The notes under the pieces: generated by a model
Told to the model about the DNA's origin: nothing
Seen by the model: only the letters and a program-made list of their open reading frames with translations
The model's database searches: none
IMG/VR virus record: IMGVR_UViG_2835052945_000005
Coordinates: 343 to 64,342 of that record
Direction: 5' to 3' (one strand)
Length of the DNA stretch: 64,000 nt
Source of the DNA: a virus
Taxonomy: Duplodnaviria; Caudoviricetes
Shown here: in pieces, positions 1 through 64,000 of the stretch
How the letters are laid out: every line of letters begins with the position of its first letter
Position numbering within the stretch: the stretch's first letter is position 1
Program-made: the position numbers and the translations under genes

Positions 1-291
1 GAATTGCTATGGGGCGTCCACCGCGAGACCGCTGCACCAGTGGTTATCTCAAATAGCGATACGCCCGCTACACGCGAAATTTACCAGCATTACCAATTTC
101 ATGAGATTAGCGTTTCCCGTTCTTTGGGGGCCTCTGCTGCTTCACGTAAGAAAGCAGGAGAGGTAATCGGTGTGCTGAATAAGGTGCGCCACAGCCGGGA
201 GTATTACCGCCGCGCAAAGATTTCGGCCAAGTTTCGCAAAGAGACTGCTGCCATCCGTAATCAAGCCTTTGACGATGGGATGCCGTTCTGA
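1..291 (+). CDS. C-terminal part of a Dam-like DNA adenine methyltransferase (5' end outside window)
   Basis: Frame open from base 1; VVISNSDTPATREIY...HEISVSRSLGA...RKKAGEVI resembles the Dam C-terminus (PVLISNHDT...REWY...VRRSIS...RKKVDEL). Confidence 0.75.
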   Translation, partial: ELLWGVHRETAAPVVISNSDTPATREIYQHYQFHEISVSRSLGASAASRKKAGEVIGVLNKVRHSREYYRRAKISAKFRKETAAIRNQAFDDGMPF

Positions 292-1215
292 TGGCGGCTT
301 ACTACAACGAGATCGACCCCTTTGCAGCCCAATGGCTGCGCAATCTTATTGCCGCTGGCCATATCGCGCCGGGGGATGTTGACGAGCGATCAATTGAGGA
401 TGTGACACCTGATGACCTTAGAAACTACACGCAATGCCATTTCTTTGCCGGGATCGGCGTCTGGTCATACGCCCTGCGCCGAGCGGGATGGCCGGATGAT
501 AAACCTGTCTGGACGGGATCGTGCCCTTGCCAACCTTTCAGCGCGGCAGGCAAGAAAGGCGGGTTTGCTGATGAGCGGCACTTATGGCCCGCTTTCCATC
601 ACCTCATTAACCAGTGTCGGCCTACAGTTGTCTTTGGAGAACAGGTTGCAAGCAGCAACGCTGATGCATGGTTCGACCTTGTACAATCTGACGTGGAAGC
701 AATGGGTTACGCCTATGGGCTTGTCCCGTTTCCGTCTGCGGGCATCGGTGCGCCGCACGTCAGAGAGCGCGCCTATTGGGTGGCCGACTCCAACAACGAG
801 CAACGATCGTTATCCATGCCCGCAGGAAGCGATGCGGAACTATCGAGAGAACGGAACAAAAATTCAGAAGCGTTTGCAGGATGTGGCAGCACTGACACGC
901 TGGCCGACGCCAACTGCGACGGATTACAAGGGGGGACTATCAGGGGGGACGGATGCGCAACGGGAAGTTGAGCACGGATCGTCTGGATGTTGCAGCACAG
1001 TTAGTCAGCCCTTGCAGGTTAACGGTTTTTGGCGTGATGCAGATTGGCTCTCCTGCCGGGATGGAAAGTGGAGGCCAGTTGAACCCGGCACATTCCCGCT
1101 GGCTTATGGGATTACCAACCGTATGGGACGACTGCGCGCCTATGGAAACGCCATCAACGCGGAAGCGGCCAAAGCGTTCATAGCGGCATTTCTTGATGTT
1201 CGGCGGGGTAATTAA
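291..1215 (+). pseudogene. C5 cytosine DNA methyltransferase, split by an apparent +1 frameshift near 930-937
   Basis: Motifs FFAGIG, SCPCQPFS, GEQV, RERAYW in ORF 291-971; C-terminal LRAYGNAI motif is in the next frame (ORF ending 1215); deleting one base at 930-937 gives a single 307-aa ORF. Confidence 0.8.
412..1183 (+). other. Overlapping alternative-frame ORF (WPTP-repeat protein) inside the cytosine methyltransferase, broken by the same frameshift
   Basis: ORFs 412-1215 and 953-1183 fuse into a 256-aa ORF with the same one-base deletion; contains two WPTP motifs and GQLNPAHSRWLMGLP. Confidence 0.5.
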
Positions 1216-1915
1216 TGTCCGAGCAATGGGCCTACCCCTGGAACGCGCCGCGCCCCGCGATCTCCGCGTATCAGGGGATCGCTGACTCCCTTCCTTCTCT
1301 GGCGGTAAATACTACCGAGCCGCATCCCGTCGTCGAGAATCACCTTAAGCGGCTGGTATCACGCGCTGCTTTCTCCGATCTGGATTTCGATCAGGCCGTC
1401 GCGAGGCTGGACTATTTAGAGCCTAATGCAACATTGCTGACGATGCGCCGCCGGTTCGCTGAAGCGGTGCAGGCAGAGCATCTGGCGGCATTAAAAAACT
1501 GGATGGAAACGCCGGAAGGAGTGGAAGCCCGGTTGCGCGAACAGCCGTTTTTTATCCGTGATACCTACCGGCAAAAAATAGAATGGCTGCGCACCAACCG
1601 CGAACCGCGACACGTCAGCGCCTTTTTCATGGGAACCGTGAAAAAAGCCCTGCTGCGTCTGGATGCCGTACGCACAAAACAGGGCGTGCGCGATGGTTTT
1701 GTGTCAGAACTCGCGAGCTACTGGCGGGCGCGCTGGGCGCATCTGGCCGAATTCACCAGGCGTGAAGTAATTAACGCCGGTCATGCTATCGCTGCCAGCG
1801 TCGCGGAAATGTTTGAAACTGAATGCGGTAATACTTCACCGGAAGATCTGACAAATGACGAGATCCAGGCGCTTTTTTGGCATATGGGGCGAGAAATACT
1901 GGCGCTGCGGGTTAC
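1215..1915 (+). pseudogene. A: P2-like replication initiator A, N-terminal fragment
   Basis: Reading frame ...LALRVT continues as PPCWGVIIG... at 39263; joined gene is 2511 nt (836 aa + stop). Confidence 0.9.
1910..1915 (+). repeat. Target-site duplication, left copy (GGTTAC)
   Basis: GGTTAC immediately precedes TGATC at 1916; identical hexamer follows ...GCATCA at 39257-39262. Confidence 0.92.
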
Positions 1916-1990
1916 TGATCAGAAGTGAGATAAACAACTAGGAGAATCTGAGATAAATGGGATTTAGTGAAACCTTTGGGGATTTATCGG
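1916..1990 (+). repeat. Left end: transposase-binding repeats
   Basis: TGAT-N5-GTGAGATAAA; GATAAA at end positions 14 and 37 (1929, 1952); inverted copy TTTATC at 1983-1988. Confidence 0.75.
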
Positions 1991-2077
1991 GACAGATTAC
2001 TGTAATCACCTTTCACATACTGTAAAAGAAACAAGGGCAGAAAATTTAGCTCTTCTACCCTTAATTTTACGGTGGGG

Positions 2078-2305
2078 CTAGTTTCTGTCATAGGCCCAAC
2101 CGAGCCTAAATATCACGAATGGCACGATCAGTACGACGAAAAAAAACCGATAATCTTTTGTCGTAGGAATTAGGTCAGAAACATAGCCAATTTTGAATAT
2201 GCTGACCGCTCTTGAGTCGTTCTTACGAGTCGTGTACCACAACTCAGTCGATACACCAAAACCCATAATAAAACGATTGATGGTAACTGTTTTATCCACA
2301 ATCAT
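2078..2305 (-). CDS. Hypothetical small membrane protein, last gene of early operon
   Basis: 75 aa, hydrophobic C-terminal stretch; ATGA overlap with the mor-like stop. Confidence 0.5.
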   Translation of the reverse strand: MIVDKTVTINRFIMGFGVSTELWYTTRKNDSRAVSIFKIGYVSDLIPTTKDYRFFFVVLIVPFVIFRLGWAYDRN

Positions 2306-2667
2306 TTCCCCTCATCGTCGAACAGATCCAGACCAGGTTGTCGGCTTTTCATCACCCGCTTGTGGACTCGGTGAATCAGCTTTCGCAGGCCACGTTCGGT
2401 GATGCCGTATTTTGAGCTCAGTTCGGCCCAGTTGTTGCCTTTATGCTCGTTGTAAATCTGTAGATCACGAACCGCCAGCTTATAGACATAGTCACGCGGG
2501 AACGTGAAATTTTGTCCGCCAAAGTGCTCGGCCAGAAAATTAGCGACGGCGAGGCCCAACTGTTCGGCGTGTTCAACGGAACAACCATAATCGGTCGCAG
2601 TCTCTGCAACGTGATCGGCCAGCTCAGACAGCAGCTTATGGCGCTTCTCTTCCATCGTCGTGATCAT
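2302..2667 (-). CDS. Mor/C-family transcription activator
   Basis: FGGQNFTFP...RDLQIYNEHKGNNWAELSSKYGITERGLRKLI, typical Mor/C HTH. Confidence 0.9.
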   Translation of the reverse strand: MITTMEEKRHKLLSELADHVAETATDYGCSVEHAEQLGLAVANFLAEHFGGQNFTFPRDYVYKLAVRDLQIYNEHKGNNWAELSSKYGITERGLRKLIHRVHKRVMKSRQPGLDLFDDEGK

Positions 2668-2677
2668 GATTTACCCC

Positions 2678-3100
2678 TCACTCAACAGACTGGGCCTTGC
2701 GTTCGCGGGCCTGCCATTTCTTTAGTGATTCGATAACACGGCTGGCCTGGTCTGTGCTGAGCCAGTCCAACCGCCCGACGCCTGTGATCCTGTGCGCATA
2801 CGCATTGATTGCACGTTCAGAACTGTCCCGAATGTAGCCCTCATCGGCCATTTCAAGCCATAGCGCACGTATTTTCTTAGACTGTGCGTCAGTGGCTGTG
2901 ATCTTATGAGGCTTGGCACTTTTTACTTTAAAACCCAACTGCTTCATTGCATCTAAAACCTGTTGCAGTTGCTGATCGGTCATATCCTTAGTGCTGTTGA
3001 CGCCAGCATAGTTAATCAGGAACTGGCGATAGGTATCGTCATCCAGTTTGCGATCGCGTTTTGCAACGTGGATGAGTTTAACGAGTTGGTTTCTGTTCAT
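2678..3100 (-). CDS. Mu gp16/GemA-like regulatory protein
   Basis: LVKLIHVAKRDRKLDDDTYR...KIRALW...WLS...VIESLKKW; start trimmed to ATG 3100. Confidence 0.85.
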   Translation of the reverse strand: MNRNQLVKLIHVAKRDRKLDDDTYRQFLINYAGVNSTKDMTDQQLQQVLDAMKQLGFKVKSAKPHKITATDAQSKKIRALWLEMADEGYIRDSSERAINAYAHRITGVGRLDWLSTDQASRVIESLKKWQARERKAQSVE

Positions 3101-3278
3101 CGCTATCCTCCCGCCAAACAGTACCGCATGTAAGAACTGTCTCTGGGCGACGCTCATGTATCGCCTCCAGAACCAAATGGCATGACTCCTCTGTCAGATA
3201 AATATCATCCGAGACAGGCAACGCCTCGCAAGCATCAAAACCACAGGTTGAAACAAGCAATACAAAGCCAATGATCAC
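3078..3278 (-). CDS. Hypothetical small protein with hydrophobic N-terminus and 4 Cys
   Basis: 66 aa, tightly packed in operon. Confidence 0.55.
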   Translation of the reverse strand: MIIGFVLLVSTCGFDACEALPVSDDIYLTEESCHLVLEAIHERRPETVLTCGTVWREDSDEQKPTR

Positions 3279-3601
3279 GCGTCACCCCCGCAGTTGCTGC
3301 ACAAATCCTCTGCCACCCAATAACAACCCGATCCGCAGGCACAATCCCATGTGCAGCCACATACGCGGCATGACTGGGAAAGGTCTGGCGTAACCAGAAA
3401 TTGACCTTTTTCATATACTGTTACTACTGTTACGGGCTTTACTTGGGTAATAACCAGCTTTTGCAGATTGCCGAAAACCTTCCGGCCTACGCTCTTTACC
3501 GCCACGACGGGGTCATAGGTGCATGACGCCGTTTTACCATTACCCCGCGCAAAATAAGTACCGTTAGTAAGGCGAACGGAGACCTCTATGGTTACTGACA
3601 T
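3275..3601 (-). CDS. Hypothetical protein with C-terminal Cys-rich zinc-binding motif
   Basis: CRVCGCTWDCACGSGCYWVAEDLCSNC. Confidence 0.7.
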   Translation of the reverse strand: MSVTIEVSVRLTNGTYFARGNGKTASCTYDPVVAVKSVGRKVFGNLQKLVITQVKPVTVVTVYEKGQFLVTPDLSQSCRVCGCTWDCACGSGCYWVAEDLCSNCGGDA

Positions 3602-4320
3602 TATTCAGCCCTCCCAATCCGTACTACCGGACCAGCACCATTGACGCCGTGATGAATATTGGCGTTTTTCCCGGCGATGAATCCGACTACTCTGGACTCA
3701 TCCGTACCCCTTGCCTTGTTTGCGCTCCTGCCTCTGGTGGTTTCCAGCTCCAGCCGATCTTTTAATCGCTTGTCGTAGGCTGCCATCAGCGTTTTTTCAG
3801 CATCCGAAGCCACAAAATCCTGAATGACCTGATAAACTCCTTGCGCCCATCCCTCACAAAAATTGTCAGCCCTTGCCGTTTTTGTGGTTGTTTTGATGTT
3901 TTTCCTCATGTTGGCAATAAATTCGCGGCGAGCCTTCATTAATTGTCGCGACAGAACGTCAAACGCATACGCCGCTACCTGCGGGCGTTCGTTAGGTCCA
4001 AAAAAAACGACGATCCGCTTTGTTGATATTGAGTCTGGAGCAAACGAGATATAGCAATTCACGCCAAATACACGCCTGATTAACTCCGCAAGATTCAACA
4101 TATATTTGGGAGGTGTATTGGCTTGAGATGGTGCCGATTTACTGCTGGCCTCATTAATTTCCATCAGGTCAACGTCGGTGGCTGTCACCCCATGCTGGTG
4201 CATCAGTGCTTGTGCCTGCCGCATTGCATTAGCCGCCTCGCCGGCGTTCGTCGTCCGCCTGGCTAGGTTCAACAACTTTTTAATCCGCTGCAGGTATTTT
4301 TCTTTTTTGCTATTCGACAT
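3601..4320 (-). CDS. DUF2786-family protein
   Basis: KYLQRIKKLLNLARRTTNAGEAANAMRQAQALM; start trimmed to ATG 4320. Confidence 0.8.
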   Translation of the reverse strand: MSNSKKEKYLQRIKKLLNLARRTTNAGEAANAMRQAQALMHQHGVTATDVDLMEINEASSKSAPSQANTPPKYMLNLAELIRRVFGVNCYISFAPDSISTKRIVVFFGPNERPQVAAYAFDVLSRQLMKARREFIANMRKNIKTTTKTARADNFCEGWAQGVYQVIQDFVASDAEKTLMAAYDKRLKDRLELETTRGRSANKARGTDESRVVGFIAGKNANIHHGVNGAGPVVRIGRAE

Positions 4321-4615
4321 ATTCCACCCCCAGCTTTTCGGCGAGCGCCTGCAACTGGCGCTGTTTGGCCACCTCGATGAGCGTGTCCATCCCGGCAAAA
4401 CGGTACTGTTCGATCAGAATTTCCACGGTAGCCATTCGTTCGGCCAGAGAAACGGCGGTATCGGTGCCGTTTCTCTCGTGGTAGGCGGTTACGCACAGGT
4501 CGGATGTTGCCTCTATTAATGAAAGAGCACGTTCATCCATGCTTTTGCGCAGCGTTAATTTCTGCGTTGTCAGACCGTATAAATCATTACGCGTATTAAC
4601 GATGGTTGCGCTCAT
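4310..4615 (-). CDS. Hypothetical protein
   Basis: 101 aa, overlaps neighbours in operon fashion. Confidence 0.6.
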   Translation of the reverse strand: MSATIVNTRNDLYGLTTQKLTLRKSMDERALSLIEATSDLCVTAYHERNGTDTAVSLAERMATVEILIEQYRFAGMDTLIEVAKQRQLQALAEKLGVEYVE

Positions 4616-4803
4616 GATTCATCGCCCTCCGACAGAACTTCCAGATCGCCAGTGGGAATAAATGCACCATACGCCTGGGCGCAGTACGGACAGGTCAGAA
4701 TCAGGTCAACGCCCCAGGTGCCGTCGTCGGCCTGGGAGATGGTGGCCTGTTCCTGTTCGAGTTCTTCAACCTCGTTCTTGCAGCGTTTGCAGGTTAGCGA
4801 CAT
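4612..4803 (-). CDS. Small acidic zinc-ribbon protein
   Basis: CKRC...CPYC, 63 aa. Confidence 0.65.
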   Translation of the reverse strand: MSLTCKRCKNEVEELEQEQATISQADDGTWGVDLILTCPYCAQAYGAFIPTGDLEVLSEGDES

Positions 4804-4971
4804 TTATAGTTCCTCCGACTTGGGGTCTTTACGCAGGATGTTGATCTCGTTCTCTGCGTTTTTCAGTGTACGCAGCGCCAGTTCAGTGGTGTTTTCCTGA
4901 ATCTGACGGGTCGCCAGGCGGATAAATTGCGCCGTTTTTTCCAGGCGTTTTACGGGTGATACGTGGGCCAT
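4804..4971 (-). CDS. Hypothetical 55-aa helical protein (below ORF-track cutoff)
   Basis: Translated by hand: MAHVSPVKRLEKTAQFIRLATRQIQENTTELALRTLKNAENEINILRKDPKSEEL; RBS GGAG upstream; stop abuts next ATG. Confidence 0.65.
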   Translation of the reverse strand: MAHVSPVKRLEKTAQFIRLATRQIQENTTELALRTLKNAENEINILRKDPKSEEL

Positions 4972-5063
4972 AATCATTCTCCAAAATAGTGTTTATGCTG
5001 AATTACGGGTGCAGAATTCCCCGGCATTGACGCCGAAATAAAAGAAAAATCATGTTTAAATAA

Positions 5064-5675
5064 TCAAATGGCGGCGATATCCAACGGGATATTAATTAAT
5101 TTTCCCGATTCGTCTTTTTCCCGAAAATTAATATAGGTTTTCGATACAGCAACCAGTAATGATTCGGAAATTGCCTCCATTGCCTTCTTCCAGCGCTCAT
5201 CGTCAATTTTTACCCGCCGCAGGGATAAAATGCGGGTGGTGCTGAGGTTGCCTTCTTTATCAACCTGAAACGCGTCAGAAATTAGCGCCAGTAGTTTGTC
5301 GTTGGCTCCCTCTGACCATTCCTTTACACATTCATCAATCAGGTCTTTGGCAACTTGCAGCTCAGGGCCGAAGACCAGAGAGTCCTGCACCTTGATGCTG
5401 ATTTGCTTGCTGCCGTCAAAGCTGGAGAATGTCACATTGCCCTTAGCGCCGCCGCGAGTACGTCCGTATTTTTCGGCAATCAGATCCAGCCAGGCGTAGC
5501 AATCATCGAACGCCCGTTTTTTGAAATCGCGTAGTTCAGCGCTTTTCAGTTTTGCGGATTTGATGGCGTCATTAACAAACGAGTCCATCGCCAGATCGTA
5601 ATCAGAAACATGACTAATCGGCACTAGGCGCCCTTTGCGGTCAGTCATATATTCGTCTTTATTAATTTCAGACAT
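5064..5675 (-). CDS. DUF3164-family (Gam-like, putative DNA-end protection) protein
   Basis: YMTDRKGRLVP...GGAKGNVTFSSFDG...FGPELQVAKDLIDEC...WKKAMEAISES; start trimmed to ATG 5675. Confidence 0.85.
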   Translation of the reverse strand: MSEINKDEYMTDRKGRLVPISHVSDYDLAMDSFVNDAIKSAKLKSAELRDFKKRAFDDCYAWLDLIAEKYGRTRGGAKGNVTFSSFDGSKQISIKVQDSLVFGPELQVAKDLIDECVKEWSEGANDKLLALISDAFQVDKEGNLSTTRILSLRRVKIDDERWKKAMEAISESLLVAVSKTYINFREKDESGKLINIPLDIAAI

Positions 5676-5688
5676 CGTTATTTCCTCA

Positions 5689-5970
5689 TTAATGGAGAGA
5701 TTCAGACCAGATAATTCGGCAACCATGCTGTTCAAATTCGCCCTGGCGAAACCTGCCGTTGCTGTCGCAACCAATCACCACGTAACGGGCCACACCGCTG
5801 TTAATCAGCTTTTCGCAGTGGCCGTTTCTGGCTATGCGAATAAGTGGTTTACTGCCTTTAATCATCACGCTTTGCACGGTAGCGTTCATTGCACGCAATG
5901 AAACCATCACGTCTTTGATATTGGCTAATTGCTCATTGATATTCGGAATAGCTTTCATTATTGGCTCCAT
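5689..5970 (-). CDS. Hypothetical protein
   Basis: 93 aa ending CRIIWSESLH, in operon. Confidence 0.65.
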   Translation of the reverse strand: MEPIMKAIPNINEQLANIKDVMVSLRAMNATVQSVMIKGSKPLIRIARNGHCEKLINSGVARYVVIGCDSNGRFRQGEFEQHGCRIIWSESLH

Positions 5971-5973
5971 ATA

Positions 5974-6240
5974 TTAATGCACAGCCTTTTTCTGCATTTC
6001 TTCTACGCTGACCGAATGGCTGATATTTACCCCCAGCGCAGTCAGCATCTTTATCATCTCCTCCTGCGACTGTTTGATGGCCGCTGGCAGGCTGTTGACA
6101 ATATGCTGTGTCGTCAGCGCGATGATGTTCGAATCCTTGGAATCCAGCGCGTATGAAATACTGACGCCGGACAGTACGTGTTCGCAATTGCCCTCGACTT
6201 TATTCATCACCGGGGAAATCTGGATAACGATAGTGGCCAT
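5974..6240 (-). CDS. Hypothetical protein
   Basis: 88 aa, starts immediately after ATPase stop. Confidence 0.6.
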   Translation of the reverse strand: MATIVIQISPVMNKVEGNCEHVLSGVSISYALDSKDSNIIALTTQHIVNSLPAAIKQSQEEMIKMLTALGVNISHSVSVEEMQKKAVH

Positions 6241-7404
6241 TTAAACCCCCTTAACCACATCGGCATTCACCACCGGCACACCGATATCAGCGGCCAGATT
6301 CATCGCGGCGATCAGCAGATTGCCGACGGCCAGTGGGTACAGCAGGCTGACGATGCTTTTACGTCCGCCGACCTGATTACTCAGCCGGGCGCGGATGGCG
6401 TCGATCGCGCTGGCGTCCAGCACGTCCGCCAACTGCTTGCCCGCCCGCGTGAATTTGAACTGGAGGTAATCCTCCAGCGCGTTATCCAGCGGCAGCAGTT
6501 CGACCACTTCGCAACGCTGGACGACTTCGCGCACCTCCATATTGCGCTCGGACAGCTTCACCGCCAGTTCCTGCTGGCCGATTAGCACGATGGAAATCAG
6601 CTTTTTAAACCCGCTTTCCAGCTCAAAAAACCTTTTCAGGTGCTTGAGCGTGGGGATCGGCAGGCTGTGGGCCTCTTCAATCACAAGAACATGGCTATAG
6701 CCTGCCGCGCAGCTCTCTTTCAGTACACGGTGCAACTGGCGGAACCGTGCGTCCTGACTGCGTTTAATGCCCTCCAGCGGTGCGATAGTGCTGATTATTG
6801 CCTCCGCGATCGCCGCTGCCTTCAGCGTCTTGCCCTTGACGTCGTTGTCCTCCATCGCCAGCACATACGGCTCGATAACGATAATCGGGGCGTTTTCGCG
6901 GTTAATGCGTTCAATCAGATCCCGGCGCAGTGTGGATTTACCCGCCCCGGACTCGCCAATCACCGCCATAAAGCCGCCGTGACGCGCAGTCTGATACAGC
7001 GCTTCACGCACATAGCGGATATCCGGCGTGGTAAATACATCCTCCGAGCCTTGCAGATCGTCGGCGAACGGGTCGCGGAACAGCCCGAACGCCTTTTTTG
7101 CCGCTGGACGCAGCACCTGTTTTTTCAGTAGCATATTTTCGTCCTCTTCATTTGCGTGTAGCGGGACACCGGTACCGGCAGCGGCCTCATCCGCAGCCGG
7201 TACCACCTCAAATGCCCCTGTTGGATCGATACCGCGACCAGACAACTCGCGGGTGATATTTTGCCGAATGCTGTCGGCGTTTCGTTTCGGCCAGATGCCG
7301 TGATTAACCAGTTGCGCGATAGCCGGCTGCGATATGCCCGCCGCAGCGGCGAGCGCGCCCTGATTGATACCGTGTGCCGCCATAATGTGTTTCAGTTGCA
7401 GCAT
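6241..7404 (-). CDS. Transposition AAA+ ATPase (MuB analogue) with N-terminal HTH
   Basis: Walker A GESGAGKS, Walker B LVIEEAH; N-terminal GINQGALAAAAGISQPAIAQLVN; follows transposase. Confidence 0.9.
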   Translation of the reverse strand: MLQLKHIMAAHGINQGALAAAAGISQPAIAQLVNHGIWPKRNADSIRQNITRELSGRGIDPTGAFEVVPAADEAAAGTGVPLHANEEDENMLLKKQVLRPAAKKAFGLFRDPFADDLQGSEDVFTTPDIRYVREALYQTARHGGFMAVIGESGAGKSTLRRDLIERINRENAPIIVIEPYVLAMEDNDVKGKTLKAAAIAEAIISTIAPLEGIKRSQDARFRQLHRVLKESCAAGYSHVLVIEEAHSLPIPTLKHLKRFFELESGFKKLISIVLIGQQELAVKLSERNMEVREVVQRCEVVELLPLDNALEDYLQFKFTRAGKQLADVLDASAIDAIRARLSNQVGGRKSIVSLLYPLAVGNLLIAAMNLAADIGVPVVNADVVKGV

Positions 7405-7414
7405 GTTTCCTCCC

Positions 7415-9184
7415 TTAGCGTATGCCGACGGCATTAGCGGCGGCCGGTGCGACCATCAGTGCACTGACAACTGTCTCGATATCGTCAGCCGATATGCCGT
7501 CGGGGTATTGCGCGACCAGTTGCCGGTAATGCTGCGCCGTCCAGGGCTGTCCCTTTGATGACAGTCGCTCGCGCAGTTGCTTGGCGGCTTCGACATGAGT
7601 GAGTGGGCGTTGCTCGATACGCGGGCCGCGAACGTTCGACGCCGTGCCGCGTTTCGGCAGGTAGGCGGGTAACGCGGCGTCATCAATTGTGCGGTATGGG
7701 TCGAATTGCCCGCCGAACGGCACAGCCTTAGCTTTGCGCGATGCAACTGCCGCCTCTGCTGAATCCGTGCCCGTCACCAGTTGTTCAATCTGCTGGTTAA
7801 CGTGCTGGGTTACTGTGTCAGCCGGTTTCTTGTAACTTTCGCCGATGATCGCGGCATTCGTTGAGAAGCCGAATTCGTTCTCTGCCACCTCTTCGATAAG
7901 ATGAAATACTTCGTGGCCATCTTCGCCAGTCAGCACTATCTGTGCCGCGTCTGTACGCCACGGATTACTTGTGACCATGACAGACTCGCCAACCATGACG
8001 GACGGCACCGTTGACACATCGTACTTGCGGCCCTGAAACGAGATTTCGAGCGTCGGCTGAACCTTGCGGCGTTCCGGCGCAGCGATGGCCAGTTCGCGGC
8101 AGATGTCCACAGACGGCGCTTTAATCAGTTGTTCAGTTGTGATGCGCAGCCAGATGTCGTTCCGTGTTTGGCCGTGGCGGCTGTGTATCGCCGTCGCGTT
8201 AAAATGGCTGCGCCAGCGCGCCGCCATTGCGTTCAGTTCGTCCAGGCTGCTGACCGCGACGAACTTTAGCCCCGGTTCGAACTTGCGTTCGATAATGTCA
8301 CGGGCTTTCTCAACCTGCCCGGTAGCACGGGCATTCCCTGCTCTGTGGGCGATGATTTCAATGCCCAGGGATTTGCACAGATTGCGCGTCATGGCGGCGG
8401 TGTTGGCCGAGCCTGGGTCCATAAACAGCACTTTAGGTACGCCGTGCAATACGTCAGCGCTGCCGCGCTCTTGCATCGCATTGATTAGTACCGAACAGAG
8501 GTTTTCGCCGGATTCCGCGCCCATCACATACTCAACGTAAATCCAGCCGCTGGTGTGATCGGTGATCTCGTAGCTCCATACCCGGTCATTCGCTATCCGC
8601 GCCAGATTTTTGGGCTTGTTTTTATAGAACTGGTCACTGTTCATTACTTGCAATCCCGTCGTTTTCTTGCCGTTTTGCAGGTAATACAGGGTGCAGAGCG
8701 AGGCATCAATCAGCCAGACGTGATTCGGATGCAGGCTGGCCAACCGCGTGCTGGGTTCCGGCGCCATCAACTGATCGGGGTGAACGCCGTAGCCGCGCAT
8801 CGCGCGGATAATGGCGCTTTCCGATAACGGACGAATCTCGCCGGTAGCCTGATCGATGAATTCGGCGGTGATCATGTTGTTTGCCCGCAACTCCGCGACG
8901 GCGTCGGCAACCGAATACAGGCGTTTGCCGTTCTTACGGGTAGACTCAGTCAGCAGCGCGGAAATGGTCAGCGCCTCCTCGCGGGATAGCGCGGTTTTGC
9001 CGGCATCGGCGCGGCGTTTGCGGGGCAGTTTCGGCCGTATTTCGCCGAGTTTTCTTATCAACGTGGCGCGCGACATGTGTAACTCCTCGCAGGCGGCCTG
9101 ATAAATCGGCTCTTTATTGCCATGTCCGGCGGCGTCAACAGCCGAAGCAATACTAACCAGACGATCAATTAATACCGGGTTCAT
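7415..9184 (-). CDS. DDE transposase (MuA analogue)
   Basis: 589 aa; WLIDAS, FMDPGS, QVEKARDIIE catalytic segments. Confidence 0.92.
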   Translation of the reverse strand: MNPVLIDRLVSIASAVDAAGHGNKEPIYQAACEELHMSRATLIRKLGEIRPKLPRKRRADAGKTALSREEALTISALLTESTRKNGKRLYSVADAVAELRANNMITAEFIDQATGEIRPLSESAIIRAMRGYGVHPDQLMAPEPSTRLASLHPNHVWLIDASLCTLYYLQNGKKTTGLQVMNSDQFYKNKPKNLARIANDRVWSYEITDHTSGWIYVEYVMGAESGENLCSVLINAMQERGSADVLHGVPKVLFMDPGSANTAAMTRNLCKSLGIEIIAHRAGNARATGQVEKARDIIERKFEPGLKFVAVSSLDELNAMAARWRSHFNATAIHSRHGQTRNDIWLRITTEQLIKAPSVDICRELAIAAPERRKVQPTLEISFQGRKYDVSTVPSVMVGESVMVTSNPWRTDAAQIVLTGEDGHEVFHLIEEVAENEFGFSTNAAIIGESYKKPADTVTQHVNQQIEQLVTGTDSAEAAVASRKAKAVPFGGQFDPYRTIDDAALPAYLPKRGTASNVRGPRIEQRPLTHVEAAKQLRERLSSKGQPWTAQHYRQLVAQYPDGISADDIETVVSALMVAPAAANAVGIR

Positions 9185-9188
9185 CGCT

Positions 9189-10103
9189 TTAATCTCCTTT
9201 TACCCAATCCGGTACGGTGTCGCCCGGCTGATAGTCAGGCAGATTGAACTGCTGGCGCAGATCGCTAAACTGGAGTTGCAGGTCGTTAAGGATGCCGGTC
9301 ATTAAACCCATGTGATTGATGCCGGTGCGTTCTGTGTGTTCAGCCAGAGCGGTAAAACCGCTTCTCAGTTCAACCAGCGCGCCAACCACACCGTTTTTAA
9401 ACCCGGCGACCTCGGTTTCGAGCGCCTGGCCTTCGGTATCCGGGGTTTCGGTGGCTGAGCGGCGCGTCAGGCGGATCTTTAAATCGTCGGTCTGGTCTTT
9501 GAGAGCGTTGATTTCGTCTTTTTTCTCAGCCAGGGTTTGGCGGCTGATTTCCAGATCTGTTCTCAGGTCTTCTTTTTCTTTGGTGTGTTTGGCGATCATT
9601 TCTTCCGCCAGTTCCAGTAGCGCAGCCTTATCACCGTCTCTGGCGACCTCGATCAGCGCGGTTTTCTGGTCTTCGGGCAGGCGCCGAAACTGGCGCAGTT
9701 CGCGGTAGCCAATGCCCATGCGGGACATGGATTCGAGGGCTTCCTCGCCAAAGGCGCGAAGGTTGGCGATGTCTTGATTGGCCTTTTCATCGGAGACGCC
9801 GAGTAATTCGCAGAACTCTTGCCATGTACCTAAAAACTCCAAACCGTTTGGACTTTTTTTACCTTTGAGATTGCGGTACAGCTTGTTTTCTTTGACAAAT
9901 GCTAATTTGGAACTCCAAACCGTTTGGGAAAATTTGCCAAACGCTTCGGCCATCTGCGCCTGCCCCAGCAACTGGTTCAGCAGGTCACGTTCGTCATGCA
10001 TTTCACTGCTGATCGTGGCCATCAGGTTCTGCGTATTCTCCAGTTCCGGGTTTAACTGTGCGTCCGGGACTAATTCGGCGTGTTGGGTTTTGGTTCGTGC
10101 CAT
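9189..10103 (-). CDS. DUF3102-like DNA-binding protein with coiled-coil C-terminus
   Basis: KLAFVKENKLYRNL...GTWQEFCELLGVS...GIGYRELRQFRRLP; position upstream of transposase. Confidence 0.7.
   Translation of the reverse strand: MARTKTQHAELVPDAQLNPELENTQNLMATISSEMHDERDLLNQLLGQAQMAEAFGKFSQTVWSSKLAFVKENKLYRNLKGKKSPNGLEFLGTWQEFCELLGVSDEKANQDIANLRAFGEEALESMSRMGIGYRELRQFRRLPEDQKTALIEVARDGDKAALLELAEEMIAKHTKEKEDLRTDLEISRQTLAEKKDEINALKDQTDDLKIRLTRRSATETPDTEGQALETEVAGFKNGVVGALVELRSGFTALAEHTERTGINHMGLMTGILNDLQLQFSDLRQQFNLPDYQPGDTVPDWVKGD
9835..9927. repeat. Two exact 17-bp direct repeats AACTCCAAACCGTTTGG with palindromic 13-bp core
   Basis: Copies at 9835-9851 and 9911-9927; degenerate core CCAAACGCTTCGG at 9938-9950. 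Confidence 0.85.
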
Positions 10104-10115
10104 CGTTACTTATCC

Positions 10116-10421
10116 TTATCGGCTGCCAGCCAGAACGCGCTGGTTTAATTCATCAATACGACCCTGCGCGCGGGCGATTTCATTGCTGTGCGCTACCGCG
10201 ATCTGCAACACTTGAACGCTCAGAGCAAAGCGGCCGTTATCCAGTTTTTGCGCCAAACCTTCGTCAATCAGGGTATTCAGCGCCCGGTTGATATTGGCGG
10301 GTGATTCATTCAGGGATTTCGCCAGATCGCTGTTGGATACGCCGTTCAGCGTATGGCCACGCAGCGCCTTAAGCACGCGCAGGATGCGGCCACCAGAGCT
10401 GGATGTGTTGGGCTTGTTCAT
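10116..10421 (-). CDS. Winged-HTH (IclR/MarR-like) DNA-binding protein
   Basis: RILRVLKAL...SNSDLAKSLNESPANINRALNTLIDEGLAQK. Confidence 0.8.
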   Translation of the reverse strand: MNKPNTSSSGGRILRVLKALRGHTLNGVSNSDLAKSLNESPANINRALNTLIDEGLAQKLDNGRFALSVQVLQIAVAHSNEIARAQGRIDELNQRVLAGSR

Positions 10422-10660
10422 TAACGCGCCTCCATTGGATGCAGAAAGCGGGAAACCTCATAGTCGGAAAGATGCACAGGGCCGTTATCGTCAGGGCCGT
10501 TCAATCCGCCAAATACATCAACATTGATAACTGTCTGTCCCTTGCGGCCATATGCAGTAGGCATGCGACTGACTACCGTGGCGCTGAGTAGCTCAGTAGA
10601 TTTTCCCAATGTAGGCTGTAATAAAACGCGCATACCGGGTTTTAGAGCGCTAGGTTTCAT
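10421..10660 (-). CDS. Hypothetical protein
   Basis: 79 aa, stop/start overlaps on both sides. Confidence 0.65.
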   Translation of the reverse strand: MKPSALKPGMRVLLQPTLGKSTELLSATVVSRMPTAYGRKGQTVINVDVFGGLNGPDDNGPVHLSDYEVSRFLHPMEAR

Positions 10661-11139
10661 TGTTCAAGCTCCAGTTGAGGGTTGGCGTGGGCCTTCACGT
10701 TGCCGTGATGCCAGGCGACGCTCTGTAAATGGTTGGTCAACGCCTGTACGGTGTTGTCCTGCGTTGCCCGACCGGCGTAAAAATCGGTCAGCAGTTTCAT
10801 GGCATCGGCAAACGAACCATGCAGTTCGCTGACGTCCGTCGCCTGCAAGGCGCGACCGGTGGGGATGTCGATCAGCAATTTGCCGCCGCTGGCGGCGATC
10901 CAGCGGGTGACATAGTCGATACCGCAGGCGGCTTCATATGGGCGGATCAGGTTGGCGGGCATGCGGCCATTTTGCAGCCATTTGTATAACGTCCAGTGGT
11001 CGGACAATCCCATCAAATCGGCAACCTGTTCTACCGAACGGTTCAGGCGCGCGCGGGCATGGTCCTTGCACAGTTCCAGCGCGTTACGTAGGCCACTGGG
11101 CTGGATACGTTTCCAATTGCAGCGTGTGGTTGGAATCAT
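10657..11139 (-). CDS. Phage regulatory protein (CII-like HTH)
   Basis: RSVEQVADLMGLSDHWTLYKWLQNGRMP; start trimmed to ATG 11139. Confidence 0.7.
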   Translation of the reverse strand: MIPTTRCNWKRIQPSGLRNALELCKDHARARLNRSVEQVADLMGLSDHWTLYKWLQNGRMPANLIRPYEAACGIDYVTRWIAASGGKLLIDIPTGRALQATDVSELHGSFADAMKLLTDFYAGRATQDNTVQALTNHLQSVAWHHGNVKAHANPQLELEQ

Positions 11140-11194
11140 CGCTGTCGTCCCCTTAATAACTGGTTCCAAACAAAAACGTTTTGTGGGTCTGGTG

Positions 11195-11440
11195 CTAACC
11201 CGGTTGACCGCCTGACAATAGCGGCTCGTTGCCATCGCCGGGCCGTAAACCCAGCGCAATGGCGATACGCCGGTTTTTGCCGCGCAGACCGCGCTGTCTG
11301 CTGCCCTGTAGCAACTGCGCCACGGTTTCACGGGGTACGCCGTGCAGACGGGCAAACTCGCTTTGACTGATACCGTGGGCGATCAACCATTCCCGTGCCG
11401 ATGCCGGGGTTTGCGGATACGGAATGTAAATACGATTCAT
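11195..11440 (-). CDS. Ner-like DNA-binding protein (second paralogue)
   Basis: AREWLIAHGISQSEFARLHGV...GLRGKNRRIAIALGL; start ATG 11440. Confidence 0.75.
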   Translation of the reverse strand: MNRIYIPYPQTPASAREWLIAHGISQSEFARLHGVPRETVAQLLQGSRQRGLRGKNRRIAIALGLRPGDGNEPLLSGGQPG

Positions 11441-11445
11441 ATCTG

Positions 11446-11898
11446 CTACCCTTTGTGTGATTTTATGGAGGCCAACAACCATGCGCGAAAGCGAATTGGA
11501 ACTGCGGCGAGAAATCGCCGAATTGCGCGCCAAAATCGAGGTGGTCGACGACTGGGCGACCGGGATGCAGCGAGTGCTGGCCGATGTATTGCCGCCGCTG
11601 CTGCGCGGTCATCCGCAAATTGCCCAGATCCATCAGCGGTTGCAGGCCGCCGATCGGCGCTATGAAGTGTTGCAGGCTGACCCGTCAGCGGCAGAGCCGG
11701 GCGTTCGTGCCGGCCTGTATGAACCCGGTAGGGTGCTGTATCGCTTGTTTGGCATTTATGGCGTGTGGTCGGATGTTGATCCTGACGCAAGCACTGATAA
11801 ATCTTCCGGGCCTGATCGACCGTGAATAGCCGCTGGCCGTTGCAGCGGGTTGATTCCGTAATCAACGCGCGAATGAACTGCTCTTCGGTGGTGTTCAT
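11446..11898 (-). CDS. ORF whose first 30 residues resemble transposase residues 66-95
   Basis: 15/30 identities by manual alignment; ATGA overlap with ner-like stop; remainder is antisense to 11481-11825. Confidence 0.45.
   Translation of the reverse strand: MNTTEEQFIRALITESTRCNGQRLFTVDQARKIYQCLRQDQHPTTRHKCQTSDTAPYRVHTGRHERPALPLTGQPATLHSADRRPATADGSGQFADDRAAAAAIHRPALAASRSPSRRPPRFWRAIRRFLAAVPIRFRAWLLASIKSHKG
11481..11825 (+). CDS. Hypothetical protein on the strand opposite to the early operon
   Basis: 114 aa; RBS GGAGG 8 nt before ATG 11481; N-terminal coiled coil. Confidence 0.7.
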   Translation: MRESELELRREIAELRAKIEVVDDWATGMQRVLADVLPPLLRGHPQIAQIHQRLQAADRRYEVLQADPSAAEPGVRAGLYEPGRVLYRLFGIYGVWSDVDPDASTDKSSGPDRP

Positions 11899-12116
11899 GC
11901 GGCGATCACCCCGTCCTTGAGCCCCAGGGTCACGGCGATGCGGTGCGACTCTCCGAAGCGGCATTTATGCCGGGGTGAGACGTCGTCGTCGTTCAGGATG
12001 TTGTAAACCAGGTTGGCGTTAAAACCGTATTTGCGCGCCAGTTCTGAGGTTGCTATGCCCTGACGGGCCAGTTCGGATTTAACCTGGGCACGGGTTTTGA
12101 TGGTTCGTTTTGTCAT
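11895..12116 (-). CDS. Ner-like DNA-binding protein (BcepMu gp16 type), first early gene
   Basis: KTRAQVKSELARQGIATSELARKYG...CRFGESHRIAVTLGLKDG; divergent from repressor. Confidence 0.85.
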   Translation of the reverse strand: MTKRTIKTRAQVKSELARQGIATSELARKYGFNANLVYNILNDDDVSPRHKCRFGESHRIAVTLGLKDGVIAA

Positions 12117-12173
12117 GGCGTTTGCTCCACTGGCTGTGTACAAATTTGGCTGGTTGTTTAACTGTGTGATGTG

Positions 12174-12202
12174 ATTATGGGTACAATTGTACCCATTGTC
12201 AA
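12174..12202 (-). promoter_or_regulatory. Early promoter (TTGACA-N17-CATAAT) overlapped by a perfect 20-bp palindromic operator
   Basis: -35 at 12202-12197, -10 at 12179-12174 on minus strand; ATGGGTACAATTGTACCCAT at 12177-12196. Confidence 0.8.
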
Positions 12203-12210
12203 GGTGGGTT

Positions 12211-12552
12211 ATGGGTTCATTTGGTGACAGGTTAAAAGCAGAGCGAGAACGGCTTGGTATGAACCAGACGGATTTCGCAGAATTGGCGGGGACTACTAGG
12301 AAGTCTCAGTTTAATTACGAGTCAAATTTGAGGCGACCCGATGCTGACTACTTAGCTGCCGTAGCTGCTGCGGGAGTTGATGTTCTGTATGTATTAACAG
12401 GGCAACGGTCTATGCCTGTTGAATCACAGCTGTCTACTGAGCAGCAGCGGCTACTGGAGGCATTTAATACAATGACGCCGGAGCAGAAAAAAACAGTACT
12501 CGACGTTGGTCGGCTCCTTACCCAGCCCAAACCAGACGGTAAGGCCGGCTGA
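12211..12552 (+). CDS. Prophage repressor, XRE-family HTH
   Basis: FGDRLKAERERLGMNQTDFAELAGTTRKSQFNYESNLRRPDADYL; no S24 peptidase domain. Confidence 0.88.
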   Translation: MGSFGDRLKAERERLGMNQTDFAELAGTTRKSQFNYESNLRRPDADYLAAVAAAGVDVLYVLTGQRSMPVESQLSTEQQRLLEAFNTMTPEQKKTVLDVGRLLTQPKPDGKAG

Positions 12553-12782
12553 TGGTGAACAGCCCCGTATTCGGGGCTCTCCCAGTGCCAGGGGACCACC
12601 TTATTCGCAATACGATAACAACGATAACGTGTATGATTTTCAAGCATGTTTAGATAAACGAAAAAACAAACCTTCGCTTGATTCTTTTGATTAAACACAG
12701 CGGCAGTTTTGCTTCTGGGTAATTGGCAGGATGCCGCTATTAAACCAATAACCGTTGGTTTAATAATAAATAAGGGGTAAAT

Positions 12783-13094
12783 ATGAATTATTTTAGTACA
12801 GGAATGTTCTCTTTATTTCTCTTGATTCTCTCAGGCTGCGCTTCCAGTGGGCGTGATTTCAACGAATCAGCCATAACACAGTTACAGCCGGGCATTACCA
12901 CGCTAATGGATGCTACAGCGCTGCTTGGCTCTAAGCCGGTCCAGACTGTTAACCGCGCCGATGGGTACTCAGTTTCTTTCTGGCGTTATATTCAAGTGAA
13001 TGGAGTAGTTGCTACCACTCATCAGAAAGAAGTTGGGTTGGTTTTTGGCCCTGATGGTCATTATGTGCGAGTGTTCCATCAGGTAAGCCAATAA
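12783..13094 (+). CDS. Cargo lipoprotein, SmpA/BamE-like fold
   Basis: Lipobox LSGC; GRDFN...LQPGITT...ALLGSKP. Confidence 0.75.
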   Translation: MNYFSTGMFSLFLLILSGCASSGRDFNESAITQLQPGITTLMDATALLGSKPVQTVNRADGYSVSFWRYIQVNGVVATTHQKEVGLVFGPDGHYVRVFHQVSQ

Positions 13095-13178
13095 AAAATC
13101 AACCCCTTCGGGGCGTAATCAATAAAACCGATTAAAAATCGGGTTAATTTTTATTTCATTATATAGCAAGGAGCTAAT

Positions 13179-13559
13179 ATGCATTATTCCCGTCTGGGAT
13201 TACTCTCTTCAATATTTTTTCTCCTTACCGGATGTGCCACAAAACAGTATCCCATCGCCACGCCGATTCTGCCTGAAGAAGCCAGTGCAATGGGCTGCAA
13301 GGATCTCGACCGCGAGATCGCCCATGTGAAAAGTATTCAGTATCAAATTGAGAGAACGGGCGAGTTTAATGGCCGTACTGTGCTGGGCTTTTTAGGCGAT
13401 TTTGGTATCGGTAACGGCATTGCAAAATCTGATGCCCGTGACCGGGCACGCGATCGCGAGCGTCAGCTTTATTCGCTGAAAACCGAGAAATGCCGCGTTA
13501 TCTATTCAAATGGAGAGAATTATCCGGGTCCGAACGATAAACCTATCGGCACGGACTAA
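13179..13559 (+). CDS. Cargo lipoprotein of unknown function
   Basis: Lipobox LTGC; RBS AAGGAG; Gly-rich hydrophobic segment TVLGFLGDFGIGNGIA. Confidence 0.75.
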   Translation: MHYSRLGLLSSIFFLLTGCATKQYPIATPILPEEASAMGCKDLDREIAHVKSIQYQIERTGEFNGRTVLGFLGDFGIGNGIAKSDARDRARDRERQLYSLKTEKCRVIYSNGENYPGPNDKPIGTD

Positions 13560-14328
13560 AATTACCAATAATCAATTCCCGTTGCCGGGCATTCGCTCGA
13601 CCCGCTCCCTGTAGCGAATAGTGGATATCCACGCCCTCAAAGGGCAGCCCGGCAAAGACTTCTCGCATTTCCGGGATATCGTTCACTGAAATAATCATCC
13701 TCCCCTTTATCGTTTTCGCCAGATCCGCCAAAATCTGATAGTTTTCAAACTCGAACGCCACGCCGTAGCCTTCCGTCCCCCAGTATGGCGGATCGCAATA
13801 GAACAGCGTATGGGGCCGATCGTACTTCTCTACGCATCTATCCCAGGGCATATGTTCAATGCATGTTCGTGCCAGCCGCAAATGCGCCTGCGACAACTCC
13901 TCTTCAATGCGCAGCAGATTAAGACGTGGCGGACTGGTGGTCGCCGTGCCGAACGTCTGCCCCTCCAATTTTCCGCCGAATGACTGTTTTTGCAGATAAT
14001 AAAACCGCGCCGCTCGCTGAATATCCGTCAGCGTTTCAGTCGGCGTGATTTGCAGCCAGCGATACATCTCACGGCTAACCAGCGACCATTTAAACTGGCG
14101 GATAAACTCTTCCAGATGGTGCTGGATCACCCGGTACAAATTCACCAGTTCGCCATTGATATCGTTTAGCACTTCCGATTTTGCAGGGGATTTCATAAAA
14201 AACAGCGCCGCCGCGCCGCAGAACGGTTCGACGTAGCAGGTGTGTTCGGGGAATAGCGGCAATATTTGTTTGGCCAGCCTGCGTTTTCCGCCCAGCCAGG
14301 GAAAAAACGGGGTGTATGTCGATTTCAT
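13543..14328 (-). CDS. Dam-like (D12 class) N6-adenine DNA methyltransferase
   Basis: PWLGGKRRLA, YVEPFCG, NDINGELVNLY, DPPY. Confidence 0.92.
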   Translation of the reverse strand: MKSTYTPFFPWLGGKRRLAKQILPLFPEHTCYVEPFCGAAALFFMKSPAKSEVLNDINGELVNLYRVIQHHLEEFIRQFKWSLVSREMYRWLQITPTETLTDIQRAARFYYLQKQSFGGKLEGQTFGTATTSPPRLNLLRIEEELSQAHLRLARTCIEHMPWDRCVEKYDRPHTLFYCDPPYWGTEGYGVAFEFENYQILADLAKTIKGRMIISVNDIPEMREVFAGLPFEGVDIHYSLQGAGRANARQRELIIGNFSPCR

Positions 14329-14453
14329 CTACTGTAAGCCTTTTTCACATAGTGAAAATAAATTAAGCTGAATCTGTCTCGCGAGACGGACTGAGCCTCG
14401 GTTAGCTCACAGGTGTGTTCTGTGGGTTGACGGCCTGCCCGGTGTTGGCGCAC
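14325..14453 (-). CDS. Candidate 42-aa leader ORF translationally coupled to the methyltransferase
   Basis: GTG 14453 open to TGA 14327-14325, which overlaps the MTase ATG (ATGA). Confidence 0.4.
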   Translation of the reverse strand: MRQHRAGRQPTEHTCELTEAQSVSRDRFSLIYFHYVKKAYSR

Positions 14454-14471
14454 TGGGCGGGTCGCTCTTTT
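14431..14471 (+). terminator. 14-bp hairpin plus U-tract; candidate 3' end of a small RNA antisense to the MTase leader
   Basis: CGGCCTGCCCGGTG-TTGGCG-CACTGGGCGGGTCG then CTCTTTT; three G-U pairs form only on the plus strand. Confidence 0.65.
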
Positions 14472-14503
14472 CCCGCCCATTTTGATCGCAATCGCCACTC
14501 GGT

Positions 14504-14525
14504 TAATCTGCCCGAGGGCAAATTA
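14504..14525. promoter_or_regulatory. Palindromic late-activator site shared by divergent promoters (lysis operon and MTase)
   Basis: TAATCTGCCCGAGGGCAAATTA; -10-like CACAAT (plus, 14545-14550) and CAAAAT (minus, 14484-14479) at identical distance. Confidence 0.7.
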
Positions 14526-14594
14526 CATTCACCGCCCCGCATCCCACAATGGCCCCTGATCTATCGACTTATTTATCGTATCAGGGAGCTTCCC

Positions 14595-14951
14595 ATGTCC
14601 GTATTAACCAAAATTCAGCGCCAGCGACTGTTGGGCTGGCTGATTGCCGCCGTGGTATTGCTGATCGTTATCGCGTTGACATCGCCGCAGCAGTTAGGCA
14701 TCACCGTCTACAAACTCTCGCTGGTATCGCTGGCCGCCGTGCTGGGCTACCACCTCGACCGGGGATTATTTCCGTATGCCAGCCCCGGCAGTTACCTGCG
14801 CCACGACTGGAAAACCACTGCCGCCTATCAGGGGGAGGAACAGCCGGAGTTTCCCATTGTGCCAGGATTTGAACTGGTGTTCGCCGCCGTACTGCTGCGC
14901 CGGGCGGTGATTGTGCTGGCGGTGGTGCTGGGCGTGACGCTGGGGCTATGA
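14595..14951 (+). CDS. Putative holin
   Basis: 118 aa, three hydrophobic segments, directly before endolysin; RBS GGGAG. Confidence 0.8.
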   Translation: MSVLTKIQRQRLLGWLIAAVVLLIVIALTSPQQLGITVYKLSLVSLAAVLGYHLDRGLFPYASPGSYLRHDWKTTAAYQGEEQPEFPIVPGFELVFAAVLLRRAVIVLAVVLGVTLGL

Positions 14952-15580
14952 CGATGCGCCGGCTACTGTTGTTATCGCTGTTGCTCGCGTCCTGCCATGC
15001 CGTGCCGGTACAGGCGGATATTCCGCCCAATGCCGAACGCTATCAGCGAGAACTGACGCGCAACGCTCGCGTTATCTGGGGACTGGATGCGCCGGTGGCT
15101 ACCTTCGCCGGGCAGATCCATCAGGAGTCGCAGTGGAAAACCAACGCAAAATCGCCGGTCGGCGCGCAGGGACTGGCGCAGTTTATGCCCGCCACGTCAA
15201 AGTGGATTGCCGATATCTATCCCGCCGAACTGGGCGCCAACCAGCCGTACAACCCGTCATGGTCGCTGCGTGCGCTGGTGCAATACAACCAGTGGCACTG
15301 GCGGCGCATCACTGCTGCCGGCGATTGCGACCGCATGGCGTTTACGCTGTCGGCCTATAACGGCGGGCTGGGCTGGGTGCAGCGTGACCGCAAGCTGGCA
15401 GCGCAACGCGGTCTGGACAGTTCCCGCTACTGGGATCAGGTCGAGCGGGTCAACGCTGGCCGCTCCGGCGCCAATTTCCGCGAGAATCGCGGCTATCCCG
15501 ATCGCATTATTCACCGCTGGCAACCGCTGTATGTCGATGCCGGCTGGGGACTGGGGGTGTGCGATGAGCACCGTGATTAG
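14948..15580 (+). CDS. Endolysin, SLT-domain lytic transglycosylase with N-terminal signal/SAR segment
   Basis: GQIHQES, SPVGAQGLAQFMP, LSAYNGGLG. Confidence 0.9.
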   Translation: MTMRRLLLLSLLLASCHAVPVQADIPPNAERYQRELTRNARVIWGLDAPVATFAGQIHQESQWKTNAKSPVGAQGLAQFMPATSKWIADIYPAELGANQPYNPSWSLRALVQYNQWHWRRITAAGDCDRMAFTLSAYNGGLGWVQRDRKLAAQRGLDSSRYWDQVERVNAGRSGANFRENRGYPDRIIHRWQPLYVDAGWGLGVCDEHRD

Positions 15581-16007
15581 GGCTGTCTGGGGTGCGATTT
15601 GGCCGTACCTGCTGGCCACCGCAGTAGCGGTGGCGTGCTATCAACTCGGCAAGCGTGACGGGCGCACCGCCGTCAGTCTGGAAACTTCACAGGCGACCGC
15701 CATCGCGGCGGTCAAAACACTCACAGAATTCGCCGACGGCACCCGCGCGCTGATCGGCAGCGCCAACAAAGCCAGCGCACGCCTGGCGCAACAAATCAAC
15801 GCCCGCCAGGAGGCGGACGAACAATCAACGGAGGCCATCCGTGACACTCTCAAAAAAACCGCCGCTAATCGTGTTAACTGCGTGTTTGACGCTGACGTCA
15901 TGCGGCAACTCGCCGCCGCCCGTGAGCGTGCCGCAACCGCAGCAACCGCTGGTCTTACCGGCGCAACTGGCGGTGCCGTGCGAACGGCCGGTGGCGGCAG
16001 CCAGTAA
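15564..16007 (+). CDS. Inner-membrane spanin (Rz-like)
   Basis: N-terminal TM helix, Ala-rich helical body, nested lipoprotein ORF. Confidence 0.75.
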   Translation: MSTVIRAVWGAIWPYLLATAVAVACYQLGKRDGRTAVSLETSQATAIAAVKTLTEFADGTRALIGSANKASARLAQQINARQEADEQSTEAIRDTLKKTAANRVNCVFDADVMRQLAAARERAATAATAGLTGATGGAVRTAGGGSQ

Positions 16008-16125
16008 CGGCATGGATGACCTGGCGATCGCGCAAAAACAGTTATACGACCAGTACGGTATCTGTGCCGGACGGTTGTTTGAGGTTATCAAGTGTACCCA
16101 GGGAGGCAATTGTGGGGATAAATGA
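15841..16125 (+). CDS. Outer-membrane spanin lipoprotein (Rz1-like)
   Basis: Lipobox LTSC followed by Pro-rich segment; overlaps i-spanin in another frame. Confidence 0.75.
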   Translation: MTLSKKPPLIVLTACLTLTSCGNSPPPVSVPQPQQPLVLPAQLAVPCERPVAAASNGMDDLAIAQKQLYDQYGICAGRLFEVIKCTQGGNCGDK

Positions 16126-16414
16126 TCTGAGTTTTAACTGGCAGTTTCTGCAATGGGCGGTGATGGCTGTCGTCGGGGTTTATACCTGGCTGATAGGGCG
16201 TCAGTCCGCCAGTCAGAAGGAGTTGCTGGAGTTGCGTACGCGTATCACCACCCTGGAAGCGCAGGTCGCGCAGGTGCCGACACAGTCTCAAATCACCGAG
16301 CTAATCAGCAAGTTGAGCCACACCCAGGCGCAATTATTGGGCATGAGTGAGCAGATTGCCGCGATATCCCGACGCACTGAAACCATTAATGATTATTTGT
16401 TGCAGACTAAGTGA
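16112..16414 (+). CDS. DUF2730-like membrane/coiled-coil protein (Mu gp25 position)
   Basis: N-terminal TM, coiled coil, ends INDYLLQTK; GTG start. Confidence 0.7.
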   Translation: MGINDLSFNWQFLQWAVMAVVGVYTWLIGRQSASQKELLELRTRITTLEAQVAQVPTQSQITELISKLSHTQAQLLGMSEQIAAISRRTETINDYLLQTK

Positions 16415-16420
16415 GGCGCT

Positions 16421-16717
16421 ATGAAGTACCAGGATTTTCTGCGTGAGGACAGGCGGCTGGTCATTCTGCGCATTCTGTCTGAACTGCCGGGCTATCGCGC
16501 CAACAGTTCGCTGATCTACAGCGCGCTGGTGCAGTTCGGCCATTCGCCCAGCCGCGATCAGGTCAAATCGGAACTGCGCTGGCTGGAGGAACAGGGGCTG
16601 GTGTCCATTGAAGACGTCGGACCGGTATTGGTCGCCACCGAAACCGAGCGCGGCGCCGACGTCGCAGCTGGTCGGGCGACCGTTCCGGGAGTAAAACGCC
16701 CTGGCGCAGGGGGTTGA
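16421..16717 (+). CDS. Mu gp26-like winged-helix protein
   Basis: EDRRLVILRIL...SRDQVKSELRWLEEQGLV...GVKRP. Confidence 0.8.
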   Translation: MKYQDFLREDRRLVILRILSELPGYRANSSLIYSALVQFGHSPSRDQVKSELRWLEEQGLVSIEDVGPVLVATETERGADVAAGRATVPGVKRPGAGG

Positions 16718-16718
16718 T

Positions 16719-17270
16719 ATGGGGCGTAAATCCAGTATTCACCGTCTGCCTGCCGATATCCGATCTCATATCGAGCGCCGGCTGCGCGAGGATGCTCTGA
16801 CGCTCGATGAGCTGATTGCCGATCTGCACGAACATTTTCCCGATGTCGAAGTCGCGCCGAGCCGCAGCGCGTTAGGCCGCTATAAGCAGTCGTTTGAGCA
16901 GGTTGTATCCCGCATGCGCGAGCAGGACCAGATGGCGCGTCTGTTGGTCAGTGAACTGGGCGAGAACCCGGACGAGCGAGCCGGGGCGCTGATGGTGCAG
17001 GCCGTCACCACGCTGACGGCTCATGCATCGTTTGTGGCGCAGAATGAAGAAAACCCGGATATCGATACCGTGCGCCATCTGGCGCGCGCCGCCAAAGATG
17101 TTTTGCAGGCGCGTAAAGCCTCGCTGGATGAGCGCCGGGAAATTGAACGTGCCGCACGAGAGCGGCTGCTGCGCGAACAGCAGGATAATCTGCAACAAGT
17201 GGCCAGTGCTCAGGGGCTAAGTGAAGATCAGGTCCAGTTCTGGCGCGAACGCGTGCTGGGGATCAAGTGA
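16719..17270 (+). CDS. Terminase small subunit (DUF3486, Mu gp27-like)
   Basis: MGRKSSIHRLP...SRSALGRY. Confidence 0.85.
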   Translation: MGRKSSIHRLPADIRSHIERRLREDALTLDELIADLHEHFPDVEVAPSRSALGRYKQSFEQVVSRMREQDQMARLLVSELGENPDERAGALMVQAVTTLTAHASFVAQNEENPDIDTVRHLARAAKDVLQARKASLDERREIERAARERLLREQQDNLQQVASAQGLSEDQVQFWRERVLGIK

Positions 17271-18970
17271 TGAACGAACCCCAGGCGATGAAGCCGCTGG
17301 CATCCACGGTACGGGTCGTCGAATGGGACGAACTGCCGCCGCGCGCCCGCGATATCCCGTTTGCCTTTAACCCGCTGGCTGACGGCGTATTGATGGCGCA
17401 CCAGGTCGAATGCCTGAAATTCAACGTTTCTATCCTCGCCGTTCCCAAAGGCCGACGAACCGGCATTACGTTCGCCTGGGGGCTGAATTCCACCCTGATA
17501 GCCGGTGCCCGCAAATCCGCTGGCGGCAACAACGTTTATTACATCGGCGATACAAAAGAGAAAGGGCTGGAGTTTATCGGCTACGTAGCCAAGTTTGGCC
17601 GCGTCATCGCCCAGCAGCAGGCGCAGGCCATCTCCAGCATCGAAGAGTTTCTATTTGAGGATCAGGACGAACAGGGAAACACCCGCCAGATAACCGCCTA
17701 TCGCGTGCGGTTCGCCAGCGGTTTTCAGGTCACGGCGCTGTCGTCCCGCCCGGCTAACATTCGCGGGCTGCAAGGCGTGGTGATTATCGATGAGGCCGCG
17801 TTCCATCCGGACGTTCAGGGCGTGCTGGATGCCGCCACCGCGCTATTGATTTGGGGCGGAAAGATTGTGGTGATCAGTTCAGAAAATGGCAAGAACAACC
17901 CGTTCTACCAGTTTCATAGGGATATTGAAAATGGGCGATACGGTGAGGATGCAGCGGTGTTTAGGGTGACCTTTGATGATGCCGTCGGCAATGGTCTGTT
18001 TGAGCGTGTCTGCATGATGAAAGGAGAGACGGCAACGGTTGAGGACAAACAGGCGTGGTACGCCCGTATCCGCAATGCCTACGGTCCGCGCAAGGCGGCG
18101 ATGCGTGAGGAACTGGACGCTATTCCGCGCGACGGCAACGGCATCTGTATTCCAGGCGTTTGGATCGAGCGGGCCATGCCGGAGGAGCGGCCGGTCATTC
18201 GCCTGGTGTGTGATGATGAATTTATCAACATGAGCGAACTGGAGCGCCAAAGCTGGGGCGAAGACTGGATAGACCGCAACTTACGTCCGGTGATGGCCGA
18301 AACGCTAAACCCGGAATGCCGTCATGTATTCGGTATGGACTTTGCGCGGCACCGGCACTTCTCGGCGTTAATGCCAGTGGCCATCATGCCCAACCTGCTG
18401 CGTGATGTACCGTTTTTACTGGAACTGAACAACGTACCGTCTGCATTACAACAGCAGATTTTATTCTGGTTTATCGACCATCTTCCTCGCCAGTCCGGCG
18501 GCGCGATTGACGCCACCGGCCCCGGCATGGTGCTGGCCGAATACGCCGCCGACCGCTATGGTCGCCCCCGTATCGCTGAAATATCGTTAAATCGCCAGTG
18601 GTACGGCTTGTGGATGCCGAAATTCACCGGGCTATTTGAAGACTCAATGATTGTATTGCCGCGTGATGAAAACACCGCACAGGATTTGCGGGCGGTGGAG
18701 ACTATCGACGGCGTGCCGATGGTCGCCCGCCTTGAGCGTAAAGACCTAAAAGACCCCGAACTGGTGCGCCACGGCGACGTCGCTATCGCCGGGTGCCTGG
18801 CAAACTACGCTGCGCTCAATCTGGCATCGGAGATTGATTTCCAGTCTTCGGGGGTACGCGATATTTACCATCAGTTGGATGGCTATGGCGCGACGTCCGG
18901 TGGCGGCGAAATAACGGATGCCGGGTTTGGCACGGTGCGCGGTCTGAATGATTTTGGAGGGTTTATATGA
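17267..18970 (+). CDS. Terminase large subunit (Mu gp28-like)
   Basis: KGRRTGIT, Walker B VIIDEAAF, GMDFAR nuclease motif. Confidence 0.92.
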   Translation: MMNEPQAMKPLASTVRVVEWDELPPRARDIPFAFNPLADGVLMAHQVECLKFNVSILAVPKGRRTGITFAWGLNSTLIAGARKSAGGNNVYYIGDTKEKGLEFIGYVAKFGRVIAQQQAQAISSIEEFLFEDQDEQGNTRQITAYRVRFASGFQVTALSSRPANIRGLQGVVIIDEAAFHPDVQGVLDAATALLIWGGKIVVISSENGKNNPFYQFHRDIENGRYGEDAAVFRVTFDDAVGNGLFERVCMMKGETATVEDKQAWYARIRNAYGPRKAAMREELDAIPRDGNGICIPGVWIERAMPEERPVIRLVCDDEFINMSELERQSWGEDWIDRNLRPVMAETLNPECRHVFGMDFARHRHFSALMPVAIMPNLLRDVPFLLELNNVPSALQQQILFWFIDHLPRQSGGAIDATGPGMVLAEYAADRYGRPRIAEISLNRQWYGLWMPKFTGLFEDSMIVLPRDENTAQDLRAVETIDGVPMVARLERKDLKDPELVRHGDVAIAGCLANYAALNLASEIDFQSSGVRDIYHQLDGYGATSGGGEITDAGFGTVRGLNDFGGFI

Positions 18971-20472
18971 GTCTGTGGAGCCGAATGACCGGAAAAATAA
19001 AACGTCCGAAATTGGGCCAGCAAATCGCCAGTACCGGCGACGGCCGCGATATCACCCGCCCCTGGGTCGGCGCTCTGGCGCTATCGGATGACAGCGTACT
19101 GCGCCATCGCGGCGCGCCGGATTTGCAGATTTACCGCGAGGTGCTCAACGACGACGAAGTCAAATCATCCTATACCCAGCGCCAGGACGCGGTCATTTCC
19201 CGCGAGTGGAAAATTGATGCCGGCGGCGAACGCCCGATCGATATCGAGGCCGCCGAAGCGATGCGTGAACAGATTGATGCGGTCGGTTGGGATCGCGTCA
19301 CGCGACTGATGCATTACGGCGTGTTCTACGGATACGCCCCCGCTGAACTGATCTACGGCACCCGCGCTAACTTATTGTGGGTGGATGATATTCGGGTGCG
19401 CGACCGCCGGCGTTTTCGCTTCTCTCCTGGAGGCGAACTGCGGCTGCTGACGCCCGGCAATATGTTTGCCGGCGAACCCTGTCCGCCGCCGTATTTCTGG
19501 CATTTCTGCACCGGCGCCGACCACGACGATGAACCCTATGGTCTGGGACTGGCGCACTGGCTGTACTGGCCGACGTTTTTTAAACGCAACGGCCTAAAAT
19601 TCTGGATGATCTTTCTGGATAAATTCGCCATGCCAACAGTGGTGGGTAAACACCCGGAAGGCGCTACAGAAGAGCAACGGCGCAAACTGCTGGAACTGAC
19701 GCGCGCCATCGCTGCGGATAGCGGTGTGATCATGCCGGAAAAAATGCTGGTCGAATTGCTGTCCGCCGCCCGCTCCGGCACGGCGGATTATCAATCGCTG
19801 TACAACGCGATGAATGAGGCCATTCGCCGCGTCACCGTTGGGCAAATATCCAGTTCCGGCGGCGCCAGCAAAGGGATCGGCGGCGATGAGTCTCTCCAGG
19901 CCGATATCCTGAAATCCATCGCCAAATCCGACGCCGATGTGATCTGCGAAAGCTGGAACCGTGGGCCGGGCGCCTGGTTGACCGAGCTGAATTTTCCCGG
20001 CGCCGCCGTGCCGCGCGTCTATCGGGTATTTGACGAACAGGAAGATTTGGCCAAACGCGCCGAACGCGACAAAAACATTACCGAAACGACAGGCTACCGG
20101 CCGACGCTGGCCAGCGTGATTGAAACCTACGGCGGCGAATGGGAGCCCAAACCGGTCGAGACACCGCGTCAGCCAGCCGAGCCTGCCGCCCCGGTGCAAT
20201 TGGCCGAATCAAGCACCGAGCCGGACGCGCCCGCGCTGATGGCGCAGCGGTTGAACACCGAATTGCAACCCGCCACCGATACCTGGATAAACCAGATCCG
20301 CGAATTGGTCGATAGCGTGGAATCGCTGGAGCAGCTGCGCGACGAACTGGTGACGTTGCTGCCTAACATGTCGCTGGACGATTACGCCGCCGCGCTGGCG
20401 CAGGCGTTGTCGGCCGCGCACCTGGCGGGTCGCAGCGATATCGTCGAGGAGGCGGCGGATGGCGACGACTAA
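18967..20472 (+). CDS. Portal protein (DUF935, Mu gp29-like)
   Basis: YGLGLAHWLYWP...FLDKFAMPTVVGK. Confidence 0.92.
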   Translation: MSLWSRMTGKIKRPKLGQQIASTGDGRDITRPWVGALALSDDSVLRHRGAPDLQIYREVLNDDEVKSSYTQRQDAVISREWKIDAGGERPIDIEAAEAMREQIDAVGWDRVTRLMHYGVFYGYAPAELIYGTRANLLWVDDIRVRDRRRFRFSPGGELRLLTPGNMFAGEPCPPPYFWHFCTGADHDDEPYGLGLAHWLYWPTFFKRNGLKFWMIFLDKFAMPTVVGKHPEGATEEQRRKLLELTRAIAADSGVIMPEKMLVELLSAARSGTADYQSLYNAMNEAIRRVTVGQISSSGGASKGIGGDESLQADILKSIAKSDADVICESWNRGPGAWLTELNFPGAAVPRVYRVFDEQEDLAKRAERDKNITETTGYRPTLASVIETYGGEWEPKPVETPRQPAEPAAPVQLAESSTEPDAPALMAQRLNTELQPATDTWINQIRELVDSVESLEQLRDELVTLLPNMSLDDYAAALAQALSAAHLAGRSDIVEEAADGDD

Positions 20473-21739
20473 CGCCAGCTACGGCACCCTGCCGTTCTCC
20501 GAGCAGATTGCGTTTTTCCGCCGCAAACTGGCGCTGCCGACTACCGGCTGGACGGATATCTACAATGCCGAGCACGACTGGGCATTTGTGGTGGCCGGCG
20601 CCAACCGCAACGACCTGGTGAGCGATTTTCAACAGGCGGTAGACCGTTTCATTGCCGAGGGGCGCACGCTGGCGGATTTTCGCCAGGACTTTTCGTCCAT
20701 CGTTGAGAAACACGGCTGGAGCTATAACGGCGGGTTCGGCTGGCGCACGCGGGTGATCTACGACACCAATCTGCGCGGCAGCTATCAGGGCGGACGCTTC
20801 GCTCAGTTGATGGAACACCGCGAGACCATGCCGTACTGGGAATACGTTCACAGCGACGCCGTCGAGCATCCCCGCGAGCTGCACCTGGCGTGGGACAGCA
20901 TGATCCTGCGCTGGGACGATCCCTGGTGGACAACGCATTTCCCGCCCAACGGCTGGGGCTGTCAGTGTACTGTGCGCGGCCGCTCCGAATCGTGGATGAA
21001 ACGCAATGGGCGCAGCGTCGATACCGCGCCGGAAATCGTCTGGGAAGATCGGACGATCGGCCAGCGCAGCATCAACGGCTCCTACACCGTGCGGGTGCCG
21101 CAGGGTATCGATCCGTCGTTCGAGCATACGCCGGGGCGCTCAAGGCTGGACGGCCAGACGCCGCCGCCCCGCAATGATGACCCGCTGAGCGACAATCCGG
21201 CCAGTATGAGCAGTGCCGGCGCGCCGGGCGTTCCCAGCCGGACGCCATCGGATGCGCTACCCACGCCGCGCCCGGCCAGCGCCGAGCGGCTGCTGTCTGC
21301 CGGGCTAACCGATCGGGAGTACGCTGCCGCGTTCCTGGGCGAGTTCGGCGCCACGCTGGAGCAGCCGGCGATATACCGCGACGTGGTCGGAGAGCCGCTG
21401 GTGGTTGGCTCGGCGCTGTTTACCGTACGCAAAACCGGGGCGCTCAAAATCAGCAAACGCGGCCGCGAACGGTTTTTATTACTACTGGCCGATGCTATCC
21501 GAGAACCTGATGAAGTCTGGACGCGTATCGAATGGATGGCGGCACGCAACGCTGCCATTGTCCGACGCCGCTATATCGCCCGGTTTGATATCGACGATAC
21601 AACAACGCCCGCATTGGCGGTCTTTGACGTCGGCGCTGATGGTTGGACGGGCGTAACAACATTCGCGCCTGATGACGCGGATTATCTTGATGGGTTACGG
21701 ATCGGTGTACGAACATATCGGCGAGATGAAAAAGCGTAA
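20459..21739 (+). CDS. MuF head morphogenesis protein with C-terminal nuclease-fold (PBECR2-like) extension
   Basis: MuF core RVIYDTNL...HPRELHLAW...FPPNGWGCQC; Pro/Ser linker; C-terminal LADAIREPDEVW...RRRYIARF...WTGVTTF. Confidence 0.8.
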   Translation: MATTNASYGTLPFSEQIAFFRRKLALPTTGWTDIYNAEHDWAFVVAGANRNDLVSDFQQAVDRFIAEGRTLADFRQDFSSIVEKHGWSYNGGFGWRTRVIYDTNLRGSYQGGRFAQLMEHRETMPYWEYVHSDAVEHPRELHLAWDSMILRWDDPWWTTHFPPNGWGCQCTVRGRSESWMKRNGRSVDTAPEIVWEDRTIGQRSINGSYTVRVPQGIDPSFEHTPGRSRLDGQTPPPRNDDPLSDNPASMSSAGAPGVPSRTPSDALPTPRPASAERLLSAGLTDREYAAAFLGEFGATLEQPAIYRDVVGEPLVVGSALFTVRKTGALKISKRGRERFLLLLADAIREPDEVWTRIEWMAARNAAIVRRRYIARFDIDDTTTPALAVFDVGADGWTGVTTFAPDDADYLDGLRIGVRTYRRDEKA

Positions 21740-21832
21740 CCCGACCACCGCCACAGCCGGGTTACCGCTGCGCGTGGGATTGGAGGCCCTGGCGGGGGCT
21801 GCCCGCGCATTGATTAAATAATAGGATAGATT

Positions 21833-22333
21833 ATGGCCGGCGTCACGATTGTTTTTGCGGCTCAGCAGGCGCTCGACAGCCTGCTGAAAATGGAGGGCCA
21901 ACTGGCCGATCCGACGCCCATGCTGGCCGAGATGGGCGAGGAACTGCTGGATATTCACAAAAAACGATTTGCTGATCAGATGTCGCCGGACGGCGTACCC
22001 TGGGCGCCGCTACAGCCGTGGTACAAAGCGGAGAAAAAGCGTAACGCCGATAAGGTGCTGACGCTGGACGGCTATCTGGGCAATACGCTGCGCTGGCAAA
22101 TTCGCGCCGGCGAGCTGCTGTTCGGCACCGACCGGCCCTACGGAGCGATCCATCATTTCGGCGGCACCATCAAACCGAAAACCGCCGGCGCGCTCAACGT
22201 AGGCGGTCGTCCGGTTAAACAGGTGACCATCCCGGCTCGGCCGTGGCTGGGGGTCTCCGACAGCGACGGCAAAACGCTGGTCGACATCGCGTCGGATCAT
22301 CTGCAAAAGGCGTTAAAGTCGGGAGCGCCGTAA
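21833..22333 (+). CDS. Virion morphogenesis protein (Mu gpG-like)
   Basis: SPDGVPWAPL...GTDRPYGAIHHFGG...IPARPWLG. Confidence 0.9.
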   Translation: MAGVTIVFAAQQALDSLLKMEGQLADPTPMLAEMGEELLDIHKKRFADQMSPDGVPWAPLQPWYKAEKKRNADKVLTLDGYLGNTLRWQIRAGELLFGTDRPYGAIHHFGGTIKPKTAGALNVGGRPVKQVTIPARPWLGVSDSDGKTLVDIASDHLQKALKSGAP

Positions 22334-22476
22334 AACGGCCGTAGCGGCGTTCAGGCGTTTCTGATGTGCGATGACCCCGGCGCGCGGCGTCAGGATTATT
22401 ATAATAGCTTTTAATAACGCTCCCGCCGGGTTTAACCCGCCCCTGCCACGTTCCCCCGTCATTCCATCACGTTGCA

Positions 22477-22498
22477 TTATTTGCCCGAGGGCAGATTA
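22477..22498 (+). promoter_or_regulatory. Second late-activator site upstream of the protease/capsid operon
   Basis: TTATTTGCCCGAGGGCAGATTA; -10-like CATCAT at 22518-22523, same spacing as at 14504. Confidence 0.7.
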
Positions 22499-22554
22499 CC
22501 CCGCCGCGCGATAGCAGCATCATGGCCGCATTATTGAGTGACGGACGATGATAA

Positions 22555-23679
22555 ATGCCCCAGCAATCCACAGCCACACTACCGGTTTTCATGCCCGGCA
22601 CGCATACCGCGATGGACGGACGTACCGTAACGTTCACGATCGAGGATTGTCTCGACCTGGCCAGCAGCTACGACCCAGCGCTTGCCGAGGCGCCGTTTGT
22701 TATCGGTCACCCCAAACTGACGGCGCCGGCCTATGGCTGGGCGGGCCGGTTCGAGGTGCGAGACGATCTGGTTTACACCGAACCGAAACAGGTTGTGCCG
22801 GAATTTGCCGAAGCGTTTAACAAAGGATTTTGGAAAAAACGCTCGCTTTCCATCTATCTGCCGGATTCGCCCGGTAATCCCAAACCCGGCCATTACTATC
22901 CGCGTCACGTCGGTTTTCTTGGCGCCGTACCGCCGGCGGTAAAAGGGTTGCCCGATGTGCAATTCTCCGAAGCCGGCGGCGAGAATGCCCCGCTGGAGTT
23001 CGCTATTCCCTGGGAGACTGAACTGCTGACCGATATGTTTCGCAGCTTGCGCGACTATCTGGTCGAAAAAGAGGGCGCGGAGCGTGCCGATCAGATCCTG
23101 CCGCAGTGGCGCCTTAAATCCATTGAAGAAGCCGCCGCGCGGGCATCCGAGCCTCAGATATCACCACTGGCGTATGCCGAGGAGACCAATGTGTCAAAAG
23201 AAAACCCAAACCTTAATCCAGCCGCTGATCTCGCGGCGCGTGAAGCGTCGCTGGTTGAACGCGAGGCGCGTATTCAGGCGCAGGAGCTAGCGCAACAGAA
23301 AGCGGCGGCCGAACAACGACGCGCCGATATCGTTTCATTTGCCGACGGGCTGGCGAAAGACGGCCGCATTCTGCCGCGTCAGAAAAACGCGGTCGTCGAA
23401 GTGCTGGTCAATCTGTCCGCCGAACCGATCTCGTTTGCCGACGGCAACGCCACGGTCAGCAAAACCCCGGAAACCCTGCTGCGGGAAATTCTGGGCGACA
23501 AACCGACGCTGCTGGATTTCAGCGAGAAAACGCCGCCGGAAGGTGAAGGAGCCGTGGATTTCGCCGACGCTGAATCCATCGCCGCCGCTGCCCAAGCGTA
23601 TCAGGCGGAGCAGCAGAAACTGGGACGCACCATCTCTATCACGGCAGCCGTCCATCACATCAAGGGGAACCAGAAATGA
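22555..23679 (+). CDS. Prohead protease/scaffold (Mu gpI/Z-like)
   Basis: GTHTAMDG, APFVIGHP, HVGFLGAVPPAVKGL. Confidence 0.88.
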   Translation: MPQQSTATLPVFMPGTHTAMDGRTVTFTIEDCLDLASSYDPALAEAPFVIGHPKLTAPAYGWAGRFEVRDDLVYTEPKQVVPEFAEAFNKGFWKKRSLSIYLPDSPGNPKPGHYYPRHVGFLGAVPPAVKGLPDVQFSEAGGENAPLEFAIPWETELLTDMFRSLRDYLVEKEGAERADQILPQWRLKSIEEAAARASEPQISPLAYAEETNVSKENPNLNPAADLAAREASLVEREARIQAQELAQQKAAAEQRRADIVSFADGLAKDGRILPRQKNAVVEVLVNLSAEPISFADGNATVSKTPETLLREILGDKPTLLDFSEKTPPEGEGAVDFADAESIAAAAQAYQAEQQKLGRTISITAAVHHIKGNQK

Positions 23680-24047
23680 ATATTCCAGGACTGATCACCG
23701 CCCGCCAGTCGTCCACCACCGTCATCGCGCGCCGTTTGATTATCAACGGCGCCAGTGATGGTCTGGCCGGGCAGGCAACCGATGGCTCCGCGCTGATTAT
23801 CGGCGTCAGCACTGACGTCGATGCCGCTCCCGGCGACACGTTCGACGTGATCCGCTCCGGCCTGGCGCCGGTGACCTATGGCGGCGATGTGGCGCTGGGT
23901 GATCGACTGACTGCCGATGCTGATGGCAAAGCCGTGACGGCCGCCGCCGGCGACTACTTTATCGGTTACGCCGAGGTGACGGGGGCGGCGGATGAAATCG
24001 GTTCGGTGTGGATTGCCCCCGGACAACTGCCGGCGGCGGGCGCCTGA
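23676..24047 (+). CDS. Capsid decoration/cement protein (DUF2190-like)
   Basis: IIGVSTD...TYGGDVALGDRLTADADGKAV. Confidence 0.8.
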   Translation: MNIPGLITARQSSTTVIARRLIINGASDGLAGQATDGSALIIGVSTDVDAAPGDTFDVIRSGLAPVTYGGDVALGDRLTADADGKAVTAAAGDYFIGYAEVTGAADEIGSVWIAPGQLPAAGA

Positions 24048-24127
24048 CAGATCCCAATAACGCCGCGAGAGGCCCATTGAATGCCGGGACGGGCGCCGGC
24101 ACCTATTCATAACTGGAGAGCAACACA

Positions 24128-25060
24128 ATGGCTGCTAATTTTCCGTTTCCCGTCGATCCGGTGTTAACCGGTATCACTATTGCTTACCGCAACCCGTCGC
24201 TAATTGCCGACGAGGTGCTGCCGCGCGTGCCGGTGGGATTGAAGTCGTTCAAATGGCTGAAATTCGCGCTCGGTGAGCGTTTCTCCGTGCCAAACACGCG
24301 TGTGGGACGCAAATCCGCGCCGAACCAGGTGGAGTTTTCAGCCGAAGAAGAAACCGACTCGACCAGCGATTACGGCCTTGATGCGCCGGTGCCGCAGGAC
24401 GATATCGATAACGCGCCGAAAAATTTCGATCCGCTCGGTCACGCAACAGAAGCCACTACCGATCTCATCCTGCTGGATCGCGAAGTTCGCGCCGCCAATC
24501 TGGTGTTCGGTGCCGACAGCTATAACGCGACCAACCGCACCCAGCTTGCCGGTACTGCGCAATGGAGCCACGCGGACGCCAATCCTATCAACGTGATTAC
24601 CGATGCGCTCGATACGCTGATCGCACGGCCAAATATCGCCATCCTGGGGCGCAAGGTGGCCACCGCGCTGCGCCGCCATCCCACCATCGTCCGGGCATAC
24701 AACGGCACGACCGGCTCCGATGGCATGGTGCCGCTGGCATTTCTGGCTGATTTGCTGGAGTTGGAGAGCATCTATGTCGGCTCCAGTTGGGTTAATACCG
24801 CCAAACCCGGCAAAGCGGCGTCGCTGGTTCGCGCCTGGGGTAACCATGCCTCGTTTATCTACCGCGATCGTCTGGCCAATACTCAGGGTCGGGTGACATG
24901 GGGGATTACGGCGCAGTTCGGCGGCCGCGTGTCAGGCGCCATTGCCGACCCTGATATCGGTTTGCGCGGCGGCCAGCGTGTTCGCGTCGGCGAATCCGTC
25001 AAGGAGTTGGTCGTCGCCAAAGACGTCGGCTATCTGTTCCAGAACGCGGTGGCCGCATAA
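24128..25060 (+). CDS. Major capsid protein
   Basis: FPVDPVLTGITIAYRN..., 310 aa, position after decoration gene. Confidence 0.88.
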   Translation: MAANFPFPVDPVLTGITIAYRNPSLIADEVLPRVPVGLKSFKWLKFALGERFSVPNTRVGRKSAPNQVEFSAEEETDSTSDYGLDAPVPQDDIDNAPKNFDPLGHATEATTDLILLDREVRAANLVFGADSYNATNRTQLAGTAQWSHADANPINVITDALDTLIARPNIAILGRKVATALRRHPTIVRAYNGTTGSDGMVPLAFLADLLELESIYVGSSWVNTAKPGKAASLVRAWGNHASFIYRDRLANTQGRVTWGITAQFGGRVSGAIADPDIGLRGGQRVRVGESVKELVVAKDVGYLFQNAVAA

Positions 25061-25062
25061 CG

Positions 25063-25284
25063 ATGGCCGTGATTAACGCGCAACCCTCTCACCGTCAGCT
25101 TACGGATGCCGAACTGGCGGTGATGGAAGAGATTATCGATTTGCGGACCATTGTGGGCGACTACCTGGACGGTCTGGCCGACAATCCGGCCATCGATCAG
25201 ACCTGGCTGCGTATCGCCCGCGAGCAGTTGCAACAAGGGTTTATGGCCGCTACCCGCGCGGTAGCCAAGCCCGCGACGTTTTGA
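25063..25284 (+). CDS. Acb2-like (anti-CBASS sponge fold) protein, divergent
   Basis: HRQLTDAELAVM... and IDQTWLRIAREQLQQGFMAATRAVAKPATF match the Acb2 pattern YRxLxxxE...RWxxIxxTxxQxGxMAxxRAxAxPxxF. Confidence 0.75.
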   Translation: MAVINAQPSHRQLTDAELAVMEEIIDLRTIVGDYLDGLADNPAIDQTWLRIAREQLQQGFMAATRAVAKPATF

Positions 25285-25292
25285 GGTAAGCG

Positions 25293-25817
25293 ATGAACAC
25301 GACCCGCTACATCACCCACGCCGATCTGGCCGAACACCCCGGCACCGCCGAACTGGCGCAATGCACCGCACAGGACGGCGAAGTGCCGGTGCCGCCGTCA
25401 CTGCTGGCCGTGGTTATCGCCCGCGGCGACACGGCGGATTGGACGGCTGACGAATTGGTGCAGGCCAATGTGACGCTGGGGCGTATTGATGAGGTCATCA
25501 CCGACACCCAGGGACTGATTGACGGCTTCCTGCGCCAGCGCGGCCACCGGCTGCCGCTGGCTGCGGTGCCGCCGCTGCTGACCCGCTGGGCGCGGGCCAT
25601 CGTCCGCTATCAGCTCAATCGCAACCGCGTCGGCGATGAGAAAACCGATCCGGTGATACGGGATTACAAAGAGGCGATGGCGTACCTGGAAAAAGTGGCG
25701 GCAGGCAAATATTCGCTCGGGATTGAAGATCCGTTGCCGCCCGCAGGCGGCGTACCGCAGGTAACCGGCCCCGGACGGACCTTTGATATGCACTCGCTGC
25801 GGGATTTTGGTAAATGA
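25293..25817 (+). CDS. Head-tail adaptor (Mu gp36/DUF1320-like)
   Basis: YITHADL...IDGFLRQRGHRLPL...IRDYKEAMAYLEKVAAGKYSLG. Confidence 0.88.
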   Translation: MNTTRYITHADLAEHPGTAELAQCTAQDGEVPVPPSLLAVVIARGDTADWTADELVQANVTLGRIDEVITDTQGLIDGFLRQRGHRLPLAAVPPLLTRWARAIVRYQLNRNRVGDEKTDPVIRDYKEAMAYLEKVAAGKYSLGIEDPLPPAGGVPQVTGPGRTFDMHSLRDFGK

Positions 25818-26272
25818 GCAGCGCGCCGTTTGATGTGACGCCGGTGATTGAACGGCTGAATCAGTTTGTCGGCGCGGACAAGCTGTTGCGCCTGGTCGGC
25901 AGCATGGCGGAATACAGCAAACTGACCGATTTGGCCAACGCTACCACGCCGGCGGCCTATGTCCTGCTGGGGCGCGAGTCGCCCAACGATGCCCCGGCCG
26001 ACGCCCGGCAGTCCGTTACGGCGGTATTCGGCGTGGTCTCGGTCGTGCGCGCCCAGTCGAGCGTCGTCACCAATATCGATAATGCCAGGCTGGCGTTGCA
26101 GCCGGTAGCGGGCGGTATCCGCGACCAGTTGATCGGCTGGTCGGTGGCCGGCCTGCGCGGCGGACGCCCCATTAAGTGGACCGGCGGCGAAACGCTGGGA
26201 TTTGTCAACGGCGTGCTGGCGTGGATGGACACATACAGCTGTCAGCATTTCATTGGAGGGGGCAATGCCTGA
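25814..26272 (+). CDS. Tail terminator/completion protein (Mu gp37-like)
   Basis: TPAAYVLL...FGVV...LIGW; position after gp36. Confidence 0.75.
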   Translation: MSSAPFDVTPVIERLNQFVGADKLLRLVGSMAEYSKLTDLANATTPAAYVLLGRESPNDAPADARQSVTAVFGVVSVVRAQSSVVTNIDNARLALQPVAGGIRDQLIGWSVAGLRGGRPIKWTGGETLGFVNGVLAWMDTYSCQHFIGGGNA

Positions 26273-26498
26273 CGTGAAACTGAACAGCCGGCACAAGCAT
26301 GCCGGCCAATGGCGCGAACCGGATGAGACGCTATCGGTGTCGCAACCGGTGGCTGATTGGCTGATCGGTCTCGGCGTGGCCGAACCGACAGCCACTACGC
26401 GCAGCAAGAAAACCACGGCCGTTGCCGACGTAACGGCGGCCGAAACTGAAACCGCGCAGGCCGCTGATGCGACCGCCGCGAACCACACCGGAGAATAG
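26265..26498 (+). CDS. Small neck-region protein
   Basis: HKHAGQWREPDETLSVSQPVADWLIGLGVA plus Ala/Thr tail; start ATG 26265. Confidence 0.65.
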   Translation: MPDVKLNSRHKHAGQWREPDETLSVSQPVADWLIGLGVAEPTATTRSKKTTAVADVTAAETETAQAADATAANHTGE

Positions 26499-26500
26499 TC

Positions 26501-27259
26501 ATGTCATTAATGAGCCTACAGGGGCCGATCAATCTGGCGCCGCGTATTACCAGCACGGCGAAGGCAAAACCGGGGGCGCTGCGGTTCGTTGGTCAGGCCG
26601 ACGTCTGCGATGTTGAGATGGAAGCCGAAAGCGCGTCGCAAACTGATTCTTATACCGGCCAGCGCCTGGAAATCGGCTCGCTGTCGCTGGGCAAAACCGG
26701 CACCATCTCGCTGACGCTCAAAGACTGGAGTCTGGAGAATCTGGCGCTGGCGCTGTACGGCCAGGTATTCAGAGTTGAGGCGGGAACCATCAGCGGTGAA
26801 GCCCTGCCGCCTGGGTTAATCGTTGGCGATCGTGTCCGCCTTGACAATCCCTTTGTCAGCGATGTGCTCCTTACCGCGTCGGATGGCTCGACCGCACTGG
26901 TGCCTGGAACGGATTACCGTGTGGATTCCGCCACGGCCGGCATCATCGAACTGCTGAGCGAAAGCGCGCTGACGGCCACAGCGGCCTACAGCTACGCCCC
27001 GACCGAACAGTTGGGACTGTTTACCACCACGCCGCCGGAGCGCTGGCTGCTGCTGGACGGCATCAATACCGAAAATGATGAACGGGTCATCGTGCAGCTC
27101 TACCGCGTCAAATTTCAGCCGGTATCCAGCCTGTCGCTGTTGCACAACGAAGGCTATGGCGAACTGCCGCTGACCGGCAACGTGCTGGCGGATACCACGC
27201 AGGGTAGCGATAGCGAACTGGGTTATTTCGGCTCTTACGTTCAGAAGGTAGCTGAATAA
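26501..27259 (+). CDS. Major tail (tube) protein, siphoviral
   Basis: 252 aa between neck genes and chaperone/TMP; no sheath gene in the element. Confidence 0.8.
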   Translation: MSLMSLQGPINLAPRITSTAKAKPGALRFVGQADVCDVEMEAESASQTDSYTGQRLEIGSLSLGKTGTISLTLKDWSLENLALALYGQVFRVEAGTISGEALPPGLIVGDRVRLDNPFVSDVLLTASDGSTALVPGTDYRVDSATAGIIELLSESALTATAAYSYAPTEQLGLFTTTPPERWLLLDGINTENDERVIVQLYRVKFQPVSSLSLLHNEGYGELPLTGNVLADTTQGSDSELGYFGSYVQKVAE

Positions 27260-27890
27260 TGGCGAAGAAAATTGTTCCGCCGGAGGAAACCGCTGCCGCC
27301 GATCTGGAAATTCTGAATCCCGATCGAACGATTAACATTGCTGGTGAAAAGCTGACCGTGCGGGAATATAACCTGGTTGACTCGTTGGAAATGCATGAAC
27401 CGATCGCCGCGCTGACGCAGGCGTTGGCGGCAGTGATGCAGGATGGTCCGCTGTTTTATGAGGATGTCGAGGCCATTCTGGCTCGCCAGGTGGCTATCGT
27501 TCCGCTGCTGGCCGCGCGTGCCGTTGATAAACCGGCAAGCTGGGCGGAAAAACTATCCGCCACGGACGGCGCAATCCTGCTTGACTGGTGGTGGGTGGTC
27601 AACCGGCATTTTTTTATGACCGCTGCCGTGCGCCGGATAACAGTGCAGGCCGCCAGAGAAAAACGGCAACAGTGGGATTCGCCACTCTCTTCGCCACCCT
27701 CGTCCGGGCCGGACATAATGCAGAGCGACTCCGCTACTACACCCGGCGCCAGTTGATGCTTTATTACCGTGAGGCGCTGCGCTTGCAGGATCGGGACAGT
27801 GTCGAGCGGATTTTGGACGTCGGCGCAGCCTATACCGGCGGGAAAACGGCGAAAAAACGTATTGACGCATTAACCAAAGCATTCCGTTGA
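27259..27890 (+). CDS. Tail assembly chaperone (27259-27756) with probable -1 frameshift extension to 27890
   Basis: -1 frame open 27588-27890 up to TMP; slippery T TTT TTT at 27609-27615. Confidence 0.7.
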
Positions 27891-27905
27891 TGATGGGTAT
27901 CCGCG

Positions 27906-30900
27906 ATGGCGACAAATAATGATTTGAAACTGGCGCTGCGTATCACTGCGGATGTCAATGAGGCCAAACGGGCGCTTGAAACGCTGACCGGAGATATTGA
28001 GCAGACCAGTAGCGCGGTCGATGCCGGTAATAAACATTGGTCGGAGATGGTTAACGCGCAGGATGCGGCGGCGAATGCCGCCCGGCAGACATCCAGCGCG
28101 GTAGCCGATTATCAACAGGCAGTATCCCGCGCCAGCAGTTCATCCAGTACGCTCAGCGCATCCGTCAGCGAGGTGACCCGTGATTTGTCCGCTCAGCAGG
28201 CCGCATTGGCAGCACTGCTGGGGCGCATCGATCCGGTTGTCGGTGCGTATGAGCGCCTGGACAACATGGAGCGCCAGCTCGGTGAATTTAATGCCGCAGG
28301 CTTAATCGGCGGTGACGACTTTGATCTCTACGCTGCACGTCTGAATGATATGCGCGGCCAGGTCGAGGCCGCCGCCTACGCGGCCAGCGAGGCGGGACGA
28401 CGGGAGGCTCAGGCTGCGCGGGAATCGGCACAGGCGGCGCGTGAAGCCGCTCAGGTCGAAGCTCAGGCAAAAGCGACAAAAGAGGCGTTTATCGCCCGGC
28501 TGCGCGAGCAAGCCGAAACGATGAGCATGACCACGGCCGAACTGTTGCAATACAAAGCGGCGCAGCTCGGCGTTGCGGCAGAAGCAACTCCATTTATTCA
28601 ACGTCTGACCGATACATCGGCGGTAATGAGTCAAGGCGGTCTCAGTGCCAAACAATACGCCCAGGCGATGCGTTACCTGCCGATGCAGATTACCGATGTC
28701 GTTACATCGCTGGCATCAGGAATGCCGGTGTGGATGGTGGCCATCCAGCAAGGCGGGCAGATCAAGGACTCGTTCGGCGGTATCGGCAACACCTTCAAAG
28801 CGCTCACCAGTCTGATTACACCCGCACGCCTGGCAATGGGCGGTATGGTTGCGGCAATTGCTGCCGTTGGTATCGCGGTTATCAGCGTAATGAATGACCA
28901 GGATGCATTTAACCGCGCTATTGTCCAGACCGGAAATCACGCCGGAGTAACGGCTGGCCAATTGGAGCAGATGGCGCAGAGCGGTGGGAAACTCAGCAGC
29001 AATTACTCGCAGGTGCGGGATATTCTTGCTGGTCTGGTCAGCAGCGGAAAATTTACGTCAGAGACGATAGATGGCGTATCGCAGGCGGCATCGGCAATGG
29101 CACAGCTTACCGGGCAGTCCGCCGACCAGATAATCAACGAGTTTATGAAGATGACCGACAGCGTCAGCGACTGGGCCGTCAGCAGCAGTGAGAAGTACCA
29201 CTGGCTGGATACAGCCACTTATCAGCGTATCCGGGCATTGGAAGAGCAAGGACGAACGGAAGAAGCCATTGATGTTGCGTCGGAAATTTATAAGCAGGCA
29301 GCGATAACGCGCCTGACGCAGTTGGAGTCAGAGCTGAATTGGGTTGCACTCGGATGGAAAAACATCAAGGGCGCGATGAATGACGCTATCGCCGCCGCAA
29401 AAGGCTCCGCAGCAAGCGCGTTCGGATTGGACTCAGAAAGCGAATCCCGCGCAAAAAGGATTATCGAGTTACGTCAGCGTTTATCTGAAGCGGGTAATGA
29501 CGTTGATATTGCTTTACGCGGCACCGTCTACCAACAGCAGGTTAAAGCAGACAAGGAGGAGTTAGCTGCATTAGAAAAAGAAGAAGCGGCGATAAAAGCG
29601 GCGGCAAAGGCTGAATCCGAACGCCAGAAAACAGAAAAAAGAGCGATTGCCGCGTCCCGCGAACTGGAAAAAATCTGGGCCAATAATCGAACTGAACTCG
29701 ATAAAGAAGCTGATGCGATTGAAGAGACCCGCAAGCGTTATGAAACATTGTGGAAGACCGAAAGCGGCCGCGATACGCTGCGCAGCCGTGGCGTCGCTTC
29801 TGAAGACGGTATCAACTTCTCCGGCGGTCAGTGGGATATCGACGTTGCCGCACTGGACGCATCGGACCAAAAAGCCCGTCAGTACAACGATACGTTACGT
29901 CAGACCATTCAGCAGAAAACCGCGTTAACGCAACTGGAAAAAGTCGAAGCAGAGATCCGCTCTGGTTCGTTGAAGAATGCAACCGCCGAACGGCAGGAAG
30001 AAGCCCGCGCGCTGGCGCGTCAGGCCGATGCGCAGGACGCGCAAATCAAGTCGGCCCGCGAAGCCGCCGCCGAAACAAAACGCTCTGCCGCCGAGAACCA
30101 GCGATTCGTCGACTCGTTGGTCGAACAGGCCGCCAAACAGACACAAGGCACCGCCGCCATTCGCGCCCAAGAAATTGCCACCCGCAGCCTGACGGCGGAG
30201 CAACGCAAACTGGCTGAAGCGGCGCACGCCGCGCTGAATGCCCGCGAATTTCAGGACAAAAACCTGCAATTGCAAATGGAATACATGCGTGCATCGGGAG
30301 ATAGCGCCGGAGCCAGCCTGTTGGCGGTGAGTAACCAGTATCAGCAACTGCGTGACGAATTCACCGCCAGCGGCAACACTGAGGGAGTGAATTGGCTCGA
30401 TAAGCTTCTACCGCTGCAAGAAGCACAGGTTCGGGTTGATGCGCTGAAAAAGCAGATTTCAGATTTGTTTACTTGGCGCAGCCAGCAGGAAACAACTGTC
30501 CAGGCTCAGGTTCAAGGTGGATTACTAACTGAGCTTGATGGTCGGGAGCGGTTGGTTCAACTGCATAAAGATGTCGCAAATAAAATCCAGGGTTACCTGC
30601 CGACACTACGTGAAATGTCTAATATCCCCGGTGAGGCGGGAGAGAGTGTCCGCGCGCTGTTGGCTCAACTCGACGCGGAAATGGGAAAACTGCAGGAAAC
30701 CGCTAATGCGCTAGCGCTGGCATTTAAAGACGGCCTGCAAGGCGGTATTCAGAGCAGTCTCCAGGGATTGTCCACTGGAGCAATGAATCTGAGTGATGCT
30801 GTATTGAATCTGGCACAGTCTGTCGTCAATGCTTTGTCGCAAATTGCATCGCAAAAGTTGGCCACCGCCATTATGGATGGAGCCAGCTCATTGTATGGCA

Positions 30901-31631
30901 GCGTCTTTGGCGCGAGTACAGATGCTGCATCTGGTGCCGCTGAAGCTACGGCCATGTCAACGGCTATTACCACTGCCACTACTGCTGGTGCTACAACCAT
31001 GTCAACAGCGATTGGAGCAGCCAGTACGGCTGGTTCAGCTTCGTTTGGCGCGGGGGTCACTACTGCAATAACGGCTGGGGCTGCAACCTTAACGGGTTCA
31101 CTGGCCGGCGCGTTTGCTGCGGGTGCGGCCACCTTGTCAGCAGCGATTTCCGCCGCAAGCGCTGGTAGTGCCGCGTCAGGAATGGCCAGCGCCGGTGCAG
31201 CCGCCGTTGCCGCTGCCGGCGGCGGCCTTGTAACCGGTCCCGGAACTAGCACCAGTGACTCCATCGCAGCCTGGCTGTCAAACGAGGAGTTCGTGACACG
31301 CGCAGCGGTTACCAGTCAGCCCGGAGCACTGCCATTTCTCCACGACTTTAACAAACGCGGTATGTCAGCATTGCACGACTGGACGCGGGTACGCCATGCG
31401 ACGGGTGGTCTGGCTGGGTTTCCGGCTCCGCGCGCTAGTAACCCGAATATGTTGTCCGAACTGCCTGAACGCAGCGCTGGCGGTAATGCCGCCGCTCCCG
31501 TCATCCAGCAAACCCTGGTATTGGACGCCGCCGACGTGTTCACCAAAGGCGCGCAGAGCGTCGCCGGGCAGCGCGCCATGATGACCTTTATCCGCGCCAA
31601 TAAATCCACACTGAAACAGGAGTTAGGCTAA
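27906..31631 (+). CDS. Tape measure protein
   Basis: 1241 aa, Ala-rich helical, QQGGQIKDSFGG lambda-type TMP motif. Confidence 0.92.
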   Translation: MATNNDLKLALRITADVNEAKRALETLTGDIEQTSSAVDAGNKHWSEMVNAQDAAANAARQTSSAVADYQQAVSRASSSSSTLSASVSEVTRDLSAQQAALAALLGRIDPVVGAYERLDNMERQLGEFNAAGLIGGDDFDLYAARLNDMRGQVEAAAYAASEAGRREAQAARESAQAAREAAQVEAQAKATKEAFIARLREQAETMSMTTAELLQYKAAQLGVAAEATPFIQRLTDTSAVMSQGGLSAKQYAQAMRYLPMQITDVVTSLASGMPVWMVAIQQGGQIKDSFGGIGNTFKALTSLITPARLAMGGMVAAIAAVGIAVISVMNDQDAFNRAIVQTGNHAGVTAGQLEQMAQSGGKLSSNYSQVRDILAGLVSSGKFTSETIDGVSQAASAMAQLTGQSADQIINEFMKMTDSVSDWAVSSSEKYHWLDTATYQRIRALEEQGRTEEAIDVASEIYKQAAITRLTQLESELNWVALGWKNIKGAMNDAIAAAKGSAASAFGLDSESESRAKRIIELRQRLSEAGNDVDIALRGTVYQQQVKADKEELAALEKEEAAIKAAAKAESERQKTEKRAIAASRELEKIWANNRTELDKEADAIEETRKRYETLWKTESGRDTLRSRGVASEDGINFSGGQWDIDVAALDASDQKARQYNDTLRQTIQQKTALTQLEKVEAEIRSGSLKNATAERQEEARALARQADAQDAQIKSAREAAAETKRSAAENQRFVDSLVEQAAKQTQGTAAIRAQEIATRSLTAEQRKLAEAAHAALNAREFQDKNLQLQMEYMRASGDSAGASLLAVSNQYQQLRDEFTASGNTEGVNWLDKLLPLQEAQVRVDALKKQISDLFTWRSQQETTVQAQVQGGLLTELDGRERLVQLHKDVANKIQGYLPTLREMSNIPGEAGESVRALLAQLDAEMGKLQETANALALAFKDGLQGGIQSSLQGLSTGAMNLSDAVLNLAQSVVNALSQIASQKLATAIMDGASSLYGSVFGASTDAASGAAEATAMSTAITTATTAGATTMSTAIGAASTAGSASFGAGVTTAITAGAATLTGSLAGAFAAGAATLSAAISAASAGSAASGMASAGAAAVAAAGGGLVTGPGTSTSDSIAAWLSNEEFVTRAAVTSQPGALPFLHDFNKRGMSALHDWTRVRHATGGLAGFPAPRASNPNMLSELPERSAGGNAAAPVIQQTLVLDAADVFTKGAQSVAGQRAMMTFIRANKSTLKQELG

Positions 31632-32599
31632 TGGCTTGGGAAACTGGCACCGCCGCCAACGAGCGCGAACTACTGCAAAAGCTGGATGCCTTTCTGACAT
31701 CCAACGCCGAACTGGTGGCCAGTGGTGAGAATTGGACGCAAATCTACGCCGACACCATTGCCGCTACATCAACCACGGTTGAGCGGTTGGCCTACGCATG
31801 GGTGGCGCCGGGTTCTGCTGGCGCGGATCAGATTTATATCGGGGCACGGTCAAACAACAGCATCGGCTCCGATATTTACAATATTTATTTTGCCGGGGGG
31901 ACGTATTTCAATCCCGAGGCATTCAGCGATGCTGAAAACATCTGGAGTGGCATGGTTAACGGCTCGCCGCGTGTCGGGTGTTGCTGCGAAAACCTAACAT
32001 TTAAATACTGGTTTATCGCCAACGGTCGGCGGTTTATTGTCCTCACCCGGCTGACGAACGCTATTTTTAGTTCCGCTTACTGCGGGTTTATGCTGCCGAC
32101 CGTTACCCCGCTGGAATACCCTTATCCGCTGGTGATTGCTGGCAGCACTGATAATACGCTGAGTCGTTATTCGCTAACTACTGATTACAACAGCAGTATT
32201 GTCGACCCACGCACCCAAAACTGCTGGTTGATGTATCCCGACCAGGGATGGCGTGATTTTTATGGCGCTGCCGCGACCAGCTATACCACAGACGGTCAAT
32301 CTCGCTACCTCACCCCGCGCGGTGCGCCTCGTTATTCCTACGCCAGTAACGCCGGTGAAGTGTTAACGGCACTGACTGCCTCTCCGGGTGATAACTATCC
32401 GCTATGGTCAGTGGAGTTTCGGGCACTGGAGGTGGCTGGAACCAATTATTTTGGTGCATTGGACGGCGTTTGCTGGTTACCGGGAGTAGGTGTAGCGGCG
32501 GAGGACATCATTAATACTGCTGATGATCAGCAGTTTGTCATTTCGCGTAATGCGTTTCGTACCAGCACACTCGATTATTTTGCCGTCGAGCTGGCATAA
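31631..32599 (+). CDS. Virion structural/tail-tip protein
   Basis: MAWETGTAAN...; paralogous N-terminus to next gene. Confidence 0.7.
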   Translation: MAWETGTAANERELLQKLDAFLTSNAELVASGENWTQIYADTIAATSTTVERLAYAWVAPGSAGADQIYIGARSNNSIGSDIYNIYFAGGTYFNPEAFSDAENIWSGMVNGSPRVGCCCENLTFKYWFIANGRRFIVLTRLTNAIFSSAYCGFMLPTVTPLEYPYPLVIAGSTDNTLSRYSLTTDYNSSIVDPRTQNCWLMYPDQGWRDFYGAAATSYTTDGQSRYLTPRGAPRYSYASNAGEVLTALTASPGDNYPLWSVEFRALEVAGTNYFGALDGVCWLPGVGVAAEDIINTADDQQFVISRNAFRTSTLDYFAVELA

Positions 32600-32610
32600 C
32601 AGGGGGATTT

Positions 32611-33609
32611 ATGGGCTACCAAACCGGCACCGCTAACGACGTTTCAGATCTGTTGGAAAAACTGAGCATATTTGCAAGTACGCTCGGTTGGACGGTTGAT
32701 AAATTCGTGTCGGGAACATCTCCAGAACTATATCTACACAATGCCGATGGATATTGGTCGTTTGGGGTTACTAGGCCAAGCTCATCATATAAATATGCGC
32801 TGTTCATTTTGGGAAATACTGGTTTTGACAATGCGCTGGCCTGGACAGCCCAGCCAGGTAGTAGCTATACCAATCATGGCAGCACAAGTAGTTGGTTCGC
32901 CAACTATCGTGGCGCAGGCACGACAGAACTGGTTCGGGGGGCGGGGCCGTTTATCAGTTACGATTTTTTCGGCACAGCGCAATATTTACACGTTATCGTA
33001 CAAATTACCGCTGCCAGTTTTCGCCATTTTGGTATTGGCACGCTAAACCGTGAGGGGAATTATACTGGTGGACAATATACTTATGGCACCGCGTATAACC
33101 CTTTTGGCAATTCCGGTGTTGATAGCAATCCTGACTACAATACCTACCCATTTTGTGACAGAACAGTGTACGGCGACAATTTCTCATCGGCTGTACGGGC
33201 AGATGCGTTGGGTGATAGTGGTTCCTCTCCTTACTGGTTTTTGTTTGGCGCTACCCTTGCAGGCATTGGAGCAATCGGGCTGGGTGGTTCTGTGTTATAT
33301 AATTCCGGGACTTACAGTCGGCGTCATCCCGATACAATGGCAGTGGCCACCAGCCAAAGTCAACTGGGTGCGGTGATTGCACCAGTACCCAATGCCATTA
33401 TGGTTATTGGTGCCGACGGTCTATGGCGTCGGCTAGGTATCGTGCCAGATATTGCTGTCTGCCGAATGATGGGGATCACATCACGTGGACAGCTTGAGTT
33501 AAACGGCGAAACCTGGATGATTGTTCCGCCGATAAAATACATGGCTGATGGCAGGATAGTTGGTGAAAACAGTCATGTTCTCGGCTACGCCTACCGGATC
33601 ACCCCATGA
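32611..33609 (+). CDS. Virion structural/tail-tip protein (paralogue)
   Basis: MGYQTGTAND...; aromatic/Gly-rich. Confidence 0.7.
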   Translation: MGYQTGTANDVSDLLEKLSIFASTLGWTVDKFVSGTSPELYLHNADGYWSFGVTRPSSSYKYALFILGNTGFDNALAWTAQPGSSYTNHGSTSSWFANYRGAGTTELVRGAGPFISYDFFGTAQYLHVIVQITAASFRHFGIGTLNREGNYTGGQYTYGTAYNPFGNSGVDSNPDYNTYPFCDRTVYGDNFSSAVRADALGDSGSSPYWFLFGATLAGIGAIGLGGSVLYNSGTYSRRHPDTMAVATSQSQLGAVIAPVPNAIMVIGADGLWRRLGIVPDIAVCRMMGITSRGQLELNGETWMIVPPIKYMADGRIVGENSHVLGYAYRITP

Positions 33610-35285
33610 CCAGCGTCCATATTGTTGCAAGCAGCTATCGCATCAGGCCGCCGCACAGCGCCAATATCGATAATCTGCTAACCCGCCAGGGCAGTATCCT
33701 GCTGGCAGAGCCAACAGTGATGACAAGCGGCACACTGCAGCGTACCGAAAAATCGATTGCCATACATTCCCGCGCCGGTTATCTCAGTGCCAGTTGGATT
33801 GATAGTTTTTACAACCGTATTGCGATTATCCCTACCACCCAATCCCTGGGCGCCATCAGTTCAGAGCAGACCGTCACAGTCAAAGTGTGGAACGCGTATT
33901 TATCGGCGCAGACATTGTTGAGCATGGCCATCAGCGGCGACGAGGGGATCGCACTCTCCGGTCCCGTCACTCCTCGCGAGTTCAACCGGCTCGCCATCCA
34001 TGAGTGGCAACTGACAATATCGATGGACGGTCCCAGCGCCATCAACTGCACCGTGACCTGGCAGTTCGCCGGCATGGACCCCGTAACGTTTACGTTGACC
34101 GGGTCGCGCACCGTCAGTTGGCTACTGGCTCCTGACTGGAGTGATGGCATCACGGAAAACCTGGAATGGAAAACGGATGTTCATCGCTCCCAGACCGGCG
34201 CCGCGCAGCGTGTTGCCCGTCGCCTGTCGCCGCGCCGTACCTTCGAATTCAAAATTATTGCCGATGCCGCCGCACGCCGGCGATTCGAACAGCAGTTGTT
34301 CAACTATGGTTCGCGCAGTTGGGCGCTGCCGATCTACCCCGACCAGGCCCGATTGCCCGCTGTGCTGCCTGCAGGCAGCGATACTGTGCCGCTGGCGACG
34401 GCCGGCCGGGATTTTGTTGCAGGCGGTATGGCGCTGATTTGCGCGTCCACGGCGGTGACGGCCGCGCGCGAAACCGTCGAGATTGCTGGCGTCGAAGCTG
34501 AGGCACTGACGCTGTCTCGCGTAACGCAAAACGACTGGCCTGCCAGCACACTTGTCTATCCGCTACGCAGCGCTGTCATCACCGACCAGCCCCGGCTGAT
34601 GCGCAAAAATGATGGCGTCATTACGGCGCAGATGCGCTTTCTTATCACAGAACACAACGCCCACAGCGACGAGCACGGCCTGACGCTGCATCGTGGTTTT
34701 CCTGTCATCGAGCCTGGCTCTGACTGGTCTGAGGATTTGACGGCGGAATATTCCCGGCTGTTGGCCGAACTGGACAACGACATCGGCATTCCGTACCGGC
34801 TCGACACGGCCGAACGGCCGTTCATCGTCCAGTCGCACGCCTGGTTGGCTGTTGGCCGCGAAAGGCAGCGTCAGCTGCGCTGCCTGCTGTATTGGCTGCG
34901 CGGCCGCCAGCGGCCGGTGTGGGTCGGCAGCCAGGCCACGGACATGATTGCCGTGGCCGATATCGCCAACCAAACCCTCGATATCGAGTCCATCGGGTTT
35001 ACAGATTCCGGGGGAGCGCTGCCGGGCCGGCAGGACATTCGTATCGAAACCACGACTGGCGTTTACTATACCCGCATCACCGCCAGCGCCATCCTGGATG
35101 ATGATACCGAGCGGCTGGTCATCGATGCCGCGCTGAACATCTCCCGCACACAAATTTTGAAAATCTCCTGGCTGACACTGTGCCATCTGTCCAGCGACAG
35201 TGCGGCCTGGGAGCACAAAACCGACGCCGACGGCGTTGCGGCACTGTCACTCACGTTTGAAGGAGTACGCGATGAGCTGGAGTGA
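33606..35285 (+). CDS. Distal-tail-like protein
   Basis: 559 aa; PDWSDGITENLEWKTDV...QRVARRLSPRRTF. Confidence 0.75.
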   Translation: MTSVHIVASSYRIRPPHSANIDNLLTRQGSILLAEPTVMTSGTLQRTEKSIAIHSRAGYLSASWIDSFYNRIAIIPTTQSLGAISSEQTVTVKVWNAYLSAQTLLSMAISGDEGIALSGPVTPREFNRLAIHEWQLTISMDGPSAINCTVTWQFAGMDPVTFTLTGSRTVSWLLAPDWSDGITENLEWKTDVHRSQTGAAQRVARRLSPRRTFEFKIIADAAARRRFEQQLFNYGSRSWALPIYPDQARLPAVLPAGSDTVPLATAGRDFVAGGMALICASTAVTAARETVEIAGVEAEALTLSRVTQNDWPASTLVYPLRSAVITDQPRLMRKNDGVITAQMRFLITEHNAHSDEHGLTLHRGFPVIEPGSDWSEDLTAEYSRLLAELDNDIGIPYRLDTAERPFIVQSHAWLAVGRERQRQLRCLLYWLRGRQRPVWVGSQATDMIAVADIANQTLDIESIGFTDSGGALPGRQDIRIETTTGVYYTRITASAILDDDTERLVIDAALNISRTQILKISWLTLCHLSSDSAAWEHKTDADGVAALSLTFEGVRDELE

Positions 35286-36087
35286 TTACGAATATTCGAC
35301 CGCCAGCGGTCAGCCGGTGCGGCTGTATGAGTTTATTCGCGGCGGAACGCGTTATTATCGCTACACCAATGCCGACCGTGCGGTAACCGCAGGCAGTCAG
35401 ACCTGGGAACCGATTGCCATCAGCGACGGCGGCATCGCATCAGGAACCGACGATGATGATATGACCGTCACGCTGCCAGCTGATAACCCGGTCGCCGAGC
35501 TGTATGACGGCGTTCCGCCGTCCCGTGCGGTACGGTTGAAAATCCATGAACTGCACTACGGTGACGCCGACGTTGAGGTCAAAACCCGCTGGGTCGGTAC
35601 GCTCACCAACCGCCAGCGCAGCGATGCAGGCGTAGCAAAACTGTTCGCCGTCAGCCTGGCGGCCACCTTCGGTCGCACTGGCGTGCGTCTGACCTGGGGG
35701 CGCGGCTGCCCGTATGCGCTGTACGACCACAATTGCCGTCTCAAATCCGCCGATTACGCTGTGGCGTTGACCGTTACGGCGACGAATGGCGACGGCATCA
35801 CGGTCAATATCCCGGCCGGTGTACCGGAGGGCTATTTCAGCGGCGGTTATATCGAATTTACCGCCGACGGTGTGACGGAAACGCGCGGCGCCCGCGTCCA
35901 CAGCGGCAACGCCATCAATTTATTCGGCGGTTCGACCGGACTGACTGTCGGCCAGGCTGTTACCGCTTATCCGGGCTGCGATTTAACGGCTGAAACCTGC
36001 GATGCCAAATTCGGCAATATTCTGAATTTTGGCGGCATCAATCATTTACCTAGCGTCAATCCCTGGCAAATAATCAAGGTGTTCTGA
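35272..36087 (+). CDS. BR0599-family tail-tip protein (gpL-like, Cys motif)
   Basis: GCPYALYDHNC...AYPGCDLTAETCDAKFGNILNFGG. Confidence 0.85.
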   Translation: MSWSDYEYSTASGQPVRLYEFIRGGTRYYRYTNADRAVTAGSQTWEPIAISDGGIASGTDDDDMTVTLPADNPVAELYDGVPPSRAVRLKIHELHYGDADVEVKTRWVGTLTNRQRSDAGVAKLFAVSLAATFGRTGVRLTWGRGCPYALYDHNCRLKSADYAVALTVTATNGDGITVNIPAGVPEGYFSGGYIEFTADGVTETRGARVHSGNAINLFGGSTGLTVGQAVTAYPGCDLTAETCDAKFGNILNFGGINHLPSVNPWQIIKVF

Positions 36088-36395
36088 TGGACATGATATT
36101 GCACGTATTCAACGAGCTGTTATTTCCCTCGCCGGTTTATATCGACGGCAAACCTATAGCGATGGCGTACTGGCAGGTGTTCTATTATCTGGCTGTGATG
36201 GTCGCGTCTTATTTTATTAATCAGGCGCTGGCTAAAAACAACCAGACAAAACCGGAGGCCGCAACAGCCGATGACTGGGATTTTCCACAGACCGATGAAG
36301 GCACAGCCCAGTGCATATTTTTTGGCGACTGCTGGACCGAAGACTGGCAGGTGCTGGACTACGGTAATTATCGTTATGAGGCAATTAAAAAATGA
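36087..36395 (+). CDS. Small tail assembly protein
   Basis: DWDFPQTDEG...IFFGDCW...YGNYRYEAIKK. Confidence 0.75.
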   Translation: MDMILHVFNELLFPSPVYIDGKPIAMAYWQVFYYLAVMVASYFINQALAKNNQTKPEAATADDWDFPQTDEGTAQCIFFGDCWTEDWQVLDYGNYRYEAIKK

Positions 36396-36622
36396 CCGGG
36401 AATAGCACGGACGTGATCGACATCTTCGTCACGATGGATCATATCCGCATTGCCGGCGGGTGCGCGCCGGGGGCCAAAACCTGGTTTCGGCGCTACGGCC
36501 TGGATTTTCGGGCCTTTATCCGCGACGGTGGCATCAGCAGCGACAAGCTACTGGCGACTGGCGATGCGCTGGCATTACGCACAGTGGCTATCGCCCTAAA
36601 ATCTAACAGTAATGGAGCATAA
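36392..36622 (+). CDS. Small tail assembly protein
   Basis: HIRIAGGCAPGAKTWFRRYGLDFRAF...LLATGDALA. Confidence 0.75.
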   Translation: MTGNSTDVIDIFVTMDHIRIAGGCAPGAKTWFRRYGLDFRAFIRDGGISSDKLLATGDALALRTVAIALKSNSNGA

Positions 36623-36625
36623 CTA

Positions 36626-38959
36626 GTGGGCAGTAAAAAGAAAAAAACCACTGTCGGCTATAAATACAGTTGGGATATTCATGCAGGATTGGGGCGTGGA
36701 CCGGTTGATGAATTGGTTGCCATCACTGCTGACGAAAAAATCGTACTGGCGACAACAGCACAGCAGATCACGGTTAACACAACGGTCTACATCAATAAAC
36801 CATCGCTGTTCGGCGGCACGGATGTCAGCGGCGAGGGGGGCGTGCAGGGTTGGCTTGAAGTCTACTTCGGTGAGGCGGACCAGGTGCCCACAGACCGTCT
36901 CAAGAGCCTCCTGACCGGCTTGGTTCCCGGTTTCCGAGGCATCGTGTCCACGTTGTTCAGCGGGCTGGTCGGTGCCTACAGCGCCAGCCCCAAACCCTGG
37001 AAGTATCGCGTTCGGCGTGCGTTGAAGGGGTGGGATAATGGCGTGGTCTGGTACCCGGAAAAAGCCAGGATTATCCTGCGAAACGATACAGCGCAAATCG
37101 AATCGGACGATATTACTGCAGGATGGGACAGCTCCATGCCAGCCATTGTTCTGGCGATTCTGGACAATCAAGGGATCAAGCCTACTGTGCCAGGTTCAGA
37201 GGACGTACCGAATATCATCGATAATCTGAAAAACATTTACGCCATGAATCCCGCTCATATTCTTGTGCAGGCAGCCATCAGCAGGGATTGGGGGCGAGGG
37301 TTATCGCTGCAAGATGATTTGGATCTGGATGCCTATCAGAAGATGGCGGATACCTTATATGAGGAAGGTTTCGGGCTATGTTTCCGTTATAACCGGCAGT
37401 CCAATCTGGACGATTTTATTCAGCAGATTCTCGATCATATCGGCGGTGTGCAATATGCGGATCTGAATACTGGAAAATTGACCGCCAAATTAATTCGTAA
37501 CGATTATAACGTCGATGATTTGCCATTATTTACCTATAACAACGGTATTCTCAGCGTACAGGATGACGATAGCTCCGCAGCGGATAATGCGCCGAATGAA
37601 ATCATCGTCACCTTTCACGACCCGGTCACCAATACCGACTCGACGGTTCGCGCCCAGAATCTGGGGGCTGTTCAGGCCGCTGGACTGATCAGCAAAACGG
37701 CAGATTATCCGGCCATCCCCACCCATAAATTGGCTGGACAAGTCGCCCAGCGCGATCTGGAAGCAGGCGCATCGGGATTGGCCAGGTTGAAGCTAATAAT
37801 GGATCGGCGCGGAAGCGAACTGACGCCAGCGGGCGTCTTTCGCATTTCGCTGGCTGACAGGAATATAGAGAACATGGTGGTGCGCGTCGGCAACATGAAA
37901 GAGCAGGACGATGGCTCGTTACTGGTCACCGTGGTGCAGGATGTGTTCGGCCTGGCTGCGTCAACTTATAGCAGTGGCCAGCCGCAAAGCAGTTGGACGC
38001 CCCCCTCACTAATCCCGCGCCCGGTGACGCAGCAGCGGCTGATGGAAATCCCCTATACCGTCCTGGCATCCGAACTGAGTACAGCGGATCTGAACGTACT
38101 GTCGGATGAAACCTGCGTTGTGGGTATCATGGCCACCGCACCAACGTCCACGGCCATCAACTACGGTATTCAGTCCCGTGCTGGCATCGCCGACTATGCC
38201 GACCGGGGAACGGGCGACTGGACACCGGTTAGTCTGCTGCTGGCCGACGTTGGCCGCCAGGGCGACGTGTTCAGCGTGTCGTTTGACAGCGTGATGTTTG
38301 ACGTGGGCGATGCGTTGCTGATTGACGACGAGATCGTGCGTATTGACGCTATCGATGCGGCCAACGGCACGCTCACAGTCGGTCGCGCCTGCGCCGACAC
38401 CGTTCCGCAGAAACATAATGGCGGCGCGATTATCTGGTTCTATGACGGCTGGCTGGAGAGCGACAACGTGGATTATCTGCCGGGTGAAACCATTAGCATC
38501 CGGCTACTGACCACAACAGCCAACGGGCCGTTGGACGCAGCACTGGCCACAGTGCAAACGCTGACGCTCAATCAACGCCAGGCGCGGCCATACCCCCCCG
38601 GTAATGTTCGCATTAATGGTGTCGCCACACTGTATATCATCGCCAGCGTAGCATTCACGCTGACGTGGGCGCATCGCGACCGCGTGGTGCAAGGCAATAA
38701 CCTGGTCAGCCACGACGAGGGCAACGTAGGCCCGGAGGCCAGCACGGAGTATGTCATCCGTCTATATAAAGGTTCAACGTTGGTGCGCGAGGAGCGAATC
38801 GCTGGCACCGAGTGGATCTATCCCAACCAACCCGATCCGGATGACACGACCGGCAGCACGATGATTTGGGAAGATATCGACCGCATCACGCTATACAGCG
38901 AACGTGACGGGCTGGAGAGTTTGTGGGGATATGAATTTACGGTTGTATCAGGAGGATAG
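36626..38959 (+). CDS. Central tail hub/tip protein
   Basis: 777 aa; VGYKYSWDIHAGLGRGPVD...MNPAHIL...C-terminal TWAHRDR domain. Confidence 0.8.
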   Translation: MGSKKKKTTVGYKYSWDIHAGLGRGPVDELVAITADEKIVLATTAQQITVNTTVYINKPSLFGGTDVSGEGGVQGWLEVYFGEADQVPTDRLKSLLTGLVPGFRGIVSTLFSGLVGAYSASPKPWKYRVRRALKGWDNGVVWYPEKARIILRNDTAQIESDDITAGWDSSMPAIVLAILDNQGIKPTVPGSEDVPNIIDNLKNIYAMNPAHILVQAAISRDWGRGLSLQDDLDLDAYQKMADTLYEEGFGLCFRYNRQSNLDDFIQQILDHIGGVQYADLNTGKLTAKLIRNDYNVDDLPLFTYNNGILSVQDDDSSAADNAPNEIIVTFHDPVTNTDSTVRAQNLGAVQAAGLISKTADYPAIPTHKLAGQVAQRDLEAGASGLARLKLIMDRRGSELTPAGVFRISLADRNIENMVVRVGNMKEQDDGSLLVTVVQDVFGLAASTYSSGQPQSSWTPPSLIPRPVTQQRLMEIPYTVLASELSTADLNVLSDETCVVGIMATAPTSTAINYGIQSRAGIADYADRGTGDWTPVSLLLADVGRQGDVFSVSFDSVMFDVGDALLIDDEIVRIDAIDAANGTLTVGRACADTVPQKHNGGAIIWFYDGWLESDNVDYLPGETISIRLLTTTANGPLDAALATVQTLTLNQRQARPYPPGNVRINGVATLYIIASVAFTLTWAHRDRVVQGNNLVSHDEGNVGPEASTEYVIRLYKGSTLVREERIAGTEWIYPNQPDPDDTTGSTMIWEDIDRITLYSERDGLESLWGYEFTVVSGG

Positions 38960-38963
38960 TTTC

Positions 38964-39152
38964 ATGAAGTTTTATCAATTTCCACCTTATGGCGTTAACG
39001 GCTCTGCGGTATCAGTTTGTCTGGAGCGCATCACCCATTACTACCGCATCAATTACAACGGAAACAGCGGTACGGTATTGGTGCTGGATACCGGCAAAGA
39101 GGTCAGCACTTCTATGAGGGAAGGAGATGTAAGAAAACTGCTGGAGGAGTGA
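38964..39152 (+). CDS. Hypothetical 62-aa protein, last gene of the transposable phage
   Basis: Strong RBS AGGAGG; ATG 38964. Confidence 0.7.
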   Translation: MKFYQFPPYGVNGSAVSVCLERITHYYRINYNGNSGTVLVLDTGKEVSTSMREGDVRKLLEE

Positions 39153-39214
39153 AACAGAAAAAATGCATGTTTTTTGTAATTCTGTTTCACATACTGCAAA
39201 GAAATCCAGCATCA

Positions 39215-39256
39215 TTTATCGCGCTTTTTGTGGCGCATTTATCGCACGGCGCATCA
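39215..39256 (-). repeat. Right end: transposase-binding repeats
   Basis: Reverse complement reads TGAT-N5-GTGCGATAAA; GATAAA at end positions 14 and 37, as at the left end. Confidence 0.78.
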
Positions 39257-39262
39257 GGTTAC
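39257..39262 (+). repeat. Target-site duplication, right copy (GGTTAC)
   Basis: Follows terminal CA. Confidence 0.92.
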
Positions 39263-41072
39263 TCCGCCGTGCTGGGGCGTGATTATCGGCGATAGCGAAT
39301 CACGAAATCGTATTTACTCCGCCATTCTGCGCATTACTAATCCTGAGTGGTGGGGGCGTAAGCTGTGGCGTTTACGCTGTGAATGGCGGGAAAACCAATT
39401 CCGCGCTATTGGCGTGATCCATAAAAAGCGTATGCCGTATGTCAGCATCGACGCGCTGAACCAGTGGCAAGAGCAGCGCCGCAAAAACCGCGCATTTTTC
39501 CAAGCTCATGAATTGGTTGATGAGGATGGCAACATCGCATCACTGGAAAATATGGTGTATGCCAGCATCAGCAATCCGGTTATTCGTCGGCATGAGCTAA
39601 TGACACGCATGGCGGGCGTTGAAATGGTTGCTATTTCGCGCAGTGATGAGGGGATTTTTCTTACTATTACCTGCCCGTCCCGCTATCACGCCACCATTCA
39701 GAGCGGCCATCAAAATCCCAAGTGGGATACCTCATCCCCTCGCCAGGGACAACGCTACTTATGCAAAACTTGGGCTAAGGCTATGTCGGCACTCAACCGT
39801 CGCGGCCTGCGGCCCTATGGTTTTCGTGTGGCCGAACCGCATCACGACGCTACACCGCACTGGCATGTTTTGCTGTTTATGCCGCCAGAAGACAGAAAAG
39901 AAATTACCAGCATTTTGCGTGAATACTTCATTGCCGAAGACCGTGCGGAGTTGGGCCGCAATACCGGCGCCCGTTTCAAAGCGAAGAAGCTCGATCCGAA
40001 AAAGGGCAGCGCTACGGCATACGTGGCGAAATACATCAGCAAAAACATTGATGGTTACGCGCTCGATGGGGAGCTTGACGGAGAAACCGGAAAACCCCTG
40101 CGCGAGACGGCTAAGTTTGCGATGGCGTGGGCGTCTCAGCATAACATTCGCCAGTTTCAACCGTTCGGCCTGCCGCCGGTCACGGTATGGCGCGAACTGC
40201 GCCGACTGGCGAACCAGCTTACTGCGATGCAGAAAGAAGCCGGAACATTTAAACGCGGTGCCGCCCAGCTTGCCGATCCCGCAATGGATGCCGTGTTAGC
40301 GTCTGCCGATGCCGGATGTTTTGCCACTTATATTGAAAAACAAGGCGGCGTGCTGATCCCCCGTGAACGTTACACCGTGCGCATCGCCTACGAGGATGCG
40401 CAAGAGCAAAACGAATACGGCGAGACTCCAGAAAAAATCTTTGGTGTTTTCTCCCCGCGTTTGGGCGAGCTATCCCGCATTTGCACCCGTCTTATCAAAT
40501 GGAAGATCCGCAAAAAACAGGCATCAGACGCAGCCGCTAATGATAGCGCTGGGCGTGGTTTGGCCGTTACGCCGCCCACCGGCGGCGCTTGGAGTTCTGT
40601 CAATAACTCTACGGTAGACGAAAAAACAAACACTTCCGAGCCAACCGATAGAGAGATTGACGGTACGTCTGAACAAGAAAGCATCGACTTTGAGCACATG
40701 ACAGACACGGAACGGCGTGGATTGCTTAACCGTCTTAGATCGCAGCCACCGGATCAGCGACATAACAAACACTCGTCCACAACTCATCCCGTTAAAGCGA
40801 ATGAAAAACAGCCGGTTATCAAACTGTCGGACGACTGGCGCACAAGAGTTGCCGATTTCGCCCGGTCGTTGGGCTGGTATATCAGCAGCGGAGAGATTCA
40901 GCGCCTGGCTATGGGGTTTGCGATCACCTTTTCCGGGCAGTCTTACGTTGCGCGGCCTGATGGGTGCCTGTACTGCGCGTCAGTGAAAGGCAGGGAATCG
41001 GGAAATCAGGATAAAGCGGCGGCGTTATTACGGCGCGTCGCTGCGCTACGGGAGTTAGCGGCACAGTTATAG
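39263..41072 (+). pseudogene. A: P2-like replication initiator A, C-terminal fragment with HUH and catalytic Tyr motifs
   Basis: FLTITCPSRYH, EPHHDATPHWH, YVAKYISKNIDG. Confidence 0.92.
40584..40612 (+). other. P2-type rolling-circle origin within A
   Basis: GCGCTTGGAGTTCTGTCAATAACTCTACG resembles the P2 ori as recalled (GCGCCTCG/GAGTCCTGTCAATAAC). Confidence 0.7.
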
Positions 41073-41164
41073 CTGGTTGTGTTGGCCATACCTGGGAACA
41101 CAGACAGAAATGACATTACTTCAGCAAAGATAAAAACAGCTATGTGGTACCGAAAGGGGGAAAT

Positions 41165-41869
41165 ATGGGGTATTTGGGGAGCAAGGCGGCGTCCGGCGCG
41201 TATCAGAAAATTATCGCTAACATGCCGCCGCATGATGTGTACGTTGAAACTCATCTGGGTGGTGGCGCCGTCATGCTGAATAAGCCGCCCGCGAGGTTAA
41301 ATATTGGGATTGATATTGACCCGGATACCGTTGAGGCGTTTTGCCAGTTCAACCCTGAGTTTGTAGATCGGCTAGATACGCAGCTAAGAATCATGAATGA
41401 GGATGCCATTGATTTTTTGCAAAGCCACGACCTCGAATCAATGGGCCGTACTTTGATTTATGCAGACCCTTCCTATCTGCTGGAGACCAGAACCAGCCGC
41501 ACCCGCTATCGGCATGAATACACTGTTGATGACCATCGGGAGTTGATCGCTATTCTGCGGCAGGTTCCTTACAGCGTAATGATTTCCGGCTATCCGTCGT
41601 CGCTTTACGATGAGCTATTGTCTGGCTGGCGCTCTATTGAATTTCAGGTGATGACGCGCGGCGGGGCCAGGACAGAAAAACTATGGATGAACTATCCAGA
41701 AAACCCGGCCTACAGCGCGAAGTATGCCGGTAAAGATTACATTGATCGGCAGCGCATCAAGCGAAAAGCGGAAAGATGGGCGGCTAAGTACCGGGCTATG
41801 TCGCCAGCGGAACGGCTGGCGGTAATGACGGCTTTGTGTGAAATTGATGGCAGAGCACAAAATAATTAG
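41165..41869 (+). CDS. Small N6-adenine DNA methyltransferase, catalytic motif DPSY
   Basis: MGYLGSKAASG, YVETHLGGG, IGIDID, YADPSYL; RBS AAAGGGGG. Confidence 0.8.
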   Translation: MGYLGSKAASGAYQKIIANMPPHDVYVETHLGGGAVMLNKPPARLNIGIDIDPDTVEAFCQFNPEFVDRLDTQLRIMNEDAIDFLQSHDLESMGRTLIYADPSYLLETRTSRTRYRHEYTVDDHRELIAILRQVPYSVMISGYPSSLYDELLSGWRSIEFQVMTRGGARTEKLWMNYPENPAYSAKYAGKDYIDRQRIKRKAERWAAKYRAMSPAERLAVMTALCEIDGRAQNN

Positions 41870-41963
41870 ATTTATGATTAGATAGTCATTGATGGAATTA
41901 GATAAATATCTTATTATTATCTCATCCCAAGCGGATATGCTCTTTAAAAAACCGAGGAAGCTG

Positions 41964-42224
41964 ATGGTAAAGGTAATCTGGACAAGGAAAGCGTTGAAAC
42001 AACGTTCAACGATAGACCGAAGATATCAGGACACCATAAGTGAGAAAGTTGCCGAACTGAAGAACTTCCCCGCCGTCAAACTGGATATTACTACGCTGAA
42101 GGGTGAGGCGGGTAAATTCAGGCTACGGATTGGAGACTACAGGGTAATTTTTGAAATCATTAAAGGTGAGCCAGTTGTCTGTGAAGTTCAGGCGGTCAAG
42201 CGCAGAACATCAACAACTTACTAA
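41964..42224 (+). CDS. RelE/ParE-family toxin
   Basis: VKVIWTRKALKQ...FRLRIGDYRVIFEI; RBS GAGG; start trimmed to ATG 41964. Confidence 0.88.
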   Translation: MVKVIWTRKALKQRSTIDRRYQDTISEKVAELKNFPAVKLDITTLKGEAGKFRLRIGDYRVIFEIIKGEPVVCEVQAVKRRTSTTY

Positions 42225-42294
42225 TTATCAGGCGGGGTAACCCGCCAGTTTCCTTATGACATACACCGCGACTCACTGACACCCGGATGAAATT

Positions 42295-42663
42295 ATGTCA
42301 AAACTACAATTTATCAATGACGTGAACGGTAAACCACAGTTCGTGGTATTACCAATCAAAGAGTATGAAAAGATGTTGTCTGATAGCGATTCAGGCTATG
42401 AGGACATTCCTTATGTTGCTGATGAGCACGATAACGAAACTGTGCCTAACGACGTGGTAGAAATCATGTTCCGTGATGATGTTAGCCTGCTTGCTGCCTG
42501 GCGCATCCATCGTGGATTATCACAATACGATGTGGCCGAAAAGCTGGGTACAACACAATCAGCGGTTTCACAGTGGGAAGCGAAAGATTCCCGCCCGCAG
42601 AAAAAAACCCGCGAAAAACTGGCCGAACTTTATCACTGCCGTCCTGAGCAAATGACGCTTTGA
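42295..42663 (+). CDS. XRE-HTH antitoxin (HigA-like)
   Basis: GKPQFVVLPIKEYEKML N-terminus; LAAWRIHRGLSQYDVAEKLGTTQSAVSQWE; toxin-first order. Confidence 0.85.
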   Translation: MSKLQFINDVNGKPQFVVLPIKEYEKMLSDSDSGYEDIPYVADEHDNETVPNDVVEIMFRDDVSLLAAWRIHRGLSQYDVAEKLGTTQSAVSQWEAKDSRPQKKTREKLAELYHCRPEQMTL

Positions 42664-42677
42664 TGATGTTGCTACTG

Positions 42678-42701
42678 ACCCGCTCCGGCGGGTTTTCTTT
42701 T
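42678..42701 (+). terminator. Intrinsic terminator after TA operon
   Basis: ACCCGC-TCCG-GCGGGT then TTTCTTTT. Confidence 0.8.
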
Positions 42702-42835
42702 GCCTGAAAGCTACTGCAAAATTCTGCACAAATTTGCACAATTTTTTCACATCACCGAATCCCATCCCGCGCCAGTGCTGGCGCGGTTCTCCCTACCCTG
42801 AGATATTGCACAAAAAGAGGCATGTTTAGCGCGCA

Positions 42836-42854
42836 GGCGAGGCGGGGGAGCAAG
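42836..42854 (+). other. P2-type cos site
   Basis: GGCGAGGCGGGGGAGCAAG versus P2 cos GGCGAGGCGGGGAAAGCAC; between cargo and Q. Confidence 0.8.
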
Positions 42855-43130
42855 CGCGCGCTTTGGGGGCTAGGTAGGGGGTCTGATGCCTCCTAAATCG
42901 CTTGCTGGGAGGTGCGCACCGCATCGGTGCGTCAGTCGGATAGGTGTGTGAAAACTCGCCAGTGTGCCGCCTGTCGCGTCTGGTGTGGGAATAATGGGCT
43001 GCGGTAAATGGATCGTTGTGGCTATGCTCGATGCATAGCGTTTGGGGAGTTATCGGGGCGTTGGCCGGAATAGTCAGCCATGACTATGTTATCCTGATCG
43101 CCACGCCGCCGGGCAGCATGGCCGTGATGA

Positions 43131-44177
43131 TTATTTGTCTGTATCCAGCAGCGCGTAGGGGTTGAAGCGGATCACTTCCTCACCCAGCCATTCATTTACA
43201 TACTTCATCGCTTCCATGACCGGGGTAAGTTCATTGATGGCGAATACCTTTGCGGCCTTTTCAATATCACCAAATGAACCATTGCCTTCAGGAATGGCGC
43301 CCATCAGTTGAGGCGGCACGCGATGCGCAGCCAGAATGTCATCACGCGTTGCCGACTTAACGCCAATGAATTCATCCTTTGCCGATATCTGACTGAACGG
43401 CAGGATCTGCACAGAGTCTTTACCACCATTTGGCGCATGTAGCAGGATGTTTTTGAATGCCCCGCCCCGTCGCGTATCCGTCAGCGTCTTTTTTAATTTG
43501 CCCAGGCTCTCCTGATCGGCAATGGCGCTGTTGACGTAGACAATGCAGCCCGCATGACTGCCGTTGTCGTAGTACAGTTTGCGAAACATATCGGCAGAGT
43601 GCGACAGGTTGGCGGACAGCAGCCCCGCCAGATATTCAGGCATCCCGTAGATTTCCTGATGAATATCAGGATTGATAACGTGACAAACATCACCGGTTTT
43701 AAAAGAATAATCATCCAGCCCGGACTGAATAAACCAGTAGGTATCCAGATCGGAACCGCGCCGGGTGTACTTTGCCAGGACGTGACGTAACGATAGCGGG
43801 CCACCAAACACGTTCTTACGTAATTCAAGATAGGCATTGCCGAAAACCAGCCAGTCAAGCGCAAACGCAGAGAACATCTGGCGAGACAGCAAATTGTGAG
43901 GGATGAAACAACCGGCCAGCACATTGCGCTTGAATATCAGCGCCGACTGGTGCCAACTGGCATGACCGAATTGTCGCGCCAGACCGTACCAGTTGATCGG
44001 CGTCTCGTAGTACCGGCCATTGTCGGCGCAATACATCGAGTCCAGCAAGTCATAGGACGATGTGACCGGCCAGGGGCCGTCAAACGTAAACGTGTTCAGG
44101 CCGGGGAGTTTTTGTAGTTCTGCGGCCAGATCCGTCCCGGCTTGCCGCCGCGCACGCGGTGATTTTCGTCTGCTCAA
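43131..44177 (-). CDS. Q: Portal protein
   Basis: HQEIYGMPEY...YYDNGSHAG...AHRVPPQLMG. Confidence 0.93.
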   Translation of the reverse strand: MSRRKSPRARRQAGTDLAAELQKLPGLNTFTFDGPWPVTSSYDLLDSMYCADNGRYYETPINWYGLARQFGHASWHQSALIFKRNVLAGCFIPHNLLSRQMFSAFALDWLVFGNAYLELRKNVFGGPLSLRHVLAKYTRRGSDLDTYWFIQSGLDDYSFKTGDVCHVINPDIHQEIYGMPEYLAGLLSANLSHSADMFRKLYYDNGSHAGCIVYVNSAIADQESLGKLKKTLTDTRRGGAFKNILLHAPNGGKDSVQILPFSQISAKDEFIGVKSATRDDILAAHRVPPQLMGAIPEGNGSFGDIEKAAKVFAINELTPVMEAMKYVNEWLGEEVIRFNPYALLDTDK

Positions 44178-44178
44178 T

Positions 44179-45900
44179 TTAATACTCCATAACCGTCATT
44201 GTGCTGCCGCCGTCTTGCCCCAGCGGTTCGTTAATAATCGCGAGCATGGTCGCCCAGGCAAGATCGCCGTGGCTAACGCCTCGCGTGCGATCGGTGTCAT
44301 ACGTGATAACCCCGCCGGGGGTAACAATCTTGCGTACAGCGCTGAACGCCGTGATCAGGTCATACTCTCCCCTGTCATACTCCCAGCGCCCGCCCCGGAC
44401 TATCTGTTGCATTTTCAATACCAGCATCCGCTTGCTGGCTGGTGAGAACTGATAGCAGACTGCCGCCGGGAATCTTTTCTTTACCAGTTGGTAAACCGCC
44501 TCACCAATACCGCTGCCGTCAATACCAATGTGCTGAACGTTGTAGCGTGACAACATGCCGATAATCATGTTGGCCTGTTCTTCAAACTCCATGCCCCGGA
44601 TACGTAACGTTTCAATGGTGCGGAATTTGCCACCGCCGACCAACGGCGCTGCACTGACTGAAATAGCGCCGCTGTCACCTTTCCCGCTGGCGCCGTTGGG
44701 ATCGTAGCCAATCCATACCGGGCGATCGGCCATTGGCCGCATTGCATACGGTTTCCAGTCCGGCCAGTCGTCATAACCATCAGCGCCGCAGGTCAGCAGC
44801 ATGTTGTAGTCGAAAGCCGATTCGCCGTTTTTAATAAACTGGCAATCGTAAAGATTGTTGTATTCCTCCGGGCTGTTCTCCTGGCGGATTTCGTCAATAT
44901 CGGTGAGATCCCAGCCGTGATCGATGGCGTCCTGTAGCGTGACAATCTGCCGCCAAATGTTGTCGGGACACATCAGGCCGCAGTTGAGCGTCTTCCATGA
45001 GGTATCGAATTCAACGCGCTTTCCGTGCGTGCGCCCCTTGTTGAAGGCTTCCCCTGTCCAGAACGGATAAGCCTCATGACTTTCAGCCGAAGGGGTAGAA
45101 AAATAGGTACGCGTTAACCCTTTCAGGGTTGCCATTGCGCCCGCCACTTTTTTGAGGTTGGCGAACCGACCGACCCAAAAAAACTCATCAAAATACAGAT
45201 TGCCGGTGTAAGACTGCGCCGTCGCCGCTGAGGTGCCGAGAAAATGAAGTTCGCCACCGTTGGCAAGTTGGATCATGTCGCCGCCTTTCAACTCAACGTC
45301 AACCTCTTCCGCAGCAGAACGAATAAAGCTGCGAAACTGGTACGCCTGGCGACGGCTGGCCGACAGAAATATTTGGTTGCGCTGATGCTTGTACTTCACC
45401 TCATCAGTCAGCGCCCGTAATAACGCTTCGCGGGCGAAATACCAGGTCGCTCCAATCTGACGAGATTTAAGGATTGCCCGGTTACGGTGATGATGATTGT
45501 CGTACCAGCCCTGCTGATGCCAGTGCAGCGAACTAAGAATGTTTTCACGCAGTGCGGCGATCTGTGCCTCTGAAAAAAAATTCTGTTTCTTGCGGATCTT
45601 CTTTTTCGGTTGAGTGGCCGTAGTGCCGTTATCCAGCTTTTTCAACTGACGTGTCAGCAGGTCGATTTCTTTAAAGTCGCCGCCGGTCTTTTTTTCCTTG
45701 CCGGTCAGTTGCACCAGTCGCGCATCAATGGACGTAGTGATCCGTTGAATCGGCGGCGTTTCGTCCCATTCGTCGCGCTTTTTCCAGGCATAGACCGTAT
45801 TTTGGTTGATACCCATCAGACGCGAGATCTCCGCCGGGGGGTAGCCCTGCCAGTAAAGCTGTCTCGCCCGCTGCCTGATGAATGCTTCCTGAACCGTCAT
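44179..45900 (-). CDS. P: Terminase ATPase subunit
   Basis: LKSRQIGATWYF, LYFDEFFW, HGDLAWA. Confidence 0.93.
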   Translation of the reverse strand: MTVQEAFIRQRARQLYWQGYPPAEISRLMGINQNTVYAWKKRDEWDETPPIQRITTSIDARLVQLTGKEKKTGGDFKEIDLLTRQLKKLDNGTTATQPKKKIRKKQNFFSEAQIAALRENILSSLHWHQQGWYDNHHHRNRAILKSRQIGATWYFAREALLRALTDEVKYKHQRNQIFLSASRRQAYQFRSFIRSAAEEVDVELKGGDMIQLANGGELHFLGTSAATAQSYTGNLYFDEFFWVGRFANLKKVAGAMATLKGLTRTYFSTPSAESHEAYPFWTGEAFNKGRTHGKRVEFDTSWKTLNCGLMCPDNIWRQIVTLQDAIDHGWDLTDIDEIRQENSPEEYNNLYDCQFIKNGESAFDYNMLLTCGADGYDDWPDWKPYAMRPMADRPVWIGYDPNGASGKGDSGAISVSAAPLVGGGKFRTIETLRIRGMEFEEQANMIIGMLSRYNVQHIGIDGSGIGEAVYQLVKKRFPAAVCYQFSPASKRMLVLKMQQIVRGGRWEYDRGEYDLITAFSAVRKIVTPGGVITYDTDRTRGVSHGDLAWATMLAIINEPLGQDGGSTMTVMEY

Positions 45901-45967
45901 TGCCGTCCCCTCATTTACTGATGGGGAGGTTAACCCGCGCGCGCGGGTGTTTTCCTGCGGCTACGGT

Positions 45968-45985
45968 TGTCTGATTTCTCCTACA
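45968..45985. promoter_or_regulatory. Ogr-type activator site in P/O divergent promoter region
   Basis: TGT-N12-ACA (TTGTCTGATTTCTCCTACAA). Confidence 0.7.
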
Positions 45986-46061
45986 ACAACAAGGCGTTGA
46001 GGGGACAGCTACCGCCCTGCCATCATCATCGGGAACTCAACAAATTCGTGAGCAAGCAAAC

Positions 46062-46895
46062 ATGGCAGGCAAAACGAGTACCCGTAAAAAATTCCGTGTC
46101 ATGACCTCCGGCACCACCATTGATGGCCGTAGCGTCAGCCGCGATCAAATTCATGCGATGGCGGCGGCATATAACCCGGCGGTTTATGGCGCCCGAGTCA
46201 ATATTGAGCATTATCTGTCGCCATTCCCGGACAGCACATTTTGTGCAATGGGCGATGTGATGGCCCTTTCCGCCGAGGATATCGCTGAAGGGCCATTAAC
46301 AGGCGAAGCGGCATTATTTGCCGAAATTGAACCTACAGACCGCATGAAAACCATGACCGACGATGGGAAAAAGATTTATTCCAGCGTCGAAATTCACCCC
46401 AAATTCTCTCTGACTAACGGCCCGTATCTGGTCGGCCTGGCAATGACTGACACACCGGCCAGCCTGGGAACTGACAAGCTGAAATTTGCCGCTGAAAAAC
46501 GCAGTGAAATTATGCGGTTCAGCGTGGCAGATGCTGTACCAACCATGTTTACCGCAGCTATTGAGGCAGATTTGGTGCAGGCAGAGCAGGTGCGCGCCGA
46601 CTCCGGCAAAGAGTGGTTTTCCCGCGTGATGGGCATCCTGGGTAAAGGCAAGAAAACCGACGATGAGCGATTCAGTCAGGTGCATCAGGCGGTTGAAGTG
46701 GTTGCACAGTCACAGGCCGATTTGAGCGACCAGTTCAGTACCGCAGAGCAGGAACGCGCCAGCAATAAACAGGCCATCGAGAAGCTGACCGCTGATCTGA
46801 CCGCGCTACAACGGAAGCTGGAAACCACGGACGGTAATTTCAGCCGCCGCCCGCCTGCCAGCGGTGGCGACGCCGGTCAACTGGCTGAATTCTAA
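46062..46895 (+). CDS. O: Capsid scaffolding protein/protease
   Basis: SGTTIDGR...YGARVNIEH...YLVGLAMTDTPASLGT. Confidence 0.92.
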   Translation: MAGKTSTRKKFRVMTSGTTIDGRSVSRDQIHAMAAAYNPAVYGARVNIEHYLSPFPDSTFCAMGDVMALSAEDIAEGPLTGEAALFAEIEPTDRMKTMTDDGKKIYSSVEIHPKFSLTNGPYLVGLAMTDTPASLGTDKLKFAAEKRSEIMRFSVADAVPTMFTAAIEADLVQAEQVRADSGKEWFSRVMGILGKGKKTDDERFSQVHQAVEVVAQSQADLSDQFSTAEQERASNKQAIEKLTADLTALQRKLETTDGNFSRRPPASGGDAGQLAEF

Positions 46896-46917
46896 TTCAA
46901 TACGAGAGAACCCAGAC

Positions 46918-47964
46918 ATGAGAAATGACACTCGCAAACTGTTTGATCAGTACGTGTCCCGACAAGCGTCGCTGAATGGCGTCACCGTGGACGCGGTGGC
47001 GGCGCGGTTCAGCGTCGATCCCAGCGTACAGCAAAAGTTGGAAGCGGCAGCACAGGAAAGTGATGCTTTCCTGAAACAAATCAACATATTTGGCGTGAAT
47101 GAACAGATCGGTGAAAAAATCCTGATCGGCAGCAAGGGGCCGTTGGCTGGCGTAAACAACAGCACAACCACGCGCCGCAACCCCGCCCCTAACGACAGCA
47201 TGACGCCTTACGATTATATGTGCCGCAAGGTCAATTACGACTATGCGATCAAATACGCACAGTTGGATGCCTGGGCGCACCGGCCTAATTTCCAGCCGCT
47301 GATCAGCGCGGCGATGACGCGCCAGATGTCGCTTGACCGCATCATGATCGGCTTTAACGGCACCAGTTATGCCGATCCGTCAGACCGCACAGCCAATCCG
47401 CTGTTACAGGATTGCGGGATTGGCTGGTTGCAAAAAATCCGCAACGAGGCATCACACCGCATTATCAGCGGCGTGACCATTACTTCGCGCGACCAGAACA
47501 ACGGCATTATCGCGACCGGCACCTATGGCAACGTGGACGCCGCCGTGTATGACGCGAAAAACAGCCTGATGGATGAGTGGCACAAGCGTAACCCGGATAA
47601 CGTGGTGATCCTGGCCGGTGATCTACTGACAACCAGTAGCTTCCCGACCATTAACGCCATGAGTCAAACCAACCCCAACAGCGAAATGCTGGCCGGTCAG
47701 TTGATTGTGGCCCGCGAACGCGTGGGGAACATGCCGACCTTTATCGCGCCGTACTTTCCGGTCAGCGGCATTCTGATTACGCCGTTTAAAAACCTGTCGC
47801 TGTATTACCAGAACGGCGGGCTGCGCCGCACCATCAAAGAAGAGCCGGAATATAACCGCGTCGCTACCTATCAATCGTCTAACGATGATTTTGTCGTGGA
47901 GGATTACGGCGCCGTGGCATTTATCGACGGCATTACCTTTGCGCAGGCAGAAAACGGCGGTTAA
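46918..47964 (+). CDS. N: Major capsid protein
   Basis: FSVDPSVQQKLE...DRIMIGFNG...NPLLQDCGIGWLQK. Confidence 0.93.
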   Translation: MRNDTRKLFDQYVSRQASLNGVTVDAVAARFSVDPSVQQKLEAAAQESDAFLKQINIFGVNEQIGEKILIGSKGPLAGVNNSTTTRRNPAPNDSMTPYDYMCRKVNYDYAIKYAQLDAWAHRPNFQPLISAAMTRQMSLDRIMIGFNGTSYADPSDRTANPLLQDCGIGWLQKIRNEASHRIISGVTITSRDQNNGIIATGTYGNVDAAVYDAKNSLMDEWHKRNPDNVVILAGDLLTTSSFPTINAMSQTNPNSEMLAGQLIVARERVGNMPTFIAPYFPVSGILITPFKNLSLYYQNGGLRRTIKEEPEYNRVATYQSSNDDFVVEDYGAVAFIDGITFAQAENGG

Positions 47965-48009
47965 TGACACGCAGGCGGGCCATGCCCGCCGCTATTCGGG
48001 GACAGGATA

Positions 48010-48936
48010 ATGCTGACACCGGCACAAAAACATTTTCAAAGGGTCATGGCCGAGCGCCACGGCAACGCGGAAACGCAGACGGACACCGCCCGCACCGCAC
48101 ATGAACAAATTATGCACCGGCTGCGCATGGATCAGAGTGCATTACGCAAAGTGCAGTCCGACCAGGCGAAAGCCGCCATGAAACAGCGGTTGCTGCCACA
48201 GTATGAGGGCTGGATTGACGGAACGATTGAAGGCGACAGCGGGCGACAGGATGAAGTGATTGTCACCCTGATGGTGTGGGCGATCGATGCCGCTGATTAT
48301 CCGCTTGCGGTGCGTATTGGCCGCTATGTGGTTACTCACGGCCTCGCCATGCCAGACCGCTTTAACCGTACTGCGCCGACCGTGTTGGTTGAAGAAATCT
48401 GCGATCCGATTCTGATACAGGTGAAAGCCGACGACACCACCGATATTTCCACCTATCTGACCGTGTTGAATGACGTCGCCCAGATTGTTGACGGTAAAGA
48501 CATGCCGGATCAGGTGCGCGCCAAACTGTTTAAAACCCGCGCCTTTGCGCTGCGCAGCGGAACCGAAACCGACCAGGTGATGGCGCTGGAATACCTGCGC
48601 GAGGCGTTAAAGCTGGATGCGGGCGCGGGTGTGAAGAAAGAAATCGAACGCCTGGCGCGTCTGGTTAAGAAAGCCAGCCAAGCCGTTGATGCAGAGGGTG
48701 GAACTGATGCAGGTAACGGGGAGGATGCCGGTAATAGTGCCAATAGTGCCGGGGATGCAACCGAAGGCGCGACGGCTGACGGAAACGCTGAAGCATCGTC
48801 AAATGCGGCAGTGGTGGCCACGGCAACGAATAAGACCTCAACCCGAAAAACAACACGCAAAACGGCGGCGACAGCCAGGAAAACAACGACCCGCAAGGCT
48901 GTGGCTAAGAAAACCGCGACCGAAAAAACCGAATAA
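48010..48936 (+). CDS. M: Terminase endonuclease subunit with long low-complexity C-tail
   Basis: MLTPAQKHFQRV...AGVKKEIERL. Confidence 0.9.
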   Translation: MLTPAQKHFQRVMAERHGNAETQTDTARTAHEQIMHRLRMDQSALRKVQSDQAKAAMKQRLLPQYEGWIDGTIEGDSGRQDEVIVTLMVWAIDAADYPLAVRIGRYVVTHGLAMPDRFNRTAPTVLVEEICDPILIQVKADDTTDISTYLTVLNDVAQIVDGKDMPDQVRAKLFKTRAFALRSGTETDQVMALEYLREALKLDAGAGVKKEIERLARLVKKASQAVDAEGGTDAGNGEDAGNSANSAGDATEGATADGNAEASSNAAVVATATNKTSTRKTTRKTAATARKTTTRKAVAKKTATEKTE

Positions 48937-49038
48937 ACGACTTGCGCCCCGTGCGCTGGCGGCGCGGGCGGAGATCTGCAACGTATCGCGGGTGCTTTTC
49001 TCCACTCGCTCACCGCCAACCTTTAAGGAGATTGGGCT

Positions 49039-49536
49039 ATGAGCTTTGTTGCCGGACGAATCGTCACCGCCGCCGCTGACGATGTGCCTGATACCGATGA
49101 TAACGGCGAGAGAATTAGCGCTGGCGCGTTCTGGCCGGAGATCTCGCTAAGTGATGTCCGCATGGAAATGCGCATTAACGGCGCAGTGACGACAACCCGG
49201 CTAAAGCACGTTGTGATCGAGGCTGTCGCGCATGTCACTGACCAGTTAGCGAAGTGGCAAGCCGACCAGTCGAGCGCTGGTTATGCATCGCTCGCTCTCA
49301 TCCCTGCGGCGCAGATAAACGGTGAAAGCGTGAAGGTATATCGCTACCGCCGCGCGGTGTTCAGCATCGCCCGCGCGCTGCTTATTGAGAACTACCGCGA
49401 CGTTGATACGACCGGCGATGCGGGCGAGAAACACGCTAGCGCGTTGACCTTGCAAGCGGCGGATCTGTGGCGTGATGCGCGCTGGGCGATTTCCGACATT
49501 ATTGGCGCTGTGCGCAATCTTGCGGAGACGTTTTAG
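49039..49536 (+). CDS. L: Head completion protein
   Basis: FWPEISL...YRRAVF...RWAISDI. Confidence 0.9.
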   Translation: MSFVAGRIVTAAADDVPDTDDNGERISAGAFWPEISLSDVRMEMRINGAVTTTRLKHVVIEAVAHVTDQLAKWQADQSSAGYASLALIPAAQINGESVKVYRYRRAVFSIARALLIENYRDVDTTGDAGEKHASALTLQAADLWRDARWAISDIIGAVRNLAETF

Positions 49537-49736
49537 TGAAAGTGAAAGCGCTACAGGGCGATACCGTCGACCAACTGTGTTACCGGCATTACGGACGCAC
49601 GGAAGGCGTAACCGAGGCGGTGATTGCCGCCAACCCCGGCCTGAGTGGTCAATTATTTCTGGCTGCGGGTCAGTCAGTCGAAATGCCGGATAGCGTTGAG
49701 GCCGAAGAGCCGCAGACCATCCAGCTTTGGAGCTAA
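49536..49736 (+). CDS. X: Tail protein X
   Basis: KALQGDTVDQLCYRHYG...IQLWS. Confidence 0.92.
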   Translation: MKVKALQGDTVDQLCYRHYGRTEGVTEAVIAANPGLSGQLFLAAGQSVEMPDSVEAEEPQTIQLWS

Positions 49737-49738
49737 TT

Positions 49739-50050
49739 GTGAATGAAGCGGAAAAAAGTGTCGTCACGCTGTTTGTTATCGGCGTGTTGATAGCGGTGGG
49801 AAAAGTATTAGCCGGTGGTGAACCGATCACCTTGAGGTTATTTATCGGGCGCATGTTGTTGGGCGGGTTTGTATCAATGGTGGCCGGTGTGGTGCTGGTT
49901 CAGTTTCCGAATCTGCCGCTTACAGCCATATGCGGCATTGGCTCCATGCTGGGGATTGCCGGTTACCAAACCATTGAGTTACTGATCCGACGGCGTGCCA
50001 ATCAATTGGGAAAGAAAAACGATGAGGCAAGCGGGGGCGAGAATGGCTAA
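49739..50050 (+). CDS. Holin
   Basis: Three TM segments, basic C-terminus, before endolysin; GTG start. Confidence 0.82.
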   Translation: MNEAEKSVVTLFVIGVLIAVGKVLAGGEPITLRLFIGRMLLGGFVSMVAGVVLVQFPNLPLTAICGIGSMLGIAGYQTIELLIRRRANQLGKKNDEASGGENG

Positions 50051-50531
50051 CCATCCGAATGTTATTGCATTTCTTGACATGCTGGCCTTTTCGGAAGGCA
50101 CGGCCTATCACTCGCTGACGCGTAATTGTGGCTATGACGTGATCGTGACCGGCATGGATGGCAAGCCGGAGGTTTTTACCGACTACAGCGATCACCCTTT
50201 TGCCTCTGGGCGACCAGGCAAGGTATTCAACAAACAAGGGCAGCGATCAACGGCGTCCGGGCGTTACCAACAGCTTTACTGGTACTGGCCGCATTACAAG
50301 GCGCGGTTGGCATTACCGGATTTCAGCCCCGAATCACAGGATAGGCTGGCGATACAACTGATCACTGAACGCGGCGCGCTGAATGATGTGATCGCCGGAC
50401 GGTTTGACCGCGCCGTATCGAAGTGCCGGAACATCTGGGCGTCGTTACCGGGCGCCGGATATGGACAGCGTGAGCATAACCTTGATCGCCTGCTGGTTGC
50501 CTATCGGCAGGCAGGCGGGCAAATCGCATGA
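50043..50531 (+). CDS. Endolysin, lambda R-type transglycosylase
   Basis: AFLDMLAFSEGT, STASGRYQQL, DFSPESQD, IWASLPGAGYGQ. Confidence 0.92.
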   Translation: MANHPNVIAFLDMLAFSEGTAYHSLTRNCGYDVIVTGMDGKPEVFTDYSDHPFASGRPGKVFNKQGQRSTASGRYQQLYWYWPHYKARLALPDFSPESQDRLAIQLITERGALNDVIAGRFDRAVSKCRNIWASLPGAGYGQREHNLDRLLVAYRQAGGQIA

Positions 50532-50977
50532 AGACGGCGCTGATTATTGGCGCAGCAGTCTTGCTGCTGCTATCCGGTCTGGGCGTGCAATCGCTGCGAC
50601 TCAATCATGCGCAACAACTGAATGACCAGCAGAGCAAGGCGCTCAAACAGCAGCAGGATGCGCTGAACGAAAAAAATAACCAACTGGATGCGTTGGCTGG
50701 CCAGTTGAAACGCAGTGATGAAGAACAGGCGCGACTGCGTGAGTTGGCAGCAAAAAATCACGCGGCATTGTCCGACAGGCAGAAACTGATCGAGAGGTTA
50801 AAACGTGAGAATCAAGAGCTTAAGCGTTGGGCTGACACTCCTTTGCCTGCTGATATTGTCAGGCTGCGCCAGCGTCCCGGCTTCAACGGCGGTAGTGCTT
50901 ACCGTAAATGGTTGTCCGAAGCTGACGCCGTGCCGGTTTCCGGCATCCAGTCCGCAGACCAACGGCGAACTGAATAA
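50528..50977 (+). CDS. lysB: Inner-membrane spanin
   Basis: TM plus coiled coil, ENQELKRWADTPLPADIVRL. Confidence 0.88.
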   Translation: MKTALIIGAAVLLLLSGLGVQSLRLNHAQQLNDQQSKALKQQQDALNEKNNQLDALAGQLKRSDEEQARLRELAAKNHAALSDRQKLIERLKRENQELKRWADTPLPADIVRLRQRPGFNGGSAYRKWLSEADAVPVSGIQSADQRRTE

Positions 50978-51092
50978 CCAGCTTGATGAAACAGAAGCGG
51001 CCCTGGCTGACTGTGCCGATCAGGTTGATATCACTATCGCCTGTCAGGATCGCGCAGATGCGCCGACAGGATTAAATCAGAAGCGGGAATAA
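50805..51092 (+). CDS. lysC: Outer-membrane spanin lipoprotein
   Basis: Lipobox LSGC; GCPKLTPC...NGEL...ALADCADQVD. Confidence 0.82.
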   Translation: MRIKSLSVGLTLLCLLILSGCASVPASTAVVLTVNGCPKLTPCRFPASSPQTNGELNNQLDETEAALADCADQVDITIACQDRADAPTGLNQKRE

Positions 51093-51102
51093 GGGTTAAA
51101 CA

Positions 51103-51564
51103 ATGCTAAAGGCTGAATCATTGCGCGCAGCGCTGACAGAAAAAAACCGTTGGTGCAAAGCCAACCCGGAGGGCGTAACCGTCTGGGTGGAAAAAGGCTC
51201 TATTGAAATAGCCGGTGATGATAGCTCTTTCATGTACCGCTATCCGATCAGCGTTTTTGCAATGGACTACCCTGGCAATATTGACGACCTCACATTGCCG
51301 ATCCTCGACTGGATTCGTGTTAATCAGCCCGACCTACTATTGAATCCCGATAAAAACAAACTGATTGAATTCGATGCGGATATTGCCAACGACGACACCG
51401 CAGACGTGCTGTTTAAAATCCCCGTATGGGAGCGAGTGATCGTCACGCGCGACGAGGACGGCGCGGTGACCGCCGAACATTTGGCTGAACCTCGCCCGCG
51501 TCTGGCGGGTGGCGAATGGGACGCAGTTTTTGAAGGTGAAATGACGCAAGAGGCCCGGTCATGA
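51103..51564 (+). CDS. R: Tail completion protein
   Basis: MLKAESLRAALT...WIRVNQPDLL...ERVIV. Confidence 0.88.
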   Translation: MLKAESLRAALTEKNRWCKANPEGVTVWVEKGSIEIAGDDSSFMYRYPISVFAMDYPGNIDDLTLPILDWIRVNQPDLLLNPDKNKLIEFDADIANDDTADVLFKIPVWERVIVTRDEDGAVTAEHLAEPRPRLAGGEWDAVFEGEMTQEARS

Positions 51565-52199
51565 GCAACAACGATACCCTGTTTCATCAGCTTGATGAGG
51601 TATTTAACGGCATCCTGGCGGGAATGTCCGCACAGGGGCGCCGCGCATCAGCCAGGGCTATCGCGATCTCTCTGCGCCGCAGCCAGCAACAGCGCATTAC
51701 GCGGCAGCAGAACCCGGACGGATCGCAGTATGAGAAGCGCCGCCGTAAGGTGCTGCGCTCGCAGGCCGGGATCAGCTTTGTCTGGAACGATGAAACACGC
51801 CGCCTGAAAAACTGGCGTGCTACCCGTGGAAAACGTGGGCGAATGCTGACCGGTTTCGATGAGGATCGCGGGGCTATACGCTCATTTTATCGCGCCGACA
51901 TAGCGCGCTATCTCAATATCAATTTTGCTCAAACCAAAAAGGATACGACAAAAGCCGATCCGATGTTCCGCCGTCTCAGAACAGCCAAATGGCTGCGCAC
52001 TAAAGCAGATGCGGCAGGCGCCACGATCGGATTTTCAGGCGTCGCCGCCCGCATTGCCCGCGCGCATCAGTTAGGACTGAAAGATAAAGTCGGCGGCAAT
52101 GCCTCCGTGACGTACCCGCGCCGCGTGCTGCTTGGCCTGAGCGAAGCAGACCGGCGGATCATCGCCGAGAAAATGATTGAATCTATGAGGTTGTCATGA
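51561..52199 (+). CDS. S: Tail completion/virion morphogenesis protein
   Basis: RSQQQRITRQQNPDGS...ARAHQLG...YPRRVLLG. Confidence 0.88.
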   Translation: MSNNDTLFHQLDEVFNGILAGMSAQGRRASARAIAISLRRSQQQRITRQQNPDGSQYEKRRRKVLRSQAGISFVWNDETRRLKNWRATRGKRGRMLTGFDEDRGAIRSFYRADIARYLNINFAQTKKDTTKADPMFRRLRTAKWLRTKADAAGATIGFSGVAARIARAHQLGLKDKVGGNASVTYPRRVLLGLSEADRRIIAEKMIESMRLS

Positions 52200-52777
52200 C
52201 TGCTGAACTATTCCGGTTGCTGGGGAATGTGCTGCGGGTCGGCACGGTGACAGAAATAGACGTGGACGATTGGCGAGTCCGTGTCAATTCGGGGGAATTG
52301 AACACGGATTGGTTACGTTGGCAAGCGACACGCGCAGGCGCTTTCAGTATCTGGCTCCCGCCGTCCGTAGGCGAACAGGTTTTGCTCGGCTGTATCGGCG
52401 GGAACCCTGAAACCGCCGTCATTCTCGGCAGTCTGTACAGCGGTGAAAACCCGGCGCCGGGCAGCAGTATCAATGAAATGGTAATCAAAGCCCCGGACGG
52501 TGCGACGATTCGATATGACGCCGCCGCCAGCGCGTTGGAAGCCAGCGGAATGAAAACAGCGCGCATTGTCGCATCAGTTGGCGTAACGCTGGAAACCCCG
52601 GTTGTTGAATGCACTGAGCATCTTGTTGCAAAAACCTTTTCATTCACTGAGGGCGGGGAAATGCAAGGCGATGTTAATCATTCAGGCGGCGCGTTTAAGT
52701 CAAACGGAGTGCAGGTTGACGATCACGATCACGGCGGCGTAGAGAGTGGGCCAAGCTGGACGGTGGGCATAAGATGA
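52196..52777 (+). CDS. V: Baseplate spike
   Basis: PSVGEQV...PDGATIRYD...HDHGGVESG. Confidence 0.92.
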   Translation: MTAELFRLLGNVLRVGTVTEIDVDDWRVRVNSGELNTDWLRWQATRAGAFSIWLPPSVGEQVLLGCIGGNPETAVILGSLYSGENPAPGSSINEMVIKAPDGATIRYDAAASALEASGMKTARIVASVGVTLETPVVECTEHLVAKTFSFTEGGEMQGDVNHSGGAFKSNGVQVDDHDHGGVESGPSWTVGIR

Positions 52778-53142
52778 GCGCTCGCTATAAGGGTATGAAT
52801 CCGTCCGGTACGGGAACGCTGACAGACAGCGATCACCTGTGGCAGTCCGTGCGCGACATATTGACCACGCCAATCGGCTCCAGGGTGATGCGCCGTGATT
52901 ATGGTTCGATCGTGCCTGATTTGATTGACGCGCCTCAGAACGAAGTTACACGTATGCAGTTAATGAGCGCCGCGGTTATTGCGTTAACACGCTGGGAGCC
53001 GCGGATCGCCCTGGACACGGTAGATATTACCTATTCCGCATCCGGTCAGGTTGAGGCGAGATTACACGGACTCATCACCGAAACGATGGAATCAGACAGC
53101 GGAACGGTAACGATAAAAGGGGGTAACAGTGGCAACGGTTGA
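52774..53142 (+). CDS. W: Baseplate wedge protein
   Basis: QSVRDILTTPIGSRVMRRDYGS...WEPRI. Confidence 0.92.
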   Translation: MSARYKGMNPSGTGTLTDSDHLWQSVRDILTTPIGSRVMRRDYGSIVPDLIDAPQNEVTRMQLMSAAVIALTRWEPRIALDTVDITYSASGQVEARLHGLITETMESDSGTVTIKGGNSGNG

Positions 53143-54025
53143 TTTATCGCAGTTACCCCAGCCGCAGATCATTGAAGTGCTGGACTTTGAAGTGATTTTG
53201 CAGGACGTGAAAGTGGTCATGATCGCTGCCTTTCCTGCTGACCAGCAAACATCTGTTGCTGCCGCGCTTGAACTGGAGTCAGAGCCATTGAACCAGATTG
53301 CGCAAGTGGTCGCCTATCGGGAAATGATGCTACGCCAGCGGATTAATGAAGGTGCCGCCGCCTGTATGTTAAGCCATGCCGTATCAAGTGACCTGGATAA
53401 CCTGGCGGTAAACCTGAATACAGCACGGTTGATCATTACTGACGCCACGGAAACGGCTGATGCAGTGATGGAAGGCGACGACGCATTTCGCCTGCGTGCA
53501 CAAGCGGCGTTTGAAGGTCTTAGCGTGGCCGGGCCAACGGCGGCATATGAATATTTTGCTAAGAGTGCGAACGGAAAAGTCAAAGACGCTAAAGCGATTA
53601 GCCCGTCACCGGCTGCGGTGGTTGTATCGGTGCTTTCTTCCGAGGGGAACGGCGGCGCATCTGCTGAATTGCTGGCTACCGTTGAAGCGGCGCTTTCTGC
53701 CGAGGATAAGCGACCGGTCGGTGACCGGTTGACCGTGCAGAGCGCGGAGATCGTCAGTTATCAGATTAACGCCCTGCTTTACCTTTACCCCGGCCCGGAA
53801 TCAGAGCCGATCCACAACGCGGCACAACAGGCGCTGGGATCGTGGATCAGTGAACAAGGGAAAATTGGGCGTGATGTGGCCCGCTCGGCAATCATGGCGG
53901 CGCTGCATGTGCAGGGTGTGCAGCGTGTTGAACTGCTGGAGCCTGCGGCGGATATCGTTATCAGCGATACCCAGGCGGGATACTGCCAAGCCTTCACCCT
54001 AGAAGACGGGGGTACGGATGAGTAA
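53129..54025 (+). CDS. J: Baseplate protein J
   Basis: VDLSQLPQPQIIE...FEGLSVAGPTAAY...RPVGDRLTV. Confidence 0.93.
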   Translation: MATVDLSQLPQPQIIEVLDFEVILQDVKVVMIAAFPADQQTSVAAALELESEPLNQIAQVVAYREMMLRQRINEGAAACMLSHAVSSDLDNLAVNLNTARLIITDATETADAVMEGDDAFRLRAQAAFEGLSVAGPTAAYEYFAKSANGKVKDAKAISPSPAAVVVSVLSSEGNGGASAELLATVEAALSAEDKRPVGDRLTVQSAEIVSYQINALLYLYPGPESEPIHNAAQQALGSWISEQGKIGRDVARSAIMAALHVQGVQRVELLEPAADIVISDTQAGYCQAFTLEDGGTDE

Positions 54026-54626
54026 TAGCCTGCTGCCGCTTTCTGCCAGCGGTTTTATGCGCCATGTGGCGACGGGGGCCAGCCGCCTTAGCCGTCTGCC
54101 AGTCGATCTCAATACGTTGTGGAACGCGGATAAATGTCCGGTCGAACTGCTGCCCTATCTGGCCTGGGCGCTATCCGTTGATCGCTGGGACAAACGCTGG
54201 TCGGAGCAAACCAAACGCCAGGTAATTAAGGCAGCATGGCTGGTACACCGTCAAAAGGGAACTATCGCCGCCATACGGCGTGCAATAGAGCCGTTTGGCT
54301 ATCTCGTTCGTGTTATTGAATGGTTCCAGAACGGCGGAGAGCCAGGCACTTTTCAACTTGCTGTTGGTGTTAATGAACAAGGTATTACCGACGAAATTTA
54401 CCGGGAGTTGGAACAGCTTATTGAACAGGCAAAACCCTGTTCACGCCACCTCACAGCACTGTCTATCAACCTTGACGTTAACGGCGTGATAACCGCCGGG
54501 GCCGTAGGGTATTTGGGCGATGAACTAACCGTTTACCCATACATGCCGCAAGTTATCAGCGCCACCGGGTTAACCATGGTCGGCGCCAGCATTCACATCA
54601 TCGACAATATGAGCGTAACCGCATGA
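54018..54626 (+). CDS. I: Baseplate protein I
   Basis: CPVELLPYLAWALSVDRWD...HRQKGTIAA. Confidence 0.93.
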   Translation: MSNSLLPLSASGFMRHVATGASRLSRLPVDLNTLWNADKCPVELLPYLAWALSVDRWDKRWSEQTKRQVIKAAWLVHRQKGTIAAIRRAIEPFGYLVRVIEWFQNGGEPGTFQLAVGVNEQGITDEIYRELEQLIEQAKPCSRHLTALSINLDVNGVITAGAVGYLGDELTVYPYMPQVISATGLTMVGASIHIIDNMSVTA

Positions 54627-56587
54627 GCACGACATACTTTGCATTATTGACAAACATTGGCACCGCTAAGTTGGCGAATGCCGCTGCGCTGGGGACTCAA
54701 TTAAGTATTACTGAAATGGCGGTAGGTGATGGTGGCGGTGTATTGCCTACACCAGCCCCGACGCAAACCGCACTGATCAATGAAACACGGCGCGCACCGC
54801 TTAATATGTTGAGCATTGACCCAGACAACGCCAGCCAGATTATTGCCGAGCAAGTCATACCTGAATCGGTGGGCGGATGGTGGATACGTGAAATCGGGCT
54901 GTATGACGATGACGGTGATTTGGTTGCTATCGCCAACTGCCCGGAAACCTACAAACCACGTTTACAGGAAGGTTCCGGGCGTGTTCAGACCGTGCGCATG
55001 ATTTTGATTGTCAGTAATACGGAGGCCGTGACGCTAAAAATTGATCCCTCTGTTGTATTGGCAACCAGAAGTTATGTTGATTCGGCTTTGTTGGAGGTCG
55101 GCGCGGAATTAAAAGATTTTGTAAAAGTTAGTGATTTTTCGCAATATGGCGGTATTGCATCAATTCGGGATGTGGGCCGCGCTTCCGGGGCGTCGGTCGC
55201 TTTATTTCCTCGCCTGATGAATAAGTTGTCTGCATATAGACATGGCAATCAAGCCTATCAGAAAGTATTTAATTTTGTGGGGTTCGGTTCATCTGTCGGA
55301 GTGGGGGCTACACTGCCAGATCCAACAAGTCAGGCACCAGTTGCAAGATTCTTTGAGTATTTTAATTCATACTTAAATAGTGCCAGAATTTATCCTTTAC
55401 AGTTTAAGAATTATTCTGTTAATGGATCTTTTATTTCAGGATTTACTACGCCATTTAACCAGTCAATTCAGGATGGGAGTTCTCCTGATTTAGCTTTATT
55501 TATTTATGGCATGAATGATTTTGCGCCAGCAGGATATAATGCGGGCCAAACTTTTGGCGGAGCGAATGGCTTTTCTAAAAGACTGGAGGACGCGATAATA
55601 AAAGTTCAGGCTGCCGGTGGGGATGTTGTCCTTGTGACCACGCCGCACCCTCACTCTGGGAGAATGGATCACTCGCTTCCACCTAGTGTAGACATGTTGT
55701 GGCCGTCACATGCTTCAGCTCCAGTAGCCGATGAAAATGTTATACCACCAGTATCGGATGCTATAAAAACAATTAACTGGAATGGAGTAGACATACAAGC
55801 TGACCATCGATTTCTTCGGGGAAATGACGCAATCAGGAAAACCGCTGTAAAAATGAAGGTGTTACTTATTGATGCGGAAAAATACTGGTTTGATGCAGTG
55901 TCAAAATATGGCGAAGATGCTTTATTTGATATTGGACAAATAAATCACCCTAATGAATTGGGGCATGAGAATTCGTTCTGTGCCGCGTTTATTGATTTTT
56001 TCAAGAGTACTGTTGATTGTGGATGGACGCCGCCAAATGCCAGCAGTGATGCACTGCTTGATGTTGGCGGCGGCGGAGTATATCCAAATCCAACTGGTGG
56101 AGATATATCGTTGATGGCTTCAGGCGTGAGGGAAAATGCACTTGTTGAATATGATAAATATGGCAGGCCCTTAAGAAAGGTTTCTCATGAAGGGGTTGTA
56201 TCAACGTACTTCTATACATCAAAGGATCCAGCATCTGGATCAGCGGGATATACATCGAGAATGGATGAACAGTTGATTCGTTCTGGTGTACAAAATGAAG
56301 GAGAGGTGATTGATTTTGTTATACCTCATCGTGCAGCAGTAGATATAATAATTGATGTTTTTACGCCGAATACTGATTTAGTGGTTCAAACATCAAAGAT
56401 TCTGGCTAATAACAGAAATGGCAAGGTGATATTCAGTACTTATGCAGAAAATATCACAAGCGCAAGCGGGACTCTGTTTACGTTAAGTGCCGTTGATAAT
56501 ACAGAGGATGTTAACGCTGCAGCTCTAAGAATGGAAGTTAAGATTAATAATTCAGTATATCGGGCTGCTATGAGAACGTTGTTTTAA
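54623..56587 (+). CDS. H: Tail fibre H: P2-type anchor fused to SGNH/GDSL-hydrolase domain
   Basis: N-terminal P2 anchor (LTNIGTAKLA...GWWIREIGL...DPSVVLATRSYVD); SGNH blocks GFGSS, VNGS, GMND, INHP. Confidence 0.82.
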   Translation: MSTTYFALLTNIGTAKLANAAALGTQLSITEMAVGDGGGVLPTPAPTQTALINETRRAPLNMLSIDPDNASQIIAEQVIPESVGGWWIREIGLYDDDGDLVAIANCPETYKPRLQEGSGRVQTVRMILIVSNTEAVTLKIDPSVVLATRSYVDSALLEVGAELKDFVKVSDFSQYGGIASIRDVGRASGASVALFPRLMNKLSAYRHGNQAYQKVFNFVGFGSSVGVGATLPDPTSQAPVARFFEYFNSYLNSARIYPLQFKNYSVNGSFISGFTTPFNQSIQDGSSPDLALFIYGMNDFAPAGYNAGQTFGGANGFSKRLEDAIIKVQAAGGDVVLVTTPHPHSGRMDHSLPPSVDMLWPSHASAPVADENVIPPVSDAIKTINWNGVDIQADHRFLRGNDAIRKTAVKMKVLLIDAEKYWFDAVSKYGEDALFDIGQINHPNELGHENSFCAAFIDFFKSTVDCGWTPPNASSDALLDVGGGGVYPNPTGGDISLMASGVRENALVEYDKYGRPLRKVSHEGVVSTYFYTSKDPASGSAGYTSRMDEQLIRSGVQNEGEVIDFVIPHRAAVDIIIDVFTPNTDLVVQTSKILANNRNGKVIFSTYAENITSASGTLFTLSAVDNTEDVNAAALRMEVKINNSVYRAAMRTLF

Positions 56588-56659
56588 AGCCAGCGGTTTT
56601 AGCCAGAATAATAAATAACTTTAACTATTATCAATGTCGGTAGTAATACAACAGTGTAT

Positions 56660-56685
56660 TGCAGCACAGTTACGACTGTGCTGCA
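56660..56685. terminator. Perfect 11-bp hairpin between convergent H and U
   Basis: TGCAGCACAGT-TACG-ACTGTGCTGCA. Confidence 0.7.
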
Positions 56686-56691
56686 GACACA

Positions 56692-57183
56692 TCATGAAAG
56701 TAATCCCCCAACCGAAGCGTTAACCGCATTATACGCCTCCATTGCGCCACTGCGGATATTGGTCAGCATGTCGCGGAATGACGATGATTGCAGCCGTTCG
56801 CGATAATCTTCGTCAACCCGTTGCAGGCTAATGGAAAACTCTATTTTTTTCGCATTGCCGTACCGGTCAAACTCCGCGCCGGTACGCTGCAAGCCGGTTA
56901 AAACATACATCCCGTAGATCTTTCCGCTCCCTTCAATCAGCGGCCAGGGGCGCCCCATATATCCCATCGTCGTTAACGCGGAGAGCGAGAGATTACCGCC
57001 GGTGATTTCCGGGTAGAGAACGCCGTCAAGGGTGATTTGAGACTCGCCCGCGCCGATATACTGCCAGCTTGCCGAGCGGTTAACACGATCGTTCTTGACG
57101 TGGCGCCACTGCTGAGACTGCCGCAACTGCTGATAAGGTACGGTTTTGAGGGCAAAAACAAACATACCGAATACCATCATCAT
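56692..57183 (-). CDS. U: Tail protein U
   Basis: MVFGMFVF...ITLDGVLYPEITGG...KIEFSISL. Confidence 0.92.
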   Translation of the reverse strand: MMMVFGMFVFALKTVPYQQLRQSQQWRHVKNDRVNRSASWQYIGAGESQITLDGVLYPEITGGNLSLSALTTMGYMGRPWPLIEGSGKIYGMYVLTGLQRTGAEFDRYGNAKKIEFSISLQRVDEDYRERLQSSSFRDMLTNIRSGAMEAYNAVNASVGGLLS

Positions 57184-57195
57184 AATATTTTCTCC

Positions 57196-60141
57196 TTAAT
57201 CTGCATCACGAAATGAGCCGCGCTGATTGCGTTCTCTTTCGTTGAGGATTTGCCTTATTTTCTGTTCAACAAGCTGCGCCAGTTCGCGTGGATCTTGTTT
57301 GCCAACATCGTTAAATACCAGGCTGAACGATGGCGCCGCGCTGGGTGATGCAGACACAGGCACGGTTTGGGCCTGCCGAATAGGTTGCGTGGTAATGTCC
57401 TGCATCTGCTGAGAAACAACGCGCGGGACTTTCTGCGCAGCGACACGTGTTTCCTGCCAGGCGCCTTGCACGGCAAAAGCGCGGGGCAGGTTTTTAAAAA
57501 CGATATCCCCCGGCCCTATCCGTTTTTTGGTTTCATCCAGTAATCCGCTGGTATTGTCAGAGATTTTCTGTAGTCGCCGCTGGGTGCCTGTTTCCCCTGT
57601 CAATGGCTGCGGCGGGGTTGTAATCACAGGAGGATTGCTGCTGGCACTTTTGGGCGACCAATCCCATCCCTTTTTAACCATCTTCCCTTGTTTTTCGTCC
57701 CATTCCCACATGACGGGATCTTTCTTGAGGCTTTCAGCTTTAAGGCGCGCAGCTTCCAGCCCGGAAGGGATAAGATCGAGTTTTTCCAGTACCCAGCCGA
57801 TACCCTCCATCAGTTTTTGCAGTGGCCAGAGAAGCACATTAAGCGCCGTGCCCAGCACGCGCCCGAAAGTTTCCCCGGCGCTGGTGCATTTTTCCAGTGA
57901 TTCGCGGGAAGACTCTATCGGGGTAAAGAGTTGCTTAAACCAATCCCAGACGCGGGAAACGGCTGCGCCTATGGCATCAAAAACAGGTGATAGAGAAGCG
58001 AAAGTGTCGCGGAGTGGTTGCAGCGCCTGCATCACCCCAGAAAAAAAGCCGCTTAAGAATGCACTGATAGAATCCCAATACTTCCAAATCAGCACACCAG
58101 CCGCAACAAAGGCCGCGCCAATCAGACCAATGGGGCTAAGTAGCAATGATAATGCCCCACCCAGAACAGATACCGCGCCACTAATCAGCCCCCACAATGC
58201 AGGCAGGCCGGTGAGTCTTAGCAGTAACAGACCAATGCCTTTCGCCAGGGAGACGAGCGACGATAACGGCGAGGTAAATACAGCAAGCAACATGCCGCGC
58301 AACGGCATGAGTAATCCCGGCAGACGGCCAAATCCTGCGGCCAGCGACTTCATAACCTGCGACCAGCCGCCGATCCTCGTCATAGAACTGCCCGCCACGC
58401 CGCCGAGCGTGCGGAACATGGCGATCGTACCGCCGATGCCTCGCCCGCCAGTCAACAGAGTGAAACCAAGTTGCAGTTTAGCCAATGGCCCCATCAGTAT
58501 CCCTATAGCAAGGGAGGTCACGCCAATTGCGGCAGTAAGAGCCAGGGCGCCGCCGCCAACAAGTAGCAACGTTTGCGTAAGTTCGGGATTTCCTTTAGTC
58601 CATTCCATTATGCTATTGATGACGCTACTGAGGCTTTGTGTGAGTAGGCGCAATGGACCGTCGATAGTCTCTTCAATCTGTATGCGAAACCCTTCCCATG
58701 CGCTATCCAGTTCTTTCAGATCACCGCTAAGGTTGTCGGCCATTGTTTCAGCAGCGGCCGCTGCTTCACCGCTGGCGTTTTTCAATTCGCTGGCAAGTTT
58801 TCCTAATGCGCCACTGCCCGCCGCCTGGACTAACGTTTGCAGGCCGACGAATGCCTCTTCCCCCGCAATATCTTTAAAGAACGATACCTGATCGACGTCT
58901 CCGTATTTTTTTGTGGCTTTATACAAATCACCCAATACATCCTGCATTGGGCGCATTTTGCCCTGAGCGTCTGCGACAGATACGCCAAGCTCTTTCAACG
59001 CGTTAGCGGCTGCTTTGGGGGGTGATGCCAAACGGGAAAGGCTGGCGCGCATTGCTGTACCTGCATCGCTGCCCCGAATGCCATTATTAGCCAGCATACC
59101 GGCCATTGCCGCCGCATCTTCAAGGCTGATACCTAGCTTGGATGCAACAGGCCCGGCATACTTCATCGTATCGCCCAGGTTGCGTAAATCCGTGTTGGTA
59201 CGGGTGAATGCGGCAGTCAGTGTGTCACTGACGCGATCCATTTGACTGGCATCCAGCGCAAACTGAGAGAGAATGTTAGAACCAATATCAGCGGATTCGC
59301 CCAGATCCATACCGCCAGCCAGCGCCATATTAAGAACGCCGGGTAAGGCGTCTTGAATAGATTGCGGCGTAAAGCCCGCCATTGCTAAAAACGCCTGGCC
59401 GCTGGCGGCGTCGCGCGTGCTAAATGCTGTCTCAGCGCCAAGTTTCTTCGCCTTAGCGCGCAATGCGCCCATTTGCTGATCACCTTTATCCAGCCGGGTT
59501 AGCGCCTGAACGCGTGACATTTCCTCATCAAAACCCACAGCAGGCGCCAGAAAGCGCCCTCCGGCATACCCTGCGCCAGCCGCGCCCAATGCGGCGCCAG
59601 TGCCTGAACTACGTAAATTGCCTGCGGTCTGCTGCATCTTGTCATAACGGGCGCGCGCCTGAGTGACAGCGGCGAGTTGCCGCCGCTCTCGTTCAAGTGA
59701 TTGGCTGTATTGTTCTGTGCGCCGGATGGCGCTCTGGATCGCGCCGCTGCCGCTGGTCAGCGTGATCCCGTGCTGGCGCAATGCCTGCGCACCTTCCCGG
59801 AGTTTGGCGGTCTGTGCGCCGTAGGCAGTGGTCAGCGTGGTGATCTTTGTTCTCAGACCGTCGAGTTTGGCCCGCTGCGCCTCTGATAATGTGCCAGTTT
59901 CTTTCAGCCGCTGGCTTAACCCCGCCGCTTCGCGCTGCGCCCGGTTCAGTTTTTGTGCGGTGTCATTAGTGCTGTTGCGCAGCTTCTGAAAAGAGGTGCT
60001 TTGGGATTCCAGGCTTTTGATCGCGGCCTGCGTTTTTTTGATAGATTCAGAAAGACCGCCCGCGCTATTCCGGGCGGCATTGACGGGGCGGGTAAATTTA
60101 TCGATGGCGCTGAATGCGACACGGATATCAAGGCTCTTCAT
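57196..60141 (-). CDS. T: Tape measure protein
   Basis: FDEEMSRVQAL...NGIRGSDAGTA...DNLSGDLK; start trimmed to ATG 60141. Confidence 0.92.
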   Translation of the reverse strand: MKSLDIRVAFSAIDKFTRPVNAARNSAGGLSESIKKTQAAIKSLESQSTSFQKLRNSTNDTAQKLNRAQREAAGLSQRLKETGTLSEAQRAKLDGLRTKITTLTTAYGAQTAKLREGAQALRQHGITLTSGSGAIQSAIRRTEQYSQSLERERRQLAAVTQARARYDKMQQTAGNLRSSGTGAALGAAGAGYAGGRFLAPAVGFDEEMSRVQALTRLDKGDQQMGALRAKAKKLGAETAFSTRDAASGQAFLAMAGFTPQSIQDALPGVLNMALAGGMDLGESADIGSNILSQFALDASQMDRVSDTLTAAFTRTNTDLRNLGDTMKYAGPVASKLGISLEDAAAMAGMLANNGIRGSDAGTAMRASLSRLASPPKAAANALKELGVSVADAQGKMRPMQDVLGDLYKATKKYGDVDQVSFFKDIAGEEAFVGLQTLVQAAGSGALGKLASELKNASGEAAAAAETMADNLSGDLKELDSAWEGFRIQIEETIDGPLRLLTQSLSSVINSIMEWTKGNPELTQTLLLVGGGALALTAAIGVTSLAIGILMGPLAKLQLGFTLLTGGRGIGGTIAMFRTLGGVAGSSMTRIGGWSQVMKSLAAGFGRLPGLLMPLRGMLLAVFTSPLSSLVSLAKGIGLLLLRLTGLPALWGLISGAVSVLGGALSLLLSPIGLIGAAFVAAGVLIWKYWDSISAFLSGFFSGVMQALQPLRDTFASLSPVFDAIGAAVSRVWDWFKQLFTPIESSRESLEKCTSAGETFGRVLGTALNVLLWPLQKLMEGIGWVLEKLDLIPSGLEAARLKAESLKKDPVMWEWDEKQGKMVKKGWDWSPKSASSNPPVITTPPQPLTGETGTQRRLQKISDNTSGLLDETKKRIGPGDIVFKNLPRAFAVQGAWQETRVAAQKVPRVVSQQMQDITTQPIRQAQTVPVSASPSAAPSFSLVFNDVGKQDPRELAQLVEQKIRQILNERERNQRGSFRDAD

Positions 60142-60597
60142 CCTTATTGGCTCCACTTCTGATAGCCGCCCGCTCACGCCAGGCTATCAGGTCGCAAAGC
60201 TCCATGACGTACATTTCCGAGAGCGGCCAATGAAAAATCGTGGCGATATCTGCGATCAGATCCTCCACGCTGTCAAATAGCAGAACGGTTACAGGTTCTC
60301 CGTCGCCGCCTCGCTCTGTTCGGTAGGCGCCTGCGGAGCCAAAAAAGGTACTAACACCTCATTCAGCCGCACAAAGTCGGCAGTCGAAAGGCTGGCGATT
60401 TCGGGCAGGGTCAACGCTGGCGACGTGATACGGGTCAGCAGTGTTGATACGGCGTCAAAGTCCAGGTTAATGACGTCACCCAGCCGCAACCCGCGCAGCG
60501 ATCCGGCCTGCTTAATTGCCGGGGTGATTTCAATCTGCGTAATTTCGCTACCCTTGCGCTTGATGGGTGCCGAAAGCGTGATTTTGCTTACAGTCAT
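60128..60597 (-). CDS. E: Tail chaperone E (60597-60289) and E+E' -1 frameshift product ending at 60128
   Basis: P2 slippery heptamer T TTT TTG at 60346-60340; -1 frame reads ...VEDLIADIATIFHWP...WRERAAIRSG. Confidence 0.88.
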
Positions 60598-60724
60598 GTT
60601 TTTTTATCTCCGGGCGGCGAATGCCACCGTTTAAATATTGAGAGTTGGCCGGAATAGTCAGTCATAACTATGTTTGCCGGTGTCGCCATGCCACGGCCCG
60701 ACAGCATGGCGACAGTGCTATGGG

Positions 60725-61240
60725 TTAACCGCCCAGCCCCAGCGCGGAGCGAACTCGATCAGGGTATAGGCTTTGACCGTTTCGCTTGTAAATGAAATTG
60801 AGTAAATCAAATTCAAGTAATGGCTGATCATCAATAGACAGCTTGTAATACGTGTTTTTGATGGCGTAAGTGTGATTGGTGTCATCACCCTGTTTGGATT
60901 CGCCGGGGTCGATTTCCGTGATCCGTCCGCGCATCTCAACTTCAACGATGGAACTCGTGCCGCCGGTGTAATACTCACCGACAAAGCGCAATTTCAGTTC
61001 GTCAATGTCGCCGCCATATTTCAGGATCAGTTGTTCCTCAAAGCCGCCGACCTGCATTGACGCATCGAGCGCGCCGGAGTCCAGACCGAGATCGACAGCA
61101 ACGGCGCCAATCATTCCGCCGCCCTGAAAATCTTCCGTTTTACGGGTGATTTTAGGTAGCGTTACGCTGGGGATCTTCCCGATATGGTTATCGCCGTCCA
61201 CGTAGCACGTAAACAGGCGGAGCTTTTTAGGTACGGCCAT
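60725..61240 (-). CDS. FII: Tail tube protein
   Basis: MAVPKKLR...TLPKITRKTEDFQGGGM. Confidence 0.92.
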   Translation of the reverse strand: MAVPKKLRLFTCYVDGDNHIGKIPSVTLPKITRKTEDFQGGGMIGAVAVDLGLDSGALDASMQVGGFEEQLILKYGGDIDELKLRFVGEYYTGGTSSIVEVEMRGRITEIDPGESKQGDDTNHTYAIKNTYYKLSIDDQPLLEFDLLNFIYKRNGQSLYPDRVRSALGLGG

Positions 61241-62425
61241 TTACGCGCCCCCCAATGAAGAAAAAGCGGTTTCAAAATACTGATCGGTGAACGTCTGGTA
61301 GAGACTCAGATCTTCCAGCGGCGGGACAGGCGTATAGTTGTAACGCACAATGCACTTGCCCTGGCGTAACCCGGTCGTCGGGTTGTCCTCGATATCGAAC
61401 CAGCAGGCCGCGCCGATCAGTTTCCCGGCGGTCACCAGCGCCTGTAATTTGGCGTCAATGCCGCTGACCACGTCCTTGACGTTACCTGGCGTCATGGGTT
61501 TATCGACAGTGGTAAATTGCGCCTCTGCGATACTGTCAGCCAGTATCTGCGCGGTGCGGGTGTACACCTCAAAGATGTATTCTTTATCGGGATCAGTGGT
61601 ACGGTTGCCCCAGAATCGGAACCCGTCGCGCTTAATCAGCGTGGTGATCTCGTTGGCATTGAGTTCGTTGGCGTCGCTGTCTTCCGCCTGTAACGCCCAA
61701 AACACATCTTTGGCAATCCCCAGCACATTGTTAACAGCAACGTTAGACAAGGATTTGTGCCAACCCTGCGTGTTATCGATCAGCGCCCGCAGACCGCAGG
61801 CATAGGCTGTAGCCGGGAATTCTTCGTTTTGCCCGGTCAACGGGTTGTACGTGATGAAGTTGGGCCAGATTGTCATCACTTCGCGATAGTTCAGCGTGGT
61901 GCGGTATGCCTTCGCTTCCGCAATGGTTTCGCAGCCGTGACAGTGCGCGTAAACGAATGCCCGCAGCTTCTGCGCGATAACACAAAGTTGTGTAGCCACT
62001 TCAATCGCGTCGTAGTCGGGAATGGCCAGAATGCGCGGACGATAGCCGGTTTTCTGTTCTGCCGTTAAAAACGCATACATTCCGGTATAGCTACCATCGG
62101 CAGCAGTGCCGCCAATCATAAGCTGTGATTGCGTCGGATTGTCTTCCCCTTCAACAGCCTGGGCCACTCGCACCACAATGACTTTAGGGCTGCACTGGTC
62201 AGAAATCGCCTTCAGGCTTTTGTAAAGCGATCCGGTCATGCCGGCCTTACCCAACACATTATTAACGCGGGTGATAAGTACGGGAGTATTTAACGGAAAC
62301 GTATCCGGGTCTGCATCGTCCGCAACTGCCACGATGCCAATGACCGTCGAGTCAATGTCATTGATGGCTGTTACCAGATCGGTGTTTTCCCGGACGCGAA
62401 CGCCGTGGAAAAAATTGTCGGTCAT
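61241..62425 (-). CDS. FI: Tail sheath protein
   Basis: FFHGVRV...FPLNTPVL...GFRFWGNRT...YNYTPVPPLEDL; start trimmed to ATG 62425. Confidence 0.93.
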   Translation of the reverse strand: MTDNFFHGVRVRENTDLVTAINDIDSTVIGIVAVADDADPDTFPLNTPVLITRVNNVLGKAGMTGSLYKSLKAISDQCSPKVIVVRVAQAVEGEDNPTQSQLMIGGTAADGSYTGMYAFLTAEQKTGYRPRILAIPDYDAIEVATQLCVIAQKLRAFVYAHCHGCETIAEAKAYRTTLNYREVMTIWPNFITYNPLTGQNEEFPATAYACGLRALIDNTQGWHKSLSNVAVNNVLGIAKDVFWALQAEDSDANELNANEITTLIKRDGFRFWGNRTTDPDKEYIFEVYTRTAQILADSIAEAQFTTVDKPMTPGNVKDVVSGIDAKLQALVTAGKLIGAACWFDIEDNPTTGLRQGKCIVRYNYTPVPPLEDLSLYQTFTDQYFETAFSSLGGA

Positions 62426-62496
62426 GTCTTGCCGCCTCGTCAGTGAGTTCATCGTGATATTCGCCGAAAACAACAGACCAGACACGCGCTTAGGGT

Positions 62497-62514
62497 TGTT
62501 ACAGGCAGGCGACA
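62497..62514. promoter_or_regulatory. Ogr-type activator site in FI/D divergent region
   Basis: TGT-N12-ACA (TTGTTACAGGCAGGCGACAA); flanks GGTTGT...ACAACAA shared with the P/O site. Confidence 0.7.
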
Positions 62515-62572
62515 ACAAACGGCTGTTTGTCGTTTCGCGCGCGCATGAAACTATCAGCGCCGGGGGTGTGAA

Positions 62573-63715
62573 ATGGTATTGAGCAACTTGACGGATATTC
62601 AGCAAATGCTGAGTTCAGGGCTTTCCGATATTGATAATGCGTCAACGGAAGTGGTTAAAGTTCCCGGCTTTAACATCACGATGGGCGGTAAAACACTTGC
62701 ATTACTGGATGAACGTCTGATTTCGCTTTCAATGACAGATAACCGGGGCTTTGATGCCGATCAGTTAACAATTTCCGTTGATGATGCGGACGGACGTATT
62801 GACCTGCCGCCGCGCGGCGCGGAATTATCCGTATCTCTGGGATGGAAAGGGGAAGCACTGGTTCACAAAGGCATTTTTGTTGTTGATGAGGTCGCCCATT
62901 CAGGGCCACCGGACGCCATCGAGATCACCGCCCGTAGCGCCGATTTTCGCGACGAATTTAACGTCAAGCGCGAAGTTTCATGGCATGACGTAACGGTTGA
63001 GCGTGTGGTATCGGCAATCGCCCATCGATACAGCCTAAAGCCCTTAATCAGTGCGCAACTGATGGGTCTGGAAATTGACCACGCAGATCAAACCCAAGAA
63101 AGCGATATGTCGTTTTTAACCCGCATGGCGGAAATGCTGGGCGCTATCGCCACGGTTAAAAATGGTTGTCTGCTGTTTATCCTGCCCGGTGGCGGCGTCA
63201 GTGCATCTGGTAAGCCATTGCCAGCGGCTGAAATCACCCGTTCCAGCGGCGACAGGCACAGCTTCCGTATTGCAGATCGTGATGCCTATACCGGCGTGCG
63301 CGCGTACTGGCTGGATCTGAACTTCGGGAAAAAGAAAAAGGTCAGCGTAAAAAAAAGAACACCCCAAAAGAAACAGGAAAAAAGCAGCAGCCGCGAAGGT
63401 GATTATATGGAAGGTGAAGACGGGAATGTCTACGTGCTGCGCAAAACCTATCAGAATGAGACGGCGGCGAAGCGTGCGGCGGCGGCGAAATGGCAACAAC
63501 TCCAACGCGGCGCGGCGCAATTCTCGATCACCCTGGCGCGAGGCCGTGCTGACCTTTACCCGGAAGTGCCGGTTTCAGTCAGTGGGTTTAAATCAGATAT
63601 TGATAAACAGGAATGGATAATATCGCGTATAGAACATGTCTTTGATGGGAGTGGTTTTACTTCCCGTCTGGAACTGGAGGCAAAGATTGCTGACTGGATA
63701 GCAGAAAGTGACTAA
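62573..63715 (+). CDS. D: Baseplate hub D
   Basis: TDNRGFDADQL...HSGPPD...DQTQESDMSFLTR. Confidence 0.92.
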   Translation: MVLSNLTDIQQMLSSGLSDIDNASTEVVKVPGFNITMGGKTLALLDERLISLSMTDNRGFDADQLTISVDDADGRIDLPPRGAELSVSLGWKGEALVHKGIFVVDEVAHSGPPDAIEITARSADFRDEFNVKREVSWHDVTVERVVSAIAHRYSLKPLISAQLMGLEIDHADQTQESDMSFLTRMAEMLGAIATVKNGCLLFILPGGGVSASGKPLPAAEITRSSGDRHSFRIADRDAYTGVRAYWLDLNFGKKKKVSVKKRTPQKKQEKSSSREGDYMEGEDGNVYVLRKTYQNETAAKRAAAAKWQQLQRGAAQFSITLARGRADLYPEVPVSVSGFKSDIDKQEWIISRIEHVFDGSGFTSRLELEAKIADWIAESD

Positions 63716-63751
63716 AATAAAGACAACTCAAACCCCGCCGGGGAGTCAGTC

Positions 63752-64000
63752 ATGTTTGTTTGCCCTCATTGCGGCGCCACCGCCCGCACACGAACCAGTC
63801 GCCGCCTCAGTGAAATGACGATACGTCAGTATCATCAGTGCCAAAACCTGGAATGCAGTATTACTTTTACCACGCTGAATAGCGTTGAAAGATTGGTGAC
63901 CAAAAGAATTAAATGTGAAGATGTACCGCCTGACTTTATACCAAGTGATGCATTTCCCGCGTCACATTATGGCGACGCACAATTAAATCTAGCGGTGTAA
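63752..64000 (+). CDS. ogr: Late transcription activator Ogr/Delta zinc finger
   Basis: CPHCGATARTRTSR...YHQCQNLECSITF. Confidence 0.92.
   Translation: MFVCPHCGATARTRTSRRLSEMTIRQYHQCQNLECSITFTTLNSVERLVTKRIKCEDVPPDFIPSDAFPASHYGDAQLNLAV

Follow-up and report, generated by a model that had tools for sequence, protein, structure and literature searches.

A conserved early gene of BcepMu-like transposable prophages begins with a module homologous to part of the transposase DNA-binding region

Introduction

What is a small open reading frame that resembles a piece of the phage's own transposase doing in the early operon, directly behind a ner-like gene? The question arises from a BcepMu-like transposable prophage in the window (the whole stretch of 64,000 nt that was analyzed). 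At both the DNA and the protein level, the region matches the Burkholderia phage BcepMu and its relatives. Little is known of how transposable phages other than Mu couple transposase activity to the decision between lysis and lysogeny. Here we describe this open reading frame, which we call X, its relatives, and what it might do. Loci and proteins are referred to by our own handles (L006, P0131 and so on).

Results

Gene organization of the early region

The transposition genes of the prophage are on the minus strand and include a MuB-like ATPase (6241-7434) and a transposase of 589 aa (7415..9184). The transposase is of the BcepMu DDE (rve) type, as judged by Pfam rve, phrog_310 (E 2e-128) and alignment with BcepMu gp09, and its closest relative is an integrase of Brenneria populi (94% identical). 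Upstream of it lie a gp10-like gene, a winged-helix gene, a 79-aa gene, a gene for a CII-like activator, and two ner-like genes, ner2 and ner1. The CII-like gene (10657..11139) is similar to BcepMu gp13 (phrog_101, E 1.5e-22, and a DNA match) and is the next early gene past ner2. ner2 (11195..11440; phrog_925, E 9e-16) encodes a second Ner-like helix-turn-helix (HTH) protein. ner1 (11895..12116; phrog_925, E 3e-20) encodes a Ner/Cro-like HTH protein and is the first gene after the early promoter.

The putative early promoter is a pE-like sigma-70 site on the minus strand (TTGACA-17-CATAAT, 12174..12202), assigned by its match to the consensus (11/12). It reads into ner1 and is divergent from a putative repressor gene of the Cro/CI (XRE) type in the immunity region (12211..12552, plus strand). 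The class of this gene is assigned by position, its positional match in BcepMu being gp17, which is annotated as a cro/cI-type repressor. The repressor open reading frame was listed from a TTG at 12187, and the ATG at 12211 is our reading of the sequence. Between 12158 and 12202, the early operon and the repressor gene have promoter-like sites (minus strand, 11/12, and plus strand, 9/12, respectively) that are face to face and overlap within 45 bp. These 45 bp are likely the operator region of the switch.

X (11446..11898, minus strand) encodes 150 aa followed by a TAG stop. Its start codon at 11898 overlaps the TGA of ner1 as ATGA, as a preliminary description of the locus had noted; the Shine-Dalgarno-like sequence GGGGTGATC ends 5 nt upstream of the ATG, and X is translationally coupled to ner1. 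At the other end, the ATG of ner2 begins 5 nt past the X stop. A conserved gene of 114 aa on the plus strand (11481..11825), in the same orientation as the repressor gene, is antisense to X. Codons 1-24 of X are free of this gene. X matches no Pfam or PHROG family, is only 150 aa long, and has no rve/DDE catalytic core; a PDB sequence search with an X profile found no chain that covers X.

Two candidate extensions of X were considered and rejected. One was a fusion of ner1 and X by programmed -1 frameshifting, similar to OrfAB of IS3. The last 22 codons of ner1 contain no X XXY YYZ heptamer, there is no ner gene upstream of X in loci of the L006 type, and in L011 the X frame is stopped 12 codons upstream. 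The other was a weak in-frame similarity to the transposase upstream of the X methionine, in the 3' end of ner1. This stretch is rich in Arg and Pro and is not conserved in L011, and we judged the similarity to be due to chance.

ner1 and ner2, both phrog_925, flank the X/antisense pair in the window. In the L006-type loci, the sole ner gene is one of 81 aa to the left of the antisense gene. In BcepMu, L033 and L034, the sole ner gene is the one that adjoins the repressor. In the window, L011 and L018, the early region has the appearance of a hybrid between these two layouts.

The X module is a paralogue of part of the transposase

The first 30 residues of X align without gaps to residues 66-95 of the transposase, and 15 of the 30 are identical, in agreement with the preliminary description. 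That description also argued from synonymous codons that the similarity is at the level of protein. The argument stands, with a corrected count: nine of the 15 identical residues, not eight, use different codons (nucleotide identity, 52/90). The 30-residue match had been placed outside the antisense gene, and this is almost wholly so, about 17 nt of it overlapping.

A tblastn comparison of the transposase with the 1.1-kb X region gave an E of 8e-6. A profile made only from X (the small open reading frames of nine loci) was run against all six frames of the whole 4.1-Mb genome. X itself scored 2.6e-18, the best non-self match was the cognate transposase (E 6.5e-8), and the third (7.5e-4) was the transposase of another BcepMu-like prophage, which lies on contig C12. 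Matches in this genome-wide search were limited to X and the two transposases, and the repressor open reading frame (12211-12552) was without the motif. Comparing the X family (nine sequences) with 41 transposases, hhalign gave a probability of 94.8% (E 5.3e-8). With 14 X sequences against the transposase family, the probability was 95.7% (E 8.6e-9) and X residues 4-37 corresponded to transposase residues 67-102. All 41 transposases and all 14 X modules have an arginine in the loop (R83 and R18, respectively). The X module is a genuine homologue of part of the DNA-binding region of the transposase.

Predicted structures indicate which part. The AlphaFold2 model of transposase residues 1-160 (41-sequence alignment; pLDDT 83) has a three-helix domain, HTH1 (3-49), then a basic linker, and then a second domain, with structured elements up to residue 140. 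In the model, the second domain consists of a helix (68-80), a loop with a beta bridge (82/88), a helix (92-101), a beta hairpin (108-119) and a last helix (122-132). The counterpart of the X module, parent-like in character, is the segment of residues 67-102 (8879..8986, minus strand), that is, the first helix, the basic loop and the second helix of this second HTH domain. The AlphaFold2 model of X, limited by a shallow alignment, has helices at residues 5-16 and 27-41 joined by a bridged loop (pLDDT 78-90), and is disordered from 45 to 114 (pLDDT < 50). The similarity between X and the transposase stops after helix 2. Together with the model, this end point indicates that X has counterparts of the first two helices and of the basic loop between them, and none of the hairpin or the third helix. 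Lacking the third helix, the module cannot be assumed to fold by itself or to bind DNA. We conclude that the module and the first two helices (67-102) of the second HTH domain of the transposase are paralogues that diverged long ago.

A Foldseek search of the PDB with the N-terminus of the transposase returned no significant match, and only weak rows for TnsB, MuA and IstA. VIA-align placed HTH1 among homeodomain-like folds, with Z of about 5 for TnsB (8aa5) and MuA (4fcy). The weak fold matches were to TnsB (7svw/8aa5) and to residues 106-238 of MuA (4fcy), again with Z of about 5. The modeled N-terminus is thus consistent with the two-part end-binding regions of MuA (I-beta/I-gamma) and TnsB, a likeness short of proof. 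The piece carried by X would be half of the second end-binding HTH domain, in the position of MuA I-gamma and TnsB DBD2 as assigned through these weak fold matches.

The module heads a conserved family of early genes

The module (about 41 residues, predicted helix-loop-helix; 11776..11898, minus strand) is conserved. It occurs in the window, in L006, L010, L011, L012, L014, L015, L016, L017, L018, L032, L033, L034 and L036, and in the called proteins P0131-P0140. In at least 13 BcepMu-like loci other than the window, it heads an open reading frame in the same position of the early operon. The preliminary description had asked whether relatives have such a stand-alone open reading frame after ner. 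They do, usually coupled to a ner-like gene and ahead of the transposase; the stop and start codons overlap or are closely spaced in L011, L014, L033, L034 and L036.

The consensus of the module is A-L-x-x-E-S-T-R-x-N-G-K/R-x-L-L-T, followed by a second amphipathic helix. Five residues (L12, S16, R18, G21 and L24) are invariant in the 14 aligned modules, and they are encoded by varied codons, including both TCN and AGC for the serine. Over a block of 21 codons that covers the motif, nucleotide identity averages 46%. In this block, the X frame is the only one of the six without stops and has the best score (amino acid identity of 0.38, BLOSUM62 score of 1.49 per site). Differences at the three codon positions of a 22-codon block were 366/328/467, an excess at the third (wobble) position. 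For the closest pairs, dN/dS over codons 1-34 was 0.4-1.0, a noisy estimate made from few changes that includes the variable residues 4-13, and thus recent purifying selection on X is not clearly shown by dN/dS. Comparisons with L006 were out of register and were set aside from this estimate.

A profile of nine modules, searched against 1.84 billion representative proteins, found ten proteins of 47 to 268 residues at E <= 1e-3. The motif is in nearly all of them no further than about 65 residues from the N-terminus. In the three contigs of these proteins that we describe here (L033, L034 and L036), the open reading frame is in the same slot of the early operon. In L034, it follows a ner-like gene with overlapping stop and start codons and is followed by CII-like, winged-helix and gp10-like genes, past which a partial open reading frame sits in the position of the transposase; antisense to its tail is a gene with weak similarity to BcepMu gp14. 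In L033, it also follows a ner-like gene, and its tail lies over an unrelated Cys-rich antisense open reading frame of 148 aa. In L036, it lies between genes for an HTH protein and a winged-helix protein, with start and stop codons overlapping, and has an ordinary-looking C-terminus of 60 residues and no credible antisense gene. A similarity that reached the third helix of the transposase in the L036 protein was considered and is not supported. In L033, the X-like open reading frame (2064-2744, plus strand) and the Cys-rich antisense frame (2272-2718, minus strand) overlap. The tail of the former, which P0139 and P0132 share in conserved form, and the Cys-rich frame both have the look of true proteins. 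Searches of 400 other genomes of the order found no stand-alone X in those searched, only transposases and weak noise.

Since this mini-gene has been kept in many related phages, we take X to represent a real, unannotated gene family. The module defines the family. In many BcepMu-like phages, its open reading frame lies just after the early promoter or a ner-like gene, with a CII-like gene and the transposase further downstream. Within the early operon, this N-terminal module is what stays constant, and lineages differ in what comes after it. By these comparative criteria, X is a genuine early gene that codes for protein in this BcepMu-like prophage.

The tail of X is the antisense reading of a repressor-side gene

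Homologues of the 114-aa gene fall into five clusters at 53-63% identity, with more at 39-40%. Differences in this gene are most frequent at the third codon position, by far, and least frequent at the second (for example, 11/9/34 for L006 versus L010), and its product has the invariant motifs E-I-A-E-L-R-A-K, D-D-W-A and L-L-R-G-H-P. The protein has no match in Pfam or PHROGs and no usable lead in the ESM Atlas, and hhalign found no similarity between its family and BcepMu gp14. Single-protein locus searches found nothing with the 114-aa protein and one distant partial match (L009) with ner1. No sigma-70 promoter was found for the gene in the 40-nt gap to ner2, and its transcription may depend on CII, from a pRE-like promoter. 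A repressor-oriented antisense gene downstream of a CII-like activator gene recalls lambda pRE, which reads antisense through cro.

The wobble position of X is the second, least variable position of the plus-strand gene, indicating that the overlap is selected for the plus-strand protein and not for the tail of X. We conclude that in the window the tail of X (about 110 residues, predicted to be disordered) is the antisense reading of a conserved gene on the repressor side.

The frame is nevertheless usually open. X runs for 142-155 aa, across the whole antisense gene, in eight of nine P0007-linked loci, and in relatives it ends on a TGA that overlaps the ATG of the antisense gene (TCATG). When the codons of the antisense gene were permuted synonymously, the chance of an open X frame was 0.04-0.55 per locus; that of at least five of six lineages being open was about 0.01, a figure that treats the lineages as independent and so overstates the case. 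Shorter tails occur in L012 (119 aa) and in L032/P0131 (81 aa, in a shifted frame). Because these two stop early, the tail is dispensable and not essential to the X family. It may be kept open for a reason that operates in cis, such as avoiding polarity or coupling translation to ner2.

Could such a role in cis be the entire function of X? Ribosomes moving from 11898 over the 350-nt antisense stretch would keep Rho-dependent polarity or antisense pairing from setting in and would link translation of X to that of ner2; the peptide would have no function in trans. The frequency of open frames fits this explanation, as do a tail whose sequence is not under selection of its own and the location of the X stop, at the start codon of the antisense gene in relatives and next to the ner2 ATG in the window. 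However, the early stops in L012 and L032 do not fit, nor does L036, in which the module is present without an antisense gene. Translation alone also leaves unexplained why the amino acids of the module are conserved across lineages and homologous to the transposase. We consider this explanation unlikely.

The regular pairing of X with the 114-aa gene suggests another alternative. Wherever DNA downstream of a homologue of the 114-aa gene was available (L006/7/8, L010, L011, L012, L014, L015, L016, L017 and L018), there is a minus-strand open reading frame with the motif, starting just beyond the stop of that homologue. The arrangement is kept in ten loci, with the antisense gene down to 39% identity. 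The 114-aa protein could bind the second HTH domain of the transposase in lysogens; on induction, X would titrate this protein and X mRNA would silence its gene. The strict co-occurrence in all ten loci with downstream DNA, the convergent, overlapping layout, and the repressor-like orientation of the 114-aa gene are all in keeping with such a decoy. However, the co-occurrence is biased because the loci were found by way of the 114-aa gene, and some X-like modules are paired with unrelated antisense genes (L033, L034) or have no antisense gene at all (L036). We think that a decoy of this kind is quite improbable.

X travels with the immunity region

The distribution of X among close relatives separates it from the transposase. 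A contig of B. populi subsp. brevivirga (L018) is 99% identical to the window over the stretch ner1-X-antisense-ner2, and its transposase is 94% identical. In two assemblies (L019/L020; Logan SRR19352540 / SRR19352539), the transposase is 98% identical to that of the window, the immunity region is different, and X is absent. X was likewise not found in BcepMu or in the C12 prophage of the same genome. Since near-identical transposases occur without X, X is not required for transposition. Because L018 shares both the region and X, and L019/L020 do not, X belongs to the immunity/early-control module. X thus travels with the immunity region and not with the transposase. L019 and L020 also display modular exchange of an immunity/early-control block between near-identical transposition modules.

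The C12 prophage (L005:7400-11200) has a transposase 67% identical to that of the window, and its early region consists of repressor, ner, winged-helix, gp10-like and transposase genes. X, the antisense gene and the CII-like gene are missing from this early region. In a DNA search of 60 related genomes, the genome of the window itself was the sole match.

The co-variation of X with its cognate transposase that the preliminary description had raised was not seen in any of four pairs. The L006-type transposase has drifted to S-A-R-R-N-E-K and its X keeps S-T-R-R-D-G-R. This transposase scores 9.5 bits against the X profile and is the one least like its own small open reading frame.

The region is mosaic, with two ner genes and with differing immunity regions beside near-identical transposases. 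X has only part of a domain, the similarity ending after helix 2. Both features would suit a non-functional relic of a truncated or duplicated 5' end of the transposase gene, left behind when sequences recombined or the plus-strand gene was inserted; the preliminary description had offered a version of this, with truncation by an insertion at 11481. However, the conserved arrangement described above speaks against that origin. The module keeps its own methionine, its frame and its invariant residues in loci where the flanking gene is at 39-40% identity; the block has on average only 46% nucleotide identity, yet it is free of stops in the X frame; and there is no transposase HTH1 or linker upstream. 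As judged from these sequences, a relic is very unlikely, and the comparative data lead us to reject it. They lead us also to reject chance similarity in the antisense frame of a GC-rich gene, which we regard as extremely improbable: the match is indeed short (30-36 residues) and the tail is, as to selection, an antisense artifact, but the E values are low locally (8e-6), genome-wide (6.5e-8) and between profiles (8.6e-9), and the motif is mostly outside the antisense gene.

Discussion

The explanation that we favor, with somewhat better than even confidence, is that X is a real early gene with a transposase-derived module, that it is linked to immunity, and, less surely, that its role is regulatory. 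The module might act in trans as a small regulator, through a surface that it shares with the transposase and that is centered on the invariant loop arginine. It would then compete for, or modulate, whatever this part of the transposase contacts, which could be the DNA backbone at the phage ends or a partner protein. In this way, the module could link the lysis-lysogeny switch to transposition. We offer a trans-acting role through this shared surface as a possibility, and a rather doubtful one. The rest of the probability is divided among a role in translation alone, a partnership with the antisense-encoded protein, and some function of the module that has nothing to do with these. Simple competition for binding to the ends is disfavored by the models, in which X has the first two helices of the domain and lacks the third. 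We are less sure of a contribution from the long tail, the translation of which might hold ribosomes on the early mRNA throughout the antisense stretch and bring them to ner2.

More speculatively still, X and its relatives could be an immunity-linked family of "micro-transposases". Each would be half of an end-binding domain, made first from the early promoter; its competition for the contact of the invariant loop arginine would set the threshold or timing of transposition. The mRNA and tail would be interlocked with the antisense gene, and the switch would thus operate at the level of both protein and antisense. We hold this fuller picture only tentatively.

Regulators derived from transposases are known from other elements. 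Inh of Tn5, InsA of IS1 and OrfA of IS911 contain N-terminal transposase sequence and are made alongside or before the transposase. X is similar in that it is small, shares N-terminal sequence with the transposase, and could modulate the transposase, either as a competitor for DNA ends or as a partner in mixed complexes. However, Inh, InsA and OrfA are read from the transposase gene itself, from an alternative start or in the unshifted frame, and are identical to it in sequence, whereas X is a separate gene, 2.6 kb upstream of the transposase and about 45-50% identical to it. They also carry a whole DNA-binding or multimerization domain, whereas X has two helices of a domain and is linked to immunity.

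Phage Mu has a different arrangement. Its repressor c and the I-alpha region of MuA have in common a complete winged-helix domain, which binds operators as well as the enhancer, and in Mu it is the repressor that acts as the regulator. As in Mu, a product of the immunity/early-control region of the window prophage shares ancestry with part of the N-terminal DNA-binding region of the transposase. In contrast to c, X is separate from the Cro/CI-type repressor (a plus-strand open reading frame without the motif) and is on the early strand after ner1. X also lacks a complete second HTH domain, which would consist of helix 1, loop, helix 2, beta hairpin and helix 3 (122-132).

BcepMu itself has a pair of genes, gp15 and gp14, that resembles the X pair in layout and location. 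A minus-strand open reading frame follows the ner-like gp16 and overlaps a small gene in repressor orientation, and the pair sits between gp16 and the CII-like gp13. In the BcepMu sequence (L001, 8571-8970), gp14 (plus strand) and gp15 (minus strand) are annotated as overlapping antisense open reading frames 'identified by IST data'. Unlike X, gp15 has no transposase-like motif, and gp14 is not detectably related to the 114-aa gene. When BcepMu was scanned by tblastn and with the X profile, its transposase was the sole match, and the translation of gp15 was without the motif.

X also resembles the microProteins of eukaryotes, such as Id and LITTLE ZIPPER, in being short, in being derived from one domain of a larger regulator, and in that it would engage the same partners. 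The microProtein concept was developed for plants and animals and is based on dimerization domains, and we know of no role in dimerization for the segment of the transposase that is copied in X.

X represents a conserved family of early genes that is new to Pfam and PHROGs and that gene callers usually miss because it overlaps the antisense gene. The locus is a clean natural case of a long antisense overlap in which one frame is selected for its sequence and the other apparently only for openness. The module of 40 residues can be mutated without touching the overlapping gene. Because the sole recognizable part of X is a copied sub-element of the transposase DNA-binding region, there is a concrete hypothesis for its function. 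Based on the comparisons presented here, we suspect that X probably tunes transposition or the lysis-lysogeny switch in these phages.

Follow-up and report, generated by a model that had tools for sequence, protein, structure and literature searches.

How is the gene for a potentially harmful DNA-modification enzyme kept under control in a temperate phage? The question is raised by a locus in the window (the whole stretch of phage DNA analysed, 64 kb in length), where a Dam-like methylase gene, the homologues of which are annotated in relatives as DNA adenine methylase, is preceded by an unusually structured leader. Phage-borne Dam-like enzymes, other orphan methylases and Mom-type enzymes shield phage DNA from restriction, and such enzymes can interfere with mismatch repair, gene expression and the timing of replication in the host. 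To our knowledge, their silencing in lysogens of temperate phages is known only for mom of Mu. The initial annotation of the locus had proposed a switch composed of a leader ORF (uORF), an antisense RNA and a possibly methylation-sensitive promoter. The sequence features upon which it was built (the leader, the overlap between the ORF and the methylase ATG, the palindromes, the TAAGCT box and the GATC beside the -10 hexamer) are all present in the sequence. The features of the locus as delimited in the present analysis are listed in Table 1. The methylase ATG is the complement of 14326-14328, and its Shine-Dalgarno sequence AAGG and GGCUUACAG correspond to the complements of 14339-14342 and 14332-14340, respectively; the palindrome TTTTCACATAGTGAAAA lies at 14342-14358. 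A lipoprotein gene on the plus strand (13179-13559) overlaps the 3' end of the methylase gene.

Table 1. Features of the methylase locus and of the cassette upstream of it (window coordinates).
Feature	Position	Strand	Basis or remark
Dam-like DNA adenine methyltransferase gene, 261 aa	13543-14328	-	ORF; Pfam MethyltransfD12 PF02086, E = 2.1e-27
Portable control cassette, ~145 bp	14329-14473	both	
Methylase translation initiation region	14329-14345	-	Part of the cassette; near-identical in sequence to the P3 5' arm of the sRNA
A/T-rich spacer with palindrome TTTTCACATAGTGAAAA	14342-14363	not assigned	Loop of a possible SD-masking hairpin, P0, of the methylase messenger
Predicted small RNA gene, antisense to the methylase 5' leader	14364-14472	+	Comparative analysis
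Predicted sRNA promoter, -10 box TAAGCT	14364-14369	+	Neither -35 nor TGn in the window copy
P2, 5' hairpin of the sRNA (GTCT-CGCG-AGAC), perfect palindrome GTCTCGCGAGAC	14375-14386	+	Covarying helix
P1 5' strand GAGC and conserved junction CTCGG	14392-14400	+	Family consensus of the junction GCCUUGG
P3 hairpin, 13 pairs, four G.U	14401-14431	+	Fold and covariation
P4 hairpin (that of the initial annotation), 14 pairs, 4-nt loop	14432-14463	+	Terminator scan, fold, covariation
P1 3' strand GCTC and U-tract TTTT, predicted sRNA 3' end	14464-14473	+	Homology to relatives ends here
Predicted activator-dependent late promoter of the methylase	14479-14525	-	Phage-specific, outside the cassette

The uORF ends at 14325 on the minus strand, its TGA overlapping the methylase start codon (ATGA), and comprises 57 codons when read from the GTG at 14498 and 42 when read from the GTG at 14453. 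According to the initial annotation, the antisense RNA blocks the 42-codon version of this ORF, and Dam methylation of the GATC possibly feeds back on the promoter. Both the ATGA overlap and a GATC (14485-14488) adjoining the predicted -10 hexamer do exist in the window, but the reading frame is broken in the nearest relatives, being interrupted by stop codons in KP12, Phi06 and S12 and frame-shifted in PhiKM, AR0086 and AR0085. Among 50 diverse copies of the cassette it is missing from about 19, and the others differ in its start, its length and the position of its stop. The proposed coupling to the methylase start was therefore abandoned; as judged by these copies, the uORF is an apparent chance reading frame with no part in control. 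No GATC or GANTC is conserved inside the cassette (6 of the 52 copies contain a GATC, its position varying among them), and the GATC of the window lies outside the conserved region. There is therefore no case for methylation feedback, and the model as first formulated appears scarcely credible.

The antisense component of the model fared differently. The plus strand of 14329-14478 folds at -64 kcal/mol (z = -4.86), an energy equalled by none of 200 shuffled sequences, while the minus strand of the same stretch folds at -48.2 kcal/mol (z = -2.74). The predicted RNA begins with the 5' hairpin P2, continues into a three-way junction formed by P1, P3 and P4, and terminates in a U-rich end. The 14-bp hairpin with a U-tract described in the initial annotation is present, with four G.U pairs rather than the three reported. 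The alignments behind the pair counts had been fitted to the model, so that the percentages paired are inflated; 93.7% of cells were paired in the genome set (52 copies) compared to 73.0 +/- 0.6 in shuffles, and 93.5% compared to 69.1% in the viral set. Both sides change in 40 of the 42 pairs of the genome set, for which the covariation score was 0.605, as against 0.224 in shuffles and 0.05-0.14 with slid partners; the viral set repeated this result (0.663 against 0.224). The inner helix of P2 was 95% paired, and P1 was 99-99.5% paired with GC/AU/UA/CG exchanges; the GAGC/GCTC of the window has GAAC/GTTC as its E. coli counterpart. In P4, all 13 modelled pairs vary on both sides across the 52 copies. 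Conservation of the stretch, accompanied by compensatory changes, extends to well over a hundred loci; the uORF is not conserved.

The strand was assigned by the mismatches that the helices tolerate. G.U pairs outnumbered A.C pairs by 280 to 39 overall (P3, 121 to 3; P4, 82 to 7) and by 212 to 10 in P1, P3 and P4 together, with the viral set, which gave 44 to 10 for P2, in agreement; because of this excess in the junction helices, the sRNA was placed on the plus strand. P0, a helix initially predicted to join the anti-SD and -10 regions, displayed more A.C than G.U when read on the plus strand (16 to 7), which favours the sense strand, and it was therefore taken out of the RNA model.

These data also bear upon the possibility that the locus contains no RNA gene, the palindromes being DNA operators and the hairpin either a terminator of, or an insulator against, rightward transcription that runs on from the immunity and cargo genes, or else a riboswitch-like fold of the sense-strand 5' UTR. 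GTCTCGCGAGAC is indeed a perfect palindrome, and since no terminator is found between the lipoprotein gene and the methylase 3' end, plus-strand read-through would stop at 14471. DNA operators for a single protein, however, would not be expected to vary in sequence with their pairing kept, as these helices do, and the more than 20-fold preference for G.U over A.C in P1, P3 and P4 excludes the sense strand. A promoter-like box stands at a fixed distance, and other phages have nothing on the equivalent of the plus strand that needs termination. We consider an origin of these signals in anything but an RNA gene to be very improbable.

The predicted RNA would start at ~14376 and end near 14472, with a predicted length of 99-107 nt in every copy. 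A -10 hexamer, [T/C]AnnnT, was observed at a fixed distance in 51 of 52 genome copies and in 51 of 51 viral copies, ending 5-7 nt before the inner P2 helix; TGn precedes it in about 33 of the 52 and 36 of the 51, respectively. The predicted promoter of the window copy has neither this extension nor a -35 element and would, on paper, be weak. Over 8 nt, the 3' tail is 56% U and 81% pyrimidine (52 copies), and it is U-rich in most copies but pyrimidine-rich instead in several distant ones. A terminator scan called the window hairpin, the U-tract of which contains only four U residues (14468-14471) and follows GCTC, the P1 strand, rather than the P4 stem. The initial proposal of a plus-strand antisense RNA of ~100 nt, with TAAGCT as its own -10 box and an end near 14471, is thus backed by comparison as a prediction. 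Its predicted start is located ~47 nt upstream of the methylase ATG, and the RNA does not cover the methylase Shine-Dalgarno sequence.

Phages KP12, PhiKM and Phi06_2974B, together with 562 of 5426 E. coli genomes, gave blastn matches, every one of which ends at window position 14470; the cassette is carried by about 10% of complete E. coli genomes. Searches with covariance model R1 or R2 placed a full-length copy immediately next to the methylase start, on the opposite strand without exception, at ~62 of 80 bacterial genome loci; among IMG/VR viral loci, 69 of 80 carried such a copy just upstream of the methylase and antisense to it. Additional copies were detected in VP882 (homologous site, complement(about 20852-21007) of EF057797), phi1026b, Bise and MuM16-1. 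The homologous site of phi1026b, a type also represented by prophages of Burkholderia thailandensis and B. pseudomallei, is complement(about 22035-22180) of AY453853, and E. coli ST131 is among the carriers. Of 150 genomes sampled from the class, 6 contained a copy, as did 53 of 141 (38%) from the genus to which a Pseudomonas locus, L080, belongs. The carriers include Mu-like, lambdoid and other temperate phages across Proteobacteria, VP882 and phi1026b being studied examples. The cassette also precedes an unrelated N6_N4 methylase (PF01555) and, in 3 Pseudomonas loci (prophages), Mu Com zinc-ribbon genes, and in both of these cases as well the start region matches the P3 arm. On this distribution, the cassette is an evidently portable element, found in front of the DNA-modification genes of many phages.

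No match to Rfam 15 was obtained at the gathering score for the whole window, nor for 20 other loci. At E <= 10, the region 14250-14560 yielded only sub-threshold matches to ctRNA_pGA1, symR, mir-374 and sR60, the best of which, RF00236 ctRNA_pGA1, scored 29.3 bits in the window and 44.4 in phi1026b (gathering threshold, 45). Literature searches retrieved no description of the element. The predicted RNA belongs to a structured family with strong covariation for which Rfam 15 has no entry.

Conservation is high in the unpaired junction GCCUUGG and in the loop of P4, GGUGUUnnCGCACC, beyond what pure cis-antisense action would need, and these segments therefore hint at a protein partner or a second target. 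They would fit an RNA that acts mainly in trans or via a protein (as a regulator of the Hfq type with targets in host or phage, or as a decoy) and merely shares the cassette with the modification gene, as would the U-rich 3' tail and the survival of the element beside a truncated methylase in 27 E. coli genomes (TW14425-type). VP882 has also been reported to make Hfq-binding sRNAs (PMC12197685, PMC13397905). The 27 methylase-less copies, however, are at least 99% identical to each other and hence reflect one recent clonal deletion; they were dropped as a sign of an independent RNA role. In addition, the element always abuts the start of a modification gene, in one orientation, across three unrelated gene families, the gene start region co-evolves with the RNA, and the phage's own genome contains a single copy. 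A function mainly in trans is accordingly judged to be distinctly unlikely.

In the 64-kb window, the motif GGGCA-N24-CAnnATGG[GC]C has exactly three occurrences, at the promoters of the lysis operon, the head operon and the methylase, the last of these on the minus strand. The palindrome TTAATCTGCCCGAGGGCAAATTA (14503-14525) is common to the predicted methylase promoter and the rightward lysis promoter, the predicted -10 hexamer of the former (CAAAAT) is the complement of 14479-14484, and a gene for a Mor-family activator is found at 2305-2667. The leftward late promoter of the initial annotation, still a prediction, is backed by the threefold motif and by the Mor-family gene. The predicted start of the methylase messenger is near 14472. 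This promoter region is not conserved in relatives; in at least 12 distant loci, the 3' end of the RNA lies 0-20 nt from the end of a long co-directional ORF, and portal, Mu portal and tail J-like proteins are among the products of these ORFs. This context suggests that the methylase messenger would overlap the predicted RNA gene. Two other arrangements were considered and rejected: a conserved methylase promoter inside the cassette, as in compact copies the -10 box and the ATG are only ~20 nt apart, and a leader or attenuator of the lysis operon, as relatives have variable genes, some of them on the opposite strand, between the element and the holin gene.

The methylase start region co-varies across taxa with the P3 arm of the RNA, and the leader of the messenger itself can therefore mask the ribosome-binding region. 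Pairing of the start region with the anti-P3 arm of its own leader was computed at -12.1 kcal/mol, compared to -9.5 for mismatched pairs and -6.2 for shuffled sequences, and none of 5000 permutations reached the value of the own pairs. Opening of the start region costs about 8 kcal/mol. Taken together, the comparisons made across these loci support the predicted fold and its assignment to the plus strand, the signals resembling a promoter and a terminator, the association with modification genes and the co-variation of the start region with the leader.

The reading that we prefer, and hold to be fairly probable, is a two-strand cassette which combines an antisense sRNA with a self-masking methylase leader, the RNA serving as a brake on the methylase. 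The plus strand would be an independent gene for a structured sRNA of ~100 nt. The methylase messenger would start upstream of the cassette, here at the Mor-type late promoter and in other phages by read-through from late structural genes, and its leader would therefore be fully complementary to the sRNA. As two segments of this leader can pair with the ribosome-binding region of the methylase, translation would be masked by default. The constitutive antisense RNA would pair with stray or early methylase leaders and cause their inactivation, by duplex cleavage or by sustained masking, and a potentially harmful modification enzyme would be locked off in the lysogen. Strong late transcription would then titrate the RNA and, running head-on into the sRNA promoter, silence it. 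We infer synthesis of the RNA, its action in cis and its role as a brake. If true, the cassette would constitute a second solution to lysogen silencing, RNA-based and very common, and it is amenable to direct testing in laboratory phage-host pairs.

The same RNA gene could also operate with the opposite sign, its pairing with the leader displacing the anti-P3 mask and freeing the start site, in an RNA version of the role that Com plays for mom. Folding models of the two directions displayed no consistent direction of change in start-site accessibility: masking of the RNA-complementary part changed the energy for opening the start site by a mean of +0.19 kcal/mol (18 copies harder, 11 easier; p = 0.13), while the mean unpaired probability moved from 0.38 to 0.44, rising in 14 and falling in 1 of 49 copies. 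In these models, removal of the distal mask (anti-P3) led to its replacement by a proximal one, the 5' arm of P0. The rise in unpaired probability speaks for an activator, as does the strongest co-varying long-range pairing of the messenger, which joins the start region to the anti-P3 arm, an arm contained in the RNA-complementary part; against it stand the substitution of one mask by the other and a mean opening energy that does not fall. It would, furthermore, make little regulatory sense for a constitutive RNA to activate a gene that endangers the lysogen, and the cassette also precedes com, itself an activator. A brake is favoured over an activator as the direction of control, and we regard activation by the RNA as unlikely.

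A broader, tentative interpretation, which we regard as possible, is that the cassette functions as a two-strand RNA switch, complete in itself and mobile by horizontal transfer, capable of fitting before any DNA-modification gene (Dam-like, N6_N4 or com-mom) and, as an RNA counterpart of Com, setting the timing and amount of the enzyme. In such a switch one arm of the antisense RNA would be a co-evolving copy of the ribosome-binding region, so that RNA and start site would be in competition for one masking segment of the leader.

In Mu itself, mom is transcribed from the C-dependent promoter Pmom, and Com opens a structure that inhibits translation. The present locus shares with com-mom a Mu-like phage, a predicted late activator-dependent promoter, an activator of the Mor/C family and a modification gene with its start buried in messenger structure, and in Pseudomonas prophages the cassette sits before com. 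Unlike in Mu, there is no com gene before the methylase here, the extra layer being an antisense RNA instead of a zinc-finger protein, and no GATC cluster of the Dam/OxyR type is conserved in the cassette. A conserved RNA structure beside D12-class adenine methylases, the D12-methyl RNA motif of the Weinberg laboratory, is reportedly a sense-strand 5' UTR element from gut metagenomes; the present fold belongs to the antisense strand, and at E <= 10 Rfam gave no match in the region beyond the four families named above.

Plasmid countertranscripts (RF00236 ctRNA_pGA1, CopA/CopT of R1 and RNAI of ColIb-P9) resemble the predicted RNA in being short, constitutive and structured, in lying opposite the leader of the controlled gene, in their two adjacent hairpins followed by a U-tail, and in a target ribosome-binding site hidden by leader structure. 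The cassette RNA differs from them by an additional 5' hairpin and by the long-range helix that creates the three-way junction, and the cassette would control phage DNA-modification genes rather than replication, with no conserved leader peptide of the tap/repY type. From hok/mok/sok, P1 c4/icd/ant and R1 CopA/tap it likewise differs in having no conserved leader ORF coupled to the target start. IS10 RNA-OUT combines an antisense RNA with start-site masking in read-through transcripts (fold-back inhibition). Together with P22 sar/ant and lambda OOP/cII, it belongs to the phage and transposon cis-antisense RNAs which, as is predicted for the cassette RNA, have their own promoter and terminator and restrain a gene that is harmful at the wrong time. 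The cassette RNA has no similarity to these in sequence or model and does not overlap the start codon; it is also far more structured and more widely conserved.

The plus strand of positions 14329-14478, opposite the methylase leader, was predicted to form several well-defined hairpins (-64 kcal/mol, z = -4.86, with the minimum-energy fold making up 20% of the ensemble); the minus strand of the same interval is a much weaker folder (-48.2 kcal/mol, z = -2.74). By blastn, three phages and 562 of 5426 complete E. coli genomes gave matches that begin within the methylase gene, extend across the leader and without exception end at 14470, where a hairpin and its T-tract end; past this position no sequence is common to the relatives. 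Eight enterobacterial copies were used to build a first covariance model (R1). Of 80 methylase loci taken from one-genome-per-species contigs, 47 gave a full-length match to it, which adjoined the methylase start and invariably lay on the opposite strand. The loci come from Enterobacterales, Shewanella, Pseudomonas, Iodobacter, Hydrogenophaga, Thiobacillus, Azoarcus, Thiomicrospira, Methylophaga and Geobacter. With a second model (R2), from 52 copies, ten further genome loci were added, and of 80 methylase-encoding IMG/VR viral contigs, 69 contained the element.

Pairs were counted in 52 genome copies and, separately, in 51 distinct viral copies. Paired cells amounted to 93.7% and 93.5%, respectively, percentages inflated by the fitting of the alignments to the model, as compared to 73.0 ± 0.6% and 69.1% in shuffles. 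Changes on both sides were seen at 40 of 42 pairs in the genome set and 35 of 37 in the viral set, and the covariation score was 0.605 and 0.663, against 0.224 for shuffles of either set and 0.05-0.14 (genome) or 0.06-0.17 (viral) when the partners were slid. Exchanges of pair type are evident even in unaligned sequences. When the pairs are read on the window plus strand, there are 280 G·U against 39 A·C in total, and 212 against 10 in helices P1, P3 and P4, a bias repeated in the viral set; G·U is the most frequent pair at several positions, the messenger-strand equivalent being C·A mismatches. This excess indicates that the selected fold is antisense to the methylase. Fold, covariation and strand bias agree with the antisense RNA proposed opposite the leader in the initial annotation, the RNA itself being predicted from comparison. 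The other features of that annotation were likewise located where it had placed them, the one correction being that hairpin P4 contains four G·U pairs and not three.

Features of the predicted small RNA and of the surrounding prophage (genes assigned by Pfam)
Feature	Position	Strand	Remark
P1			long-range helix, 99% paired; GAGC/GCTC in window, GAAC/GTTC in E. coli, GGGAGC/GCUCCC elsewhere
P2			5' hairpin of the RNA
P3			one of two hairpins inside P1
P4	14432-14463		the other hairpin inside P1
Junction			GCCUUGG, conserved
GUCGC			conserved, 3' of P4
-10 box	14364-14369		TAAGCT, without TGn or -35
Mor-family activator	2305-2667	-	
GemA	about 2681-3157	-	
rve transposase	7415-9184	-	
HTH repressor	12187-12552	+	
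Lipoprotein-like cargo gene	12783-13094	+	
Lipoprotein-like cargo gene	13179-13559	+	
D12-class Dam-like methylase	13543-14328	-	
Late-promoter motif	from 14513	-	toward methylase
Late-promoter motif	14516	+	before lysis operon
Holin	14595-14951	+	
SLT lysin	14948-15580	+	
Late-promoter motif	22489	+	before head operon

A [T/C]AnnnT hexamer ends 21-27 nt upstream of P1 in 51 of 52 copies and, in all 51 viral copies, 5-7 nt upstream of the inner P2 helix. With fixed positions at 1, 2 and 6 only (as in TAGGCT, TAGACT, TACAAT, TAGAAT and TACACT), it bears the signature of a -10 box and not of a pairing partner; TGn directly precedes it in about two thirds of the copies, where near 6% would be expected. 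The window box is below the family average, as both TGn and a -35 are missing from it. With a start predicted 7 nt 3' of the hexamer, the RNA would begin at the base of P2 and measure 99-107 nt in every copy. Of the tail residues downstream of P1, 56% are U and 81% pyrimidine; for most of the copies this makes a plausible intrinsic terminator, for some a weak one.

GGCUYRCAG, the translation initiation region of the methylase directly before the AUG, is almost the same as the P3 5' arm, and the two vary together across lineages. Both are of either the CUUGCAG or the CUCACAG class, both carry an AAUG insertion at L038, both read GGCUUUGCAG in loci with com, and both contain GUCUCAC at L092, a PF01555 locus, where the start region GGUCUCAC matches the P3 arm GUCUCACAG. 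Because of this resemblance, 8-9 nt of the start region can base-pair with the leader complement of the P3 arm. Pairing energies were -12.1 kcal/mol within a sequence (a value attained in 0 of 5000 permutations), -9.5 across sequences and -6.2 after shuffling. A second, proximal mask, helix P0, may be formed by the complement of the RNA -10 region; it is weaker (-8.1 versus -7.1 kcal/mol), and its mismatches favour the messenger strand. The modelled cost of opening the start region is about 8 kcal/mol.

One possible role for the RNA is that of an activator displacing the distal mask, a scenario we consider less likely than that of a brake. When the RNA-complementary part of the leader was masked in a folding model, no consistent change in opening energy resulted (mean +0.19 kcal/mol, p = 0.13): 18 copies became harder to open and 11 easier, and the rise in unpaired probability was small (0.38 to 0.44). 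We favour a brake as the role of the predicted RNA, as its promoter resembles a constitutive one, untimely expression of the genes under control (Dam-like, Mom-type) would be harmful, and head-on late transcription would titrate the RNA and silence its promoter.

The leader ORF (uORF) which had been thought to couple the leader to the methylase start did not withstand comparison. It is interrupted by in-frame stops in KP12, Phi06_2974B and E. coli S12 and altered by 1-nt or 3-nt indels in PhiKM, AR0086 and AR0085, and among 50 diverse copies no start, length or stop is consistent, about 19 being devoid of any uORF. In this the system differs from leader-peptide-coupled ones. Its logic is similar to that of plasmid countertranscripts, P22 sar, IS10 RNA-OUT with its fold-back inhibition, and Mu com-mom; it departs from the latter in that no Com gene lies upstream of the methylase and that GATC control, tested as a defining feature, did not hold. 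No Rfam 15 family reached threshold for the element. The best match, ctRNA_pGA1 (RF00236), covers P3, P4 and the tail with 29.3 bits in the window and 44.4 in phi1026b, below the threshold of 45, and so denotes a likeness in architecture and not membership. The VP882 copy may overlap a published VP882 sRNA.

The window contains a BcepMu-like (Mu-type) transposable prophage, its closest database phages being Klebsiella phage KP12 and Escherichia phage PhiKM (Bcepmuvirus), with identical gene order. BcepMu has different cargo and no methylase at this position, which identifies the methylase as an accessory gene carried between the immunity and the lysis module. The methylase and the adjacent lipoprotein-like gene overlap tail to tail by 17 bp (13543-13559) and are not separated by a terminator; rightward transcription of the cargo would pass antisense through the entire methylase gene, up to the hairpin at 14432-14471. 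The leftward late promoter suggested earlier is supported by a motif, GGGCA-N24-CAnnATGG[GC]C, with exactly three matches in the 64-kb window, one of them on the minus strand. The sites at 14513 and 14516 have one palindrome, TGCCCGAGGGCA, in common, and the same geometry, palindrome included, is found at 14503-14554 and 22476-22527. The motif is probably a Mor-type activator site, bidirectional at 14503-14525; its minus-strand copy predicts a methylase transcription start near 14472, opposite the 3' end of the RNA. At least 12 distant loci have a long co-directional ORF ending 0-20 nt from that end, several encoding Mu portal, portal or tail-tip proteins (Pfam). Tail or lysis genes occupy this upstream position in VP882, phi1026b and MuM16-1, where the methylase is predicted to be fed by late-operon read-through across the RNA gene.

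Judged by the genes that it precedes, the cassette appears to track gene function rather than ancestry. The element was present in 6 of 150 genomes sampled across the class, five copies adjoining a D12 methylase and one (L092:118-1647) a 461-aa N6_N4 DNA methylase (PF01555) unrelated to the D12 family. In the genus of L080 (Pseudomonas), 53 of 141 genomes have one to four copies, and most of the 30 loci inspected there have a D12 methylase downstream. In three of these 30, from Pseudomonas genomes (L182, L190 and L203, about 1500-1840), the gene after the cassette encodes a Mu Com zinc-ribbon protein (PF10122, E about 1e-20). The ORFs after com there, of 283 aa (a weak Glyoxalase-fold match) and 389 aa (no Pfam match), may encode Mom-like or other DNA-modification enzymes.

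Several loci depart from the common arrangement. In E. coli TW14425 (L004:2926-3156), where the Shine-Dalgarno region has a G-to-C change, the methylase is deleted save about 80 nt of its 5' end and the cassette is intact; 27 of the 5426 E. coli genomes have this deletion type, at 99% identity or more. In Pseudomonas phage Bise (L098:1459-2853) a reverse-transcriptase family gene lies directly upstream of the cassette, and the annotated methylase start lies about 175 nt from the cassette, a gap similar to those in L042, L066, L028 and L030; this may reflect a mis-annotated start or an N-terminal extension of the protein. Nine evenly spaced, sub-threshold CRISPR-DR32 matches in L091:1-597, about 900 nt from the methylase cassette, point to a CRISPR array beside the prophage end. 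Finally, one genome (G029) has two identical copies of cassette and methylase (L094 and L095), in both of which the methylase match is split in two (residues 7-91 and 96-257), suggesting a frame shift or indel.

Follow-up and report, generated by a model that had tools for sequence, protein, structure and literature searches.

The window, by which we mean the whole stretch of 64,000 nucleotides that was analysed, carries an element of the B3/Mu-like siphoprophage type. A 73-aa open reading frame, here called the acb2-like gene, fills the slot between its capsid gene and its gp36 gene. The features of the late head operon around it are as follows.

22555..24047, + strand: upstream genes of the late head operon (ORFs), in the same gene order as in JBD67
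within 22555..24047, + strand: ORF of 374 aa at the protease/scaffold position, without a Pfam match
23676-24047, + strand: cement/decoration-like protein of 123 aa (Phage_cement_2; phrog_673)
24128..25060, + strand: major capsid protein gene, 310 aa (Phage_cap_E; phrog_1005 'major head protein', 1.5e-104)
25063..25284, + strand: acb2-like gene, 73 aa (ORF; match to PF24729 above the cut-off)
25293..25817, + strand: Mu gp36-like head-tail adaptor gene (PF07030, 1e-26; phrog_195 head-tail adaptor), the downstream border of the acb2 slot

As the earlier note had described, the 73-aa ORF follows the capsid gene at once: its ATG is 2 nt past the TAA of the capsid ORF, and translational coupling of the two genes is therefore likely. 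The acb2-like gene would be expressed along with the late head operon.

The prophages that carry orthologues of the acb2-like gene encode MuF-like proteins (L003:1437-2681, L005:1544-2767 and L006:1240-2400) that end in a PBECR2 domain (PF18810), for which a nuclease-type polymorphic-toxin/effector function is predicted. The MuF of the window itself (20459-21739, 426 aa) is comparable in length.

The genomic slot

The order of the module in the window is that of JBD67: MuF-like (F-like), G-like, scaffold, cement, capsid, [acb2] and the PF07030 gene. The statement that JBD67, a B3-like phage, carries an acb2 gene was borne out, as this gene (orf24, record positions 23005-23232) was found with the capsid gene on one side and the PF07030 gene on the other. 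The two elements are the same kind of transposable siphophage and the genomic slot is identical, but JBD67 has an additional 65-aa ORF between the capsid gene and acb2. The closest orthologues of the acb2-like protein (84%, 68% and about 45% identity) occupy the same capsid-to-gp36 slot in Mu-like prophages (L003, L005 and L006), which come from one Serratia fonticola assembly, one other NCBI assembly and one metagenome contig. The acb2-like gene is the sole gene of the slot in its own lineage. Further away, among phages whose capsid is related, three contents of the slot were seen: a 115-aa gene by itself, this gene followed by an acb2 of the canonical JBD67 type, and a 57-aa gene.

A position directly behind the capsid gene, with probable translational coupling and no other gene in the slot in its own lineage, would suit a role of the Acb2 scaffold other than that of a sponge, either in protein binding (masking the capsid or another phage trigger, or inhibiting an effector) or in head assembly. 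That both nucleotide pockets are non-canonical, as described below, also points this way. We nevertheless regard such a role as decidedly unlikely. The content of the slot varies in related phages, which is typical of accessory cargo, and an acb2 deletion phage of JBD67 exists (PMC10312549, resource table), which implies that the slot gene is dispensable there. In addition L13, P70 and F73, which frame the pocket, are conserved together with the N-terminal segment, as would be predicted for a small-molecule pocket. The variable content and the deletion phage together suggest that the slot is a site for accessory cargo and not for a structural gene, and the acb2-like gene, intact and kept by selection, would be a PaMx33/JBD67-clade Acb2 carried there as such cargo. 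The structural role at the capsid that had been suggested for it was accordingly down-weighted.

The other slot proteins have features of their own. The 115-aa protein, found in Pseudomonas/Halopseudomonas-type relatives (L021, L029, L034 and L038), is Ala/Pro-rich and has a conserved C-terminal 'RERLEHDG.PYG'; the canonical acb2 that may follow its gene is present in some relatives and absent from others, a polymorphism typical of cargo. The 57-aa protein occurs in Inquilinus-type relatives (L030-L032) and has a similar 'Y.GQ.FEIGDP' motif. Five near-identical copies of an Acb2-like gene (39% identity to the window's protein; L013 and L017-L020) were found in the 4.0 Mb genome G285, from another genus of the same family; presumably these represent five copies of a transposable Mu-like prophage.

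Membership of the Acb2 family

The acb2-like protein matched the Acb2/Tad1 hairpin domain of Pfam (PF24729, Acb2_Tad1_hairpin) with 44.1 bits over residues 10-69, the gathering cut-off being 27 bits. A phmmer search of the PDB with the single sequence gave a marginal match (E 0.05) to PaMx33 Acb2 that was confined to the last 28 residues, and a family profile was therefore needed to settle homology. Exhaustive searching with phmmer brought up 215 relatives at E <= 0.001, and a profile was built from 123 of them; the MAFFT alignment used below contains 125 family members. The profile matched PaMx33 Acb2 (8h2j) over its full length with E 9.3e-25 and T4 Vs.4 (7uq2) with E 2.9e-8.

An AlphaFold2 monomer model generated from the 123-relative alignment (pLDDT 89.7) has the two long antiparallel helices, the N-terminal segment and the C-terminal tail of the Acb2 fold. 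In the protein these parts are an N-terminal segment (1-13) with H10 and L13, a first helix (15-38) with E22 and I25, a second helix (46-68) with T47, R50, I51 and E54, and the tail K69-P70-A-T-F73. When the model was searched with Foldseek, the top 9 matches were all Acb2 or Vs.4 chains (probability 1.00). In VIA-align 8h2j, 7uq2 and 8h2x ranked first (Z 8.2, 8.1 and 8.0, with rmsd 2.1-2.8 Å across 69-72 residues), whereas unrelated generic helical hairpins reached Z <= 6.9. The near-invariant scaffold positions of the family are retained (D45, W48, Q57, G59, M61, R65 and P70), and the column of F73 is F in 111 of the 125 members.

The scaffold motifs listed in the earlier note can be read in the sequence. 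The C-terminal one is present as W48-L-x-I51...Q57-x-G59-x-M61-A...R65-A-x-A-x-P70-x-x-F73 and the N-terminal one as R11-x-L13-x-x-x-E17...M21, although the spacing given there for the E and the M was slightly loose (3 residues from E17 to M21). The homology and structure alignment to Acb2 that the note had called for yielded a match by both routes (8h2j; profile E 9.3e-25, VIA Z 8.2), and its view that the Acb2 fold is kept is supported by the sequence profile, the predicted fold and the synteny with JBD67 acb2. A Pfam score above the cut-off, a profile E of 9e-25, conserved orthologues and a dN/dS of 0.09-0.16 (see below) show that the resemblance to Acb2 is not due to chance. In the sense of homology, and as judged from profiles and a predicted structure, membership of the acb2-like gene in the Acb2 family is solid, and by the same homology the protein would adopt the Acb2 helical hairpin fold and assemble into an interlocked hexamer.

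Two relatives are far longer, P0043 (1166 aa) and P0085 (1474 aa), in which the Acb2 hairpin was matched in 8 and 2 stretches, respectively; their architecture may be one of repeats or fusions of the hairpin domain.

The best reference for the protein is PaMx33 Acb2 (PDB 8H2J, 8H2X, 8IXZ-8IY2 and 8J8O), which belongs to the same family and clade. The two share the two-helix hairpin, the N-terminal ligand segment and the C-terminal PxxF tail (VIA rmsd 2.5 Å over 72 residues), and have in common the scaffold residues W68, G79, M81, R85 and P90, and also F93 (PaMx33 numbering). The acb2-like protein lacks the 19-20-residue insertion in the inter-helix loop of PaMx33 Acb2 (73 aa vs 93), and by BLASTP the identity to it in the last 26 residues is no more than 46%. 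JBD67 Acb2, with affinities of about 99 nM for cGAMP and about 3.5 nM for cA3, differs in having the canonical Y, N, K, R and T and the long loop insertion (109-aa annotated ORF).

The two ligand pockets

The ligand-binding residues were mapped against the PaMx33-type Acb2 translated from phage Neko (P0010), which is identical to the PaMx33 sequence in Table S1 of Hadary et al. (bioRxiv 10.1101/2025.08.24.671296). The register of the HMM alignment (family profile against 8h2j) was the same as that of the MAFFT alignment of 125 members, which gave the following correspondences.

PaMx33 Y11 to H10: Y in 92 members (commonest), H in 13
PaMx33 L14 to L13
PaMx33 N23 to E22: N in 95 (commonest), E in 10
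PaMx33 K26 to I25: K in 93 (commonest), I in 2
PaMx33 R67 to T47: R in 112 (commonest), T in 2
PaMx33 A70 to R50
PaMx33 I71 to I51
PaMx33 T74 to E54: T in 109 (commonest), E in 3
PaMx33 P90 to P70

The by-eye mapping of the earlier note (H, I, T and E at Y11, K26, R67 and T74, with N23 to E) thus proved exact. Relative to PaMx33 Acb2 the changes are Y11H, N23E and K26I in the dinucleotide pocket and R67T, A70R and T74E in the trinucleotide pocket. In place of the Tyr 11 and Lys 26 of canonical dinucleotide binding the protein has H10 and I25, and in place of the Arg 67 and Thr 74 of canonical trinucleotide binding it has T47 and E54. Both canonical sets are kept in 76 of the 123 relatives; 11 of the 123, in several lineages, have neither.

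The consequences can be judged from published work on PaMx33 Acb2, in which Y11 stacks on the bases of cyclic dinucleotides and K26 forms salt bridges with their phosphates; Y11A and K26A each abolish cGAMP binding (PMC10312549). On the three-fold axis lies a second pocket, in which R67 and T74 from adjacent protomers hold the phosphates of cA3 and A70 and I71 add hydrophobic contacts; cA3 binding is abolished by R67A and weakened by T74A (PMC10312549). Natural variants behave in the same way: T4 Vs.4/Acb2 (PDB 7UQ2), with D at 67, and the Acb2 of Serratia phage CHI14, with E at 74, each lack one of R67/T74 and bind dinucleotides but not cA3 (PMC10312549). These two proteins retain the Tyr/Lys dinucleotide pocket and bind cGAMP, whereas the acb2-like protein is without both sets of residues.

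A closer analogue of the altered dinucleotide pocket is found in the 46-homologue screen of Hadary et al., which included three proteins of the PaMx33 clade (Table S2). Acb2_16 and Acb2_26, with canonical Y/N/K, blocked both CBASS systems. Acb2_40 (IMG/VR Ga0131753_1001839), likewise short and of the PaMx33 clade, combines His at 11 with non-polar residues at 23 and 26 (H/A/V); it is the closest analogue screened experimentally and was validated against 0 of 7 signalling systems (cGAMP CBASS, cUA CBASS, two Pycsar, and Thoeris I, II and IV). It differs from the acb2-like protein in keeping R67 and T74, and cA3 systems lie outside that panel. From the published mutants and the T4, CHI14 and Acb2_40 variants one would predict that little or none of the canonical di- and trinucleotide binding is left. 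Judged by residue and by analogy, the acb2-like protein most likely no longer sequesters 3',3'-cGAMP-type dinucleotides and cA3 in the canonical way. The inactivity of Acb2_40 could just as well mean that such variants are sponges for no tested signal.

These data bear on one alternative, an ordinary Acb2 in which His10 stacks in the manner of the Tyr and R50, one helical turn further on, replaces R67, so that CBASS di- and trinucleotides, perhaps including the predicted cA3-type product of the host's CdnC, are still sequestered. The Y->H change does occur in otherwise canonical pockets: in other members of the family (P0061 and P0113) His stands at position 11 next to canonical N23/K26, which suggests that a nucleotide pocket can accommodate it. 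Helix 2 also keeps one Arg per protomer on its pocket face, and the host, as described below, has a type III CBASS cyclase homologous to the CdnC of E. coli MS115-1. On the other hand, replacing K26 or R67 by Ala is by itself enough to abolish binding, and neither CHI14 Acb2, with its E at 74, nor T4 Acb2, which lacks R67, binds cA3; N23->E together with K26->I moreover take away two units of positive or neutral character per protomer beside the ligand phosphates. The H/A/V protein Acb2_40 also failed against both dinucleotide CBASS systems. An ordinary Acb2 is, therefore, a serious but unlikely explanation.

The earlier note had also held that the pockets are rewired from basic to neutral or acidic. 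K26->I, N23->E, R67->T and T74->E, with a net charge for the whole protein of -4 (vs -1 in PaMx33 Acb2 and as the family median), agree with this, but an Arg is regained at position 70 (R50), so that the description holds only in part. Arg at PaMx33 position 70 is found in five sequences, four of which (P0001, which is the acb2-like protein itself, P0002, P0020 and P0031) have an acidic residue at 74, while an acidic residue at 74 occurs in 6 of the 125 family members overall. This co-occurrence suggests an i/i+4 pair of R50 and E54 that neutralises or plugs the three-fold pocket; R50-E54 may form a compensating salt bridge on the face that lines the trinucleotide pocket. Since R70 goes with an acidic 74 elsewhere, the three-fold pocket need not be simply acidic and may instead be neutralised or plugged.

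Likeness to Acb2_43 was considered and rejected on sequence. In the work of Hadary et al., 10 Acb2 homologues inhibit type I Thoeris, a structure of Acb2_43 with 3'cADPR is available, and in this protein, itself a type I Thoeris inhibitor, the Acb2 hexamer scaffold has been re-specified to a non-CBASS signal via N-terminal residues. Acb2_43 comes from a distant clade (REKS..TKLEEAMF motif) and has additional beta-strands, and the pattern of its ligand residues as given there (T4, H5, L6, V7, K19 and K55) has no counterpart in the acb2-like protein; the two have no ligand motif in common. Nor was a match to the N-terminal motifs SHRQ, SHKQ or GHRxL found in Table S2 or in the accessible part of Table S1.

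Constraint, history and possible function

Against two orthologues the dN/dS of the acb2-like gene is 0.157 and 0.089, compared with 0.137 for the capsid gene and 0.186 for gp36. The reading frame is intact in all orthologues, and 7 sequence variants from the immediate lineage share H10, E22, I25, T47, R50 and E54 without exception. A dN/dS like that of the capsid gene and the invariance of these residues indicate that the protein is maintained and is not decaying, a low dN/dS being a mark of constraint that does not tell which function is constrained. The loss of all key residues and the rarity of the lineage (2 of 401 species-representative genomes of the host family) could be taken to mean that the gene has no function any more, ligand binding having been lost, and is a drifting remnant. 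This is very improbable, however, as its dN/dS (0.09-0.16) equals that of the capsid gene, the frame and the substituted residues are preserved as above, and the H/E/T triad is conserved in more distant orthologues.

That triad (H, E or D, and T at positions 11, 23 and 26) defines a clade in a FastTree phylogeny of the family (support 0.965), with the N-terminal motif (I/V)I(N/K)AQxSH(R/K)Q(L/F). L13, P70, F73 and the N-terminal segment are conserved within it, and one of the more distant orthologues that keep the triad is in a Serratia fonticola assembly. The clade is nested among canonical members, within a larger group whose dinucleotide pockets are non-canonical. R67 and T74 are retained in members of the H/E/T clade (P0004, from Serratia fonticola, and also P0003, P0005, P0006 and P0014), and the combination R67T + A70R + T74E is found only in the window's protein and its 84% relative (support 0.997). 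The picture that these sequences suggest is of a stepwise and derived remodelling, with the dinucleotide pocket altered first and the trinucleotide pocket next.

The genome of the window's host (4.13 Mb, 100% complete) carries a type III CBASS, complete by its appearance, on contig 53 (L009:1465-6010), with all genes on one strand. Its components are as follows.

Effector: Cap17-like, ATP nucleosidase type, 528 aa (PF18178 + PNP_UDP_1)
Cyclase (CD-NTase): CdnC-like, 315 aa (E 6.4e-37 to E. coli MS115-1 CdnC)
Further genes: HORMA, TRIP13 and a Cap18-like DEDDh exonuclease

In the genes that the comparison covered, this set is that of the E. coli upec-117 system apart from CapW and Cap19. The product of MS115-1 CdnC is cA3. 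Neither mCpol (Panoptes) nor TIR_2 genes were found in the window's host genome, and neither SMODS nor mCpol in the genome with the 84% orthologue (G287). No host-side correlate of the variant emerged from these two genomes, which are too few for an association.

All of the residues defined by mutagenesis differ from the canonical ones in the two predicted pockets, the dimer-interface pocket (H10, L13, E22, I25 and P70) and the three-fold pocket (T47, R50, I51 and E54). The dimer-interface pocket appears to retain an aromatic/imidazole stacking residue, the hydrophobic walls formed by L13 and P70, and the C-terminal PxxF, while trading the phosphate-binding Lys for a hydrophobic residue and the Asn for Glu. 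As to the three-fold pocket, an R50-E54 pair probably closes or neutralises it. The function most likely to be retained would then be the sequestration of a nucleotide-derived immune signal by a re-specified dimer-interface pocket. We tentatively favour this reading, in which the acb2-like protein is an Acb2-type sponge and a hexamer, with its three-fold pocket closed and its dimer-interface pocket re-specified to recognise a nucleotide-derived signal, and give it a rough probability of 0.45.

A more specific proposal, possible but rather doubtful, is that the dimer-interface pocket has been re-tuned to an immune signal that no characterised Acb2 is known to sequester, for example the Cap17-activating product of the host's CdnC-type type III CBASS, or that it is blind to Panoptes. 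Panoptes responds to the binding of dinucleotides by Acb2, and T4 Acb2 carrying Y8A no longer triggers it (PMC12657218). A pocket insensitive to the decoy dinucleotides of Panoptes-type guards is a possibility, and such a counter-move was foreseen in the Panoptes paper.

The concept of re-specification is not new, given the 3'cADPR-binding Acb2 homologues of Hadary et al. (2025), and the novelty is less than the earlier note implied. The present case stands out in that the change falls in the clade that is best characterised and at the locus of a characterised orthologue, that natural intermediates exist and that every mutagenesis-defined residue is replaced. On its residues, the acb2-like protein is an attractive candidate for a new ligand specificity.

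Of the phage sponges that counter cyclic-nucleotide immunity, Acb2 is the most widespread, and the rules for its specificity derive from a handful of residues in one clade. The acb2-like gene offers a clean natural experiment: the clade and the slot are the same, all the ligand residues are replaced, and the gene is under purifying selection. If the protein binds a new signal, it would provide a compact structural route to a new sponge specificity and a tool for fishing out immune messengers; if it binds nothing, the scaffold would have a second, non-sponge use. The series from canonical through H/E/T to H/E/I+T/R/E supplies ready intermediates for asking how guards such as Panoptes shape the evolution of sponges, and the protein may itself be an example of a sponge that avoids such decoy-based guard systems.
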